DNA of 64,000 bases from Chara braunii (lineage: Eukaryota > Plantae > Charophyceae): positions 3,629,078-3,693,077 of the forward strand of contig BFEA01000007.1 in assembly GCA_003427395.1 (NCBI GenBank), read 5' to 3'. The position numbers and the translations under genes were made by a program. The notes below the pieces were generated by a model. The model did no database searches, was not told where the DNA came from, and worked only from the letters and a program-made list of their open reading frames with translations. Below, piece by piece: positions 1 through 64,000 of the stretch (position 1 is its first letter; the number at the start of each line of letters is the position of its first letter).

Positions 1-429
1 CACGAAAGGACGCTGTCCCGCCCGTCGCCTCACCGGTAGTCAATTCATGCCATGCCACTTCCTGCTCCGCCCCGATTGCCCGACATACTGACAAGTTCCG
101 GTCCACGCGAGTAGAAGACGGCCCGATTCGTCTACGGCCAGACCGATTCCTCTTCTGCCCGCGCGCACCGGGATTTTTCCGCCCCTCGCCCTAGGTTCCA
201 CCGATTCCCCCTTATCTGCTGCCCATCACCGGTTCCGTGTGGTGTCGCCCCGTTTCTGTTGGGACCCACGAGAGGACTGTTGTTTCCTTTAGTAGTATAG
301 GGATAGGGATGTCAAAGAAGAAAACAAAAAGAACTCACATCGCGATTGATTTACCGTGAGGGAACAGGTGCGCAACCCGTAGTTTGTTTCTTGATGTGGT
401 TCGGGAAGCGAAAGGTAGTGATTATGTTG

Positions 430-617
430 TACGTATGTTTTGTCATGTTCACGTATACGCAACTCAAAGAAAGTGTGTGTGTGGGGTTCTGGTTAGTACT
501 TTATTCACTATGTTCATGGGACACTGGACCCAGCTTCCAGCAGGTGGCGCTCCCCATCAATAGACAGGAGAATGTGTGTGCATGTGTACGTGAGTGTGTG
601 TGTGTGTATGTGTGTGC

Positions 618-655
<38 letters not shown>

Positions 656-660
656 AAGAT

Positions 661-696
<36 letters not shown>

Positions 697-972
697 CTGC
701 TACATGCAGCACGTCAGTGGCGGGGAGCACAAGGGCAGACGTTGACCTAAAAAAAAAAGAAAAAAAATTATTGGAATACAAGACTTTTTTCTTTTCGAAA
801 TCCAGCGAGCGATTGCGTATGTATGTTTTGTCATGTTCGTTATACACAAGTCGAAGAGTGTGTGTGGGGTCCCAGTTGGTGCTTTATTCACGATGTTCAT
901 GGGACACTCGACCCGGTTTCCAACAAGTGGCGCTCCCCATCAATACAGGAGAACGTGTGTGCGTATGTACGT

Positions 973-1031
<59 letters not shown>

Positions 1032-1258
1032 CGTGTGTGCGCGTGCGTGTGTGCTTGTACGTGNNNNNNNNNNNNNNNNNNNNNNNNNNNNNNNNNNNNN
1101 NNNNNNNNNNNNNNNNNNNNNNNNNNNNNNNNNNNNNNNNNNNNNNNNNNNNNNNNNNNNNNNNNNNNNNNNNNNNNNNNNNNNNNNNNNNNNNNNNNNN
1201 NNNNNNNNNNNNNNNNNNNNNNNNNNNNNNNNNNNNNNNNNNNNNNNNNNNNNNNNNN

Positions 1259-1354
<96 letters not shown>

Positions 1355-1460
1355 GCAGCATGCAGCAAGTCAGTGGCGGGGAGCACAAGGGCAGACGATG
1401 ACCTCCAAAAAAAAAATGCAAAGTAATTTTATTGGAATACAAGAGTTTTTTCTTTTCGAA
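430..1460 (+). repeat. Tandem ~385-bp unit (at least 2 copies, gap inside) containing (TG)n(AG)n microsatellites
   Basis: Unique parts repeat: TCATGTTC..TATAC..GTGTGTGGGG..TTTATTCAC.ATGTTCATGGGACACT at ~440-565 and ~830-950; CAGTGGCGGGGAGCACAAGGGCAGACG at ~715 and ~1371. Confidence 0.85.
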
Positions 1461-4400
1461 ATCGGAATAGAAAAGGTACACGTATTCAAATACGGCGTGT
1501 ACGTGTTCTATTCGAGGTTCGCTGCTATTTGATGAAAGTGGAGCCTCGCCGTTTCAATTTCAAAAATGGCTTAAGGACCGTGGCCTCCTCAGCCTCCTAT
1601 GGGCAGCCACCGGTCCTACACGGTCCTTGCCCTTGCAAGGGCCCAAACCCTCAAAATGCCCACGCTCCCGACCACCGACGTTGAAATTTAATTGACGTTG
1701 AAATGTCTCAAGGGGGGGAAACGCAACCATGACGGGTTGCGAACAAATTAGGTCAGGGGTCCCCTGGATAGGCTTACTGGTGGCAGTAGGTAGGTAGTGA
1801 AATGAAAGGTGAACTATGAGAAGAATATAGCTTAGTTTCAGGAGGAAAAAAAACGAACTCACTTCAAGTGGTTGTGCTAAGAACGCAGCAGCGGGGTGGG
1901 GTTCCTTTTCTCCCTTGTGAAATCCGACAGATCCCCGACGAATATGCAGGGGGTGCACAGGCGGCCAGGATGGGGATCAGTCAGAAGTAGACTTTCACAG
2001 CCCTTGGGGCGGGCGATACCACCTTGGGGGCCTAGTTGCACTACTCTTCATAGGCCAAGTTTGGCGAGTAGGCGTCTGGTTGCACTTACTCGCTAAGCTT
2101 GGCAAATGCAAAATGTGTAAGACGGCTCGCCACACCGTCGACACAAGTTGTGATAGAATTCGGTTTTCCCACCTGTGCACGGCGGTTTGTGGAGGGTGGT
2201 CCTGAAACCTCTCCACAAAACAACTTTCTGGAGAGTGCAGGGCTTCACGAGTCAACATCAGGTAGGCAAAAAATTTTAACTTTTTTGTAGAAGAAATCTA
2301 GTGGCGAGTAAGTGCAACCAGGCCTTGAGTTCAACACTTTTTTTTCCTTTTTTTTTTTTGAGAAGTTGTCGCTTTATATTCCAAATAAAAAGTGGTTGAG
2401 GCCGGGGACCTCACAATTCTACCTGGAGTACCAAGTAGTTGCCTGCTGGAAACCGGGTCCAGCGTCCCAGACCAATCTACCTAACTTCAAAAAATTAACT
2501 CCTAAAAAAAACTGACCTTGAAGCACAGTAAAAGGAGGCTAACTCAGCCTAACTTAAGCAAATTGACTCCTCAAAATGGCTGACCTTGAAGCCCAGTAAC
2601 AGGAGGCTAATATTTATATCAATAGTGACTTTTCATTGCATACAGCCTAAAACACTTCTTGTTTTGCTTACCGGACCTAAGATTGGTCCTAAATAACAAA
2701 CATCGACCTTTTTCACATAGTGAACCGAGGAATCCTTCCATCCTCCTTGATCAAGTTAACCATTTTGCCACCATCAAGCCCCCTTATGAGCTCACCATCG
2801 CTAAAAAGTTCTTCACCGTCCATCTTTTTCGAAACCACTGAAGGGCCCCTCCAGCCCTTTGTTTGGATTTCTTCCATTCTGCTACGACAGTCAGTCTGAG
2901 AGCATCCTTAATCACGCCTCTTTGCTGTTCGAGGGACCAGTTATCATGATCAAACACCATAGCGTTTTTTGCTTTCCAAATTATCTCCATTACAGTTCTT
3001 TTGCAGACCAGTGCTGCATATCCCCACGCATCTCTCCACTTTGTCTTGGGGGGTAAGATAGCCGATAGTATCCAATCATCTGTCCATTCCCACTCGTTAC
3101 CTCCCTCTTTTTCCCACTGCAGTTTCCACCATATCCATACTTCGTCTGCTAGAGGACATAGCAGTCACACGTGTTCCATAGCTTTCCACCCCCATTTGCA
3201 GCGCTGACACGTCTGATCAAGCTCCATGCCTCTGTGGTTTAACAAAACCTCAGAGGGTATTACATCTAGTGACTGAGCCTACATCAGACTCGCTTGTTTC
3301 TGAGAGGGAATCCTCTTCTGTATGTTCCATAGGACCTTGAAGTCGGGTAGGGGCTTAAATAGGCCTTGCTTTTTTTGGTATCTCTGTATTGCCGCCTCGC
3401 TTGGTTGCTGCTTCTTACAATGCACTGCTCCCACTTTTGGGCGATACTGAAATAGTGGTATTATCTTATTATTGTTGTTCTTCCAACCATATTGCACTGG
3501 TTTCACTCTGTATTCCTCCGCTAGGCCCTCCAGGAGGATCACGTGTCTGACTTTGTGCTCTTGCTGTTCCCAGACCTTAACTTCCGTCAGCCCCACCGTG
3601 GAGTCCAGTGTGATTACTTCCTCCCACCTCAGCTCTATCCCTTCTTTGACTGGTCTACCCATTCTCCACAACTCTAATCTCATGCCCTGCGGCAAATCCG
3701 GGCCTAGCACTTTTAGTACACAACGAGGGTTTTCTGGATGCTTCACCTACGTATCTTTGTCATGCTCTGTAGTATCCTTGAGGATCTCTTCCCAATGAGG
3801 GGGTAACGTTGCCAACAGTGCCTCATAATGTTCCTCTACTATGTGCAGTCTGGGCAGCTTCTTCCTCGGTTCTTCGACAAGCATTCATCCTTGTTTTTCC
3901 CAGTCCCATATATGTTTGACCAGGAACACCCCCTTTTTAATCCATGCTCGCGCAAAGTTACCTTCTTTTTGGGCAGATTCAAATGATTGGTCCGTCTCTT
4001 ACTTTATCCGCACATTGTCAAATAAACTGGCAGTTTGACACCGACGTCTGAACCCCCAACAGTCGCTCCGAATTCTCGGGCGGTACTTCTCTGAGGCCCC
4101 AATTCACACACAAATTAAATGGGGCAGGGAGTAAATAGGCGGACTTATCCCACTTTATAGATGCTTCAGATAAATAGCAATATATGTCTAATACTACTCT
4201 TTGTTCAGTAAAGGAGGCTAATGAGTTCTCACATGCAATTGTCAGATCATCGACTATGGCCCCGCCATTCCAATGAATGGTGGGGGGGATCTCAAAGCCT
4301 CTTATGTTAGGATTGTTTTTGATACTGTCTAAAGAAACCTCCAGTTGTAATACGAACAAAAGGGGGGCTAAGGGGCAGCCCTGTCGGAGAGATCAAGTAA

Positions 4401-5336
4401 GTTTGAAAGATTCTGACAATCTGCCGTTCACTAAAACTATTGACAAGGCATCCGAGTACATGGCTTTGTCGCCTTGCAAGAAAAAGGGACCGAAGTCCAT
4501 GTGGTTCAGTGTCGTGAAGACAAAGGACCACCCCACTTTATCGTAGGCCTTCTCCATGTCAAGGAGAAGGACTGCGATTTCTTTATTTTTTGATGCGATA
4601 ATCTCTAGTGCATGAAGGGTAGTCATAATATTATCGAAGATCGTCCGACCCTTAACGAAGACTCATTGTTCATGTCCAACCAGTTTGGGTAGGAATTCTG
4701 CCAATCTGATAGCCTGGGCCTTGGCTAAGATTTTGTAAGCTACATTCAGCACAGAAATTGGTCTATAGTTCCTTACTTCAGACTTACTTCCCTTTTTGTA
4801 CAACAGGGATATATACCCTTTTAAGAAACCCACCGGGAGTGACCCATCCGTTCTTATGTTGCTATAGATCTTAGTCAGGAACGGGCCGAACACTTCCCAG
4901 CATTCCACATGTAATTCCACAGGAAGGCCATCGAGGCCAGGATATTTCCCACGTGCCATCTGCCTGGCTGCTTTGCCCAGTTCATCTGCTGTGAAAGGTT
5001 CCTCTAGAGTCTGTTTCATTTTAGGTGACAGTTTAATCATGGATCTATCATAGAAAGAGTTGTTTATCCAGAGGTCTTTGTCACATGAATCAAAGGGTCT
5101 CCTTGTTGATACAATGTCGCTGAAATAGTCAACGGCAAATTAGCACATAGTTTTTGTGTTGGATGTCATAGTAGGATTTATCGCAAATGGGTGAGCAAAC
5201 TCCCTAATTAGAGATTTTGACTGTCTAAGAATTAATGATCGAAAGGAGATTTTAGTCATCTTGGTACCAAGCAATTCCCTTCAGTTTCAGCCAATCCAAC
5301 CACTCAGTGTGTTTCCTAACTTCTAGTTTTTTTAAT

Positions 5337-5484
5337 GAGGTAACTTCGGCGCAGTCACGAAAACAGTTTGTAATTGCATTCGAAACTGCGTTTTAGCAGT
5401 TTCGTAAGGGTCCGAGTTTCAATTGCATTTGAAACTTGGCCGTATGCAGTTCAGTCTGGGCCCTCGTCTATCCACGAACAGCAG

Positions 5485-5517
<33 letters not shown>

Positions 5518-6385
5518 ATCCCTTATACTGTGATTGCGGTCCGATACAGGATACTACAGTACTTATCTGGAACAAATAAAGCGTGGAATCCGCCCTGCCT
5601 GGTTGGCAGGGCGCTACAAGAACCTCACAACAAGAAACAAAAAAGGAAAACAACTTGTTTCATGTTCCTCACTTCCTGGTCAGATACATTCCTCAAAGCA
5701 CTGGTGACCTGAGGGTCTTCCCGATGTAGGTGGATTCGAAGTTCCTCGTTTCTTTACTTTTTAATTTCTTCTTTTTCTTTTTTCTTTTTTTGGCCTTCAT
5801 TCCTGCCCCGAGCCCCCCACTTCTTCGCAGTAGTCTACTCTTGAGACTTCGCGTTTGCCTGTGAAGGGTAGTGCCTGTGAATCTCGGTTGTGGCCGAGAC
5901 ATCTCGGCCGTGGCCAATCTGGGGTATGGCCGAGACATCTCGGCCATGATCAGTCTGAGGTGTGGCCGAGACATCTCGGTCGTGGTCAGTCTGGGATGTG
6001 GCCGAGATATCTTGATCGTGACCAGTCTAGGGTGTGGCCTAGATATCTCGGTCGTGGCCCAACCATCGGGCTGTTTTTTTTGTTTTTTTTTTTCCCAGCA
6101 GCAGAGCGGTGCGGCGAGGCAGGCGACCAAAAGAAAAGAAACAAAAGAAAAAAAAAGAAAAAAAGAAAGAAACGGGCTGCAGCGCGGCGCGCGCGGCGCT
6201 CAACCGAAACGGGAAAAAAAAAAAAAAAACGACCATGTGCCTGACTGAACTGCTAGAAAAAGTCAGCCCGAGTTTCAAACTGCTAGAACGCAGTTTCAAA
6301 TGCAATTGAAACTCAGGCCCTGACTAAACTGCTAAAACGGAGTTTCAATTGCAATTACAAACTGTAACCCTGACTGCGCCATAGT
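5337..6385. mobile_element. Non-autonomous Mutator-like DNA transposon with ~90-bp TIRs
   Basis: GGCGCAGTCA...TTTCAATTGCATTTGAAACT at 5348-5436 is the inverted copy of ~6292-6380. TTTTTTAAT occurs on both flanks (~9-bp TSD). Removing the element restores the LINE-A ORF2 frame (KAIIELKKLEVRKHTEW). Confidence 0.8.
5890..6060. repeat. 36-bp tandem repeat x5 with near-palindromic core GGCCGAGACATCTCGGCC
   Basis: Units start at 5891, 5927, 5963, 5999, 6035. Confidence 0.9.
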
Positions 6386-7246
6386 TTTTTTTTTTTAATT
6401 CTATTATTGCCTTATTTCTTTTCTCTGACCAGTAATAGTTTGTGAAACAGGTCTCCTCCCATCCTTTCTTCTGCCTGGGTAATCTCCCTTAGGAGTTGTT
6501 TCTCTTCCCACTAGTGTGCTGCAACAAGGATTCTTAAAAAATTCATTAGTGTGGATCTTATTATGTTAATGCCTACTTCCGCCCACTCTTGTTGGTCTTC
6601 GAACAGATCCGTTGCGTTTTCCCAGCACTGCATCCGTTCTGTGATCCATTCCTTAATCCCCCCGTCCTTCAACAGATTCGCGTTGAGTCTGAACAAAGGT
6701 CTTTCTTTTTGGACGACGTTGACCGCTATGACGTCCATAAGTACCGGATAGTGGTCAGACAGAGATGCGTATTGGACATCTGACCAGCAACACCTGTCCC
6801 AGGGGGCCCCTCGTGCCAAGATCAGATTTAGACGAGTTATGGGGGGCTGCGTTCTTTTTTAAGGCCGTGGGCCAAACCAAGAAAATCCATTAGTATCCGA
6901 GTTAAGAGTCCGGTAGACATCACTCAAAACTTGTGAATCTATCCCCAAGCTGAAATTTCAGCCACGCCAGTCTTCCTTCTGTATCAGTGCAAGAGTCTAG
7001 TTCGATAATATTAACGTTCTTATCTATAAGTATGACCACCCCACCACATGTCCCCACCGCTGGAGACCATATCTGGGGACCGTCCCAAAAGGCGGCCGCT
7101 TCTCTGATCTTTTCGGTGTTTATTTTTTTTTCTGCATCCCAATTATTTGCACATTCTTCCTGTGTATCTAGACCCTAAGCCTAACTCTTTTATGTATGTG
7201 CGTAGTCTTCCCTAAGCCACGTATATTCCAAGAGGCGATGCGCAGC

Positions 7247-10147
7247 TTAGGTGGGAGGACCATCAGGTTTGCATCCACCGTTTTGTTGGATCCGGTCTGT
7301 CACAGGGTGGGAGGTTCCTGTTACTCGGCCTTTATTCATGTTGCAGGCTGCTGCGATCATGGTGTTGATATTTTCGTTAGTCAGCTTGTCCTGCAGTCCA
7401 ACGTTTTGGACCCAGTCAGAAATCAGAGAGCCCTGTCTTCCGACCGGTAGAGGAAAAGCGCTGGCTTTGTCCTTTTGGTTCGTTACCAGTTCCTGCAAGG
7501 GGAACCAATGAACACGTAAGTCGCACCACCTATAAAACGAGTCTATTATGGTTTTGAGTCCCAGTAGTACAAAATAAAATACCACTGGGGAACCCTTTTC
7601 CACTTGGGACAGGTATCGGTTAGGCTTTGGGATAGGCAGGGGGACTACCGATCCCGTGTGGTGTAACACGTGTCTTTTTGTTAACTCCGCCACCTCCTCT
7701 TCAGTAGGTGTGTCGTTAACTGGTATCGCCGGTATCTCTGCAACCTTACTGTTCGGGAGTCGTGTCAACACCATGGTGTCATTTGGGGAGACATCCGAAC
7801 AAATCAATGGAATCAGGTACTTTTTTATTGTTCCTTTTAGCCTATCGTGCTTGGATAGCGTTTTCATTGGTCCCACAAGAGAGAGTTTCTTGCGGGCAAT
7901 CCGATGAGGATGACTTTGTTTTTGTCCCACACAATAGCCACTTCGGCCTTTTCCAGGAAAAAGCTCAGTTAATTCCTCTACAAACGTACCCATCCCTAAG
8001 GCATCATTTCTCTTAACCTTCTTGGAGGGAGAACCTTCAGCGGTCCCATCTTTTTTAGGACTGCGCACCTCGTCTTCCCTGGTGATATTATAAGATCGAT
8101 GTCTGTGAGGGGTCTGTCCTTCGTATTCCCTCCTTGTGGGTCGCCTGATGGTTCACCTTGTTCTAGCCTGTTTGCCCTTTCTTGGTCAGCCTCCTCAAAT
8201 ATGTCATTGTAGTACACTTTGGCCTTCCCAGAGAGGGCGCCATAGGTCGACGTTCGAGGAACAAAATTTGACCTGACAAGTCGTGCGAGGGGTCCCAGGG
8301 GTTGACCTCTGCTTCCCTGTCCTGCAGCGTCACCCCTACTATGCCCAATAAATCGTCCCCTCCCTCTGACTCTAAATCATCCTCCCCTACCCCTTCCTCC
8401 TCTTCCTTATCTTCCCATAGTTCTTCTCCCTCCTCTCCTGAATGCTCCTTATCCGCCTCCTCCTTATCCCTTGTGATTCCCTTTATCGCCCTTTCTTCTT
8501 CTGGGACGGGGTGTTCCCTCCTTTTCCTTCGTTGTTATCTTTGTGTTACTCTCCCCCTCTATCCTTCCCGCAACCCCGTCCTGATTGGTCGTTTCTGTTT
8601 TTTCTATGAGCTCTCTTTCGTCCTCCTCCTTTTCTTTATTGTTTCCTTCTTCCCCACATGATAGTTCCTAATCGTCTTTCACCCCGTTTTTCTCTTCCTC
8701 CTTATCTGCTTCTTCCTCCTCCTCATCGTCTTCCTCTTCATCCTCCTCCTCGTCTACCTCCTCTCCCGTCCCCTCATCCATGTCTTCTTGTTCCTGCTCA
8801 TCGCCCTTTTCTTCCAAATCTTCTTGTCGATCCTCATCATTTCCCTCTTCTTCCTCCAACCTCTTTTTGTTTTCCACCTCGTCTCCCTTTTCCTTTTCCA
8901 CCTCGTCTCCCTTTTCCTTTTCCACCTCGTCTCCCTTTTCTATCTCCATTTCGTCTGTCCCTTCCTAACGTGGAACAGGTCCCTTGAGTGCCTCTTTATA
9001 GGCTGGTTCTGTGCGTCATTTCCAGATGACCAGCTCCTGACCCGTGGCTGGGTTTTTCTGACCGGGTGTTCCCTCGGCCTTTTTCCCCATGCCTTGGGTC
9101 GGGGCAGGAGACTGGTTTCCATCCTTGCCCTTATTTCTTTTACCCTTCTCTTTTCCTCCAGCCTCCCTTTCTTTGTCCCTTCCCTTTTCCATAGGACCTT
9201 TTCCACGATTACTATTGTTGTTGTTTGGCTTCCTCGGGCCTAAATTTTATTTTCCTTTTTGTTTCGCTTGCCCTTTCTGGCTTGGCTTGGCCGGACAGTC
9301 TGGATCACCCACACAATGATAGAAACGTCGGCATTCCGCGCATCACGGAGTGTCAGCGTCAACCACTTCAATTTCTACTGAGCCTTGTTTGCCCAAGTCT
9401 ACCAATAGCCAAGGCTTGAAACGAAATCTTGCGGAGGATGCCAAATCGAATCGAACGTTCTTCGGTTCCGGAGATCCGGGTTCATCAAATGATAGGGGGA
9501 AAGTTTTCAAAATTAGACCAAAGGCTTCTTCCACCGCCGTTTTGAGTTGTGGAAGAGTTGCTACAGGAACCAGGAAGCACCTAAACCAAAAAAAAAAAAA
9601 TCGCATGGCTTCCCTCCACTCCTGGAGTTGGTTTTCGTTCATCCATGGTTGAAAAGTCATCGAGTAACGTTTCCCATTGAGGGTGATTTGCTCTTGTTTC
9701 TTTCGCAGCATAAATGCGGCCACCTAACTCGAGGATGAGACGTATGCGACCAAATTTCCGCATTCATTGTGGAATAACCCTCGTTTGGGGGCCACGTTAA
9801 GTTGTGGGTTGGCCGCTCACCCATCCTTGTATGTATGAACCAAACGTTTTTTAACATCGACAGGCAGGGCGGTTGACTCATCTCCAAACAAGATCGTGAC
9901 CGCATGCTATTTAGGCCATTCGACTTGCACACGGAAAAAATACGGGTTAATAATTACCCTAACGAAATCGTCGCCTACTTCCACCGTGTTTTTGGCCAAG
10001 TGGCTCGACAAAATTCCATCAGTGTAATACTGGCTCATGATATCCCGTATTCGTTGCCTTTCGGAATCAGACATTGGGGAAGTCGGGCCAGGGGTGGCGG
10101 GGGGGGGAGGGGGGAGGGGGAGGTGAGGAGGCTCTGTTGACTCTCAT
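7247..10147 (-). pseudogene. LINE-A ORF1 (fragmented): N-terminal domain, degenerate Zn-knuckle, acidic low-complexity linker, conserved C-terminal domain
   Basis: ORF 9343-9723 (FWFRCFLVP...KNVRFDL...DADTP) aligns with LINE-C ORF1 (FWVLAIQVP...LNVRCEL...SADTP). ORF 7247-8068 aligns with the ORF1 C-termini of LINE-B and LINE-C. Confidence 0.8.
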
Positions 10148-11504
10148 AATTGTGGTCTCTCTTTTGTCTATCCTTTCCCTCCCTCCTTGCTGCCCTTATT
10201 CGTTCGACTCCCAAAGCAGGACTTACTAAACTACGCAAGTTAGTTCACATACAAGCAGGACCGAGTTCCTAATTTAAATAGATAATATTATTTTATGTTG
10301 AGACATAAATAAACTGGGATAACTTCGTTATAAACCTCCCCTTACTCTCAGTCTTACGAGATAGTACTTTTGTTCATATATGCAAACTCCAAGAAAGCGA
10401 GTAGTCATTTTGTCTGATGGCGCCACAAAATTTCCACATCTCAACTCATGCCCCCACGGTTGTTCTCTCCTTTCTCCATTGCTTGTTGGAAGCAAGCAGC
10501 CGTGAAGACAGGATCCCAGAGGCCCAGGCAATAACGGCTGCAGTCGGCTCCTAAGCTTCGTTTGTTGACCGCTACTCCCCGGTTGGCCGAACAACTTCCT
10601 GCCCCCTGATATTCCACCGAGGGAAACGTCGTAAGTCTATACCACGCGGAAGCAGGAAGGGGCTTAGAAAATGACGAAGACGATGCCTTTCCACAAGCTC
10701 CCCGCCTTGGGCAGCGGAAACGATGTTTTTCTCGGTTACTTCTTTCACCAACATAAGTCGCACTGACCGAGACCGGAACCTCTCTGCCCCCTGGTATTCC
10801 ACAGGGGGAAACGCAGTACTACCATACCACGCGGGAGGTGGTCGGCGCCTTCAAGTTGAAAATTACGAAGACGACGCCCTACCTGACACTCCAACCCTAG
10901 GGCCGATATCCTCCGCACATAAAAATGTCGAAAATTGCATAACGCGGATTAGCGTGAAATAACGCCGATTAGCGCAAAATTAGCGCAGCCCCCGACCCGG
11001 TCCGTCCTTGCCACTTTCTGCTTCCAGGTGCACTCATTTTTTTATTTTTTTCTTATCTTTTTCACTCTCCACGCATCCACCACGAAATGTGACGGATGCC
11101 TGTGGCCCTCTCGAGAAAGGAAAGCAGGGCGGGGGAGGCGTGACCTTGCTTCGGTCGGCGCTGTGCGCTCTGCCAAGCGGTACCGGGTCGGCAAAACCCG
11201 AGTTGTCATCTAGGTCGCTACCAATGTGATAGCACCCTGGAGTCTACTCACCAATCGCCCTCCTCGAAGGGTGGATATGGTGAGTTTCTAGCCATAGGTA
11301 TAGGCAGATAGACAGAGGAAGCGACCCCCCCACGGCTAGAAGGTGTCTACGGAGTCAAGAGACGAGTGAAGACAAGCCAGAACAAGAACAAGGGCGAGTC
11401 AAGGCAAAGGATATTGGAACTTAAGAGGTGGGAGCAAGAGTATAGGTAGAAGATGGAGTCGACACCGGGAGGGGGAGGCTCAAGGAGGTCACCCCCAGTG
11501 CAGG

Positions 11505-12677
11505 ATGGTTCCTGGCAATTGGGCTCAAGTAGGGAGGGCTCAAGCGGGTGGCAAAACCCAGGATTGGCTTTTGGTGAACGGGTATGTACCAGGCCCCTGG
11601 CCCGGATCGGGACAGGCACTTGGCAATTCGAGCAGCGGCGTACCAGGATTAAATGGCACACAAGCACCCGTACCGATAGGACAATACGGAGGACAAGCAT
11701 CTGTACCGTCAGGCAGCCAGGTAATGGGGAACGTGGGTGCAATCGGCCTCGACCAAGGAGGCATAAGAGCGAATACACAAATGGTTGGGACTTCGGTTAC
11801 GCATGGCCAGGCACAAGGAAACTCCGGGGCAGGAGCCTTTGGCCTCTTTGGGGAAGCCGCAAGGGGAGGAGGAGCTACGGGTGGAACACGGGGTGAGCAG
11901 GAATCGACCAGCACCCCCAACCGCTCAAGAGGCAAGGGAATGGGGAAACAACGAAGACTAAGTTTGTCATCACATCCAGAGGTAACACCCGAGAACTCAA
12001 GAAGCTCAAGGGTATCAAGGGAAGACTCAGAGAAATCCGTCGGCCATGAAGTGAGGGCAGTCACACCAGGAAACAAGACCACTCGTGACAGAAGGTTAGC
12101 GACAACCGCCCGAGTGCAGGGAACGGAAATGCCACAGTATCTCCTCCCACTTCTGTGCACTGAGGTCCGGAATGCGAAGTGGGTAATTGCTTGGCAAAAA
12201 GGGTTAGGCCCGTTATCCCTTTTTGCTCAAGTAGTCTCGGATTTACCGACGTTAGCGATAATAGAGGATAGTCTGAGAACTCTGTACTTGGGAGCCTTCC
12301 CGGTACGCGTTATTCAGGATATACCCACGCCAAGGGTCCTGTTTGGCCCAACGGAAAACAAGGTAAAGTTCTACCTACCAATTGTAAACGCGAGATTGAC
12401 AGATAGCAAAGTCACGGAGCTCGAAGCACTTAGTCTCCGCCTTATCCCCCTGGCCTTGTTCGTTGAATGTAAGAAGCAAGAACTGGCAAGGCTGGTGATT
12501 TCCCCAATGATGATCCCAGCAGATGCGATAGCAGAGCTAAAAATTCGCCTCCCGAAAGACAAGAGGTTAGATTCTCAGTTCATGCACTCGGCCCTCACTC
12601 AGGTTTGGAATGGAGGAGGAGCATCATCATCGGCCCAAATTCAACCGTCATTTGGCAGAAGCGATAGGAATGGTTAG
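11505..12677 (+). CDS. LINE-B ORF1, C-terminal part
   Basis: 390-aa open frame. QYLLPLLCTEV...WVIAWQ...FPVRVI is clearly homologous to LINE-C ORF1 EKWLLPIICSLV...HVIAWQ...FPVRLV. Overlaps the ORF2 ATG at 12670. Confidence 0.8.
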   Translation: MVPGNWAQVGRAQAGGKTQDWLLVNGYVPGPWPGSGQALGNSSSGVPGLNGTQAPVPIGQYGGQASVPSGSQVMGNVGAIGLDQGGIRANTQMVGTSVTHGQAQGNSGAGAFGLFGEAARGGGATGGTRGEQESTSTPNRSRGKGMGKQRRLSLSSHPEVTPENSRSSRVSREDSEKSVGHEVRAVTPGNKTTRDRRLATTARVQGTEMPQYLLPLLCTEVRNAKWVIAWQKGLGPLSLFAQVVSDLPTLAIIEDSLRTLYLGAFPVRVIQDIPTPRVLFGPTENKVKFYLPIVNARLTDSKVTELEALSLRLIPLALFVECKKQELARLVISPMMIPADAIAELKIRLPKDKRLDSQFMHSALTQVWNGGGASSSAQIQPSFGRSDRNG

Positions 12678-13037
12678 ATATCGAGTAGTCTCTTGGAATT
12701 TGCAAGGCTTTGGGGATACGACGGGTAGGGATAAGCGAATGAGGGTTAAGTTCTGGCTTCATGACAAGAAAGTCTCTATTGCGTGCCTACAGGAGACGAA
12801 ACTCGGTCTGGAGAAGATTCAGGTATTAGGCAGATGGTGAGATGGACCGCAGATTTGGTCTGCAGCCAAAGGCACGAAAGGCTGTGTTGGGATCTTGGTA
12901 CATAGGGGCACCTTGGCCCAGACATTGTAGATTACTTCGCTGATCTGTGGGGCCGTTGGGCCTGGGTGTTGTTCAAACAGAGAGATCTCGTGTGGGTTGT
13001 AGTCTCGGTATACGCACCAGTAAACAGGAGTGAGCGA
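12670..13037 (+). pseudogene. LINE-B ORF2, N-terminal APE part before the insertion
   Basis: MVRYRVVSWNLQG..CLQETK..SVYAPVNRSER, continuing at 20413 as VTFFDEL..GGDLN. Confidence 0.9.
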
Positions 13038-14799
13038 TATCCAGCGCATCAGTCCGGCACCGCACAAGGCAGCGCGGGACCCTTCCGGCCGCGTCACGCA
13101 GGAGTTGGCCTAAATCCTCGTCGTGAATATACATGGAGCTTCCGCAAGCCGCTCCGACCGAGTGCGCCAGCCATACCTCCCGCGAGCCACTACGACAGGA
13201 TAGGACCTACGCGAGGCACGACTTACCTCCACCTTATGGGAGTTGTCACCTCCCTTCGGTGGGCGTATCCCCGCCGAGCTACCAATCCACAGTACGAAAG
13301 TTGATCAGTTGCAATCGCAGAGGTGGACCAGCCGAGGGCGTTTCTCATTCGCTGTAGCATAGGGTGTACGCGTGATTTTACGCCTGCATCAGACCCGCAC
13401 GCGAACCGACATCTTGGGGGGCTGAGGTCCCACGCGCGACTCGCCGTCGGTCGACTAGGACGCATCTCACTCACCACACATACATCATACTACGAACACA
13501 AAAATAAAACACACACACACACACATCAAACAATGAGGCAACACTCCTAGTCCCTTCAGTAGCCATCCCATAACCTTCTAACGCGGAAATCGGATGGGCG
13601 ACGTGCACAAGACTTAGTATAAAACCGCGCGAAGGCAGGACCTACTCATATCGACTCGCAATGCAAGCGTACGCAAGCGGTCACAATGATGGCGTACTAT
13701 GTAGTGCCCATACTCATGCGATCCTCTTTAATCTCGAGGGTCGCGTTCGACACTCAAGTGTCGGCTCACACTCGCCTTGAGGGATTGATCTCTCAACGCT
13801 GGACAACCGCCAAGTGCAGTTGAGAACCACACCCTCTCCTGCGCCCTGCGGAAAGTGGGTGGTACACAGGTTCATACCTGTGGTAGCAACTGTCTCTTAT
13901 GGCCCTGGAGACCAACTCCATCATCTAGGGCCTGGAAATAAGTCAAGGGGTTTGACTTTGATGGCTGCCACGGACTACAACGTCCAACCATAGAAACTTC
14001 TAAAAACCAAAGGCTAAAAGGGAAAGTTCCATTTTCTCTCAAAAACATAATTTATTTAACATTTACGTGTGGTCACTGTATGGCACACGAAACACTGAAG
14101 ACACATATATTTACATATATAGAGAGGGTTATTTATATAGGACGATCACTTCTAGTAGTCAAAGTGAGACTTCTCTCAGGCATATATATGTATATGATCG
14201 CAGGCAGTCAAATCCAAAGTTCGAACCACCCGAACATACCTGCAATCACATCGAAGAGTCAACCAAAAGTCCATGCACTACGCGGGGTCAACTTCAACCA
14301 CTCCCTGCACTCATATCCCTTGTTTTAACCATGCAGACCTCACTCTTGTGCAACTCTTCAAAATAAAATAGTCAGTATTTTTCTTTAAATGATCATTCAT
14401 AATAAAGTCCGGGCAAAAACACAACAAAACAGTTCAAATCACAAGGCTAAAGCCTTTAGGTTGAGTGACAGGAGTGGATTGGAGTTGAGTCGTAAACCGA
14501 CGAATCGGCAACCGACCTGTTATCAATGATAATAGAAGATGATCTTCGTAGGATCGAACTGAATCTAGCTCAAGTCCTGAATCAATCGATTAAGAAGATC
14601 TGAAACACAAGACAAGTCAATCCTCAAGCTGAAATCATAAGTGTATGGAGAATACAGCTTCATTACACATTCTCACCCAAGATCCTTCTTCAAGCTAAGC
14701 CTAGACATGTCTCAAAGCCAGTGTCCAACGCAAGCCAGACCTATGGCAACATTTTTCCTATTTAGGGTGGATCGTCAAAATCGCCACCTGTCAAAATAT

Positions 14800-15130
14800 A
14801 ATCTAACTCCTCTAAACTAAGAAAATTTCGGCAGCGCTTCCCGTAAGAAAAGTGTCTTTCCAAAATTTATATCAGCCTAAATATGAAGACAGAAATAGTC
14901 TTCAACTTTCCAAAGTGCAATTTTTGTCTAACTCCTCGAATTAGCAAAAATTTGGGCAACACTCTCTTTAGAAAATGAGACTTTCCATATTTTTACTAAG
15001 TCATATATAAAATTTAGACAAGTTGAACTTTGAAAAGTCAAATTTTGACTAACTCATTGGATTTGCATAAATTTCGGCAGCGCTTCCCGTAAAGAAAGTG
15101 ACTTACCAAGATTTATATAAACCCAAGTAT
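14800..15130. repeat. Degenerate ~123-bp tandem repeat x3
   Basis: CTAACTC...AAATTT(C/G)GGCA(G/A)C units start at ~14803, ~14928, ~15049. Confidence 0.75.
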
Positions 15131-15409
15131 AATAATTGATCCAAAAAAATGCAGAAATCGACCTAAGTAAAAAACTTGGCTCAGAAAATGCAGGAATTTG
15201 AACGAACTCTTATCGCTCTAGCACGTGACGAGTCTCTAAAGCAACTATCTGTTAAACTGAAACTCAGACTAAGTAGCGATGTCACTCAACCACATGCAAG
15301 GTCAAACCACAAAGGTAAGTACTCTCACCAACCCAAATCACCTTTGGCAAACAAATAGTTCATAGTATTTCAATGATTTATCCTTTTATACCCAGCTTAC
15401 ATAGGGCAT

Positions 15410-16233
15410 CGAGTTGGGTCATTCATCTTAGAAACAATGTCAACTTTTGACCTTAGTTATACACGAACAGGTTGCGCAACTACTTTTTTTTCCATTTGGC
15501 ATATGATTAAGCCATTCGTCTTAGAAACAATGCTTAGTCGCTCTGATCTTGTTTAAATAGGCAAGTTGTGACGATATATATGAAATTAATATTCAAAAAT
15601 GAGCGAAGGGCTGGACCATTCATCTTAGAAACAATGCTCAGCCGGCCCAAGTTACCTTCAGTTATAGCTCTTAGTTATACTCTCTTAATTTGTGATAAGG
15701 CTATAGTCAGACCATTCGTGTTAGAAACAATGTCTGGCTAACCTTGTTCTTATAAACATATAGATATAAAAATATAGAAAACCTTATTCCCTTGTTCAAA
15801 TTATAATCTTGAGGCCTTGAACTTAGACCATTCATCTTAGAAACAATATCCAGTCTTTGGCATGAATCTCCCTCAGAATAAAACAACCAAAAGAGTTGAG
15901 TCATTCGTCTTAGAAACAATGTTCGACCCTCTTTTCTCAGTCAAAAAAAAAAAACAGAGTACCCTTGGTCAAGACCCAGAGACTGTTCAAAAACCACCCA
16001 AAAATAAACAGCGACCAGATCATTCATCTTAGAAACAATGTCTGATCCTCAAAGTTTGCACAGTCAATACCCCAAAGAAACAACAACCAGACCATTTATC
16101 TTAGAAACTATATATGGCTGAATAAAATAAACATAGCGACCAAGCCACTCATCTTAGAAACAATGTTTGGCCCTTCTGAAAACAGAACAAAACACAACAG
16201 TCAGGTCATTCATCTTAGAAACAATGCCCGACC
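15410..16233. repeat. Array of ten conserved 20-bp hairpin cores separated by unique spacers (CRISPR-like layout, not CRISPR)
   Basis: CATTCRTCTTAGAAACAATG at 15420, 15513, 15617, 15713, 15829, 15902, 16021, 16093, 16146, 16207; distances between cores 33-99 bp; each core flanked by a copy-specific inverted repeat. Confidence 0.92.
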
Positions 16234-17988
16234 CTATAAGACTCATTCAAGCACAAGCAAAACTGCCTTCCTCCCAACCTTCCCCCTGATGTAACCCCTT
16301 TTTGTAATATGCTTTCATACAATCAATAAAAACTGAAACTGAAGTTGCGCATGCATTTTTTTACTTAGTCTGGGTTATGTCCTGAAAGTCAAACCCAAAG
16401 TCAACAGAGGATGCATGTAGTATACTCAGTCAAACGTAGTAAGAAATACAGATAGGGGTCATAACGGGGTTTACAAGGGAAATCAATGATTACCTTTCAA
16501 TTCCCTACCTCCAGAACTCCTCCTGAGTTTCGGCAGAGCTCCCGCAATTGGTGGGGCGAGCCTCCCACATAGGCTTTGGCATGGATTACGGGTTGCAATC
16601 CCGCCTGCCGCCTTCCTCTCAGAACCAATAGACCAGACTTAGAGTCAGAAGGGCAGAGGTAGAATGATTCAGTCTCTCAGATCCAAGGAAGTTCCACTCA
16701 GACTTGCGTCAAAGGGCCTTCAAATCTTCTACGCCTGAGGGCCCCGCAAAGGTGACCAAAACCGACAGTCTGGTCAACGTCGTCAAACTGCCGAAGTGGC
16801 CCCTCCTGACGAACTTCCAAATCACAACAATAACCTTTCTCCCCAAGCCTAAGCCACTCCTCCAAGTCGTCGCAGCGGCCTCCTTCATCGAGGCACGATA
16901 GTCCCTACGGTCGATGTAGCCAGCGGCAGCCAGCAATAACCAGTAGCAATTAGCAACTGCTACCAGTAACCCAGAAAACTCAGCTTCACCGGTTATCAAG
17001 AAAGAAAACACAGTCCTCCCCAATGCCAGGTACCTCCCCCAGGTCAAAGCGTGGCTGCAGTCCACAACAACCGCACCCCCAGTCCACAACAACTGCAACC
17101 CAAAGTCTGAGTCTGCCCCTGCTCACGCCCGACTCTCCTTCTACTGCCCTGATGACTGGGAAGAGTTGCGCCGCAGCCCGCAGGTAAGTATTCAGCCTTA
17201 CTGCTATCTCCCGCTGCTACTCTTGTTCAATCAGGACAGGCTGCGAACCAGCTAATCGGTAGGCATACAACGCATAACTCTCTTCCCCAGTGCTCCGTTG
17301 ACTGGGACGAACAGCGCAACAGTCCGTAGTAGGCTCAACAACCGCTGTTGTGGCTCAGTAGCCGAGGCAGACTGCGGAGCCCACCACAAAAGCGCAGCAA
17401 GGAATGTTGTGGCTTCTCAGCCCGTCCTTCCCTCCCCGTGATAGCCGCTGCGGTGCGGCCCAGCACCAGCAGCAAGGCTTCAACACGAAAAAGCGCGGCA
17501 GCCAGAAGCGCAGCACCCCTGCCACCCAACAATCCCAACCTTCAGTCACAGCAAGGAGCACAACACCTTTTCGATCCGGCAGGTGAGTTCACTTTCCCTC
17601 AGTCTTTCTGCCTCGCATGTCCCGTTTACTGTTTCCGCTTACCAAAAAAAATGACCGTTGCAGAGGTTGCCTCTCCAGACTTCAGTTCAGGGAACTACAA
17701 GGCCCCCGGACCTTCTTCCAGGGAACCTACACACGGCCCACTCGGAGCTTTCGTAGGTCCTCGTCAGTACACATTCTAGTACTGCATCTTCGACTTTCGG
17801 TTCATGCCGCATCACCGACCCTCCGCCAGTTACGAGGTAAGTTTCCATTAGCTTTCCCCACCTCCCTCGAGCTCATGGTCTCACACACAACCCATTTTTT
17901 CCATAACTACTAACCCACTGCCTCATCACTAAATACTAACGTTATCAATCAACTCGCTCACTATAAAAATGTTGGACTATCATTTTCC

Positions 17989-18552
17989 TTCACTCGATTT
18001 CAACAAGAATCGAGTGAAATCTCGGTTCTTTTTCTTTTATCGCCCCTTCTTCCTTCATATCCCACGCACTAACTTTCTCTACTAACTCCTGTTTCACTAA
18101 TCTTCTCCTAATCCTATCCTCGAAATCCGGGTCGCCAGCCCCCAAAACCTCTGATTTCAATCCTCCCTCGTCCGATCCTGCCCGGAAACGAGGGAGATAT
18201 ACATCTTCCACCTCCTTTCCTCCTCACTCCTCGTCATCTCTGCGCGACCGTTTTCTTACTAACTCCTAGCTCACATATCTAGAGCTAAAGCTAACATTAC
18301 CATTCAATTTGCTCGACTTAGAAACCTCGGATTTGACTCCTCCCTTCCCCAAATCTATCCATTATCGAGGGAGATACGCCCCTTCCCTTCTTCTTCTTTT
18401 CGCCTTCCACCATACCTCCGCGCACAGCTTTTTCTTTCTATCACCTATCTTACTAACCTTTCGTCGAAACTGACCTTACCATCGGCTTCGTCCGGGGCCA
18501 AAACCCCGGGATCGCCCCTTCCCTCTCTCGATTTCGTCAAGGATCGAGAGAG
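17989..18552. repeat. Four hairpins spaced ~174-183 bp apart
   Basis: TTCACTCGATT/AATCGAGTGAA (17989-18018), CTCCCTCG/CGAGGGAG (18163-18196), CTCCCTT/GAGGGAG (18340-18373), CTCTCTCGAT/ATCGAGAGAG (18523-18552). Confidence 0.7.
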
Positions 18553-19120
18553 TTATGCCTTTCTCGTTGTGATACTCTCCGCCATCTCCCACTTTGTTCC
18601 CGCATGAACCTGGCAAGGCCCTACGTCCGGGTTCTCTTCCCCTTTTTCTATTTCCCCCCGCTTCCTACTTGTCCCGCTCCCCTTTCCACTTGGCTCCTCG
18701 CTGTTTTCCTCGACCCAAAAGCGCACAAGTGCGGCCTGCCGATGACCCCATCCGTTTCCCCTTTGGCCGGTAAGTAGCCGACGCGGTCACTCCGCCGTTC
18801 GACGCCCACACCCCCCAAACTTCTCCTTACCGCTAGGCCTTCGAACCACTTGCCCCCCCTCTTCCACATGTAGTACCCGGTGCAGTTTCTCGCCCGGGTT
18901 CACTCACCCCGTCATTGCCTCTTCCTGGTCTGCCCTTTGGTCAGCCTCGGTCAGGCGGGATCGGCCACTACCTTGGGCCATTAGCGGCCGCCCGTACATG
19001 GACAAAGATCATGGAATCGAGAGTGAGGGCCTACTGCAGGCCCGAGACACGGCTCCATGCGGAGCAGTCCCGATGCAGATCTTTTAGTGGTAGTAGCAAA
19101 TATTCAAATGAGAACTTTGA

Positions 19121-19154
<34 letters not shown>

Positions 19155-20412
19155 NNNNNNNNNNNNNNNNNNNNNNNNNNNNNNNNNNNNNNNNNNNNNN
19201 NNNNNNNNNNNNNNNNNNNNNNNNNNNNNNNNNNNNNNNNNNNNNNNNNNNNNNNNCCCCCCCCCCCCCCCCCCCCCGAGGAGGGTTCTGGGCAAAACAA
19301 AGCCACACCGTGACCCCGCCCTGGCTCTTCGGCCGCTACCCATGTATAGTTCAACACCAACGGGACCTGGCGGGTAGGCTCAACTCAAACCTCTCACAAC
19401 AGACGTCGGGGGCGGATTATACCACTGCCACAGCCCGTACCACCATCTGGTCGCGACCCCACAGGCCCACTCGGAGTGCTCTCCAAATTCCCTCGGCTCT
19501 CCAAGTGAGAAGTGAGGGAAGCCACGACCACTAACTCCACCATCCTTACGCACGTCGACCTCTTTGGTCCGTGTTTCAAGACGGACAAGGTCGAGGAAAT
19601 TTCGTCGGCACTTCGAGTACCCCTGAATCCACAGGTCAACCAAAAGAGACGTGCACTCGAGGTCCTCGACTGCCGTGACGGCCACCCGTGGCCGGTGTCA
19701 CGTCCGACTTACAAAAAGTCAAAACAGTTGAATAATAATGACATCAAACAATAATAATTAATGTTTTAGAAGTTTTTAATCGTTAAAATATGACGACGAG
19801 AAAAAAAGGAACCACTAGCGCGTCTCGATGCTGCTGACGGTAAAACCAAGGGAGGTAGCCGCGTCGGGCCCTCAACCCTTCGGTGTCCTACGTGCTATTC
19901 TGATCCCCTCACGTTGTCGCCGCTCGATCTCGATCCCTGAATCCTTTTGACGAAAGTCTGACGCTGTAACCAATAGTGCCCTGCGCAAGGCCGAGTCTAG
20001 TTTTGACGGACGCCTAAATAACTCGATACTGCGCGACGTGCAGACTTACCGAAACATTCCTAGTGCCACCTTGTCGTCGATGCCGTCCTCCGTACGTAAG
20101 CACAAGTCACAGGCAAGCGCACCAATAAAAAAAACTATTTTTAATCCTAGTTTAATCAGAGAGAAAATCTAAGCCGGCGACCAACGCCGGTTTTCACAAT
20201 CATCAATCAAAGGTAAAAAGATCACGCGCGCCTCAAACCCTGCGCGCCCACACACTCTCTACTCTGGTCAACCATCTAGTCACGGAAAATCACAAACGCA
20301 GGCGTGCCTCACGCGAAATACTTAATATTTTAAACCAAACCTATTTTTTTCGTTGTTTGCAAAAAAAAACAGGGCGGATACCCTTGTAAGGGTATTCGCA
20401 CACCGACAGCGA

Positions 20413-23400
20413 GTGACCTTCTTTGATGAACTAAGATTAGTCTTACCAGATGCGGATCACATAGTGTTAGGGGGGGACTTGAACACCTCCCTAGACACTA
20501 ACCAGTACCATTCCGGGTGTCCGAAAGACTCTCTGGCATAAATCGATCTTATGGCAGACCTGAAGCTGCAGACTCATACCGCTATTTAAACCCGACTGAG
20601 CAGGGTTTCACGTGGTTCTCTCATCGCGGGCAGGGTAGAAGGCTAGACTACCTCCTGACGGTCAGGAAACTTAAAGAGGGACTGGTCAGTGTGGCGGCAA
20701 TTAATAGTCCGATCTCAGACCATAAGTCTGTGCTGGGAGTATTCAATCTGGGTCAGGACAACGCTCGAGGCCGTGGCTACTTCAAGCTGAACACAACGAA
20801 CTTGAGAGTGAAAGGGATGAACGAGTAGACCTGGGAGTTTTGGAAGAGGTGGGAGAAGCAGAAGGAGAACTTCCCGACCTTGGCGGAATGGTGGGAAGGG
20901 GGAACCAATACTATATCTAACTTTCTGAACTGTTTCTCCAAGATTTTGGCTCTGCAAAGGAATAAGGAAGAAAAAAAATGCTGAAAGAGAATCCTAGACG
21001 CTGAAGAGAAAATGAAACAACATCTCACCTCAGAACTGGTTTGGGGAAAAGAAAGGGCTCGCAGGATGGCAGAATGGGACGCGCTGCAGCAGAAGAAGTC
21101 AGACGAATGGACAAAGCGGTTGAAAGTTAAAGGTCTCGTGGTGTACGACAGAATGACACGAGAGACCTTTCAAAGATTGGCCCCGTCCAGATCCGGCCCA
21201 ACCATGAAAGAACTGAGACATCCGTTCGAAGAGGAAGAACCAACACCAGTAGCCCCGACCGATCTCTGCAGATATGTGGTGCTCTACTACCGGGACATCC
21301 TGACCTCTAGAAGGGTCGAGGAGGGACCAGACGCAGACCTCTTAGTAAACTCATCTCACTGGGATAACACGAAAGTCAGACTAAGCACGCAAGGCCGGTT
21401 AGACCTGGATCGCCAAATCACAGTGGAGGCGGTTGAAGAGGCCTTGAAGGTGATGGCCAACGGCAAGATACCAGAAAACGACGGGTTGCTGACGGAGTTC
21501 TACAGACAAGACTGGCGGGTGCTGGGAGAAGACCTAGTCGCGGTGTACAACGAGATTCAACTAGGAGGGAGACTACCAGTCAGTGCCTGCAAAGGTATAA
21601 TCTCACTGTTATTCAAGAAGGGAGATACGAACGAGATCCGGAACTGGAGACCTATCTCGTTGCTAAATGTCTCATACAAAATCCTAGCTAACGTGCTAGC
21701 TAGGAGACTAGGTAGATATTTCCCACTGTTGGTAGCAACTGATCAAGCAGTCTTTGTGAAGGGGAGATTGATTTATGAGAATATAGTGACCGCGATAGAG
21801 ATTCTGAAGGTAGTGGATCAGGAAGACTTGGACTTTGCCATCCTTCTCCTGGACATGGAGAAGGCATATGACCGGGTGAATTGGTCATATGCGATAACCA
21901 CTCTGAGATGGATGGGGTTTGGCGAGAACTTTTGCACCTGGGTGATTGCTTTGTACTCCCTCTCAACTGCCTTAGTCATGGTTAACGGTCATATCTATGC
22001 AAAGTTCAAGATCTCACGTTCCCTCCGCCAGGGATGCCCGCTGGCGCCGCTTCTGTTCGTGGTCCACCTGGAAGCCCCGCTAAACAACATATGGGCGCAC
22101 GAGAGTATAGTTGGATTATAGTTGGGCCAACAGGTCTGCAAGGTGAAGGCCTTATCAGATGATCTTTTCGTGGTCACCAAAAACACAGCTGAGTCGATGA
22201 CAGCTCTGCGAAAGTGCCTTAGTCAGTATGAGCTCCTCTCCGAAGCAGCTATTAACTGGTCAAAGTCTTTATTTTTTCTTCCGGAAGGCTCCCCACCTGC
22301 TGCAGAATGGGGAATGAGGAGGATTCAACAAGACGAGTCGAAAAGATTTTTGGGAGTCCAGGTGGGACTGAAATCGTGCATCATGCGACAAAAGGCGATT
22401 TTTCAAAGCAAGGTTCTTCAGAGAATGAACACTTGGGGCATGGCCCCCCATTTGTCACTGTTAGGAAGAGCATTGGTGATCAATGTAGCGCTATTTGCTC
22501 TACTCACCTTCGTTGGTAACATCAGACCGCTAGGGAGAAAAACACTAACGGTGGTGAAACGGAAGGCAACGAGGTTTGTCTGGAAACCTTACGCAGAAGA
22601 AGGTTCCAACGTGATGTCGAAGGTAGCGTGGGACCTCATCTGCGAGCCCAGAATGGAAGGCAGATTGGGGTTGGCGGACCCAGGGAGAAGGAATACAGCG
22701 ATGTTGGCACAGTGGGTGGTCCGCGCTATTTGCTCAGATAAAAACCCGCACTGGTTACTTCTGGGGGAACGTATCCTGAGTAGGGAATGGAATCTCAAAC
22801 GTCCTGCAGACGTTTGAATTTGCATCTGGATTAATTGTTATCTTAGGAAAATAATCAACTCAAAATTCTGGCAGGCCGTTCTAAGGGCATGGAGAAAGGT
22901 TAAACCGGAGGGTTGTTGCCCACCAAGGACAAAGGAAGATGTTTTGTCTCAAATCATCTTCGAGGACCAGAAGATAAGGGATCGAAATGGCCAGATGTTA
23001 ATGGCGAACTCTGCATCAGGGAGCTTTGGGAAAGCCTGGATGGAGCATGGAATCTCCCGTCTGAGAGATCTGTGGAACGCCCTCACAGGGACCTGACATC
23101 AGGATGAGGAGCTCGAAGCGAAGCTGAAACCAACAAAATTCATAAAAGAAAGGAAAAGGCAAGTGCTCGAAGCGATTCCGGAGGAGTGGCTTCAAATCCT
23201 GGATCCGGCGGGGGTTAACCCAGTTGGGACATGGTATGAAACCACCCCAAACGCAGAAGGCAGAAATTTTTTGAAATTGGTGGAGTTGTCGGAGGTGGGT
23301 GGCAGGAAATTCGAACAGTGGTACTCTCAAGGAGAGGAGGGCACCCTGGTACAATATGAAGGCGAAGGTCGCTGGGTAACGATACCCAAAGGCCAGGTTC

Positions 23401-24265
23401 AGGAGATACGAGTGAGGGAATCCGTCGATGAAGGAGTGTGGACGGTCACGCCATGGAACCACGGTCAACCAATAGCAGAACAAAGGGGGACCCAAATGAG
23501 TGGGGTTGCGGAGGAAAGGGGCCTACGGGGGATACTCTCCCCCTGGACGGTTACTCCTTGAAACTTGCCTACGAAGTGCAGCAACCAGCGAAGACACCTC
23601 TCATGATGGCCACATAAAGGTGGCAACGGGTTTACCCAGAAGAGAAGTAGAGTGGATCAGCGGGGCACTAAAAAAATGCTGGGAGCAAATCGCAGAGGCG
23701 CCAAACGCCAGGGCAGCTTCGCTCCTCTAGCTGGAATCGCTGCTGGCAACCCCTTCAGTTGTTTCCCTGATAAGCCGTGACTGCAAGGTTGAGGCTCAGT
23801 GCAAAAGGTGCAGGTGGCCATTTGAGTCCACCACCCACATCTGGTGGGACTGCTCAGCGTCAAAACGAATCTGGGAATGGTGGGACAAGGAATGAAAGGT
23901 GTAGACTAGGGAGGGGCTAATCTGGGATAGGAAGTGGGTGCTCTTGGGAGGAATCCCTGAAGAGTTGCAGTTGGGGAAGGGATGGGGATATGTTGCTCAG
24001 GCTGTTCGGGCAGGTGAATTTTGGGTCATCTGGATGGAAAGGAAACAGAGCTCAGTTTGAGGGGAAGATCATGCCAGACTCAGAAATCAAGTCCACCTTC
24101 AAGATGGAAATCAGACGAATGATACAGGCAAACTAGAGAAGGAAGGTGGTTTCAAGTAGGGGGCGGGGAACAAGGTTGACATGGTTCAGAGAAACCTGGG
24201 CTCAGGGTGGGAGGCTGGTGACCATAGGAAGTGGCGATAAGCTACTCTTCTCATACTGGCTAGTT
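20413..24265 (+). pseudogene. LINE-B ORF2 remainder (APE C-terminus, RT, C-terminal region) with stops and frameshifts
   Basis: RRLDYLL, SDHKSV, NWRPISLLNVSYKIL, LLDMEKAYDRV, RQGCPLAPLLF, ALSDDL, KVAWDLIC. Confidence 0.93.
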
Positions 24266-24471
24266 AGCTAGACATACCAGGGCACTCGGTTGGCATCCGC
24301 AGTAGGAGGCAGAAGTGAGGGGGGTATTGAGAGTGTCCAGAAGTAAGTGGAACTGAGTTAGGTTCCAACCGCCGCCGTAGGCCGGTTGAGAGTAGATCTT
24401 TGGTAAAAGGAGCTCTTCATCGGTTTGCTTTACTGTTTGGGGCTTTCCTTTTTTACTTTTCCAGTTTCTCA

Positions 24472-24908
24472 GGGGCTCGTTCGACACTCCTTGGGGCGTC
24501 CTCGGAGCCCGAGGAAAAATTCCTTTTAGTCAAAAGGAAATTTGGGCCCTTCGTTCCACTTCCGATAACGTTTCCTCGGAGCGATGTCAAAAAAGAAAAA
24601 AGGAAAAAAAAAAACAAATGTGCTTAAGGCCTTCAGCCAATAGAGTGCCGCCACGATCCAGATTCTCGGTTGTAACGTCTCTCTACGCGTGTGTCCGCTC
24701 CTCTCCGTGAAACGCGTATTCCTTTTGCCCAAGGGACCTCGTGAGGTCCCTTGGGCAAAAGGGAGAAATGGTTGGGGAATCCTCGAAGCCCGAGGAATTT
24801 CCTTCGGAGTGTTTTCACTTTTTTTTTTCCCGACTGCAACCCCGAGGATAAGTGGAACGAACAATTCCTCGGGGACTTTACGCGCCCGAGGAGTGTCGAA
24901 CGAGCCCC
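24472..24908. mobile_element. Tourist (PIF/Harbinger)-like MITE, 437 bp, in the LINE-B 3' UTR
   Basis: TIR GGGGCTCGTTCGACACTCCT / AGGAGTGTCGAACGAGCCCC; 3-bp TSD TCA at 24469-24471 and 24909-24911. Confidence 0.88.
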
Positions 24909-25402
24909 TCATTCCGTTTCTCTCTACTTCTTCTTCGCATTAAAGTAGACATCGTAGGTTGGGTAGTAGATTGACAGGTAAGTTGGGGAGGGGTTCGTTG
25001 TGCGAAATAAGTCCACTTTGGGAAACAGGGTAGGGTTTTTTTTTTTTTTTTTTTTTTTTTTTTCCTGGAAACCTGCTCCTTTCTATTCGTGGGGAGCTGC
25101 ACGAGTTGGGAATCGGGCCCAACGTCCCTAATAATATTCGATAGAGGCCGGGGTCCTCACAGTCTACCCGGAGTCTGGGAGCATTACCCAGTTTCGCTTA
25201 CGGGTCGGAACCCGAGGGGACCAACCCCCTGGACAAGCAAACATAACATCAAAATCCCTCTACAGTTAAATACTCATACACGCCCCTAACACGGGGCGCT
25301 GGAACCAAGTTCCCAGCGGACCAATTGACGCTCCTAGCGAACCCCGCCATCCCCTTTCTACTGCCTTCCTACTGTGGAAATAGAACCGAGCGCCCAGGTA
25401 CG

Positions 25403-28400
25403 TCACAAGTCACTCAGGAGCCAATCATTCAACACCAGATTACTCTCCTTGATCTCTGCCAGTGTTCCCCTGGCAGCCCACGTTGCCTCGAACCAGGCCA
25501 TTCCACTGAGCTTCTGTTTGGCACAGGTCACCTTCCGTCTCCAGTCTACCTTGATAGCATGTCGTATGTGCCTTTTTGCAAGTTCCTTGATGTTCTTGTC
25601 GGAGATGAAGCGGCCTTCGAAGGTGTTTTTGTTCCTGACCTCCCATATTACCAAGAATAAACACGCCCTGAGGGTCTGCGCTACGTATCCCCATCCCTTG
25701 TCCAGGCTCAGTCCTTGTGGTACACCCCCAAACAGTGTCCAGTGGTCATCCCAATCGAAGGCGGGACCACTTATCCGCTCCCATTGGTTTTTCCACCAGA
25801 CCCAGATCCTTTGTGACAGTGGACAGTACAACCACAAGTGAGTGGTAGACTCAAAAGGATACTTGCAACGGGTGCACTAAAGTGAAATTTTCATCCCTCG
25901 TTCGGCTAACCACACTGCCGAAGGAGTAGCTAGGAGTGACAGCAGCCACAAGAGTGCTGCTGCCCTTGGTATTGGAATCCCCTGCAGTTGGGCCCAACAT
26001 CTTCGGATGTCCTGGAGCACAATTTCCTCCTCTGCGGTTCTGACTTGTGCCCATCTGCTGATAGCTACTGAGGCCGGAGTTCTTCCGGACCTCAGTAGAT
26101 CATGTCCCCCGGCTGAATTGTAATCTGTAAGTCAGGCTTCCTGTGAGACCAGAGCTTGGGGTCTAAGCGCAAAGTGCGGACTGGGGCTCCGTCCGCCCAC
26201 ACATTGCAGTTCCATGTACCATCTTCGGTGCAGGCTTCACGGACCCTTATCTGAAGTAGCCTGCCCAACGGTCTGTTACACAGAACCTCGCTGTCCGGGA
26301 CTCGTAGTTGAAGGGCTTCTGAACCAGGGTCTCTCGCCCATGCCTGGAATTGTCTGCTACCATCTGTTTCATATGCTACCAACTTCCACATTTCTTCAGA
26401 TTGCTCAGGACAGCCACCCAAGTTACTAGTAACAAACCAGGTCCCCGGGGGGTCAGCTCCTTCTGGACTCAGGAGGAGTTTCCACTCCGGGGGGATGGCC
26501 GCCCTCATTTGGGCTGCCCTTTCCTGTGTCTGTCCTAGTCTTCCCAGACTAATCCTCAGGTCCTCATCTTTCTGCCATTGTCCAGTTGTCTCATCCCAGA
26601 GGTCTGCCACCTTCAGGATCCCTCTTTCAATCCAGGCCCTCCCAAAAGCTTTCGGTGCAGTGCCTGCTGAAAAAGGCCTGCCCTTCTCGTTCCGGATGGC
26701 TGGGTTGTCGAAGAGGGGTTGCATTAATACCTCCTCCCTGGTAACCGGTGGGACCCACTGTCTTGGGCCCACCTTCCTCCAGGCCTTTAGGACGTCGTTC
26801 CAAAATTGAGACTGTGTACGCCTGCGCAAGAATGAATCCAGCATGCAGCAGGTCCACACGTCTCTTGGTTGTGGTAGATGCCAGTCCTTTGCCAGTATCA
26901 TCTCTGCTAGAAGAATCCAGTGGTCCTCAGAGTTGCCTGAGATTACTTCAACCAGCCATTTCGCGAGCATCGCTGCATTTTGACAGGCTGGGTCTAGCAT
27001 CCCCAGTCCCCCTTCGTCCCGCGGGGAGCATATCAAGTCCCAGGCCACTTTGGTGATGAATCTATTTGTCTCTTTACCGACCGACTTCCACAAAAATTTA
27101 GCTGCGACTCTGGGGACTACCTTGATTAGCTGCTTACCTAACGCTCTAACCGTACCAACAAACCAAAGCAGGGCGAACAGCGCCACATTGGTGACTAGTG
27201 CTCAGCCGAATAACGAGAGGTGTTGGGCTGGGCCCCACGCTGCAATGCGACAGACCACCCTCTGCTGAATCAGGTCATTCTGAGTATCGGTGCATCTTCC
27301 CAGTGCTATCTGCACGCCCAGATACCTTTCTGAGCTGTTACTTGTCACCCTTTTCATTCCCCACTCTACAGCCAAAATATAGTTCCCTGGAAGCAGATAA
27401 ATAGACTTGTTCCGGTTTACAGCCGCCTCCGAGAGGCGGCAGTACTCAAGGAGGCAGTCCTTCAGTGCCAGCATTGATTCCTTGGAGTTCTCAGAGATAG
27501 CCATGAGGTCATCCGCAAGCGCTTTTACTCGGCACTCGCGGTGCTGCACTTGCAGTCCCTGAATTTGTGGGTGCTGTCTAATGTTACACACTTAGCCCTC
27601 CAGCTGAATTACAAACAGGAGAGGGGTGAGTGGACAGCCTTGGCGCAGTGACCTTGTGAGGGGGAATGCCTCTGAGATGTGACCGTTAACTGTGACTGAT
27701 GCAGTCGAAAAGGCATACAGAGCAATGACCCATTTACAAAAATTCTGACCGAATTGGAGGACTTTCAATGATGTGAGTACATAGGCCCAGTTCACCCTAT
27801 CGTACGCTTTTTCTAAGTCTAGCAGTAAAACCGCCATGTCTATCTCCTCTTGCTGAATCCATTCTAGTGCCTCAATCGCCGTCACTATATTATCGAAAAT
27901 TGACCGGCCTTGGATGAATGTCGCCTGATCTCTGTTTATCAGATCTGGTAAGTACCTTCCTAGCCTCCTAGCTAGCAACTTTGCTAAAATTTTGTACGAT
28001 ACATTTAGTAACGAGATAGGCCGCCAGTTTCTAATCTCAGCTTTGTCCCCCTTCTTGTACATGATGGTGATGATGCAATGGGCCATGCCTTTAGTCAGTC
28101 GACCGCCAATCAGGATTCCGTTATAGATCTGCAACAAATGCGGGAAGAGAATGTGGCCGTTTTGCAGATAGAATTCTACCGGGAAGTCGTCGCCTCCCGG
28201 TGATTTACCCTTTGCCATATTGTTGGTGGTTTCCACTATTTCTTCCAGCGAGACTAGTCTGTCCAAATCCAGTTTGCCCGACGTTGACAGCCGGACAGTC
28301 AGTGTGTCCCAGTGAGTTGAATCAGAAGACAGATCCGTGTCCGGTGGTTCCCCAGGCCTCCGTGAGGTTAGTATGTCCTTGAAATACATGACTGCGTATG

Positions 28401-29644
28401 CGCACATTGCCCTTGAGGAGGACGCCTGGTTGGCTTCTGGAACGAATGGGTGGTTCAGCAACTTCATGGACTGCGCTGAGCGTTTGGGCAGCAAACGTTG
28501 AAAGGATTCTTTGGTCATTCGGTCATAGACCGAGATACCATTGACCGTCAACCGCTCCGCTCATTCCTCTGACCGTTGTTGTTGCAGGTCCTCCCATCTG
28601 GCCAGCAATCTGAACCTTTCTGTTGCCCAAACCGCTGCTGATACCGGGTGAGCATCCATCCTCTCTTCTACCCATTGTAATTCTCTCAAGCAAGTTTGTT
28701 CCTCTTTATTTCGTTCCGCTGCTAGAATCGTGGAAAAAATGTTCAAAAAGTTTGCTGCAATCGCAGTTCCGGCGTCCCACCATTCCCCTGCTGACGGAAA
28801 GTACTTCTGAGCCCTTGGCCATTTAGAAAAGAAGGCTTTCACCCAGGCCGATAGGCCTGGGTCTTTGAAGTTCTGCACATTAAGCCTAAACGAACCCACT
28901 ACCGCGGTCAATCGCCTCAAGCATCTGAAAGGAAAGCTTTACTGGGTAGTGGTCAGACATTGAATGTCTGATCACTTCCACATTGTGTACTGCGTCCCAC
29001 CAGTTTGGACTCGTCAGCCCATAGTCCAGTCTTCTTCGTGCTCCCATTGTGTTCCCTATCGTGGCTGTGGAAGTCCAGGTAATCCCAAGGTCAGTTGGGT
29101 GGATAAGCCTGTAAGCATTGCACAGGTCCAACTCGGTCATATAGTCAATGAGTGCAAGAATATCTGGTGAGCCGGCTCTCGTGCCTAAAACGTCGTCAAT
29201 GGAGCAGTTCCAGTCCTTAACTACCTGCAGATTATCTACATTCGGGGTGTAGGAGATTAAATCTTCCAAAAATCTAGTCCGTTCCGATCTGTCTACCGGT
29301 GCGTACACAGTCATGATAGCCCATTCTGCCCCATAGGCTGCAAACTTTATCCATGCCCAGCGCCCCCAAAGATCCATTGCGTGATCCAGGATTTCAATCG
29401 GTAGGTCCCTGTGTATTAATATCCCTACCCCCCCTCTTGTGCCTACCGCAGGGTACCACAGTTGTGGTCCATCCCACCACAGTCCTAGTTCTGTGATTTT
29501 CCGTTCATCCAATTTTGTCTCCTGTAAACAGGATATGTGAATACGGTGGTGGTGCAGCCAGGCCTTGAGTCTTGCCCTCTTTCCCTTCCGTGTGGTGTTG
29601 CCCATACCTCTCAGATTCCACGATATCACATTACACCTGTCCAT
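25403..29644 (-). pseudogene. LINE-C ORF2 (APE-RT-Cys-rich C-terminus), broken into about 6 frames
   Basis: ISWNLRG, CLQETK, VYAP, SDHYPV, NWRPISLLNVSYKILAK, LDLEKAYDRV, RQGCPLTP, ALADDL, HLWLYCP. Confidence 0.95.
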
Positions 29645-29732
29645 TCACATTGGGTTTTTGTCCCCTGGATTGGATGATGGGGGCTGACGAGAGTCCCCTG
29701 GATCCACTGTGCGAATGAGGGGGTCGTGTGCC

Positions 29733-32156
29733 CTAACCACTGGGCCTGTTAGCAGGCCCCGCGAACGAGGTGGAGGACCATTTCTGAGCAAGGAGGTTCT
29801 TCAGGTATATGGATTGGAGGAGTTTGTTCTTCGGAAGTTTCTCATTGAAACTGCTCAGAAAGCCTGCATCAGACAAGTGTTGTACCTCCATTTGTCGGAG
29901 AGAGTCCCGATCCTCATCAATGAAGAGGGAGAGAGGGATCACTCGCATACCCTCCTCTAGGAGGGCGTCGAAACGATCCGGGGGGATGCAAGCATCCAAC
30001 AGGGGGGCGAAGATCTTGCAATTTTTGTCTTCGAGTTCCACGTAGAACCGTGGTTGGGCCATGTCTGGGACTAACCTGACCGGGAACCGTTCTGCATACA
30101 TGTGCTTTACTACAGTCATAATCGCCTGTGGGGTGACCGATTCTTCTATCATCTGTGTCAAAAAGTTGATTTTTCCTTCCGATGGTTGCCAAGCTATCAC
30201 GTGTATTGTACCATTTACTAGCGAGCAGATTATTGGTAGCAACCATTTTTCCAGCGGAGCTGGTTGGCTTCTTGTTGCTGTTATGGCCCGTATGCTTCTG
30301 GATGTCTTAACTCCTGCCTGTGGGAGTGTTTCCCGTCCCTTCCCTGTTCTACCCGATGGCGAGGAATCGACACAACTCGAGGTGGATGATCTAGAGCCTT
30401 CTTGCATGGGGGCGTTAGCCGCCGGGGCTGCTTCGAGCATCAAGAGTTGATTGGGCCTCGGGCGGGCTATCCTTGGAACTTTCAGAGGGGACTGACCCCT
30501 CCTACTGCGGCCGTGCTTTGCGTGGGCTGACGAGGATGCCTCTTCGTTCTCTGATTGTCTGAGTCTAGATACATTCGGACTCACTGAGGGGAGTGGGTCG
30601 GGCATGCCCTGTTGAGCCGAGGAAAGGTAATGTGATTGATCGAGCTCCGTCCCCGGGGGGGGGGGCTCGTCTTGTGCCATGGCAACTGCTTGCATTAGGT
30701 GTGACATCGCAGGGATCAGTTCCTGATGTGTAATCGGGGGGACAAATGTCCTCTGAATCCTTGGTTGGGTGGCCATTTCCGCCTGAAAGTGAGCGTCAAA
30801 CAGGGCCCGGTCCTGTCTCTCTACCGGCGAAAAGATAGGATTGTTGATCGCATGTACCTGGTTCGTCGGTATTCCTGGCCTACCTGACCCTACTCTTTGG
30901 GCTTCTGGTTCCACAAAGGCCCTTCCTTCTGGGGAGGGGCTTCTCTGCAATGCTGCTGCGGAGGGGATTGGGCCAGGGGCTAGGTTGCCTTTGTATCTAG
31001 GGATGTTCCCGCGCCTGTTCGACCGCGAGCGTGCGCTCTGCAACGAGTTCTGGGACGACGAGTCATCACCGTCTGAGCCCTCCTCCCTCGATGTCCGGTT
31101 CCGTCTAAAATGACTACGACGCCGGTTGGGATTCTCCTTCTTCCTGTTACATTGGTCTTCCGTATGGAAGTACCATTTGCAATTGGAACAATAAGGGGTA
31201 TCTGCGGAGGCCAGCTTGACCTCAACCATATCCCCTTCCTTAGTTCTAACCCATACCCTGTCCACAAACTGTGCTCGGCATTCCGGGTCTAGTTCGCATC
31301 TGACATTGAGTAAGCGTGGGTTGGATTTGAAGCGATCCAGAGGGTCCATTTTCAACACTGGACCGATTACACGCTTCAGAGCTGAGTAGAGGTATACATA
31401 CGTGTCTAGCGGGACTTGTATGGCCAAAACCCAAAATGTATTCTCTAGCTCCACTTTGCGAAACTCTTTCCACTCCACCCTCATCATCCAGGCGTTCATT
31501 GCGAAAATGTACTGCATTCTCTTCAGCGTCACCTCACCTTCCCCCTCATTTATCATCCATTCCGCCACCACTTTGTCCCTCGCCACATAGGAGATAACGT
31601 TTGGTCCCTCAAATTTGATTCGTCCCCTTTCTGCCGGGGGATAAAAAATTCCATCCTTCTGCCAGCCATTCTCATAGGCTCTAACAATGTCCTCTTTTAC
31701 CCTTCGTGGTAGGTCGCGTGCTTCATCCCGGAAAATGATTACCACTGTGCGTTCTTTTAGCCATCTGATTTTTATATCATCGAATTTTTCGTTCACTGTC
31801 ACTACCGCCTCGTTACCTTCGATGACAACGTCGTCAATGGGGACATCCTTCGGACATAATCCATTGTCATAACACAGTGACAAGAGCATTCGAGCTCTTT
31901 TATCGAATGCATCTGGGTGAGATTCCTGCGATCCTTCTACATCCCCTTCCGCCATGACATACTCTACCGTGGCTTGTTCCGCCATATCGGAGCTGATTGT
32001 TGTCGAGTACAAATTAGCTAAAGCGTATAGAAGAGGAGCGCCCCTTCCGGAGGGGAGGGGGCGTATAGCTGACTTACTCGGACTCGATGTGCTGCAAGTT
32101 AGGTAAATTAGGAGCGCGTTTACAGCCGTAACCTGGGTGGTAGCGTAGCTGCACAT
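29733..32156 (-). CDS. LINE-C ORF1 (gag-like, CCHC Zn-knuckle); open frame, likely start MAEQ near 31985
   Basis: 807-aa ORF directly upstream of ORF2; CSNCKWYFHTEDQC matches CX2CX4HX4C. Confidence 0.88.
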   Translation of the reverse strand: MCSYATTQVTAVNALLIYLTCSTSSPSKSAIRPLPSGRGAPLLYALANLYSTTISSDMAEQATVEYVMAEGDVEGSQESHPDAFDKRARMLLSLCYDNGLCPKDVPIDDVVIEGNEAVVTVNEKFDDIKIRWLKERTVVIIFRDEARDLPRRVKEDIVRAYENGWQKDGIFYPPAERGRIKFEGPNVISYVARDKVVAEWMINEGEGEVTLKRMQYIFAMNAWMMRVEWKEFRKVELENTFWVLAIQVPLDTYVYLYSALKRVIGPVLKMDPLDRFKSNPRLLNVRCELDPECRAQFVDRVWVRTKEGDMVEVKLASADTPYCSNCKWYFHTEDQCNRKKENPNRRRSHFRRNRTSREEGSDGDDSSSQNSLQSARSRSNRRGNIPRYKGNLAPGPIPSAAALQRSPSPEGRAFVEPEAQRVGSGRPGIPTNQVHAINNPIFSPVERQDRALFDAHFQAEMATQPRIQRTFVPPITHQELIPAMSHLMQAVAMAQDEPPPPGTELDQSHYLSSAQQGMPDPLPSVSPNVSRLRQSENEEASSSAHAKHGRSRRGQSPLKVPRIARPRPNQLLMLEAAPAANAPMQEGSRSSTSSCVDSSPSGRTGKGRETLPQAGVKTSRSIRAITATRSQPAPLEKWLLPIICSLVNGTIHVIAWQPSEGKINFLTQMIEESVTPQAIMTVVKHMYAERFPVRLVPDMAQPRFYVELEDKNCKIFAPLLDACIPPDRFDALLEEGMRVIPLSLFIDEDRDSLRQMEVQHLSDAGFLSSFNEKLPKNKLLQSIYLKNLLAQKWSSTSFAGPANRPSG

Positions 32157-34419
32157 AGGCTGCTACCTCTTCTCCAATCCACGTGCCTTGGTAAAACGCA
32201 GTGTGAGGTGAGATTTGAAACCCAGATCTCAACAGCCCAGTGATTGTACCAAGTCTAATCGACTCGATCTTAACTCCTACTCGGTCGGAATAGCAGGTGA
32301 GATTGGCACTGACGGGTCCCGAGCTGTGAGTCCTGATGTATTGCCCTAATCCAATGACTAGAGTGAGCTACCCATCGGAATCCACATTTGAGTACCAGTC
32401 CTTCGCGAGTAACCCTATCCCTAATTCTGAGGTCTGACAGGGCCTAGATATACAAACAATCTACCGATGTGCTTTTACTTCTGCCATGGAGGTTCTGCGA
32501 AGAAGATGTGATATTACCCCGTAGCTCGATCGTTGCCGAACGTCTTCACCTGCTGCCATTCCTAGTACCTGTCGGAGGCCCGTATCTGTCCATGCCGTAA
32601 CCAGCATTCGCCCCTTGGCTGCTTGCGCGTCTTTCCTTCGACCGATCCGGTTGCGTATAGCCGGCTATGAGACTTCACCTTCTCTCACTTTACCCACGCC
32701 ACTTGAGATTGACGGGGAATGATGTACAGTTACCACTGTAGACGCGGAGGACATCTACCATCTGGGTAAACGGGGATATGAGTGAACGATGAGATTCTCA
32801 CTCTGCCATAGCCGAGGCCATGGTGAATCGCCGTACCCACAGTAACTCGCACTGCGGTAGAGCGAGAACTGTCGATGTGCCTAGCGGTGACCACGTGCGG
32901 TTCCCGGTAGGCGGGCGCAGGCCCCGAGCGCTAAACCAGCGCAGTCGGCGGCGCCGTCCCCATTCGTCTGGATTCCCAGGGTAGTTTTTTCGGGGGTAGT
33001 GGGGAGGACTAGGAAAAAGGTAAAACTTTTCAAAAAAAGTTAGGCTGTGGAGAGAGGGGTAGTGTAGTTTTTGTCTGGTTCGTTCGTTCGGTACGTCTGA
33101 ATTGTTGGGCGCTAATGCCCACTGAACTCCTGCTGGGCCTGCCCCAGTAGTCTGAGTCTGGAGTAGTTCCGGGTTGTTTGTGAGGATTCCCGGCCTCATA
33201 GGTTTTGGTCTTGAATGGAATTCTCGCTTTTTCCCCAAAAAAAAAAAGAAAAGAAAGTGACGGATGGCGAGTAGTGCAACTAGGCCCTGGAACGCAAGCC
33301 ACGCTGCCGCGGGAGGGCGAGCGGGCGGCAGCTCGGCTGAGACCCCGGCCTCGTCCATGCAGGATCTGGGCGGGACCTGTCGCCCAAAGCGACGGCACAG
33401 GGCGCGGCGCCCCGTGCCCTTGGGCGGTACGCCCTACCTTGGCCTGCCCGCTAGGACGAACCCCAGTTCGGCCGCAAGAGGGGTAAATTGTTCTGTTCCC
33501 TTGCCGATGCATTTGGTTCAGCCGGAGGCGGCAGTTAGCCGACGACCAGTTGCGTTGGACTTTCGGCGGCAGTGCAGGGACAGTCCAGGACAGGGCGGGG
33601 CGGCAGGCGCGCTGCGGCGGCGAGGAGGCCTGCTTTTTCGAGTTGGTAGAATCGCAATCGGCCTGAGCAGCGGCTATCGCCCGCCAAAATTTGAAAATTT
33701 GATTCCGAGGATAGCTGACGACCGTCAGGATGCACAAGATTGACGGTCGAAATGGAGTACAGACGGCCGTAGCTTCGGAAGCAACAGAGGTGTGCAGAGC
33801 GACGCATAGCAGTTTACTCGCCGGCTAGGTCCTCCGCCAGCCATCCCAGGCTACAGCGCACTTCTGTCATCGCCCCGAACGCACTGTCAATCTTGCCTCC
33901 CGATCGTGACGTCAATACCCTTCTTCCAAGCGTGCGTATCTGCTATTTGTCTTGTCCGCTTTACGAGCTATGCTGAGGTCCTCTACGTGTCTTCACGCGC
34001 CCTTGCGTTCTCTGTCCTCAGGTGCAGTTGCCTGCCCTGTCCTCACGCGCGTTTTGTCTTCAGGTTCTGTGCGTGGAAGAGGCGACGGCGGAGAGGAAGG
34101 CGAGGACAGTGTGATAGTGGCGGATGTAGCAAGTAGCAGGGTTTAGGAGGTGATCTACGGTGACCTTCTCGCACGGTTCTTTCCCAGTCGCGGCGTGTGT
34201 TATCGATAGCAAGTAGCAAAAGTCCTCGACCTCGACAGCAGTGTGCCTAGCCGCATGATTGATGATGAGGAGCGATACGGACTTGGAGGACCACGAAGAA
34301 GACAGACGAAGCGACATACGGTGGCATCCGACGATAAACGAAGACGTAGCTAAAGATCTCGAATGAGAACTGAGAGGAAGTGGAGATTCCGAACAAAGCG
34401 GAATAGATAGATAGTGCGT

Positions 34420-34430
34420 ATGTGTGTGTG

Positions 34431-34481
<51 letters not shown>

Positions 34482-34607
34482 GCTGAGAAAGGGGAGCGAG
34501 ACGGGAGAGAGAGTAGATGCTGCTTGAGAGGTAGTGCCGAGCGGTCGAGAGGAGAAGCTTGAAAGCTGTGCAGGCTGGTCTTGGGAGAGAGAGAGAGAGA
34601 GCGAGAG

Positions 34608-34688
<81 letters not shown>

Positions 34689-35187
34689 CTATTGCTNNNN
34701 NNNNNNNNNNNNNNNNNNNNNNNNNNNNNNNNNNNNNNNNNNNNNNNNNNNNNNNNNNNNNNNNNNNNNNNNNNNNNNNNNNNNNNNNNNNNNNNNNNNN
34801 NNNNNNNNNNNNNNNNNNNNNNNNNNNNNNNNNNNNNNNNNNNNNNNNNNNNNNNNNNNNNNNNNNNNNNNNNNNNNNNNNNNNNNNNNNNNNNNNNNNN
34901 NNNNNNNNNNNNNNNNNNNNNNNNNNNNNNNNNNNNNNNNNNNNNNNNNNNNNNNNNNNNNNNNNNNNNNNNNNNNNNNNNNNNNNNNNNNNNNNNNNNN
35001 NNNNNNNNNNNNNNNNNNNNNNNNNNNNNNNNNNNNNNNNNNNNNNNNNNNNNNNNNNNNNNNNNNNNNNNNNNNNNNNNNNNNNNNNNNNNNNNNNNNN
35101 NNNNNNNNNNNNNNNNNNNNNNNNNNNNNNNNNNNNNNNNNNNNNNNNNNNNNNNNNNNNNNNNNNNNNNNNNNNNNNNNNNNNNNN

Positions 35188-35275
<88 letters not shown>
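34420..35275. repeat. (GA)n microsatellites flanking an assembly gap
   Basis: Seen directly in the sequence. Confidence 0.95.
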
Positions 35276-35279
<4 letters not shown>

Positions 35280-36594
35280 TGGGTGACTTCTGTCCATTGG
35301 GGGATTGAGTTTTGCCTACTATAAATCTTCTAGTTTTTGGGGTGAGTTCAGTGACGCGCTGAAATCACGGGCCATAAGCGGGTGGGAGTTGGTGCCCACT
35401 TCTGCATACGAAAACTCTCCGTTGTACTTCCAGATCGAGAGGTTCGGCGGTCGTAGCTTTCGGTCCTCATAAAAGCGGCTTTGTTAGCGGAAAACGTAAC
35501 AGGACGGGCGCTTCCCAGAGTTATGCGCCGAAAGATTCGGCAAACTCCCTTCTGTCTTCACTTTGTCGTCACCTTGTGCTGGATGGCTGGCGATGCGCGA
35601 CGTTGTTATCCTGTTCCTTCCTACTTTCGTCCATTTTTATCAGATGGATATTTGACTACGGATTGCCTTTAGCCCGGCGAGAGAGCTTTTCCACGACGCT
35701 CACACCGTTAGCAATTAGGTCATGGAATGGAACCTTCTCCGCCCCGTTCGTAATGAAGTCAGGCCAAACTGAACGCGCGCGGAGTTCGAAGCAGAGTTAA
35801 ACAGAACGTCGTGAGCATCGAACGAAACCCACCTTTGTTAGCGGGTCCATAAAACGAAGTTTCCAAGTTGCTTAAGCGTGTCAGCGCGATCGCGTGTCCT
35901 CAAGGGTGATGGCCTATGTTTCCTCAAGTCGTGTCTGATCTCTGCAGCGGTTGGCACGAGATCAGCTTCAGCAGCAAGGGGTTGACGAGGGAAAGGGTAT
36001 GTGAAAGCAAGGTGGGAGAGGGTGGGACTGATCTCGAAAGACGGGGTCAATATTCAGGATAGAGAATGACAGCCAGTTGGAAGGTCAATCTCCAACACGC
36101 CTTAGCTTCGGGCGGAATTGGAACCTACCGATGGGTCGTAAACTGCGTTCCGGGAGGAGTGAGAGTTGAAGTGGAGCGAAAGAAGAGGCTTTTCTCCTAT
36201 GTTTTGCCTATCAAGCGAACTCAGTCAGGGAATCTCTCCCGCAGGATTTTACCGGGTCGTGTAATCCGATAAGCAAGGTCTCTGCTGTGTTTTCTCGGTA
36301 GGCTTTGACGCTAATCGGGAGTGTCGATTTTGTAGCTGTCATGGGATGTGAATTATTGGATAGGGAGGGAGCTAGGCTTGCCGATAGATAGGTCGAGATC
36401 TTTGGACTGCCTATAGGTCGAGATCTTTGGACTGCCAGATAGATGAGTCAGGGAGGGAACATATTGATCTACAAGGTTAGATTGAGAGAAACGTATCGCG
36501 CAGAAGTCGAATGTGAGATAAGTGCGGACAGGAGGAAATTGTGGGACGGTGTGAAAAGCGTTCAGTGAGTGCTGCTGAGGCTCTCTAAGAAGTT

Positions 36595-37371
36595 ATGTAT
36601 TTGGGGGAGTCAGGGGGCAAGTCGGAACGATCTACCTCCCTTGGTAGCGAAGGGGTCCTTAGACTGAGAGGTGGTAATTTAGATCCCGAGGGCATGGCGT
36701 ATTCTCGTCTTGATCGGCTGCAAGAGCCCGTTGCGTCTAGTGCGAACGGCGATTGTATCGTAGGTGATGGGGCCCATGTTCCGGTTCCGAGCAGACGTTC
36801 ATTGAGATGCAGGTCGGATGCGGCGTCGGGATCAATATCGGCGCCGCGGGGATCCTTTAGTGGAGGTGGCGGAGCAGGTGGGAGGACTCATGCCGCGCTG
36901 GCAACTTCTGGTTGCTCCACTACGGCGGCGGCTTCTAGATCATATCTCAGGCCCGGACTTTTGGCGCAGTACGCGGATGCGCATAAGAACTCGCGTACGT
37001 CATGTATGAGTAATGTGAGCAGGAAACGTGTCCTGGGAGAGACCACATCGTCGCTCTATTCAAAAGCTGCGGGTACAGTTGTGGATATCCGAGGCGATAG
37101 AGGCGGCAGCGGCGGCGACGAAGGACGAGGAAGAGAGCGGGGAGCGGGTTTAGGTGCGGGAGGAAAGGAACTCTCTGTCAACCGCTCCCTTTCTCTCACC
37201 CCATCGCCGGATGTTCCTCCTCCTCGCGATCTTGCCACCATGTTCATTCAAAGGAAAAAAATGGTTGCTCCACGAACTCCCCGGACGCCTCAAGCTTTTA
37301 CAGTTTACAGGGACTCGACGCCAGAACCTGCAGAATCTTCGTCGTTAGAATCTCTCCCCACCGAGCTTCTG
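36595..37371 (+). CDS. F-box protein (At4g35930/FBS-like) exon 1; alternative start 36694
   Basis: Open frame ending SSLESLPTELL (F-box start), followed by a GT donor at 37372. Confidence 0.8.
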
Positions 37372-39237
37372 GTTGGTAATTTCGCCCCACTCCGGCGTGC
37401 ATTAATTCCTTGCTGTTTTCGATGCACTGGCACTCCTTTCTGGTAGTTTTCGCTCCCTCCCCTTTCAGCTTCCTGCTGTTGACCACAACCTCTTGGGTAT
37501 CAATCATGGTTGGACTTAGCTTTGCTCCTCGCCCGTAAAATATTATCTTGTCACTCTTCGGGATGTTAGCACCGCCATGTAGTTCGCGTGTTTAAGTGTG
37601 TGTCCCGTCCATCTTTATTTCCACGTCTGGTTGTGGCTCTCGTCGTTTTGCTTTTGTCTTTCGGCTACTTTTTGTCTGGCTTGATGATGATCTTCACCGT
37701 CTTTTCGCTGGCCCGGAAGTCTATTTGGCATTAGCCCTCCTTACATGTGTCCGATCTCCTGTCCTGTGTCTTTTCCTTCTGCTTATTTCGTCGTCTATCT
37801 GGATCCTTGTATGTTTTTCTCTTCTCGTTGACTCGTTCCTCTCCTGGATTCTTACGCCCACCTCCTCTTATCCGTTTTTTGGTTCTGCTGCGTTATCTGC
37901 GCATGTAGTGCCATACACGCGGACAGTCACTTTTACCTCAAGCATTCCTTTCGTTGCAGTTTTGGTTGCCTTTTCCTGGCTTATTTGTGATGATGTGATG
38001 CTTTCGGTTTTCTAAGGCGGCTTTTTTCCTCCTCGTGTTACCTCGTTCGTTTCCATTCATCCATCCTCCATGGCCTCACATATTCTCCGTCGTGCCGTCT
38101 TTTCTGTCTTATCCTGACACTTTTTGTTAGTATTTTCCGTCCCTCGCCGTTCTTCTCCTGAATGTCTTAAATGGCTTGGTCTCTTTTCCTGAACGACTTT
38201 TGACGTGTTTTGTCGCTTATGCGACTTGAACTAGGACTTGCTTTGTGTTGTGTGAAGTTGTCATCTTTACATACCCTACATACATACTTGGTCGCTCCCC
38301 ATTTTCGGTCCTTCGTAAGCTACGGTTTTGCATCGGTGGCTTTCCTTTCGTCAGTTGTTAGTTCTCCTCTCTCTTATTTATGCCTACCCTTTTTTCCGTT
38401 TCTGAGTGTCCGTTTCGCTTGCTTATTTTCTGGACACCCAATCCAGCGCTGATGCAATATCCTCGTCTTCCCGATTCCTTTCTGTTGCCGCGTTGTTGGA
38501 TGCCTCGATTTTTCTGTGTGCTCGCCCGAAAATGCATCCGTTTCCGTGCTTTTCGGCTGAGTGGACGGTGATTCTGTCGGGTTCTAAATACTATTGCCCT
38601 ATTTTTTGTGGATTTCCATATTTGTTAATACGACTGCCTCAAGGGCTTCGTTCTTAGGGACCCACTGCTGATGGAGCGAAGCGATGTGTTCTTACGGTCC
38701 CTCTGCGGATGGAGGGAGGGTCCTCTTGGACGATCAGAACTTCCCTGATTACCTTCTTTAACGCATGCTCGCATGGTAAAGTGTGCGATAACTGGCGAAA
38801 TGAGTCTTAAGTTTGTTTGTGCAGATCGGCATTGTAAATGTGCGGGCGGTGGTGTGTTCGTCTGTGTTTACGAGAGTTGTGAATGGATAAGCAAACGTTT
38901 GATGTGACGCTTTACATGTACGCATGTATATATGTAAAAGTATATGTGGATAAATATGCCGCCATATGTGTGGATATGAGAGAGGTGATTCCATGTTTGT
39001 TGCGACGTATTCGACCAATTTGAGTGCGTCGTGTAAATGCGGCTATTGCGAGAATGACTACTGTCTCTGATGGATTGCCACGATTGTAATGGCAGGGACA
39101 TGTTCATCATGGAAGTTGTTCATGCGTCGATGTTGGCGCACGCTGGCATCCTTGGTGACCTTAACGTTCCTACCCACTTGTCGGTGCTTACTGAACAATG
39201 CACGGATGTTATGTTGCACGGATGTTATGTTGCTCAG

Positions 39238-39312
39238 GTTCGGATCCTTTGTTACCTTCATCACGACGAGTTGAAGCCAGCTTTTTTTGTTTGCAAACGT
39301 TTACGTGAGGCG
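39238..39312 (+). CDS. F-box protein exon 2
   Basis: CAG|VRILCYLHHDELKPAFFVCKRLREA|GTGAGT; F-box core, phase 0. Confidence 0.9.
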
Positions 39313-39489
39313 GTGAGTATTCCTCTTGTGCTAACCTCTGCAGTTCCCCAGTCATTGCTATTCCCCCTTACCCACTTTCAACATTGGCTCCCAACGGTTG
39401 TCTTCTATCCAGTCTCCTCACTTTTGGGATTTCATTGTGACACCGCACTCCCGCAAAGCCACCGTCTGTTTGCTGTTGTTGCCGCTGTA

Positions 39490-40070
39490 GTTCGCTGCTT
39501 TAGTCATCGGTTGTTTTATTTGCGCCGCTGGAAATGGTTTCCGTTTTGGGGGACGGATCATCCAATAAACAGTAATGGAACAAAAGACGTCGATTCGATC
39601 CTTCAGGTCGACCTTGAACTTGGGGGCGGCGGGCAGTTTGCGTTCTCTTCATTTGAGAATAACTTCCGCTGTTGTTTGCTGCTTTAATCATGGGGTGTTT
39701 GTTTGCGCTGATCGAAATGGTTTCCGTGTTGGATGTGGACGGATCGTTCAATAGATAGTAGCACGTGTTGGATGTGGACGGATCGCTCAATAGATAGTAG
39801 CAAAGGAACAGAAGATGTTGAGTCGATCCTTCAGGACGACCTTGAACTTGGCGGCGGGCAGCTGGGGGGGGTTCTTTGCATTTGATAATAATTTCCGCTG
39901 TCGTTTGCTGCTTTAGTTAACGGGGGTTTGTTTGCGCTGCTTGAAACGGTTTCCGTTTTGGATGTGGACGGACGGACCATTCAATAGACAGCAACGGTTG
40001 AGTCCATCCATCAGGACGACCTTAAACTTAGCGGACAGTTTGGGTTCTCTGCATTTGATGATGACTCCGG
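39490..40070. repeat. ~185-230-bp tandem repeat x3 in F-box intron 2
   Basis: GCTGCTTTA..TTTGCGC..GGTTTCCGT..TCAGG.CGACCTT.AACTT recurs at ~39495, ~39678, ~39908. Confidence 0.8.
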
Positions 40071-40353
40071 TCCGATTCGAAAGCACAGTGCACGCATTTA
40101 TGCCTCTAGGGCATTGGAGCACTGCGCGTGTGACAATGGGTTTGCTATGCCGCTACGTGGTATGACTTATCCTTGGCAGCTTGGATTCCAGAGGACCAGC
40201 ATTTCACTGCTGTGAGCTTGCACATGTTCCAGCGTGTCTAACTGTGTGTGAGGTAGTTCTAGTACCTTTTGTTCCAGAAAACTAATATGTGGCTCGTGAA
40301 AGTTGCTGTTTGTTGGAAACTGATTGGCGTTTGCTGGATCCCTTTGTGTGCAG

Positions 40354-40463
40354 ACGATAGCCGCCGTCCAAATCCACTTCAACTACACGACACCTGATCG
40401 TGATCGTCAAGAAATCCTCAGTTTTACTACGCCGAATCCGTCTCAACGGTGGCCATTCCGGAG
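40354..40463 (+). CDS. F-box protein exon 3
   Basis: TGCAG|TIAAVQIHFNYTTPDRDRQEILSFTTPNPSQRWPFR|GTAAG; HFNYTTPDR is the motif I recall from At4g35930-type proteins. Confidence 0.88.
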
Positions 40464-40888
40464 GTAAGAAAGACTATGCATGGCAATCTCCAAAACCTGC
40501 CACTGGTTGACTCAGCTTACAGGCACAGTGACGAACAGTGGCCATAGGCTGCTTCTCGTACAAGCATCGACAGATATACATTGCGTCTTCGCATGTACAG
40601 TTCTCAGTTGAAACGCCAAATGAACAAGGGCATAAAGTGAATGCTCGTTCATGCCAGTAACTATCGATTTTAATGTTTTGATGTTTCGTGGTCATTGAGT
40701 ACGACCCTAGGGACTATCAATTTTAATGTTTGATGTTTCATGGTCATTGAGTACGACCCTAGGGGACTTGGTGCGCTTTGTCATGGTTGAATTGATGAGT
40801 GCATATATTATTGGATCTTTTTTCGATTTGCTGGAAGTAGCAAAGCCTTGTTCTGATCCCGAAAACGCGTCCTTTGTTCCTGTGGCAG

Positions 40889-41147
40889 CGGACAACACGG
40901 TTGTCTACCACAAGTGCCTCAAGCTCCTCGACCTCAGCGGCTTGTACAACATCATTCGGTTTCCTTCCCAGCTGCAACGTTACGACAAGTGGCCGCGTCT
41001 TTGTTCCCGTGTACGCCTAGGCCTCAACAAGCGAGCGTGTTTTACCATTTGCCCAGTTTTCCTCGACCTCTAAGGATGGCATCATCGCATCGTGTCCTCT
41101 TCCACAAGGAGGATCTGTGCACAGTAGTTGCACAGGAGAGTGTATAG
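40889..41147 (+). CDS. F-box protein exon 4 (terminal)
   Basis: Phase-compatible GGCAG acceptor; PQAPR..LRQVAASLF..ASSHRVLFHKEDLCTVVAQESV*. Spliced CDS is 1221 nt (406 aa). Confidence 0.85.
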
Positions 41148-43467
41148 ACGAAGGGAGGCTCAATGGGTGTAAAGGAGGTGCTTTGAAAAAATTGGTGAAC
41201 GGATTTTGCGGAAATGCTGGGCGCATTACTAGTCCATGCACTTCTCGTGTCTCTTCTGCTTGCCCCTGCTTTTCTTGTGCCCTTGTCAATTGGTTTATAC
41301 AGTTTGTCTCGCGATGCGAGTCCTCGTACGTCATGCATTCACGGAACTTCCAACTCGCGTCTTGGTCGGGACTGTTTGTCATTTATCGATGATAGTTGAC
41401 AGTTTTTCGGGCGATGGGTTTGTCCAGTCAAGTGGTTGACGTATACAGCGCAGTGAAGAGACTGAGCTCTGGCCGATTCGTCTGCCGAGGCTCGGCAGGA
41501 TGGTGTGCGTGCATCTCATTACTGGTGGTGGGATGGTATAATCATAGCCACTGCCAGAAAGAGTAGTAGAGGATATTGCAGCTAATTTGGGGGCGAATGT
41601 CAGGATGAGCCGCCGTTGGCAACGTGGGTTTGAATTTGACGAGATCGAATGATCGGTCGAGTTGAGTAAGAACAGTCGGTACAGCGATCCTTGTACGCGC
41701 ACGCGCTTTGCATGGGGAATGCAACTTTCCTGGCTTCCGAGGAAGTTGCCGAAAAGCTAGGCAGATGGCCGTGGAGCTCCTGGTTCTCGAGTCGACAAGG
41801 ACGCGTGCTATGACGTCGTAGTACTCCACTTGTGTGGCGACGTGTGTGGAGAGCATGGTGCTCTGCTCAGCTACGACGTGCGCTGTACTTCCGTACCTGT
41901 GCTTACTGTTATGATCACGGTCACTGAAGGAGGAGGTTTCGTTTATCAGGGGACAATGGGACAATCTGGTCTGATGGAAGAGGGGGCCGTCTTGACCTCC
42001 TCATCTCATCATGGAATCAGTGTCGATGGTCCTGAAATGGGTTTCCTTAGCAAGCTTCAAATGTACGTGCCCTGATTTCGTTCCGTTCCGTCCTAGGATA
42101 GATCTCGTCAAGTCGCTCGCTTGCTGCACCTGCACGATATGTCCAGAATATGACAAGGCTTCTGTTTGTAGATGCCTCTTTTGCCTGCCTCACTTCCTCG
42201 CCTTGGGAGCAGTGGGGAGTTATGTCGATCCGTTGTACAGTGAATTATGCCCCCGCACGTGCAGGTACGTTAGGCCTTAGTTGTTTTGTTTGGCTAGTTG
42301 GTGATTATGTATATTTCTGGGTTTCTCGATAAGCAGACAAGCAAGCAGTGCAGGCAGCAAAATGGAGTGGAAGTGATTGAATGGTGACGGTACCGTTTAC
42401 AGATCTGCTGTTTCCTGCTGCTGCTGGTTGACTGTTGGTGACAGAAAATGGGAATGCTGTTTTGAAGGAGGGAGGGAAATGGGCGAAGGTATGGCCAGAG
42501 GTACGCAGCCCATATTTTTTCTTGCTGGAGTTTACGTTTTGCTTTTGCGGGCGCTGGCCTTCTTGCTAGAGGCCAATGGTTGACTCTCCATGGTACGCAA
42601 TCATTCGTAGTCTTTCTTGGAAAGAGGAGATACATGAGCTCAGCGGGCGCTGGCCTTCATGCACATTAATATTCCTCCTTGTGCGGGAAGACCTGGTCCG
42701 TTGACCCTTCGCACGGATGGAGCCGTTCGGCCGCAAAGCTGCTTCTCTAAATCGTGCGTCAGAGAGCCGGTGTGCCCTAGCCTGTAAGTAATGGTTCTTC
42801 TGGCGGTCGTCTTTGCTGGTGGGAATGCGGTAGCTGCTGTGTGATTACTGCCGTCGGTCACACTCTGCAACAAAGCGACAGTATACGCCGGACATCTTAG
42901 TGAGCCTGATTTCCGCTATCGTTCTGAACCGTTGCCTTTCTGTCGGGTTGGATTTCCCCTCCGGAGAATTGTGCTGCGTCAATTGAGAAGGAGATTTGTT
43001 AAGACAATCCTGTTCATGGTTCTTCAAGGAGATTTGTTAAGACAATCCTGTCCATGGTTCTTCACGTTTTTGACACAAGGATCTTTCAAAACGGGTCTAC
43101 GGGATCACTTCAGCGCTGCGGCTGTGGGTTGGGTTGACATTCTTCTGTTCAATAACTTGTATGGAGGTCTCAGTTCTTCATGAAGCCGTTATCTGTGCCC
43201 CGAGGCTACTCTTTAATCTACCGTGCGATCGTTTTTGTATCAGCACGCTCATCGAGTGGTTCCTTGTAGGGAGTTTGTGACTGATTGGTGGTGGGCGCCA
43301 TTGCAATCCGGAGCGGGGTTTGTTGACGGTATGGCTGGGCAAACCTTCCAGTCGTGGATTCCTGTGTTGCCGGGGCAATGCATTCCGAGGAGTCGTATCA
43401 CTAGCGATGTCTCACGATTTATGACTTGAGCGATGATGGCACATAGCAGACGCCTGTGTGTGTGTGT

Positions 43468-43516
<49 letters not shown>

Positions 43517-43529
43517 NNNNNNNNNNNNN

Positions 43530-43579
<50 letters not shown>

Positions 43580-44687
43580 ATAGTTGTTGCAGTTGGTCAC
43601 CTCAACTTACGTATGACATTGTATCTTTTGTAGGAATGTGATAGCGCACAATTCCAGTTTGCGTTTGGCACATCTCTGATTGTTTCAGGTTTTCCGAACT
43701 GATCATGTCTTGATGATCAAAAGAGGGAAAAACAGGAAGACTATGTTTCTCCTCTTGTGTAAGTATTGTACGAGATTTGGTTGGCAGTGTTGCTCAGTAT
43801 CTGAACGATCTTGACCATCGTAAGTTGGCTTGCCTCTCATGGCTTTGCATGGACTAGTGGACCGGCTGATTGCCAGTAAGGGTGAGCCCAAACTCTCAGA
43901 GCTGATGATCTATAGTGGAATCGAGATACTGACAAGGACATGCTTACACATGATGTACATAGAACGAGATGAAATTCGTGAGGGAGATCCCTCGGGAAAT
44001 GGTCAGACCGAGAGAATCGTAGTGCACCTTGTGTAAAGCTCCCAGAGCCTTCACCGGTGGCCTTTGTTCCACGGCTTTCTAGGGCTGACGGGCCAGTAGC
44101 AATAAGAAGAGAGAACGGGACGCTGCTCTTTTCTGGCGAAATTGTTCATGAGATTCGAAATGTCCCTAGGACCACGTCATAAATTTTTTGGGGGAGTGAC
44201 TCCCCCGTAGGGCGCTGCAGAATTGTGAATATGACCTTCATTGGGTCCTTTCGGTACGTGCCTCCAAAATTGTCAGTAAGTCGTCAGGAGGGCGCCCCAA
44301 AATTTTGTCAATAAGGTTTTGTGCTCCACTCATTTATTTTGGGAAAATTCCCTTTATCTATGAACCCCACGTCTCCCTTGACAATTCAACAGCCTTTTGG
44401 AAATGTTAGTACCCCACTGTTGCCATCTCAGGCGCACTATCGGATTTCCTGCCCGGGATTGGCCCCCAGTGCACTTGACTCCCCTCAAAAAATATTGTGG
44501 ATAGAGACGGGCCCTTGGTCTCTGTAGGCTTATGACCTGTTAGCCCTGTGCCCTTGCCAAGTCCTCCAACGCAGAGACCGTCTTTGGAAGCGATGTTTTT
44601 GGTCTCAGATGTTGGAGTCCCAGCCTTTTTTCATGAAATTTCTTATGCTAATGCTGTGGAGCACGAGTAAGTCGTTGGGAAGGTGGG

Positions 44688-44731
<44 letters not shown>

Positions 44732-45704
44732 CTAGCTGGCTGGGAGGTGGGGTTTGGTGAGATTCTCCCACCCTCCCTCTTGTCTTCGCTCCTCATGGCT
44801 ATGTAGCTCTGTGTTTCTTTCCTTGCTAAGCATAATTCTGCAAGAAGAGGGTGACTGTGATGAACCATTTGGTTGGCGTTTCACCCTGTGTATGGGTGCC
44901 CCCTGTGTGCTTGTATCCCCCTTTGTGTTGTAAATTGTCAACTCAAACAAACAGTGCCTTTCCCCGCTTGAAACAGATATGCGAACCCCTTCTCCACCCA
45001 CATGAGTGGATTCAAAATTGATACAGCTGTACATCTGAAGTGGAGGCGATGAACCACATTAAGAGTGTGAAATTGTTACTTACCCAATCCTTCAAACAGT
45101 TTCCTTTGGCATTCCCTCCTCCCTCCCTCTTTTCTTTTCATATGCAGAGTTGTGATTGAGATTCCTCCCTTTTCTCTCTTCTTGCACTATAGTAGCAGTA
45201 GTGCCGCTTGCACTTATCCGGCCCAAGTACATAGCATATCAGAAAAATAACGTATGCCGTAATCACAAGCCTTGTGTCTGTGTGCGTTGACAAGCCTTAT
45301 ATCTGTGTGCGTTTTGTGCTGGGCGTGCGTATGCCCACCCCGTTCTTGTCAGCTCTCCTGCCCGGCCAAACCTTGTGTATACGAAAAGGATTGTTCACTT
45401 TTGTGTTTGGTAAACCTCTGCCCGACTCCGATGGGCTCGAGTGTTTAAATATCCTCGTGCATCTCCCAAAAGGAGGTTTCTGGATTTATGTGTGACATCT
45501 TTCACATGGGCCACGATAATCCTCCCTTGATCGTTCTAATGTCGATGAATGTCTCGAAGAAGGATATTTCCACGGCATTGTGTGCTTATTTCTAAATAGA
45601 TGCTGTTAATGGGCGTACGTATAGTTTCGTTAGACGAAGTGGGTGTTATGAACTATCTTCCCATTTTTTCAAGTAATGAATCTGGGAGTTTTATTAGTCT
45701 GCTG

Positions 45705-46190
45705 CTACGGGACACCTGCGGCCTAGGCCGCGGGAAATTCGGCCGCGGCCAACAAGGCCCCGTTCGCGGCCTGTGTTTTTAATATTTTTTTTATACCCCT
45801 AAAAATATGTAACCAAAAAAATAAAAACAAATGGGGTTGTAGGGCTTGCAAAACCCTACAATCCTATATTTTTTATTTTGGAATCCGACCTCGTTTAAGA
45901 TTTAAAAAAAAATGAAAAACAAAAATCGATTTAAACAAATTGTTAAAAAAAAAAAGTAGGAATTTTGTTTTGTCATTTCTTTTCACGAGGGACATGGTAG
46001 GTGAGTTGTCCTGTATTTTTTTAGAAATGTTTTTCGGGTTTGTGTGGGGAAATTGGGTGTTAAAAAAAAAAGATGCAAAAATTGAAACAAATAAAGAAAA
46101 AAATGGGTCACGCTGGGGTTGGTGTGTGTGTGTGTGTGTGTGTCTGTGTGTGTCTCTGTGTGTGTGTGTGTGTGTGATTGATTTGTTTGA

Positions 46191-46227
<37 letters not shown>

Positions 46228-46238
46228 GTGTGTGCGTG

Positions 46239-46316
<78 letters not shown>

Positions 46317-46419
46317 NAGAGTGTTGTGTGTGTGTGTGCGTGCGCGATTGTGTGTGTGTGCGTGCGCGGGTGTGTGTTTGTTTGTGTCTGTGTTTGTGTG
46401 TCTGTGCATGCGTTCCACT

Positions 46420-46453
<34 letters not shown>

Positions 46454-46543
46454 ATGCGTTCCGCTGAGTGTGTGTGTGTGTGTGTGCGCGAGTGCCGGGG
46501 GGAGGGGAGGGAGGACCCCTCCCCAACCAGTCAATCAATCAAT

Positions 46544-46575
<32 letters not shown>

Positions 46576-46792
46576 AAATCAATAAAAAAAACTATCAAAT
46601 TTTTTTCTATTTATTTAATTTTTTTTCTCACACACCAAAAAACACCCCCCCCATTTTTTTTTTATTATTTTTTTTTTAACAGGGCCATAAAGGCCGACGT
46701 GCGATGGCCCCGCGTGCGCCCCCGCCTGGGCCTGGGGCGGCCGCGGGCCTGCGGTCGGCCTCCTAAGGATCGGCGGCCTTGGGGTCACGTAG
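45705..46792. mobile_element. Possible non-autonomous DNA element: GGCC-rich ends, AT-rich and microsatellite interior
   Basis: Imperfect 12-bp inverted ends CTACGGGACACC / GGGGTCACGTAG; symmetric composition; (TG)n, (GA)n, (ATTG)n inside; no clean TSD. Confidence 0.4.
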
Positions 46793-46899
46793 TCTACGAA
46801 TCATTGCATGAGTGAAGAGTTGCCACACTGGTGCTGTGCCAGCTCTCAGACAGGATGACAGCCTCAGCGCATCGCCATTGAAGGAGAATGTGAAGTTGA

Positions 46900-47814
46900 A
46901 AATTATGTCTACTGAGGAAGCTTGAAAGGTGGAACTGTGCTGATCATCCCAGCTCTACCTGCAGCAGGGAGGCCTCTTCATCCTCTCCCTGGTACACCTG
47001 ATAGCAGCTTGCTCTCATAGCCCCCTGTTTCCTTATGCGAGTGGGTAAGAACTGGGATGCTGAAAATGCTGACAATCACCGTTGTAGATCTGCCTGATGA
47101 AAGGTTGTGAGGGGGAAGGGGACAGTGAGTAACCGGGAGGGCTGCAGGGGAATGGAACTGTCGATCTTGATTCAATCATTAAAGATGAGCTTGTAATCTT
47201 GCTGAGAATGGCCTTACCCTCAGCCTGTAGAAAGCAGTGTCCCTGGAAATTCAATCTGTATCCACTTCTTTTGAAGGTGACATCCTTTCTTTTTTGCAGT
47301 CAACAGTATCGTTGCAGTCCCCTCCAAATCCTGACCCAGTTTGTTTTCTTGGTAAAGTTTGACAATCCATAGGAAGTCGTCCATGGCATCCCCATATAGT
47401 CTGACTGCTTTCTCCGTGTTCCGCAGCTGTCATAAGGCTGTGCTGCCACTGTGGATGTACCAGTGATCCCGCATGTCGGGGAAGTTCGACGGGGGCCACA
47501 GGGGGAAGGCGGCGACAATCTTCGCCCATATTCGTGGAAGACCAGTGCATAGTCTCTTATGATCTGCCCCTGCCTGCTCTCGTGTTCGCCCTCCCATTGC
47601 GCCATCGGTACCACCCGCTTTGCTTCACCCCCAGTCAGTCCTCTTTGAACTCTGTTATCGCTTTTCCCTATATCTGCACACCTTTCGTATAGGTCCACCA
47701 CTTCCCTCCCCCGTTCCACCCTCATCTGGCTGTCAGTTCTGTTGAATGTGTTGTTTGATAACCTGTGTAAACTTTTTCGCCTTCAACCCTTGCTTGCTGC
47801 TTTGCATGTGTACA

Positions 47815-47816
<2 letters not shown>
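46900..47816 (-). mobile_element. LINE-E 3' fragment (older relative of LINE-D; left boundary approximate)
   Basis: GGEAKRVVPMAQW...IIRDYALVFHEY resembles LINE-D GGERKGWVAxVRW...IARDYQLxFHEW. Confidence 0.7.
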
Positions 47817-47849
<33 letters not shown>

Positions 47850-48734
47850 CCGAGAAAAGCCCTTATGCAAGGCCTCTATCCTGGTGGTGGTAAGAGAACC
47901 ACCGGGATTGAGGCTTGCCTGGCGGGCAGCTCCATCTATTGGTGGGGAGCAACACCTGCTGGAAACCGGGTCCAGCGTCCCTTAGATACATCTTTATACA
48001 CAGTACGTTTTAAAGGAGACGCCTTTGCGCTGGTAACTGGGTCCAGCCTCCCATCCAATCCACTATACCAGACCTATCTTGCAGCAGGCTCGGCTATTTG
48101 GGGGGACCCACTGGGGGGCACCAGTGGAGCCTCCTCCAACCCCAGCCCCTGCCATCCACCTACTCTCCTTCTGGCGCCTCTTTATATTTGAAACTATCTT
48201 AGAAGGCTGGGATAGACAGTACATTGCCAATGCTGCAAACCGGGTCCAGCGTCCCATATTGATGACAGAAATGCTGAGACAGAGTACATTGCCAATGCTG
48301 GAAACCGGGTCCAGCGTCCCATATCAGTGCTGTTCATCCAACCAATCCTGCAGTGTATCCATCTGCTGCGGTCCCTCNNNNNNNNNNNNNNNNNNNNNNN
48401 NNNNNNNNNNNNNNNNNTCCCTCTGCGGACCATTAGACTGAACTTGTAACCGAGAAAGCTGAAACAGACAGTACATTGCCAATGCTGGAAACCGGGTCCA
48501 GCGTCCCATATCGGTGCTGTTCATTCAACCAATCCTGTAGTGTATCCATCTGCTGCTGTCTCTCTACTGACCATTAAACTGAACTTGTATTGGAAGGGAC
48601 AGAATAGACAGAGGTAAACAGGGATGGGCAGGGATAAGCAGTGATAGACAACAAGAGAAGGAACCGAAAGAGGCAGAGATCAGAAGAGAACAGAAGGGAG
48701 CAGAAGTAGGGGACCACAGAAGAAGAGGGCAGAA

Positions 48735-51700
48735 TCAAGTAGCCAGAAAGTAGACCGAAAGGAGCAGCGAAGAAAACTTAGCCGGGCCGGTTTCACCGGA
48801 CTGGGTTACTGTGATCATGGGGGGAGGACCTCTTCCAGTGCCAGTGGGTGGGGGGGGGAAGGGGTCTGCAAATTCTTGAGCCGGGCGTAACCTCTCGCCG
48901 GGATCGAGGTTTGTCCATTCATGGAAGANCAGCTGGTAATCTCTTGCTATCTCCGTCCNGTGTCCTTCTTNCAGCTCTCCTCCCTGCTNGCAATTTTNAG
49001 ACCATCTTACCTNCGCCACCCATCCTTTTCTTTCCCCTCCCAACCAATCCTGACTGAATCGGGAGATGATCCTGTTGATGTCAGACCAGGAATTCATTTG
49101 GTCGAGTTTGTCTCTGGCCGCCTTCCACTGGGCAGCAATTTCATGTTGTACTAACAGGCGTAGCTGTTCTGTGACTTCTCCTTCTTCAACCCTTGCCCCT
49201 TCCATTTCCATAATGCAACGTTTCCACCATATGACCCACAGGACCGCCCGCCTGCCCAAATGAAACATGTTCTCCTCGAATGTGTTTTCCCGAATCGGGG
49301 GGTAATGACCTGGTAATATAGCCCTCCACTCCCATGACCATTCTGCACCGGGGAAAATGTGTCCCCAGATCCTGTCCCAAACCCTCCAAAGCAAAACCGA
49401 AGCCGGGCATTGGAGGAAGATGTGTTCGATTGTTTCGACCCTTTTCCTCCCCGGGTAACCCCTGAGACAGTTATGGCACCAGGGTAACGCCCGACCTTGC
49501 TGCTCCAACCGAGTGTGATCTATCAACCAGTTGTTTGTTGGCAAGCATCGGTGCGCTATTTGCCACTGAAGGGCCGAGATCTTAGCGGGTCTATTCCTAC
49601 GTTGAGTGAACCAACCGATCGGCTTGAGCAAGTCTCGGTCCACGTTAAAATGTCGATGCCACCTGTCCTCAACCGTCTCCCGCAGTCTTCGTTTGGGACG
49701 GAGCATACGATAGGCTGATTTGGTTTTTAGATTATAAAGTGTTAGTTGTTTTGTCGGCCCTTGTCTAATCGTGGCTCCCTGGGACCAATGCCACTCGTCG
49801 GGGTCGAAGGGGAGATCCTCAATCTGGGTTGTTGGGCGGTAGGCACATCATCCTCTGCCAGTGTCCAGAACTCTGATGCGATATATGTTCGTTCTGTCCT
49901 TCCAGATAAAGGGATCCTGGCTGCCTCGTAGAGTGCCATCCTTTTGGAGAAAGAAAAACTCAATTAGGGCCTGTGTTTGAGTCGGGTGTATGACATCTTC
50001 CAGGACAGGTCTTGGGATTGAGTGGCCGGGTCCACTATTCCTAGTCCTCCTCTGGTCTTGGGCTGGATCACCGAGTCCCAGGCTACTTGACTAATTGCGT
50101 GGGGGGTATTACTGTCCCCTCTCCAAAGGAAAGCTGCTAGCTGCTGTTTTAGTGACCTAAGCCCCCCGTCATTCATGGGGCATATGATCGATTTGTACCA
50201 AAGTGTGGCTAAAACCACGTTATTAATGACCAGGGTCCGCCCAAATAAAGATGTGTGCTTTTTATTCCATTGTTTTAATTTGGCGTTTGCTGGTCGTGCT
50301 AGCCGGTCATCGTTGGTCGCCGGCTTCCCTTTTGTTGTAATGAGGGTTCCCAAAACTCTCAGAGGGTCTTCCAGGGGGAGCCATGTGATTCACGGGTTTT
50401 TAGGAGGCCTTCCTCCTTGCTGGTGCATCCACCATCCTACCGTCTTCTGCCCCCAATTTACTGCCATATCAGAGAGCCGACAGAACCGGTTCATGAGAGT
50501 TTGGATTTCTTCCATGTTACGATTTGTTGCTTCCAACATTATGGTGAGGTCATCAGCAAAAAGTGAACAGATCGGTACTGCGTCCTTCGGGATGTTCGTG
50601 ATCTTAATGCGAGAGGTTCTTGTTATGCCTGAGGTTGGCCGAGAGTGCTTCCATTATTACCAAGAAAAGATAGGGTGCAATGGGATCCCCTTGTCTTACA
50701 GACGACCTCTGAAGCTCGAAGGGGAGCGCTATCGACCCATTGACCTGCACACAGGTAGTGGCGTTATGATGAAGGATCCTAACCCAACGTCGAAAGACTG
50801 GTCCAAAGTTCATTCTTTTCAAACATTTGTCCAGAAATTCCCAGTCCACGTGGTCATATGCTTTTTCGAAGTCAATGAATATAATGGCCGCGTTTGCTTT
50901 ATTCCGTTGGGCTAGTTGGACCACCTCATTAACTAGTAAGATATTTTCTTGTATATTCCTTCCGGTCATGAACCCTGTCTGAGCCGGGTGTATGACATCT
51001 TCCAGGACAGATGCCATACAATGTGCCAGCGCTTTGGCAACCATCTTATAGACTACTGTGAGTAGAGTGAGAGGTCTATAATTCCGAATGTTCATTTTGT
51101 CGCCTTTTTTGTATAACAGCGATAGCACCCCCTTACCCACAGTTTCTCCCATTTCCCCGATCCAAGATATTAAGGACCGCCTTTTACAATACGCATTACA
51201 TAGATGACAAAGAATTAGAATTCGGGGAAAAATGACCAAATTTACTCAGAAAGCTACCATGGACACCCATTTCTTCTCCATGGTCACAATACGGGCTAGA
51301 CGTACAGTCATAGAAGCCCTTTTTGACCCAAACAACGACGGAATCATAGTGGTAGTGAGAGATTGTGAATCTGCCTGTTGTTCCAGGATTGTTAGTTCTT
51401 TGTGGGTAGACATCTCTTGCTGTTGTCGTTGGGCTGCCTTGACTTTGGAAAGATCCTTGCTTTTTTTTGCTAGATAGATTAGTCCATTATTGAACCATGT
51501 TAGGTGTGAGTCGAACAGATGCTTTTGTTGACGCCAGAAGTTCCATTCGCCACGGATCATCTGCGTGAAGGTTGAATCTTTTAGAAGAGAGGTGTTTAGC
51601 TTATAAAAGTCAGGACCCTGGTCTGACCTTTTTCTCGTTGTCAGTATAATTCCACATGTCTTATGGTCTAGTCCTGGGTGCGGGCTCCGCGAGAGAATTA

Positions 51701-52390
51701 GCGACCAGCGCAATGCTCTTTCTAGGTCGTTAGAGATAAGGATGAGGTTAATCCTAGACTTGGACAGGCGTGCCGGGTCGCTATCCCTTACGCATGTAAA
51801 GGAACACGCCTGAGGGTGTAATCGGCGAAAGGAGTCGAAGAGTGAAAGTGTTTCACAGAGTTCGGCTATCATTCGTTCATCTTCCATTGCGGCGAAGGAG
51901 GGGGATTCTTGGGTGTTCCATCTGTCCAGGGTCCTGTCGGGGGTAGCATTAAAGTCCCCTGCTATGACTAGGGGGATGCCTTCCGGCACTTGTGTGGCCA
52001 GCTTCCCCAGAAATTCCCTTCGTTCGCCAACGGTGCTGGGTGAGTAAATACAGAGTATGCATAGTAGCTCCAGTTCCAGCATACCGAGGACGGATACCCA
52101 TTGTCCTTCTTCCTCATCTACGACCCAGTGAACTGGCTGAAATCTGGAGTCCGGAGGGACCCAGATTGCTACTCCTGCCGAACCTGGTCTGGGTGCGTGG
52201 GCTCTGAAAGCTGTGTGAGGCCAAACCATCTTATGTGCTCTGTTATGCTCGGGGGTGTCTTGTAGGTGGGTTTCCTGGACGCAGGTTACGTCTGGCCATT
52301 GTCTGCCTCCTACTCCTCTAAGCTGGTCTCAGATGGCCTGACGCTTTTCAGGTTTGCTCGACGCAAGACCATTTACATTAATAGATCGTA
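48735..52390 (-). pseudogene. LINE-D ORF2 (APE-RT-zf-RVT-like) with internal deletions
   Basis: SINVNG, VQETH, IYSP, GDFN, LDHK, NYRPLTLL, IDFEKAYD, RQGDPIAP, LFADDL, CHNC..ETIEHIFLQCP. Confidence 0.93.
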
Positions 52391-52399
52391 GATCAAGGT

Positions 52400-53150
52400 C
52401 GGTCGAGCTAACGCATTTCTGCCATGCTGGGTTCTTGCAGTATAGTGTTTCTAAATCATCCATTGTATTCCTTATTTACAGTGCGTGCCATGGCTTGTCG
52501 TCCCATCTNTCCAGGAGNAGNGTTCTCTTCCTCACCATCTTACACAGACACCTACATNTATCATCCTCTGACCAATACTCGNTGGCTTTGACTTTTGCAC
52601 ATTGGAGATCCAGCAGTGCATTGTGATTAAACCAACGTAAGTTGGCTGTCTTGTTGGTTTCAAAGCGCAGGAAGAGATTGTTGTTGACCATTTGATAGTC
52701 GATGGATCCAAGCAACCGCACTCCCGCTCTTGCGCCCGGGGCGTAGTGTGAGGGGATAAAGGTGCGCATTTGGTCGGTAAAAAACTTGTCCCCGTCCTCT
52801 CCCTCCTTCGGCGAGAATTCCCACCCTTGTAATGTTACGCCCCCGTGTTCCCCTATCGGGGAAAGGCCTATCTCCCATTTCCCATCGGTTTTCCTCAGGG
52901 GGGCCACCAGAACTCCCCCCTGTTTGGACAGGGCGTTTCAAAAAGCCCACGCTCTATGAGTTGTCTAATCTTGAGTCGTCGGGAGGTCAGTCCTTCGTCG
53001 AGTCCTTCCATGTTTTCCGTGCCTCCCGTGCTTTCCTTTTCCTCAGTTGGGGGGGGCTGGGTGTGCCCTTCCTGTGCTGGAGGGTCTTGGCGTGGAGCGG
53101 GGGATTCCTTGGTGGGAGGGGACGGAAGCGGCCTCTTGCTACGGCAAGTA
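52400..53150 (-). pseudogene. LINE-D ORF1 C-terminal remnant
   Basis: Position upstream of ORF2; APLRKTDGKWEIGL...NLRWFNHNALL follows a low-complexity linker. Confidence 0.55.
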
Positions 53151-53169
53151 TGCTTTGCATGTGTACATC

Positions 53170-54640
53170 CTTTCCACCACACCCTAGATTATTGTTTTTC
53201 CTCTTACTGCTTTCTCCCTAGACGAGTTCGCCAGACACCAAGTAGCAGAGCTTGCCAACCCCGCTGGCATGGTCACCTACTATTCCACCCGCTGCAGATG
53301 AGGAACGCCTTCGGGCACTGGAGGAAAGTTGTTCGATTTTCTCTCTATAGTTTCACGAAGGAAAGCCGTGGCTACAGGACTTGCACCAGGGAAGGGCCAG
53401 TCTTTTCTGCTCCGGTTGGATGTGGTTTATAAGCCAATCATTGGTTGGCAGGCAGTGATGCTTATCTGCTACTGCAGTGTGTGCTATTTTGGTTGGTTTG
53501 GCTTGATAGACTATAGCAAATCCTCTTTTTTGGAATTGCCCAATATCTGTCCTCGAGCCAAGTTAAAGAACTGATCGTAGTGGGAGTTTTATATGCAAGT
53601 CTTGGCGGCATCGGTTTGTGGAGTCCATCAGCCGTTTTGGACACTCTCAACACACCCGGATGGGGGCATGTAGTGGTAGTTATCGTATTTTTAGTATTTC
53701 TGGTGGTCGCCCTCCTCCTCAAGGAAATCATGATCCAAGCAGCGCTGCATACCGGTCCCACCAGGGCCCCCTCCCCCTACCAGAACCGGGCCGGTTGGAC
53801 TGGCTGGTGGACCGCGTCGGTTCCCCCCCAGTTGCCATTTACGCATTTCAAACACTCTGGGAGGCGGGAAACACCCTGAGTCCCTTCAAACACTCTCCTG
53901 CCTCCCAACTCCCGCCGCTTTGGAGATGTGCACCCTGGGGCTCGGTCACACCTGCGCGTTTCGTTGTAGCTGGCTACACTCGAGCGACCGGTAGCGGGCC
54001 CTGGGGGCCGCCGATCCAAGCGGATCCTGTGGATGTAAAAATATGTCGCGAGACGGGGGACGGTAGCTGGGGATAACTTTTCTGCGAACAGCGTTGATTG
54101 GAGGTCCCCACATGCGTTTGGTGTGCAACGTTGGAAGTAGGTACCATTTCTGCAGCGGGGTAGCAGGATACAACGGTATGGTAACTTTCTCACAAAGCTC
54201 TCGCCACGCCTACGCTGAAGTCGTAGTCGAATCTCAATCTTGCCCACTGGCAGGAAATCTTCCCACTGCTCAGTTGGCGAGTATGTATCGCCGCAGTTAG
54301 TGCTGACAGGCAAGTGAGTGTCAGGGGTGATGCGGCATACAGGCAACACGGATGGCCTATGGTTCCAATACTCAACGTTTAACGTGTATCTGCACCGCAA
54401 AGCGCACCACGTACTACTGGACTGATTAAGTGCTTTTTCATGTATTAAGACCGTTAGCAGCCGCAGATGCATTTTGAACGTTGTGTATGTGAGCCAGGCC
54501 CTCAAACACGGCCTCGGTCCAATACTCACCAAATGCAGACACTGAGAATGAATCTTCCAGTATAACATGGAAATATTCATATCGCAAACACCCCGCTGCA
54601 CAACATTCAAATTCTCCTCCCTTCCCCCCCCCCCCCATTT
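53170..54640 (-). mobile_element. LINE-E upstream part: ORF2 C-terminal region (53170-53570), preceded by probable degenerate ORF1
   Basis: HHCLPTNDWLINH..LALPWCKSC matches LINE-D HRCLPTNNWLIDH..RALPWCHNC. Reading continues across the TSD (WWKGCTHAKQQARVE vs WWKRCIMEMEGARVE). The ORF1 assignment is weak. Confidence 0.65.
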
Positions 54641-54986
54641 ATGCTAACTACAAGCAAGGAGCGTTCCCACCACTGCCGGTAGCACTCACACTGCCTCTGT
54701 AGTGCCGCTACCCACACTGCCTCCGTTAACAGCACTCAAAAAAGCAAAACACCAATATCGATATCTGATCCACAAGACCAAATCTACTGTTAAAGACCTG
54801 GGAGCCAAGGCAAAGTCGTGTGCCAGCTAGATCATCACACCAACAAAATCCCTCTTCTCCATCAGGGCTACTCTCTCATTATGGCTTTTCAAACACCCTG
54901 TAAAGAGCCTGAGCTGCCATGACGGGTTTCCCACCCCGCTCCCTTGGATCTTCATGGCTTATCGATCACAATGGGAACAACTCAAG

Positions 54987-55302
54987 TTTTTAGTTGTTTA
55001 TGTAAGAGCTATTGCTGTTCTATTTTTATTTGTGGTTATGATGCTAAATATAAAGATAGCAGAAATTCACGAAAATGTATTGCGTTATTTGCGTGTGGGT
55101 AGTATTATTGGACTTATCTTTTTGCTGGAAATTTTCTTAGTTGTAGATACTGATTACATTCCAATATTACCAACAGAATTGAGTACAACTGTATTTCAAT
55201 ATACTGGTTATGCTTCCAAAATACGAAGTTGGACGATTCTGGAAACTTTAGGAAATCTACTTTATACCACTTATTTTTATTTGTTTCTGGTTTCAAGTCT
55301 TA
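54987..55302 (+). pseudogene. nad6: NUMT: internal fragment of mitochondrial NADH dehydrogenase subunit 6
   Basis: FLVVYVRAIAVLFLFVVMMLNIKIAEIHENVLRYL..SWTILETLGNLLYT; abrupt AT-rich block lacking both termini. Confidence 0.92.
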
Positions 55303-55413
55303 CTAAGTTCTTACAGGTGACTGTAGTGAATATGGTGAAGGCATAGTCTTACCCCATCAGTAATTATGGTGGAAGGTCGAGGTTCCAAGGGTTCGGTTGT
55401 TCGCCGATGAAAA
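55303..55413 (+). other. rnl: NUMT: short mitochondrial LSU rRNA fragment, possibly preceded by a group I intron 3' end
   Basis: GGTTCCAAGGGTTCGGTTGTTCGCCGAT (55381-55408) resembles the LSU domain V A-loop region; upstream AAGGCATAGTC resembles a group I S/P7' element. Confidence 0.6.
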
Positions 55414-55981
55414 TCACTGTGGTAAACTCATTGCCGTGTCAGAGGAGTAATCTCCGACCTTATTACTTCACTATATGCGGGTGCTCTTCGCCGGTTCTCA
55501 CTTGCCACCTGACCAGTAGCGTTCCCGCCGCCCCTCGTTGCACTCTCACTGCTCCAGGTGGCGCCGCTGCTAGTAGTTCCAAGAGTTTCCCTCTGAGTCA
55601 CTCTGAAACTCGTAAACCTGCGTCTCTGTCTTGATCGTAGGCTGCAGCTATAAGCAGAGAAAAGCTCCTTAACAATGGTGCGAGTTCGAAACAAAAAGAA
55701 TTCCGATTTTAGAGGATAGGAGATGAGAAGAGATGAGATGAGAAGAGAAACAAAAAAAACCCATAAAAGAAAAGCAGACCCGCTAATACGAGTCATTCTA
55801 ATCCGCCTCAGGACCAAATTTCCCACAATCACGAGTGCCGCCCAAAGTCTATCCCCAGACAGGGCAAAGTAAAGAGCAGACTAATTAAAATTAAGATATC
55901 CCGTGATGTCACTATATGCAGGAAGAGAGGTGCAGAAATAAGCAAGAAGAGAGCAGCCGGTCCCATTTCGACCTCTCTCTC

Positions 55982-56040
<59 letters not shown>

Positions 56041-56061
56041 NNNNNNNNNNNNNNNNNNNNN

Positions 56062-56100
<39 letters not shown>

Positions 56101-57505
56101 CCAAAAAACACGTCACAACAGAAACTTAAGGAGGAAAGAAACAGTAACAGAGCGGCAGTCCACAAGTGGCCACTTCACAGAGCGGCAAAAACCGTTGGTG
56201 ACTGCTTTTATTGCCATCACAGAGCATATTCTGAAACCCCTCATGGCTATTCTCTTCCCGCTCCAACAGTACTTAGGCTGCGGGCAGTCAGACAGCTGGA
56301 GAGACACGCCAGATGTGCCGGAGATCTGTTTCAAAGTATAATCTGTAAAAGGTGAAGAATAAATGAATCTATCCTAGGGGCAGAGGTAAATAAAGAGCAT
56401 GGGATTGAAATTTCCAACATTCGTGAATGTGCCCTAAAGCTATGGACAATTACAGAGCAACCTAAAATGAGAGAACTCTATCCCATGAGAGAGCAGACAA
56501 AGTTCTATCTCTACCTGCCTGCAGTCAATGAATCTAACCTACTAACAAGGACAAATTCAGAGCACCAGATTCTCTTCTCGCTCCAACTATGAACAGATTC
56601 AGAGCAGCCCGAAATATTTGAAACTGAAGACACGCTCCCACCGTAGCTGCAAACTCTCCCACTGTCTGCAGCAACGTCGTGTCCAATAGTTCTGTGTTGC
56701 ATTCCCCCCTGCTCCTCTGAGATTTGGCGAGTGTATCAAGCCAAAACTTCGGCCAGATACTCTTCATTGTTTCGACCAGGTCTGGCGAGTCACGCTGTTC
56801 CATTGGAGTTGTAGACAGCACTCCCACCGTCATCACAGCCCTCCCACTGCTTCTGCTGCTGCTGCTGCCATCCTGCCCATAGTCCTTCGAGTGCTGCGTG
56901 ATAGTGTAGTTGATGATTGGTGTAAATGGTGTACTTGGTATCACTGATGAATCCCTGCAGGGCTGCCAGGATGCCATAGTCCCTGAGCACAAAGGCGCTC
57001 TCTCCCCCAATCAAGGAGGAGGTGTGGCTATGGCACTTTTCTTCGGGCATCAAGTCATCAACCATAACCCGGAGACCTAGCAGGGTAGGCGAGGCGATGA
57101 GAGTAAAGCGTGGTTTCAGTGTAGCAGCTCTCCAGAGTCAGCCGCCGACCCAACATTCGAAATTCTTCTTGTTTTTGTGTCGTTTTTTTTTTTTTTTTTT
57201 TTTTTTTGGTAAGTGGCAGCCTTTGAGGACCAAGTATTGTGTGGGCCTCGCCTAACTACTCTCCAAATGTGCTGAATGAGGCTGAATTGTCCGCGCGATT
57301 ATGGAAAGATACTTTGGCAATTTGGCATATTATTTGTCTTGTGTGAACGTTGACAGTATTGGAGTGAGGCCCCCATGTTTCAGCGATGAAGGCCACGTGG
57401 GTGTATATGCCATGAAGTACGATCTTACATTTGTATATGAATTCTTTCATTTATTGTGACTACATACATTAAGAGTTGAATACTCGATAATGCCATGAAG
57501 TACGG

Positions 57506-57543
<38 letters not shown>

Positions 57544-57545
<2 letters not shown>

Positions 57546-57581
57546 GTCTCTTATACACATCTAGATGTGTATAAGAGACAG
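57544..57581. other. Nextera mate-pair junction adapter (back-to-back Tn5 mosaic ends): assembly artefact
   Basis: Exact CTGTCTCTTATACACATCT+AGATGTGTATAAGAGACAG inside a (CA)n tract. Confidence 0.98.
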
Positions 57582-57664
57582 CACACACACACACACTGAA
57601 TGACACACAGGTGTCCATCCTTTCAAGGGTCAGGGTATAAGCGTTTTCACATTGACGTCCCTCT

Positions 57665-59419
57665 TTGACGATTCACAAAGTCCGCCAGTCACACAGAGTA
57701 GTGATGGATTCTCATTCATCCGGTCACATGCCTTGTGATTTTGACAGCCTTACAAAGGACTGTCCTATGGGGGGGAGAGTTTCTCGTACGGTTTCTCCAG
57801 CGTGCACGATCAGTCTGCAGGAGTCAGCGGCGAGTCAGTCTGATGCGGTTCAACAGCTGATGGAGTCCCACAACGTGATGTTCTGCACCGCCCCTCCAGC
57901 AATTATGCAGCCAGTGCACACACCCTATTTGCAGCCATCCTCTCTCTCTCCTCTGCCTTCGTTGCGTCGGCCCCTGCAAACTCTCCATGCAAGCGACGCA
58001 GTGTGTACTGTTTTTTCAGTGCACAACGGGTTTGCAAACACGACGGTTTCAGGTCTTCTTGGCAGTTCTTCGGCCCCACTCGATAGTTTAGGTCAGGTAC
58101 CATCATATTGTTCTTCAGCTGCAGTGGCTGGTGTGGTGGCGCAGGAGAACATCGGTGGCGTTGTTGTGGGTATTCCTCCTCCCACACCTAGGCAGTCAGG
58201 AGGAAAAACGTATAAGCGAGGACCTTATAAAAAACGACAGCGCCAACCTGCCGCTGTTGCTGTGGAGTCTGCTCCTTCGAGTACCGCTACAGGTGCAGGT
58301 CGAGGTTCCACTCGGCGATCATATAAGAGAAACAATCCCTCCGAACTGAAGGCGTTGCTTGCAATGCTGTAGGTTCACCACCACCTCCGCATTTTGGTGT
58401 GTGGTCTTCATGTCCCCCTTATCCACCGCTTTCTGAGTCTGGTGCTTCTCACCTTCTCCATGCTGCATGTTCTGCGCCGACTCCTCCGATGCCTCCGCCT
58501 TCTTCATACACATCATGTCCACCCGTGTACTCGATGCCTGTCATGGGTGCTGCGCCCGATGTTGTATCCTCCGCATCCCTTCCATGTCTACCTACGAGTG
58601 TTCAATGTCCGCCGTATATATGTGCACAAGGTCAGTCCTGCAGCTCCAGTCTGTCTGCTGGCAGAGCATGTGTCCGCAGTTCGTCCGCTATGCTATGGTG
58701 CGGGTCTTGCGCCCATGGCCTCTGCAGCTGCTTTCAGCAGTTCACCTCCACGAACATCATCAGGACGTTCTGACCGTGACATGTGTGGTGCTGGCGATTG
58801 TGCACCGGTGACATCCTGTTCACTACCAAGCTCATCGTGTGCATGTCCTATTACCGAGGTGGTTTTGCCTGTCAGCGGCTTATGTGGTTCACTGCCTTCG
58901 TCTGGTCGGCCAATGGTGGGGGGTGATGCACGTACAATGCGTCGTACATCTCTGGAAGCGACGGCTCTTTTTACGAATGCCGAAGGAGGATGTGAAGGGG
59001 GTGTGCGATCTGGTGGACTTGTCCCCCGAGTTGCATTGCCCAGTAGCGAGGGTGTCTCCAGTCCTGGTCATCGCAGTGGCCTGTCCGCTACCGCAAGTGC
59101 TGCAGAAGATGATGATGAGACGCGGGTGGAGGGGAATGGCCCGGAGTCCCCGGACGACATCAACATTCACGAGGAGAATTTGGTGGATGAGGAAGACAAT
59201 GGCACGAATGGTCTTGGTGCAGGTCATGGTATGGGGACGAATGTGCATGACGTTGTTGTCGGCGCAGTGTTGGATGTGCCTGCTGCAGGGGCGCATGTGC
59301 GGGGAAAGGGAAAAGAGCAAGTTGTGGATGGTGGGGATGGACGTGCAGTGGGTAAGCAGACGAAGACCAGGTGGGGTGAACGTGATACTTTGTTGCTCGA
59401 TGCGAGCAGATTGATATGA
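57665..59419 (+). pseudogene. Broken low-complexity ORF ending at the start of a possible Myb/SANT-trihelix domain
   Basis: Consecutive ORFs 57665-58372, 58399-58773, 58394-59419; basic patch KRGPYKKR; ends KTRWGERDTLLL (W-x3-D/E-T-x2-L helix-1 pattern), then stops. Confidence 0.35.
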
Positions 59420-59735
59420 GAGGTGCTAATTCGGAAGCCAGGGGAGTTGCTAATTCGGCGTCTGGTCGGCCAATGCTAACGGTGTCGCGATTATTCAAAT
59501 GCACACCACAGTTCGAAACCTGTCTGAAGCGTCAATGAAATGGCAGAAGCAGGTCACACCATAGAAATATACACTGCCACACTTTTTTTTTTCTTTTCTT
59601 TTCTTTTTCATGTGTGCATCAACTGAGCAGCCTGCCAATGTGCAAAATGAGAAGGAATCTTCCGCAAGAAAATAGGAAGATACACGGCCACGGACACATA
59701 CATTGGGCTAAGGAGTTGTCAGATGCAAAAGTCGC

Positions 59736-59828
<93 letters not shown>

Positions 59829-60589
59829 TGTGATCGGACATATGGATACGCAAGGATGGAGCTGCCAGTAGGGGCTCGAACTCGAGACCACCCGCGACAC
59901 AGTAACGAAACCTGGGAAGTGGCGAATATACCAGACTACGAGATCGAACACGCGACCTGTGCCACAAAACACCGCGTGGAACTACGGTAACCCGGCCAAG
60001 AGGGACTACCGGGTGGGGGGCATGGATCTACTCGAAATGACAAAAAAGGGGGATCCGACACAGATCTGACTGAACTGTATGATTGTAGAAGGACGCGATG
60101 CCGACGGATAAGGGTGTCAGAGGAGGAACTGACGCAGAACTGAACTAGAAAATAAATAGGAAATATATCTAGGAACGGTGATGATCGGCTGGCAACCGAT
60201 CGAAACGCGACGTAGGGGGAAGCCGCTGGACTGTAGGTGGAGACTGGCACAAATGTGCCATGTACGAGCTTACATGTGACGGGAGAGAGGGTTTGGGCTG
60301 TTGTACCGAGCTTATCGATTCATCTTTCTCGCAATCGCTCGTCCTTCTTTCCTTTCATGTGATCTTTGTGCATGAGAACGCGCTGTGTGCTTGAGTACAT
60401 GCTGTGTGTTTGAACTATCCAAGTAAGAGGAGTGGGGTGATAACCGACTGGGAAAGACACCTAGGAAGGTGGTCGCTAGACGTGAAACGACAGAGGAGGA
60501 TAATGTGAAGAGACGGTGGAAGAAAGTGGGGAGCAGTGGGAACAGCAGGAACCGGAGGGAGGTAGTAGGACGTTGAAGAGACGGGCAAG

Positions 60590-61708
60590 ATGGTGTGTTA
60601 CACGTGCAGAAACGACGACCATTTTGCACGAGATTGCCCGCAACGCGCATGCGCGACGACGAATAGTAGCCAGAATAAGGGTAGCGGAGGTAGCTACTAC
60701 AGATATAGCGGCCTGACATGGCAACAGAAAAAGGACATGGAGGACATTACCTGGATGAGAGAACTCTGCTCAGAACTAGCGAAGGAAAGAAAGGAGAGAG
60801 AAGATCGAGGAAAGGCAGAAATTGGAGGAGGAGAGGCAGAGAAGGGAGGAAGAGCTACACCGGCAACTCAAGAGTGAGTTAGATAGGCAAGGGGAGATAC
60901 GAGATGCTAGGCTCATGACAGCGATGACCACTCAACTAAAGACCCTGCACGATAAACTGTTAGGCCAGATGGGAGAGCTGCGATCGAAGATGCAGATCAG
61001 AGACAATCAATGCGAAGATATAGGAAAACTGAGAAGTGAAGTAGTGGACTTAGAGAAGGAACTGGCGAAGGAGGATAGCCCAGAAAAGGAGAAAGAAGAA
61101 CTACGGTGGAGGCTGGCGCAACTAAGGAAACTGAAGGAGGATAAAGAGCTAGCACGCACAAAGAAGAAGGTTATGGAGCAAGAGATAGAGTGGGAAATGG
61201 AACAGACGCGCATGGAAACGGAACAGACGCGCATGGAAATGGAACAGACGCGCGTGGAAATGGACCACGAAGAGGATCGATTCGCCCCTTCCTCTTCGGC
61301 GCGACCACCACAACCTCAGAAGCGGGTTAGACAACCGAACCTGGGAATCCGGATCGAGGAACCTTCCACACCACGCACGCCAAGGACACGATCGCAGGCA
61401 AAGAAGAACCCGGTGGTAGACTATGAGACGCTGCTGGCAGGATGGAAAGAAATCACAACGGACGGATCGAAGATGAATGTGGTTGACTACTGTATGAGTA
61501 TGAAGAGCTTCCTCCGAACGAGGACAATGGCGGAACTAAAGTGCCTATGCGATGAAGAGCAGATCGACTACGAGACTAGAGAGAAGACAATCAAGGGACT
61601 GATCGCCAGTCGGATGCAGCAGACCATCCTACGCACAAGCAACTCACATGACAACGATGAAGATGAAGTGACTCCGGAGAGAGATCCGGACATCATGGAC
61701 GCCTGGCA
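60590..61708 (+). pseudogene. Retroelement-type ORF: CCHC Zn-knuckle + coiled coil + SAP-like helical motif, one frameshift
   Basis: CYTCRNDDHFARDC (CX2CX4HX4C); E/K/R-rich heptads; TMAELKCLCDEEQIDY...K..TIKGL. Confidence 0.6.
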
Positions 61709-62478
61709 TGTAAGCCTTGACCGAACCTGGGCAATGTGAGACTCGATGGTAATGATTAGGTAATGGATTAGTGATAGAACCATGCGAGACCAGATCAACG
61801 CCGCACTAAGATATGTCCTGGTGATTCTGACACTACAGGTGTAGCGGACCTCGGGTTGGCCTGTGAGACCAGCCCCTTGGCCTGTTCTCACAGGCCTGTG
61901 TTGTATTCGGGGTAGGCCAGTCCAGGCCGGTACCTCTGTCGGTACCAGCCAGTCCAGTCCAGTCCTGTCAGTCCGCTGGGGTATACCCCATCCATTGTCT
62001 GTTTTCAGCCTCATTCTTCAGTTGCACATTTTGGAGTACGTGCGTTGGAGTCTGCGTGGGGAGCTGCGCTGTGCACCTTGCTCCCTCCTTCTTCCTCCAT
62101 CTCCATCTCTGTCACTAGCGGAGCACCATACCTGGTGGGTCTGCTACATTGGTATCGGAGCGGGAACGGTCCCCGCCCCCACCCACCACACAATACGACA
62201 AAACCCGACAGTCGGGTTTTTGGCTGTTTTTGGGGCGTTTTCGGGCGAAAAAGCGGGAAAAACAACGAAAAAAGGTGCTGCAGCAGGGGAGCTCCATGTG
62301 GCGAAAAATGAAGCTGCATCACGACGCGTGCGGGTGCTGCAGCAGGGGAGCTCCACGTGGCGAAAAAGGAAGCTGCATCTAGCGCCAAGGCCAAGGCCGC
62401 CGCATCACGCACACGCACGCGCCCACGCTGCCCCGCCCCGCTCCCAGATATATCTATATTTCAAGATTTGGGAGGCAG

Positions 62479-62551
62479 TTGTGGCTGCTGGGGTTTGAAC
62501 CCAGGCAGCTGCCAGGCTTGCGCGTGCGTATACCACTACCATAACACACTT
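62479..62551 (-). ncRNA. tRNA-His-derived module (pseudo-tRNA or SINE-like head)
   Basis: Minus strand: A-box-like TATGGTAGTGGT, 26 nt, then CCTGGGTTCAAACCCCAGCAGCCACA, which resembles the plant tRNA-His T-arm and acceptor 3' strand. The anticodon arm is degenerate. Confidence 0.55.
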
Positions 62552-64000
62552 GCCATAGTGTATCCATGACTTTATAGCACGGCACACTCGTGTTGAGGAG
62601 GTGCCGTGCTGTATTTACCCCCCCCCNNNNNNNNNNNNNNNNNNNNNNNNNNNNNNNNNNNNNNNNNNNNNNNNNNNNNNNNNNNNNNNNNNNNNNNNNN
62701 NNNNNNNNNNNNNNNNNNNNNNNNNNNNNNNNNNNNNNNNNNNNNNNNNNNNNNNNNNNNNNNNNNNNNNNNNNNNNNNNNNNNNNNNNNNNNNNNNNNN
62801 NNNNNNNNNNNNNNNNNNNNNNNNNNNNNNNNNNNNNNNNNNNNNNNNNNNNNNNNNNNNNNNNNNNNNNNNNNNNNNNNNNNNNNNNNNNNNNNNNNNN
62901 NNNNNNNNNNNNNNNNNNNNNNNNNNNNNNNNNNNNNNNNNNNNNNNNNNNNNNNNNNNNNNNNNNNNNNNNNNNNNNNNNNNNNNNNNNNNNNNNNNNN
63001 NNNNNNNNNNNNNNNNNNNNNNNNNNNNNNNNNNNNNNNNNNNNNNNNNNNNNNNNNNNNNNNNNNNNNNNNNNNNNNNNNNNNNNNNNNNNNNNNNNNN
63101 NNNNNNNNNNNNNNNNNNNNNNNNNNNNNNNNNNNNNNNNNNNNNNNNNNNNNNNNNNNNNNNNNNNNNNNNNNNNNNNNNNNNNNNNNNNNNNNNNNNN
63201 NNNNNNNNNNNNNNNNNNNNNNNNNNNNNNNNNNNNNNNNNNNNNNNNNNNNNNNNNNNNNNNNNNNNNNNNNNNNNNNNNNNNNNNNNNNNNNNNNNNN
63301 NNNNNNNNNNNNNNNNNNNNNNNNNNNNNNNNNNNNNNNNNNNNNNNNNNNNNNNNNNNNNNNNNNNNNNNNNNNNNNNNNNNNNNNNNNNNNNNNNNNN
63401 NNNNNNNNNNNNNNNNNNNNNNNNNNNNNNNNNNNNNNNNNNNNNNNNNNNNNNNNNNNNNNNNNNNNNNNNNNNNNNNNNNNNNNNNNNNNNNNNNNNN
63501 NNNNNNNNNNNNNNNNNTTCGACCCCATGGGGGTAACGAAATGCTGCCAAAAGTTTTGAAAAATCAGATAACCCATTTCTCTCCACCTCCTCACACACTT
63601 ATTTATTTATTTATTTATTTTCTGAAATTTCTTTTTATTATTTGCGGCATCTCTAGTGTGCTCACCTTGGTCTCTCCTTTTCCCTTGGCGCATTCTTGAC
63701 CTCGTGGGGGGTAGGGAAATGCTGCCGAAAATTTCAAAAAAATAAATATTGTTTTTTCCGTTTCCATCCTTTTACTTATTTCTTTAATTATTTTTATTAT
63801 TCATTTATTTCCTTAATTATTTTTATTTTCTCTCGAAATCTCGCTGTTTATTTATTTTTCTCCCGCTTCCCCCCCCCTATGCTTGCTCCTTTACTTTCTT
63901 GATTAGGTCACCGGTACCCTACCCTAACCACTTAAACCTCGGTTAGGGTTTTATTAGGGTTTTGTAGGGTTTAGGGTTCTTCACCCCCCCCCCCTACTTC

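Follow-up and report, generated by a model that had tools for sequence, protein, structure and literature searches.

The window analysed here, 64,000 nucleotides of the genome of the charophyte alga Chara braunii, contains an array of ten bulged hairpins that share a core sequence and differ in outer stems that still pair. A structure under selection in this array is real. We propose, from the sequence and with a probability of about 40%, that these hairpins are a repeated docking signal on the RNA of a mobile element, which would be read by a putative element-encoded protein such as Gag. The array is not a eukaryotic CRISPR.

Ten hairpins with a shared core and paired outer stems

The search for the core CATTCRTCTTAGAAACAATG with up to three mismatches resulted in ten matches, all on the plus strand and with the cores within 15420-16226 (starts at 15420, 15513, 15617, 15713, 15829, 15902, 16021, 16093, 16146, and 16207). 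There were no matches in any of 100 shuffled sequences, which confirms the ten-core array of the original prediction. The base before the core is C or T in all ten units, so the predicted pyrimidine is also there. From left to right, the gaps between cores measure 73, 84, 76, 96, 53, 99, 52, 33, and 41 nt in an array of 36% GC. The spacers are thus of 33-99 nt and shortest at the right end, and they are unrelated to each other, as had been described: the largest z among 72 comparisons of spacers within the array is 2.4. A simple diverged satellite, the outcome that would have spoken against the prediction, does not account for spacers that cannot be aligned with one another. A covariance-model search of the window found no units beyond these ten (background matches had E values of 0.03 or worse), and a search for tRNAs found none. 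The positions of the units and of the element that holds them are given in Table 1.

Table 1. Positions in the window of the hairpin units, the insertion, and the interrupted LINE (WC, Watson-Crick pairs in the outer stem).
Feature	Positions	Strand	Remarks
Host LINE, first half of endonuclease region	12670..13037	+	interrupted by the insertion
Whole insertion	13038..20406		starts TATCC.. and ends ..CCGACA; flanked by GCGA; contains an N gap
High-copy part holding the array	13038..16870		depth measured over 13300-16795; likeness to L003 ends near 16868
Unit 1	15412..15446	-	arms, bulge base, and 20-nt core; hexaloop 15425-15430
Unit 2	15505..15539	-	6/7 WC
Unit 3	15609..15643	-	5/7 WC
Unit 4	15705..15739	-	6/7 WC; G at 15720 private, family has C
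Unit 5	15821..15855	-	3/7 WC; position holds two units in L003
Unit 6	15894..15928	-	4/7 WC; family A at 15925 converts T-G to T-A
Unit 7	16013..16047	-	6/7 WC
Unit 8	16085..16119	-	5/7 WC; three core changes
Unit 9	16138..16172	-	5/7 WC; C at 16148 private, family has T
Unit 10	16199..16233	-	5/7 WC
Host LINE, remaining endonuclease and reverse transcriptase region (decayed)	20407..22817	+	

The outer stems were scored as 70 cells (ten units of 7 bp). With a bulge of 1 nt, 48 cells are Watson-Crick, against 16, 22, and 15 with bulges of 0, 2, and 3 nt. Permuting the arms between copies gives 32.8 ± 4.1 such pairs (p = 8e-5), and the excess persists without units 1, 5, and 8 (37 of 49 against 25.3 expected, p 4e-4). 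Hence, the stems do differ between copies and yet pair, as had been proposed. The units are 90% alike in their cores and 45% alike in their outer arms. Because 136 of the 140 arm bases keep the purine/pyrimidine pattern RRYYRRR / YYYRRYY, the variation of the arms consists almost entirely of transitions, and exchange by transitions only is expected of stems that evolve through G-U pairs. The 22 mismatched cells include 9 G-T, 9 A-C, and 4 others, consistent with the statement that the two kinds are about equally common. Significant covariation across copies had also been anticipated, and the window units have a covariation score of 0.446, reached in none of 500 shuffles, with two-sided change at 7 of 12 pairs; the shuffles used for this array and for the relative described below ignore relatedness, and related units can exceed them without any structure.

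The quality of the units varies. Copies 5 and 8 had been called degenerate, which is correct for unit 5; unit 1 had been omitted and is equally poor (3/7 in register, with better pairing after a shift of 1 nt), and unit 8 has a damaged core while its arms still pair. Unit 5 may be a fusion of two units, given the two found at its position in the relative. The hairpins of the window fold weakly on both strands (mean -6.6 and -8.3 kcal/mol, mean z of -1.1 on each), the DNA folds amount to 2-6 kcal/mol per unit, and the predicted occupancy of a 3-bp inner stem on the minus strand is low (0.00-0.43). The 4-bp stem with a 12-nt loop proposed for the core is a possible fold, but one of several: the relative points to a shorter stem of 3 bp and a loop of 6 nt, and RNAalifold applied to the window units returns a third register that differs from both. 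The inner fold of the window units is not fixed by covariation because their core is invariant.

A relative with another core

The search of a metagenome collection resulted in one matching record, L003, which may represent another subfamily from the same genus; the comparisons beyond the window copy draw on this one relative and on pooled contigs. L003 aligns at 70% with window positions 15481-15794 and 16132-16868. From the position of unit 2 onward, it has 11 units against 9 in the window. Its counterpart of unit 2 (L003 26-43) has lost the core and pairs perfectly over 7 bp, with two paired changes relative to the window unit, and position 3 holds its only unit with the window-type core. 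The remaining units include one with an intermediate core and eight with another core. In all of these eight (8/8), AACTTA is invariant and closed by CTG/CAG, CAA/TTG, CTA/TAG, or CCA/TGG. These inner 3-bp stems are Watson-Crick at 23 of 24 positions (15.0 when permuted, p 6e-4). The other-core units show two-sided change at 10 of 15 pairs and a score of 0.738, reached in none of 500 shuffles of the kind described above, and RNAalifold finds the same fold unaided, with two-sided change at 9 of 13 pairs. Selection on a single-stranded structure, as originally predicted, is thus supported by covarying stems in both the window and L003.

The two core types can be reconciled. The core of the window reads TTC-RTCTTA-GAA, exactly so in seven of ten units, and matching it to the L003 fold gives as common unit a 3-bp stem capped by the 6-nt loop RWCTTA, which reads UAAGWY on the minus strand; the CTTA part of the loop is kept in both types. 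The stretch between the arms is 21 nt in both, and the other-type cores of L003 are 66% alike. Spacers 2-3, 3-4, 4-5, and 5-6 align with the L003 spacers at matching positions (z of 4.6, 12.7, 4.0, and 4.4), i.e., four of the eight that can be compared; spacers 6-7, 7-8, 8-9, and 9-10 stay below z 4 (1.3, 2.3, about 0, and 2.6), and there is one off-diagonal match, of an 18-nt spacer (z 4.4). The alignment by position shows that the spacers descend with the element and that the core is the part that turns over. About half of the 21 nt has changed identically in six or seven units, which would need copying between units. As concerted evolution, it is unusual that cores are replaced while the stems around them remain matched by position.

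These results contradict the label CRISPR-like, since the spacers are irregular (33-99 nt) and inherited by position, and the core, not the spacer, is exchanged between relatives. The uniform repeats of a CRISPR are absent as well: the shared part is only the 20-nt core, set between gaps of 33-99 nt. No cas genes were found among 32 frames searched in Pfam, which matched LINE domains and gave one sub-threshold match. The proposed search for a foreign source of the spacers, which covered phages and plasmids, gave no significant match (best E 0.3 and 0.07, respectively). The suggested comparison with Rfam gave no match at family score (E of 1.3-4.7 at best, with nothing over the array of the window), and the IRE, snoRNA, and ribozyme families are unmatched. 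In viral contigs, the 20-mer has two single matches, neither with neighbours or stems, and a two-unit pattern of the other core occurs at 36 loci, with no full-length model match and nine fragment matches (E 0.4-1). Two further patterns gave no matches in viral contigs, and two scans of prokaryote genomes gave none either. A literature search by title and abstract opening, which covered few subscription papers, found no published account of this array; the accessible part of PMC8557442 has nothing on a Chara element.

The relative also provides information on the strand that folds. Read on the plus strand, the eight L003 units have 24 A-C against 4 G-T pairs among 112 cells (p 2e-4 if both kinds are equally likely, 0.025 once base composition is taken into account), in a fixed register that fits two of the units poorly; this excess indicates the minus strand. 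The minus strand of L003 is the more stable in 10 of 10 units, both by energy and by z-score, and folding of the whole array gives more expected pairs on the minus strand as RNA (119 against 73) and as DNA (82 against 63). In the window, the minus strand is the more stable in seven of ten units by energy and in five by z, and whole-array RNA folding gives 72 pairs on the plus and 58 on the minus strand. Hence, these predictions point to the minus strand as the active one in L003, and the window copy alone gives no clear answer. Such a bias in wobble pairs is compatible with RNA as well as with single-stranded DNA.

Beside the array, positions 16480..16680 are a non-coding block that is well kept in L003; it folds no better than shuffled sequences (z -1.0 and -1.6) and has no two-sided changes. 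We also considered placing the array immediately ahead of a TATA box (16235), of a poly(A) signal (16326), and of the end of an LTR (16473), and rejected this as none of them is kept in L003.

The insertion, its family, and its transcripts

The array lies in a 7.4-kb insertion that splits the endonuclease of a LINE. The endonuclease frame stops at the left border and resumes in frame at the right one, the two halves overlapping by two residues on the related protein P0079; the 28 best protein matches of the LINE reverse transcriptase are all from Chara braunii. The insertion is flanked by a 4-bp target-site duplication (GCGA). With its high-copy family (see below), this confirms the predicted location in a eukaryotic mobile element. 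Compared with the TG...CA of an LTR, the right end is CCGACA, and the left end, TATCC, starts with TA, one transition away from TG. In the Chara gene model P0121 (CBR_g31276), unrelated sequence is followed by the same left end, at 84% identity. By back-translation, the residues that precede this match (V-G-H-I-G-P) could correspond to a start TGTCGG and hence to a 6-bp terminal inverted repeat; comparison of the two ends revealed no longer direct or inverted repeat. There is no second LTR in the window. None of the 13 frames scanned in the insertion matched a protein family, with no Gag, integrase, or recombinase found, and protein searches from two of its frames were empty; the sole protein match is the Chara gene model that swallowed the same left end. 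From its ends and the 4-bp duplication, the insertion would be a solo LTR or a similar remnant of an LTR retrotransposon. Concerning the marks of a Penelope-like pLTR, the insertion has one loose CTGA.GA..GAAA, which lies outside the array, and L003 has none; there is no tandem arrangement and no Rfam match; since Naiad/Chlamys elements also lack hammerheads, a missing hammerhead does not exclude these.

Around 52,000 contigs per DNA run align to 13300-18800, three quarters of them with less than 95% likeness. Their summed depth, which is not a copy number, is 15,000-26,000 over the array and approximately 30-130 in most bins after 16796, single contigs having depths of 10-22. This shows that the array family is very abundant and diverged. 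The 40 differences listed, out of 1424, include nine near-fixed family differences within 15410-16233. Three of these nine affect a core or a stem (15720, 15925, and 16148), and the family base restores the motif or the pair in all three, so part of the imperfection of the window copy is private decay. Read joints that suggested gain or loss of units were discarded, because 25 letters at 16053-16015 resemble the next spacer and the joints probably reflect hopping to the best match.

RNA coverage of the family is thin. Over four bins of the array, RNA run X6 has first mates at 23.6, 8.0, 23.2, and 35 on the minus strand against 12.2, 6.7, 7.2, and 4.1 on the plus strand, and first mates on the minus strand correspond to plus-strand RNA in most stranded libraries. 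Run X5 leans the other way at a depth below 2. In the two runs, 94% and 89% of the aligned RNA reads continue into sequence unlike the window, i.e., they are partial fits. Oligo-dT capture may have biased these counts towards the A-rich plus strand. No sharp read ends were listed at the units, a weak test in poly(A) libraries.

The reads show further features outside the array. At 16428-16611, X5 has a strong signal on one strand (36.9 against 0.24). The loose ends of its reads come from a variant of the family, and the signal possibly marks the start or end of a transcript beside the array. At 17645-17740, one-strand reads reach a depth above 6000 in X6 as a partial fit and consist of two pieces in swapped order, joined from 17737 to 17655. 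These pieces resemble antisense large-subunit rRNA, a likeness that Rfam did not confirm. Around 25 bases at 19555-19590 resemble a conserved stretch of large-subunit rRNA on the minus strand, which the searches did not confirm either.

Other elements of the insertion and of the window deserve mention. Splice-donor-like words occur in the insertion at 15313, 17182, 17581, and 17835 (plus strand) and at 13228 and 18909 (minus strand), three of them within 660 bases of the low-copy part. Diverged tandem units with very high depth lie left of the array (14802-14987 and 14927-15130); they contain TTTCGGCAGCGCTTCCCG twice, and a variant of it is found at 16528. A hairpin, GGATACCCTTGTAAGGGTATTC (20375-20396), lies 10 bases in from the right border of the insertion. 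A second family of small hairpins, similar to GCTGGAAACCGGGTCCAGCGTCCC, has nine copies in the window, five of which cluster at 47958-48507 (plus strand), with others at 2445 and 25105 (plus strand) and at 517-541 and 900-924 (minus strand). Several directly follow the 3' end of a minus-strand LINE, one has paired stem changes, and the hairpin may be a LINE 3' signal. Finally, a MITE-like insertion of around 1 kb at 5342-6386, also within a LINE, has inverted ends of 95 nt (86%) and contains a 36-nt tandem repeat.

A proposed repeated docking signal and its place among known systems

The fixed loop, the stems that are free to change as long as they pair, the wobble on one strand, and the ten-fold repetition together suggest a site on a folded single strand that a protein recognises. 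Repeated stem-loops with a shared loop and a free stem, the mark of a packaging signal, are found in the array. In the reading that we favour, which corresponds to the first of the roles originally suggested (a multivalent protein-binding or packaging scaffold), a minus-strand transcript would fold into a lower stem, a 5' U-rich bulge of 1-4 nt, a 3-bp upper stem, and the UAAGWY loop. The simplest reader would be the element's own Gag or nucleocapsid protein acting on genomic RNA, and many weak sites could add avidity for selective packaging or for RNP assembly. The 21-nt core would have been copied across the units of this subfamily by template switching or gene conversion, while stems and spacers stay in place. 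A change of core across a subfamily would fit a partner protein that changes with the element, by analogy with VANC. Pushed further, this suggests a rewritable address code, which is a rather unlikely extension: the most abundant retroelement lineage of Chara would keep its scaffold of stems and spacers and overwrite every 21-nt cassette simultaneously as its RNA-binding protein changes; packaging or protection would then be confined, in each subfamily, to the RNA of that subfamily. To our knowledge, how plant and algal retroelements select their own RNA for packaging is largely unknown. A ten-fold hairpin with natural variants in a very abundant family offers a ready test of RNA selection and, if the docking reading is true, a naturally occurring eukaryotic counterpart of the MS2 tag and its reader.

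The strongest of the alternatives, even if unlikely, is that the reader is an RNA-binding protein of the host, which would export, stabilise, or localise the element's RNA or shield it from silencing. All the structural evidence fits it equally, and the CTTA kept across core types is what a slowly changing host protein would require. The wholesale change of core in a subfamily would be easier with a fast-changing partner encoded by the element, and no known element bound by a host protein was matched in Rfam.

It is improbable that the hairpins act as single-stranded DNA, in first-strand cDNA or an extruded strand, as sites of pausing, priming, or attC-like recombination, with core swaps and gain or loss of units as the products. 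DNA also tolerates G-T better than A-C, the minus strand of L003 folds better as DNA (82 against 63 pairs), and this would be the cDNA strand if the element is transcribed on the plus strand, as X6 may suggest; the number of units differs as well (11 in L003, 9 in the window). Against this, attC sites keep their stem boxes and vary the loop, the opposite of the array, no recombinase was found in the insertion, and the DNA folds are weak, at 2-6 kcal/mol per unit.

We give still less credence to binding sites in duplex DNA within an LTR control region, comparable to Sirevirus palindromes or VANC motifs, in which the pairing of the arms is incidental. This would leave unexplained the paired changes in the arms, the covarying inner stem, and the strand bias of the wobble pairs; in its favour are the 20-mer repeated unchanged ten times, the short palindrome TCTTAGA, and, as far as the accessible text of two studies goes, the precedent of subfamily-specific motif arrays in non-coding regions of transposable elements (PMC4728375, PMC5735166).

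A neutral origin, in which an old palindrome decays as a repeat homogenised by conversion and the covariation stems from ancestry and a bias towards transitions, is slightly less credible again. The arm changes are almost all transitions, the equal G-T and A-C counts of the window copy fit decay after insertion, and the shuffle controls ignore relatedness. However, pairing exceeds a permutation that preserves the make-up of the columns, the stems pair while the spacers have diverged beyond alignment (z up to 2.4 in 72 comparisons), and in L003 four different pairings of the inner stem surround an invariant loop.

Sites for small-RNA processing (CRISPR-, TIGR-, or miRNA-like) that release spacers or arms, or a decoy for the target of a 21-nt small RNA, are the least probable reading despite the repeat-spacer layout and the exactly 21 nt between the arms in both core types, as the spacers vary in length, are rich in A, descend with their position, and have no significant match among phages and plasmids. 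At 10-14 bp, the stems also fall short of typical Dicer substrates, no effector gene was found in the frames scanned, and no sharp read ends were listed in the poly(A) libraries, itself a weak test. Sirevirus palindromes, which are described as siRNA hotspots in the accessible part of PMC4728375, are the precedent for it.

Several known systems resemble the array in part. It shares with CRISPR the alternation of a conserved 20-nt core with unlike spacers and differs from it by irregular, inherited spacers and variable repeat flanks, with neither an outside source nor a cas gene found. Integron attC sites have conserved stem boxes, a variable loop, gene cassettes, and an integrase, whereas here the loop is fixed, the stem is variable, the spacers are too short for genes, and no integrase was found. 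HIV TAR, HBV epsilon, and the IRE consist of a lower stem, a 5' pyrimidine bulge, a short upper stem, and a 6-nt loop, in single copy; the units of the array have the same layout, but in many copies and with another loop sequence, and CAGTG does not occur in the array.

The following comparisons rely on the accessible parts of the cited papers. TIGR arrays also have tandem units with variable and nevertheless palindromic stems; they are prokaryotic and carry two variable guides of 8-12 nt between box C and box D, whereas the inside of the hairpin is invariant here, and they adjoin a gene with a Nop domain (Tas), of which we found none in the frames scanned (PMC12045711). The VANDAL elements have arrays of short, subfamily-specific motifs in non-coding regions that are thought to co-evolve with the VANC protein of the element (PMC5735166). 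VANC binds duplex DNA and its motifs multiply by tandem duplication of whole repeats (PMC5735166), whereas in our array the core is replaced, stems and spacers stay, and pairing is conserved. The LTR palindromes of the maize Sireviruses Ji and Opie are similar in having several copies, variable in number (mean 7.3), of a motif that forms hairpins (PMC4728375). Their arms are conserved and their centre varies, the reverse of a fixed loop on arms that vary in pairs, and Sireviruses are Copia elements with GC-rich repeats, in contrast with the 36% GC of the array (PMC4728375).

The closest likeness is with single-stranded RNA viruses, in which multiple weak stem-loops with a shared loop and a 5' bulge serve as packaging signals (PMC6281560). 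These signals, including those similar to the MS2 TR and those of the HBV pregenome, have a shared loop motif, a 5' bulge, and free stems as in the array (PMC6281560). They are dispersed and lie mostly in coding RNA, and MS2 combines an (x)xYA loop with a bulged A (PMC6281560). The array, in contrast, is clustered and non-coding, belongs to a eukaryotic element, and has a 6-nt loop and a putative reader protein. The array thus adds to the repeated cis-acting hairpins of mobile elements, and what is new is a variant with an unusual turnover of the core.
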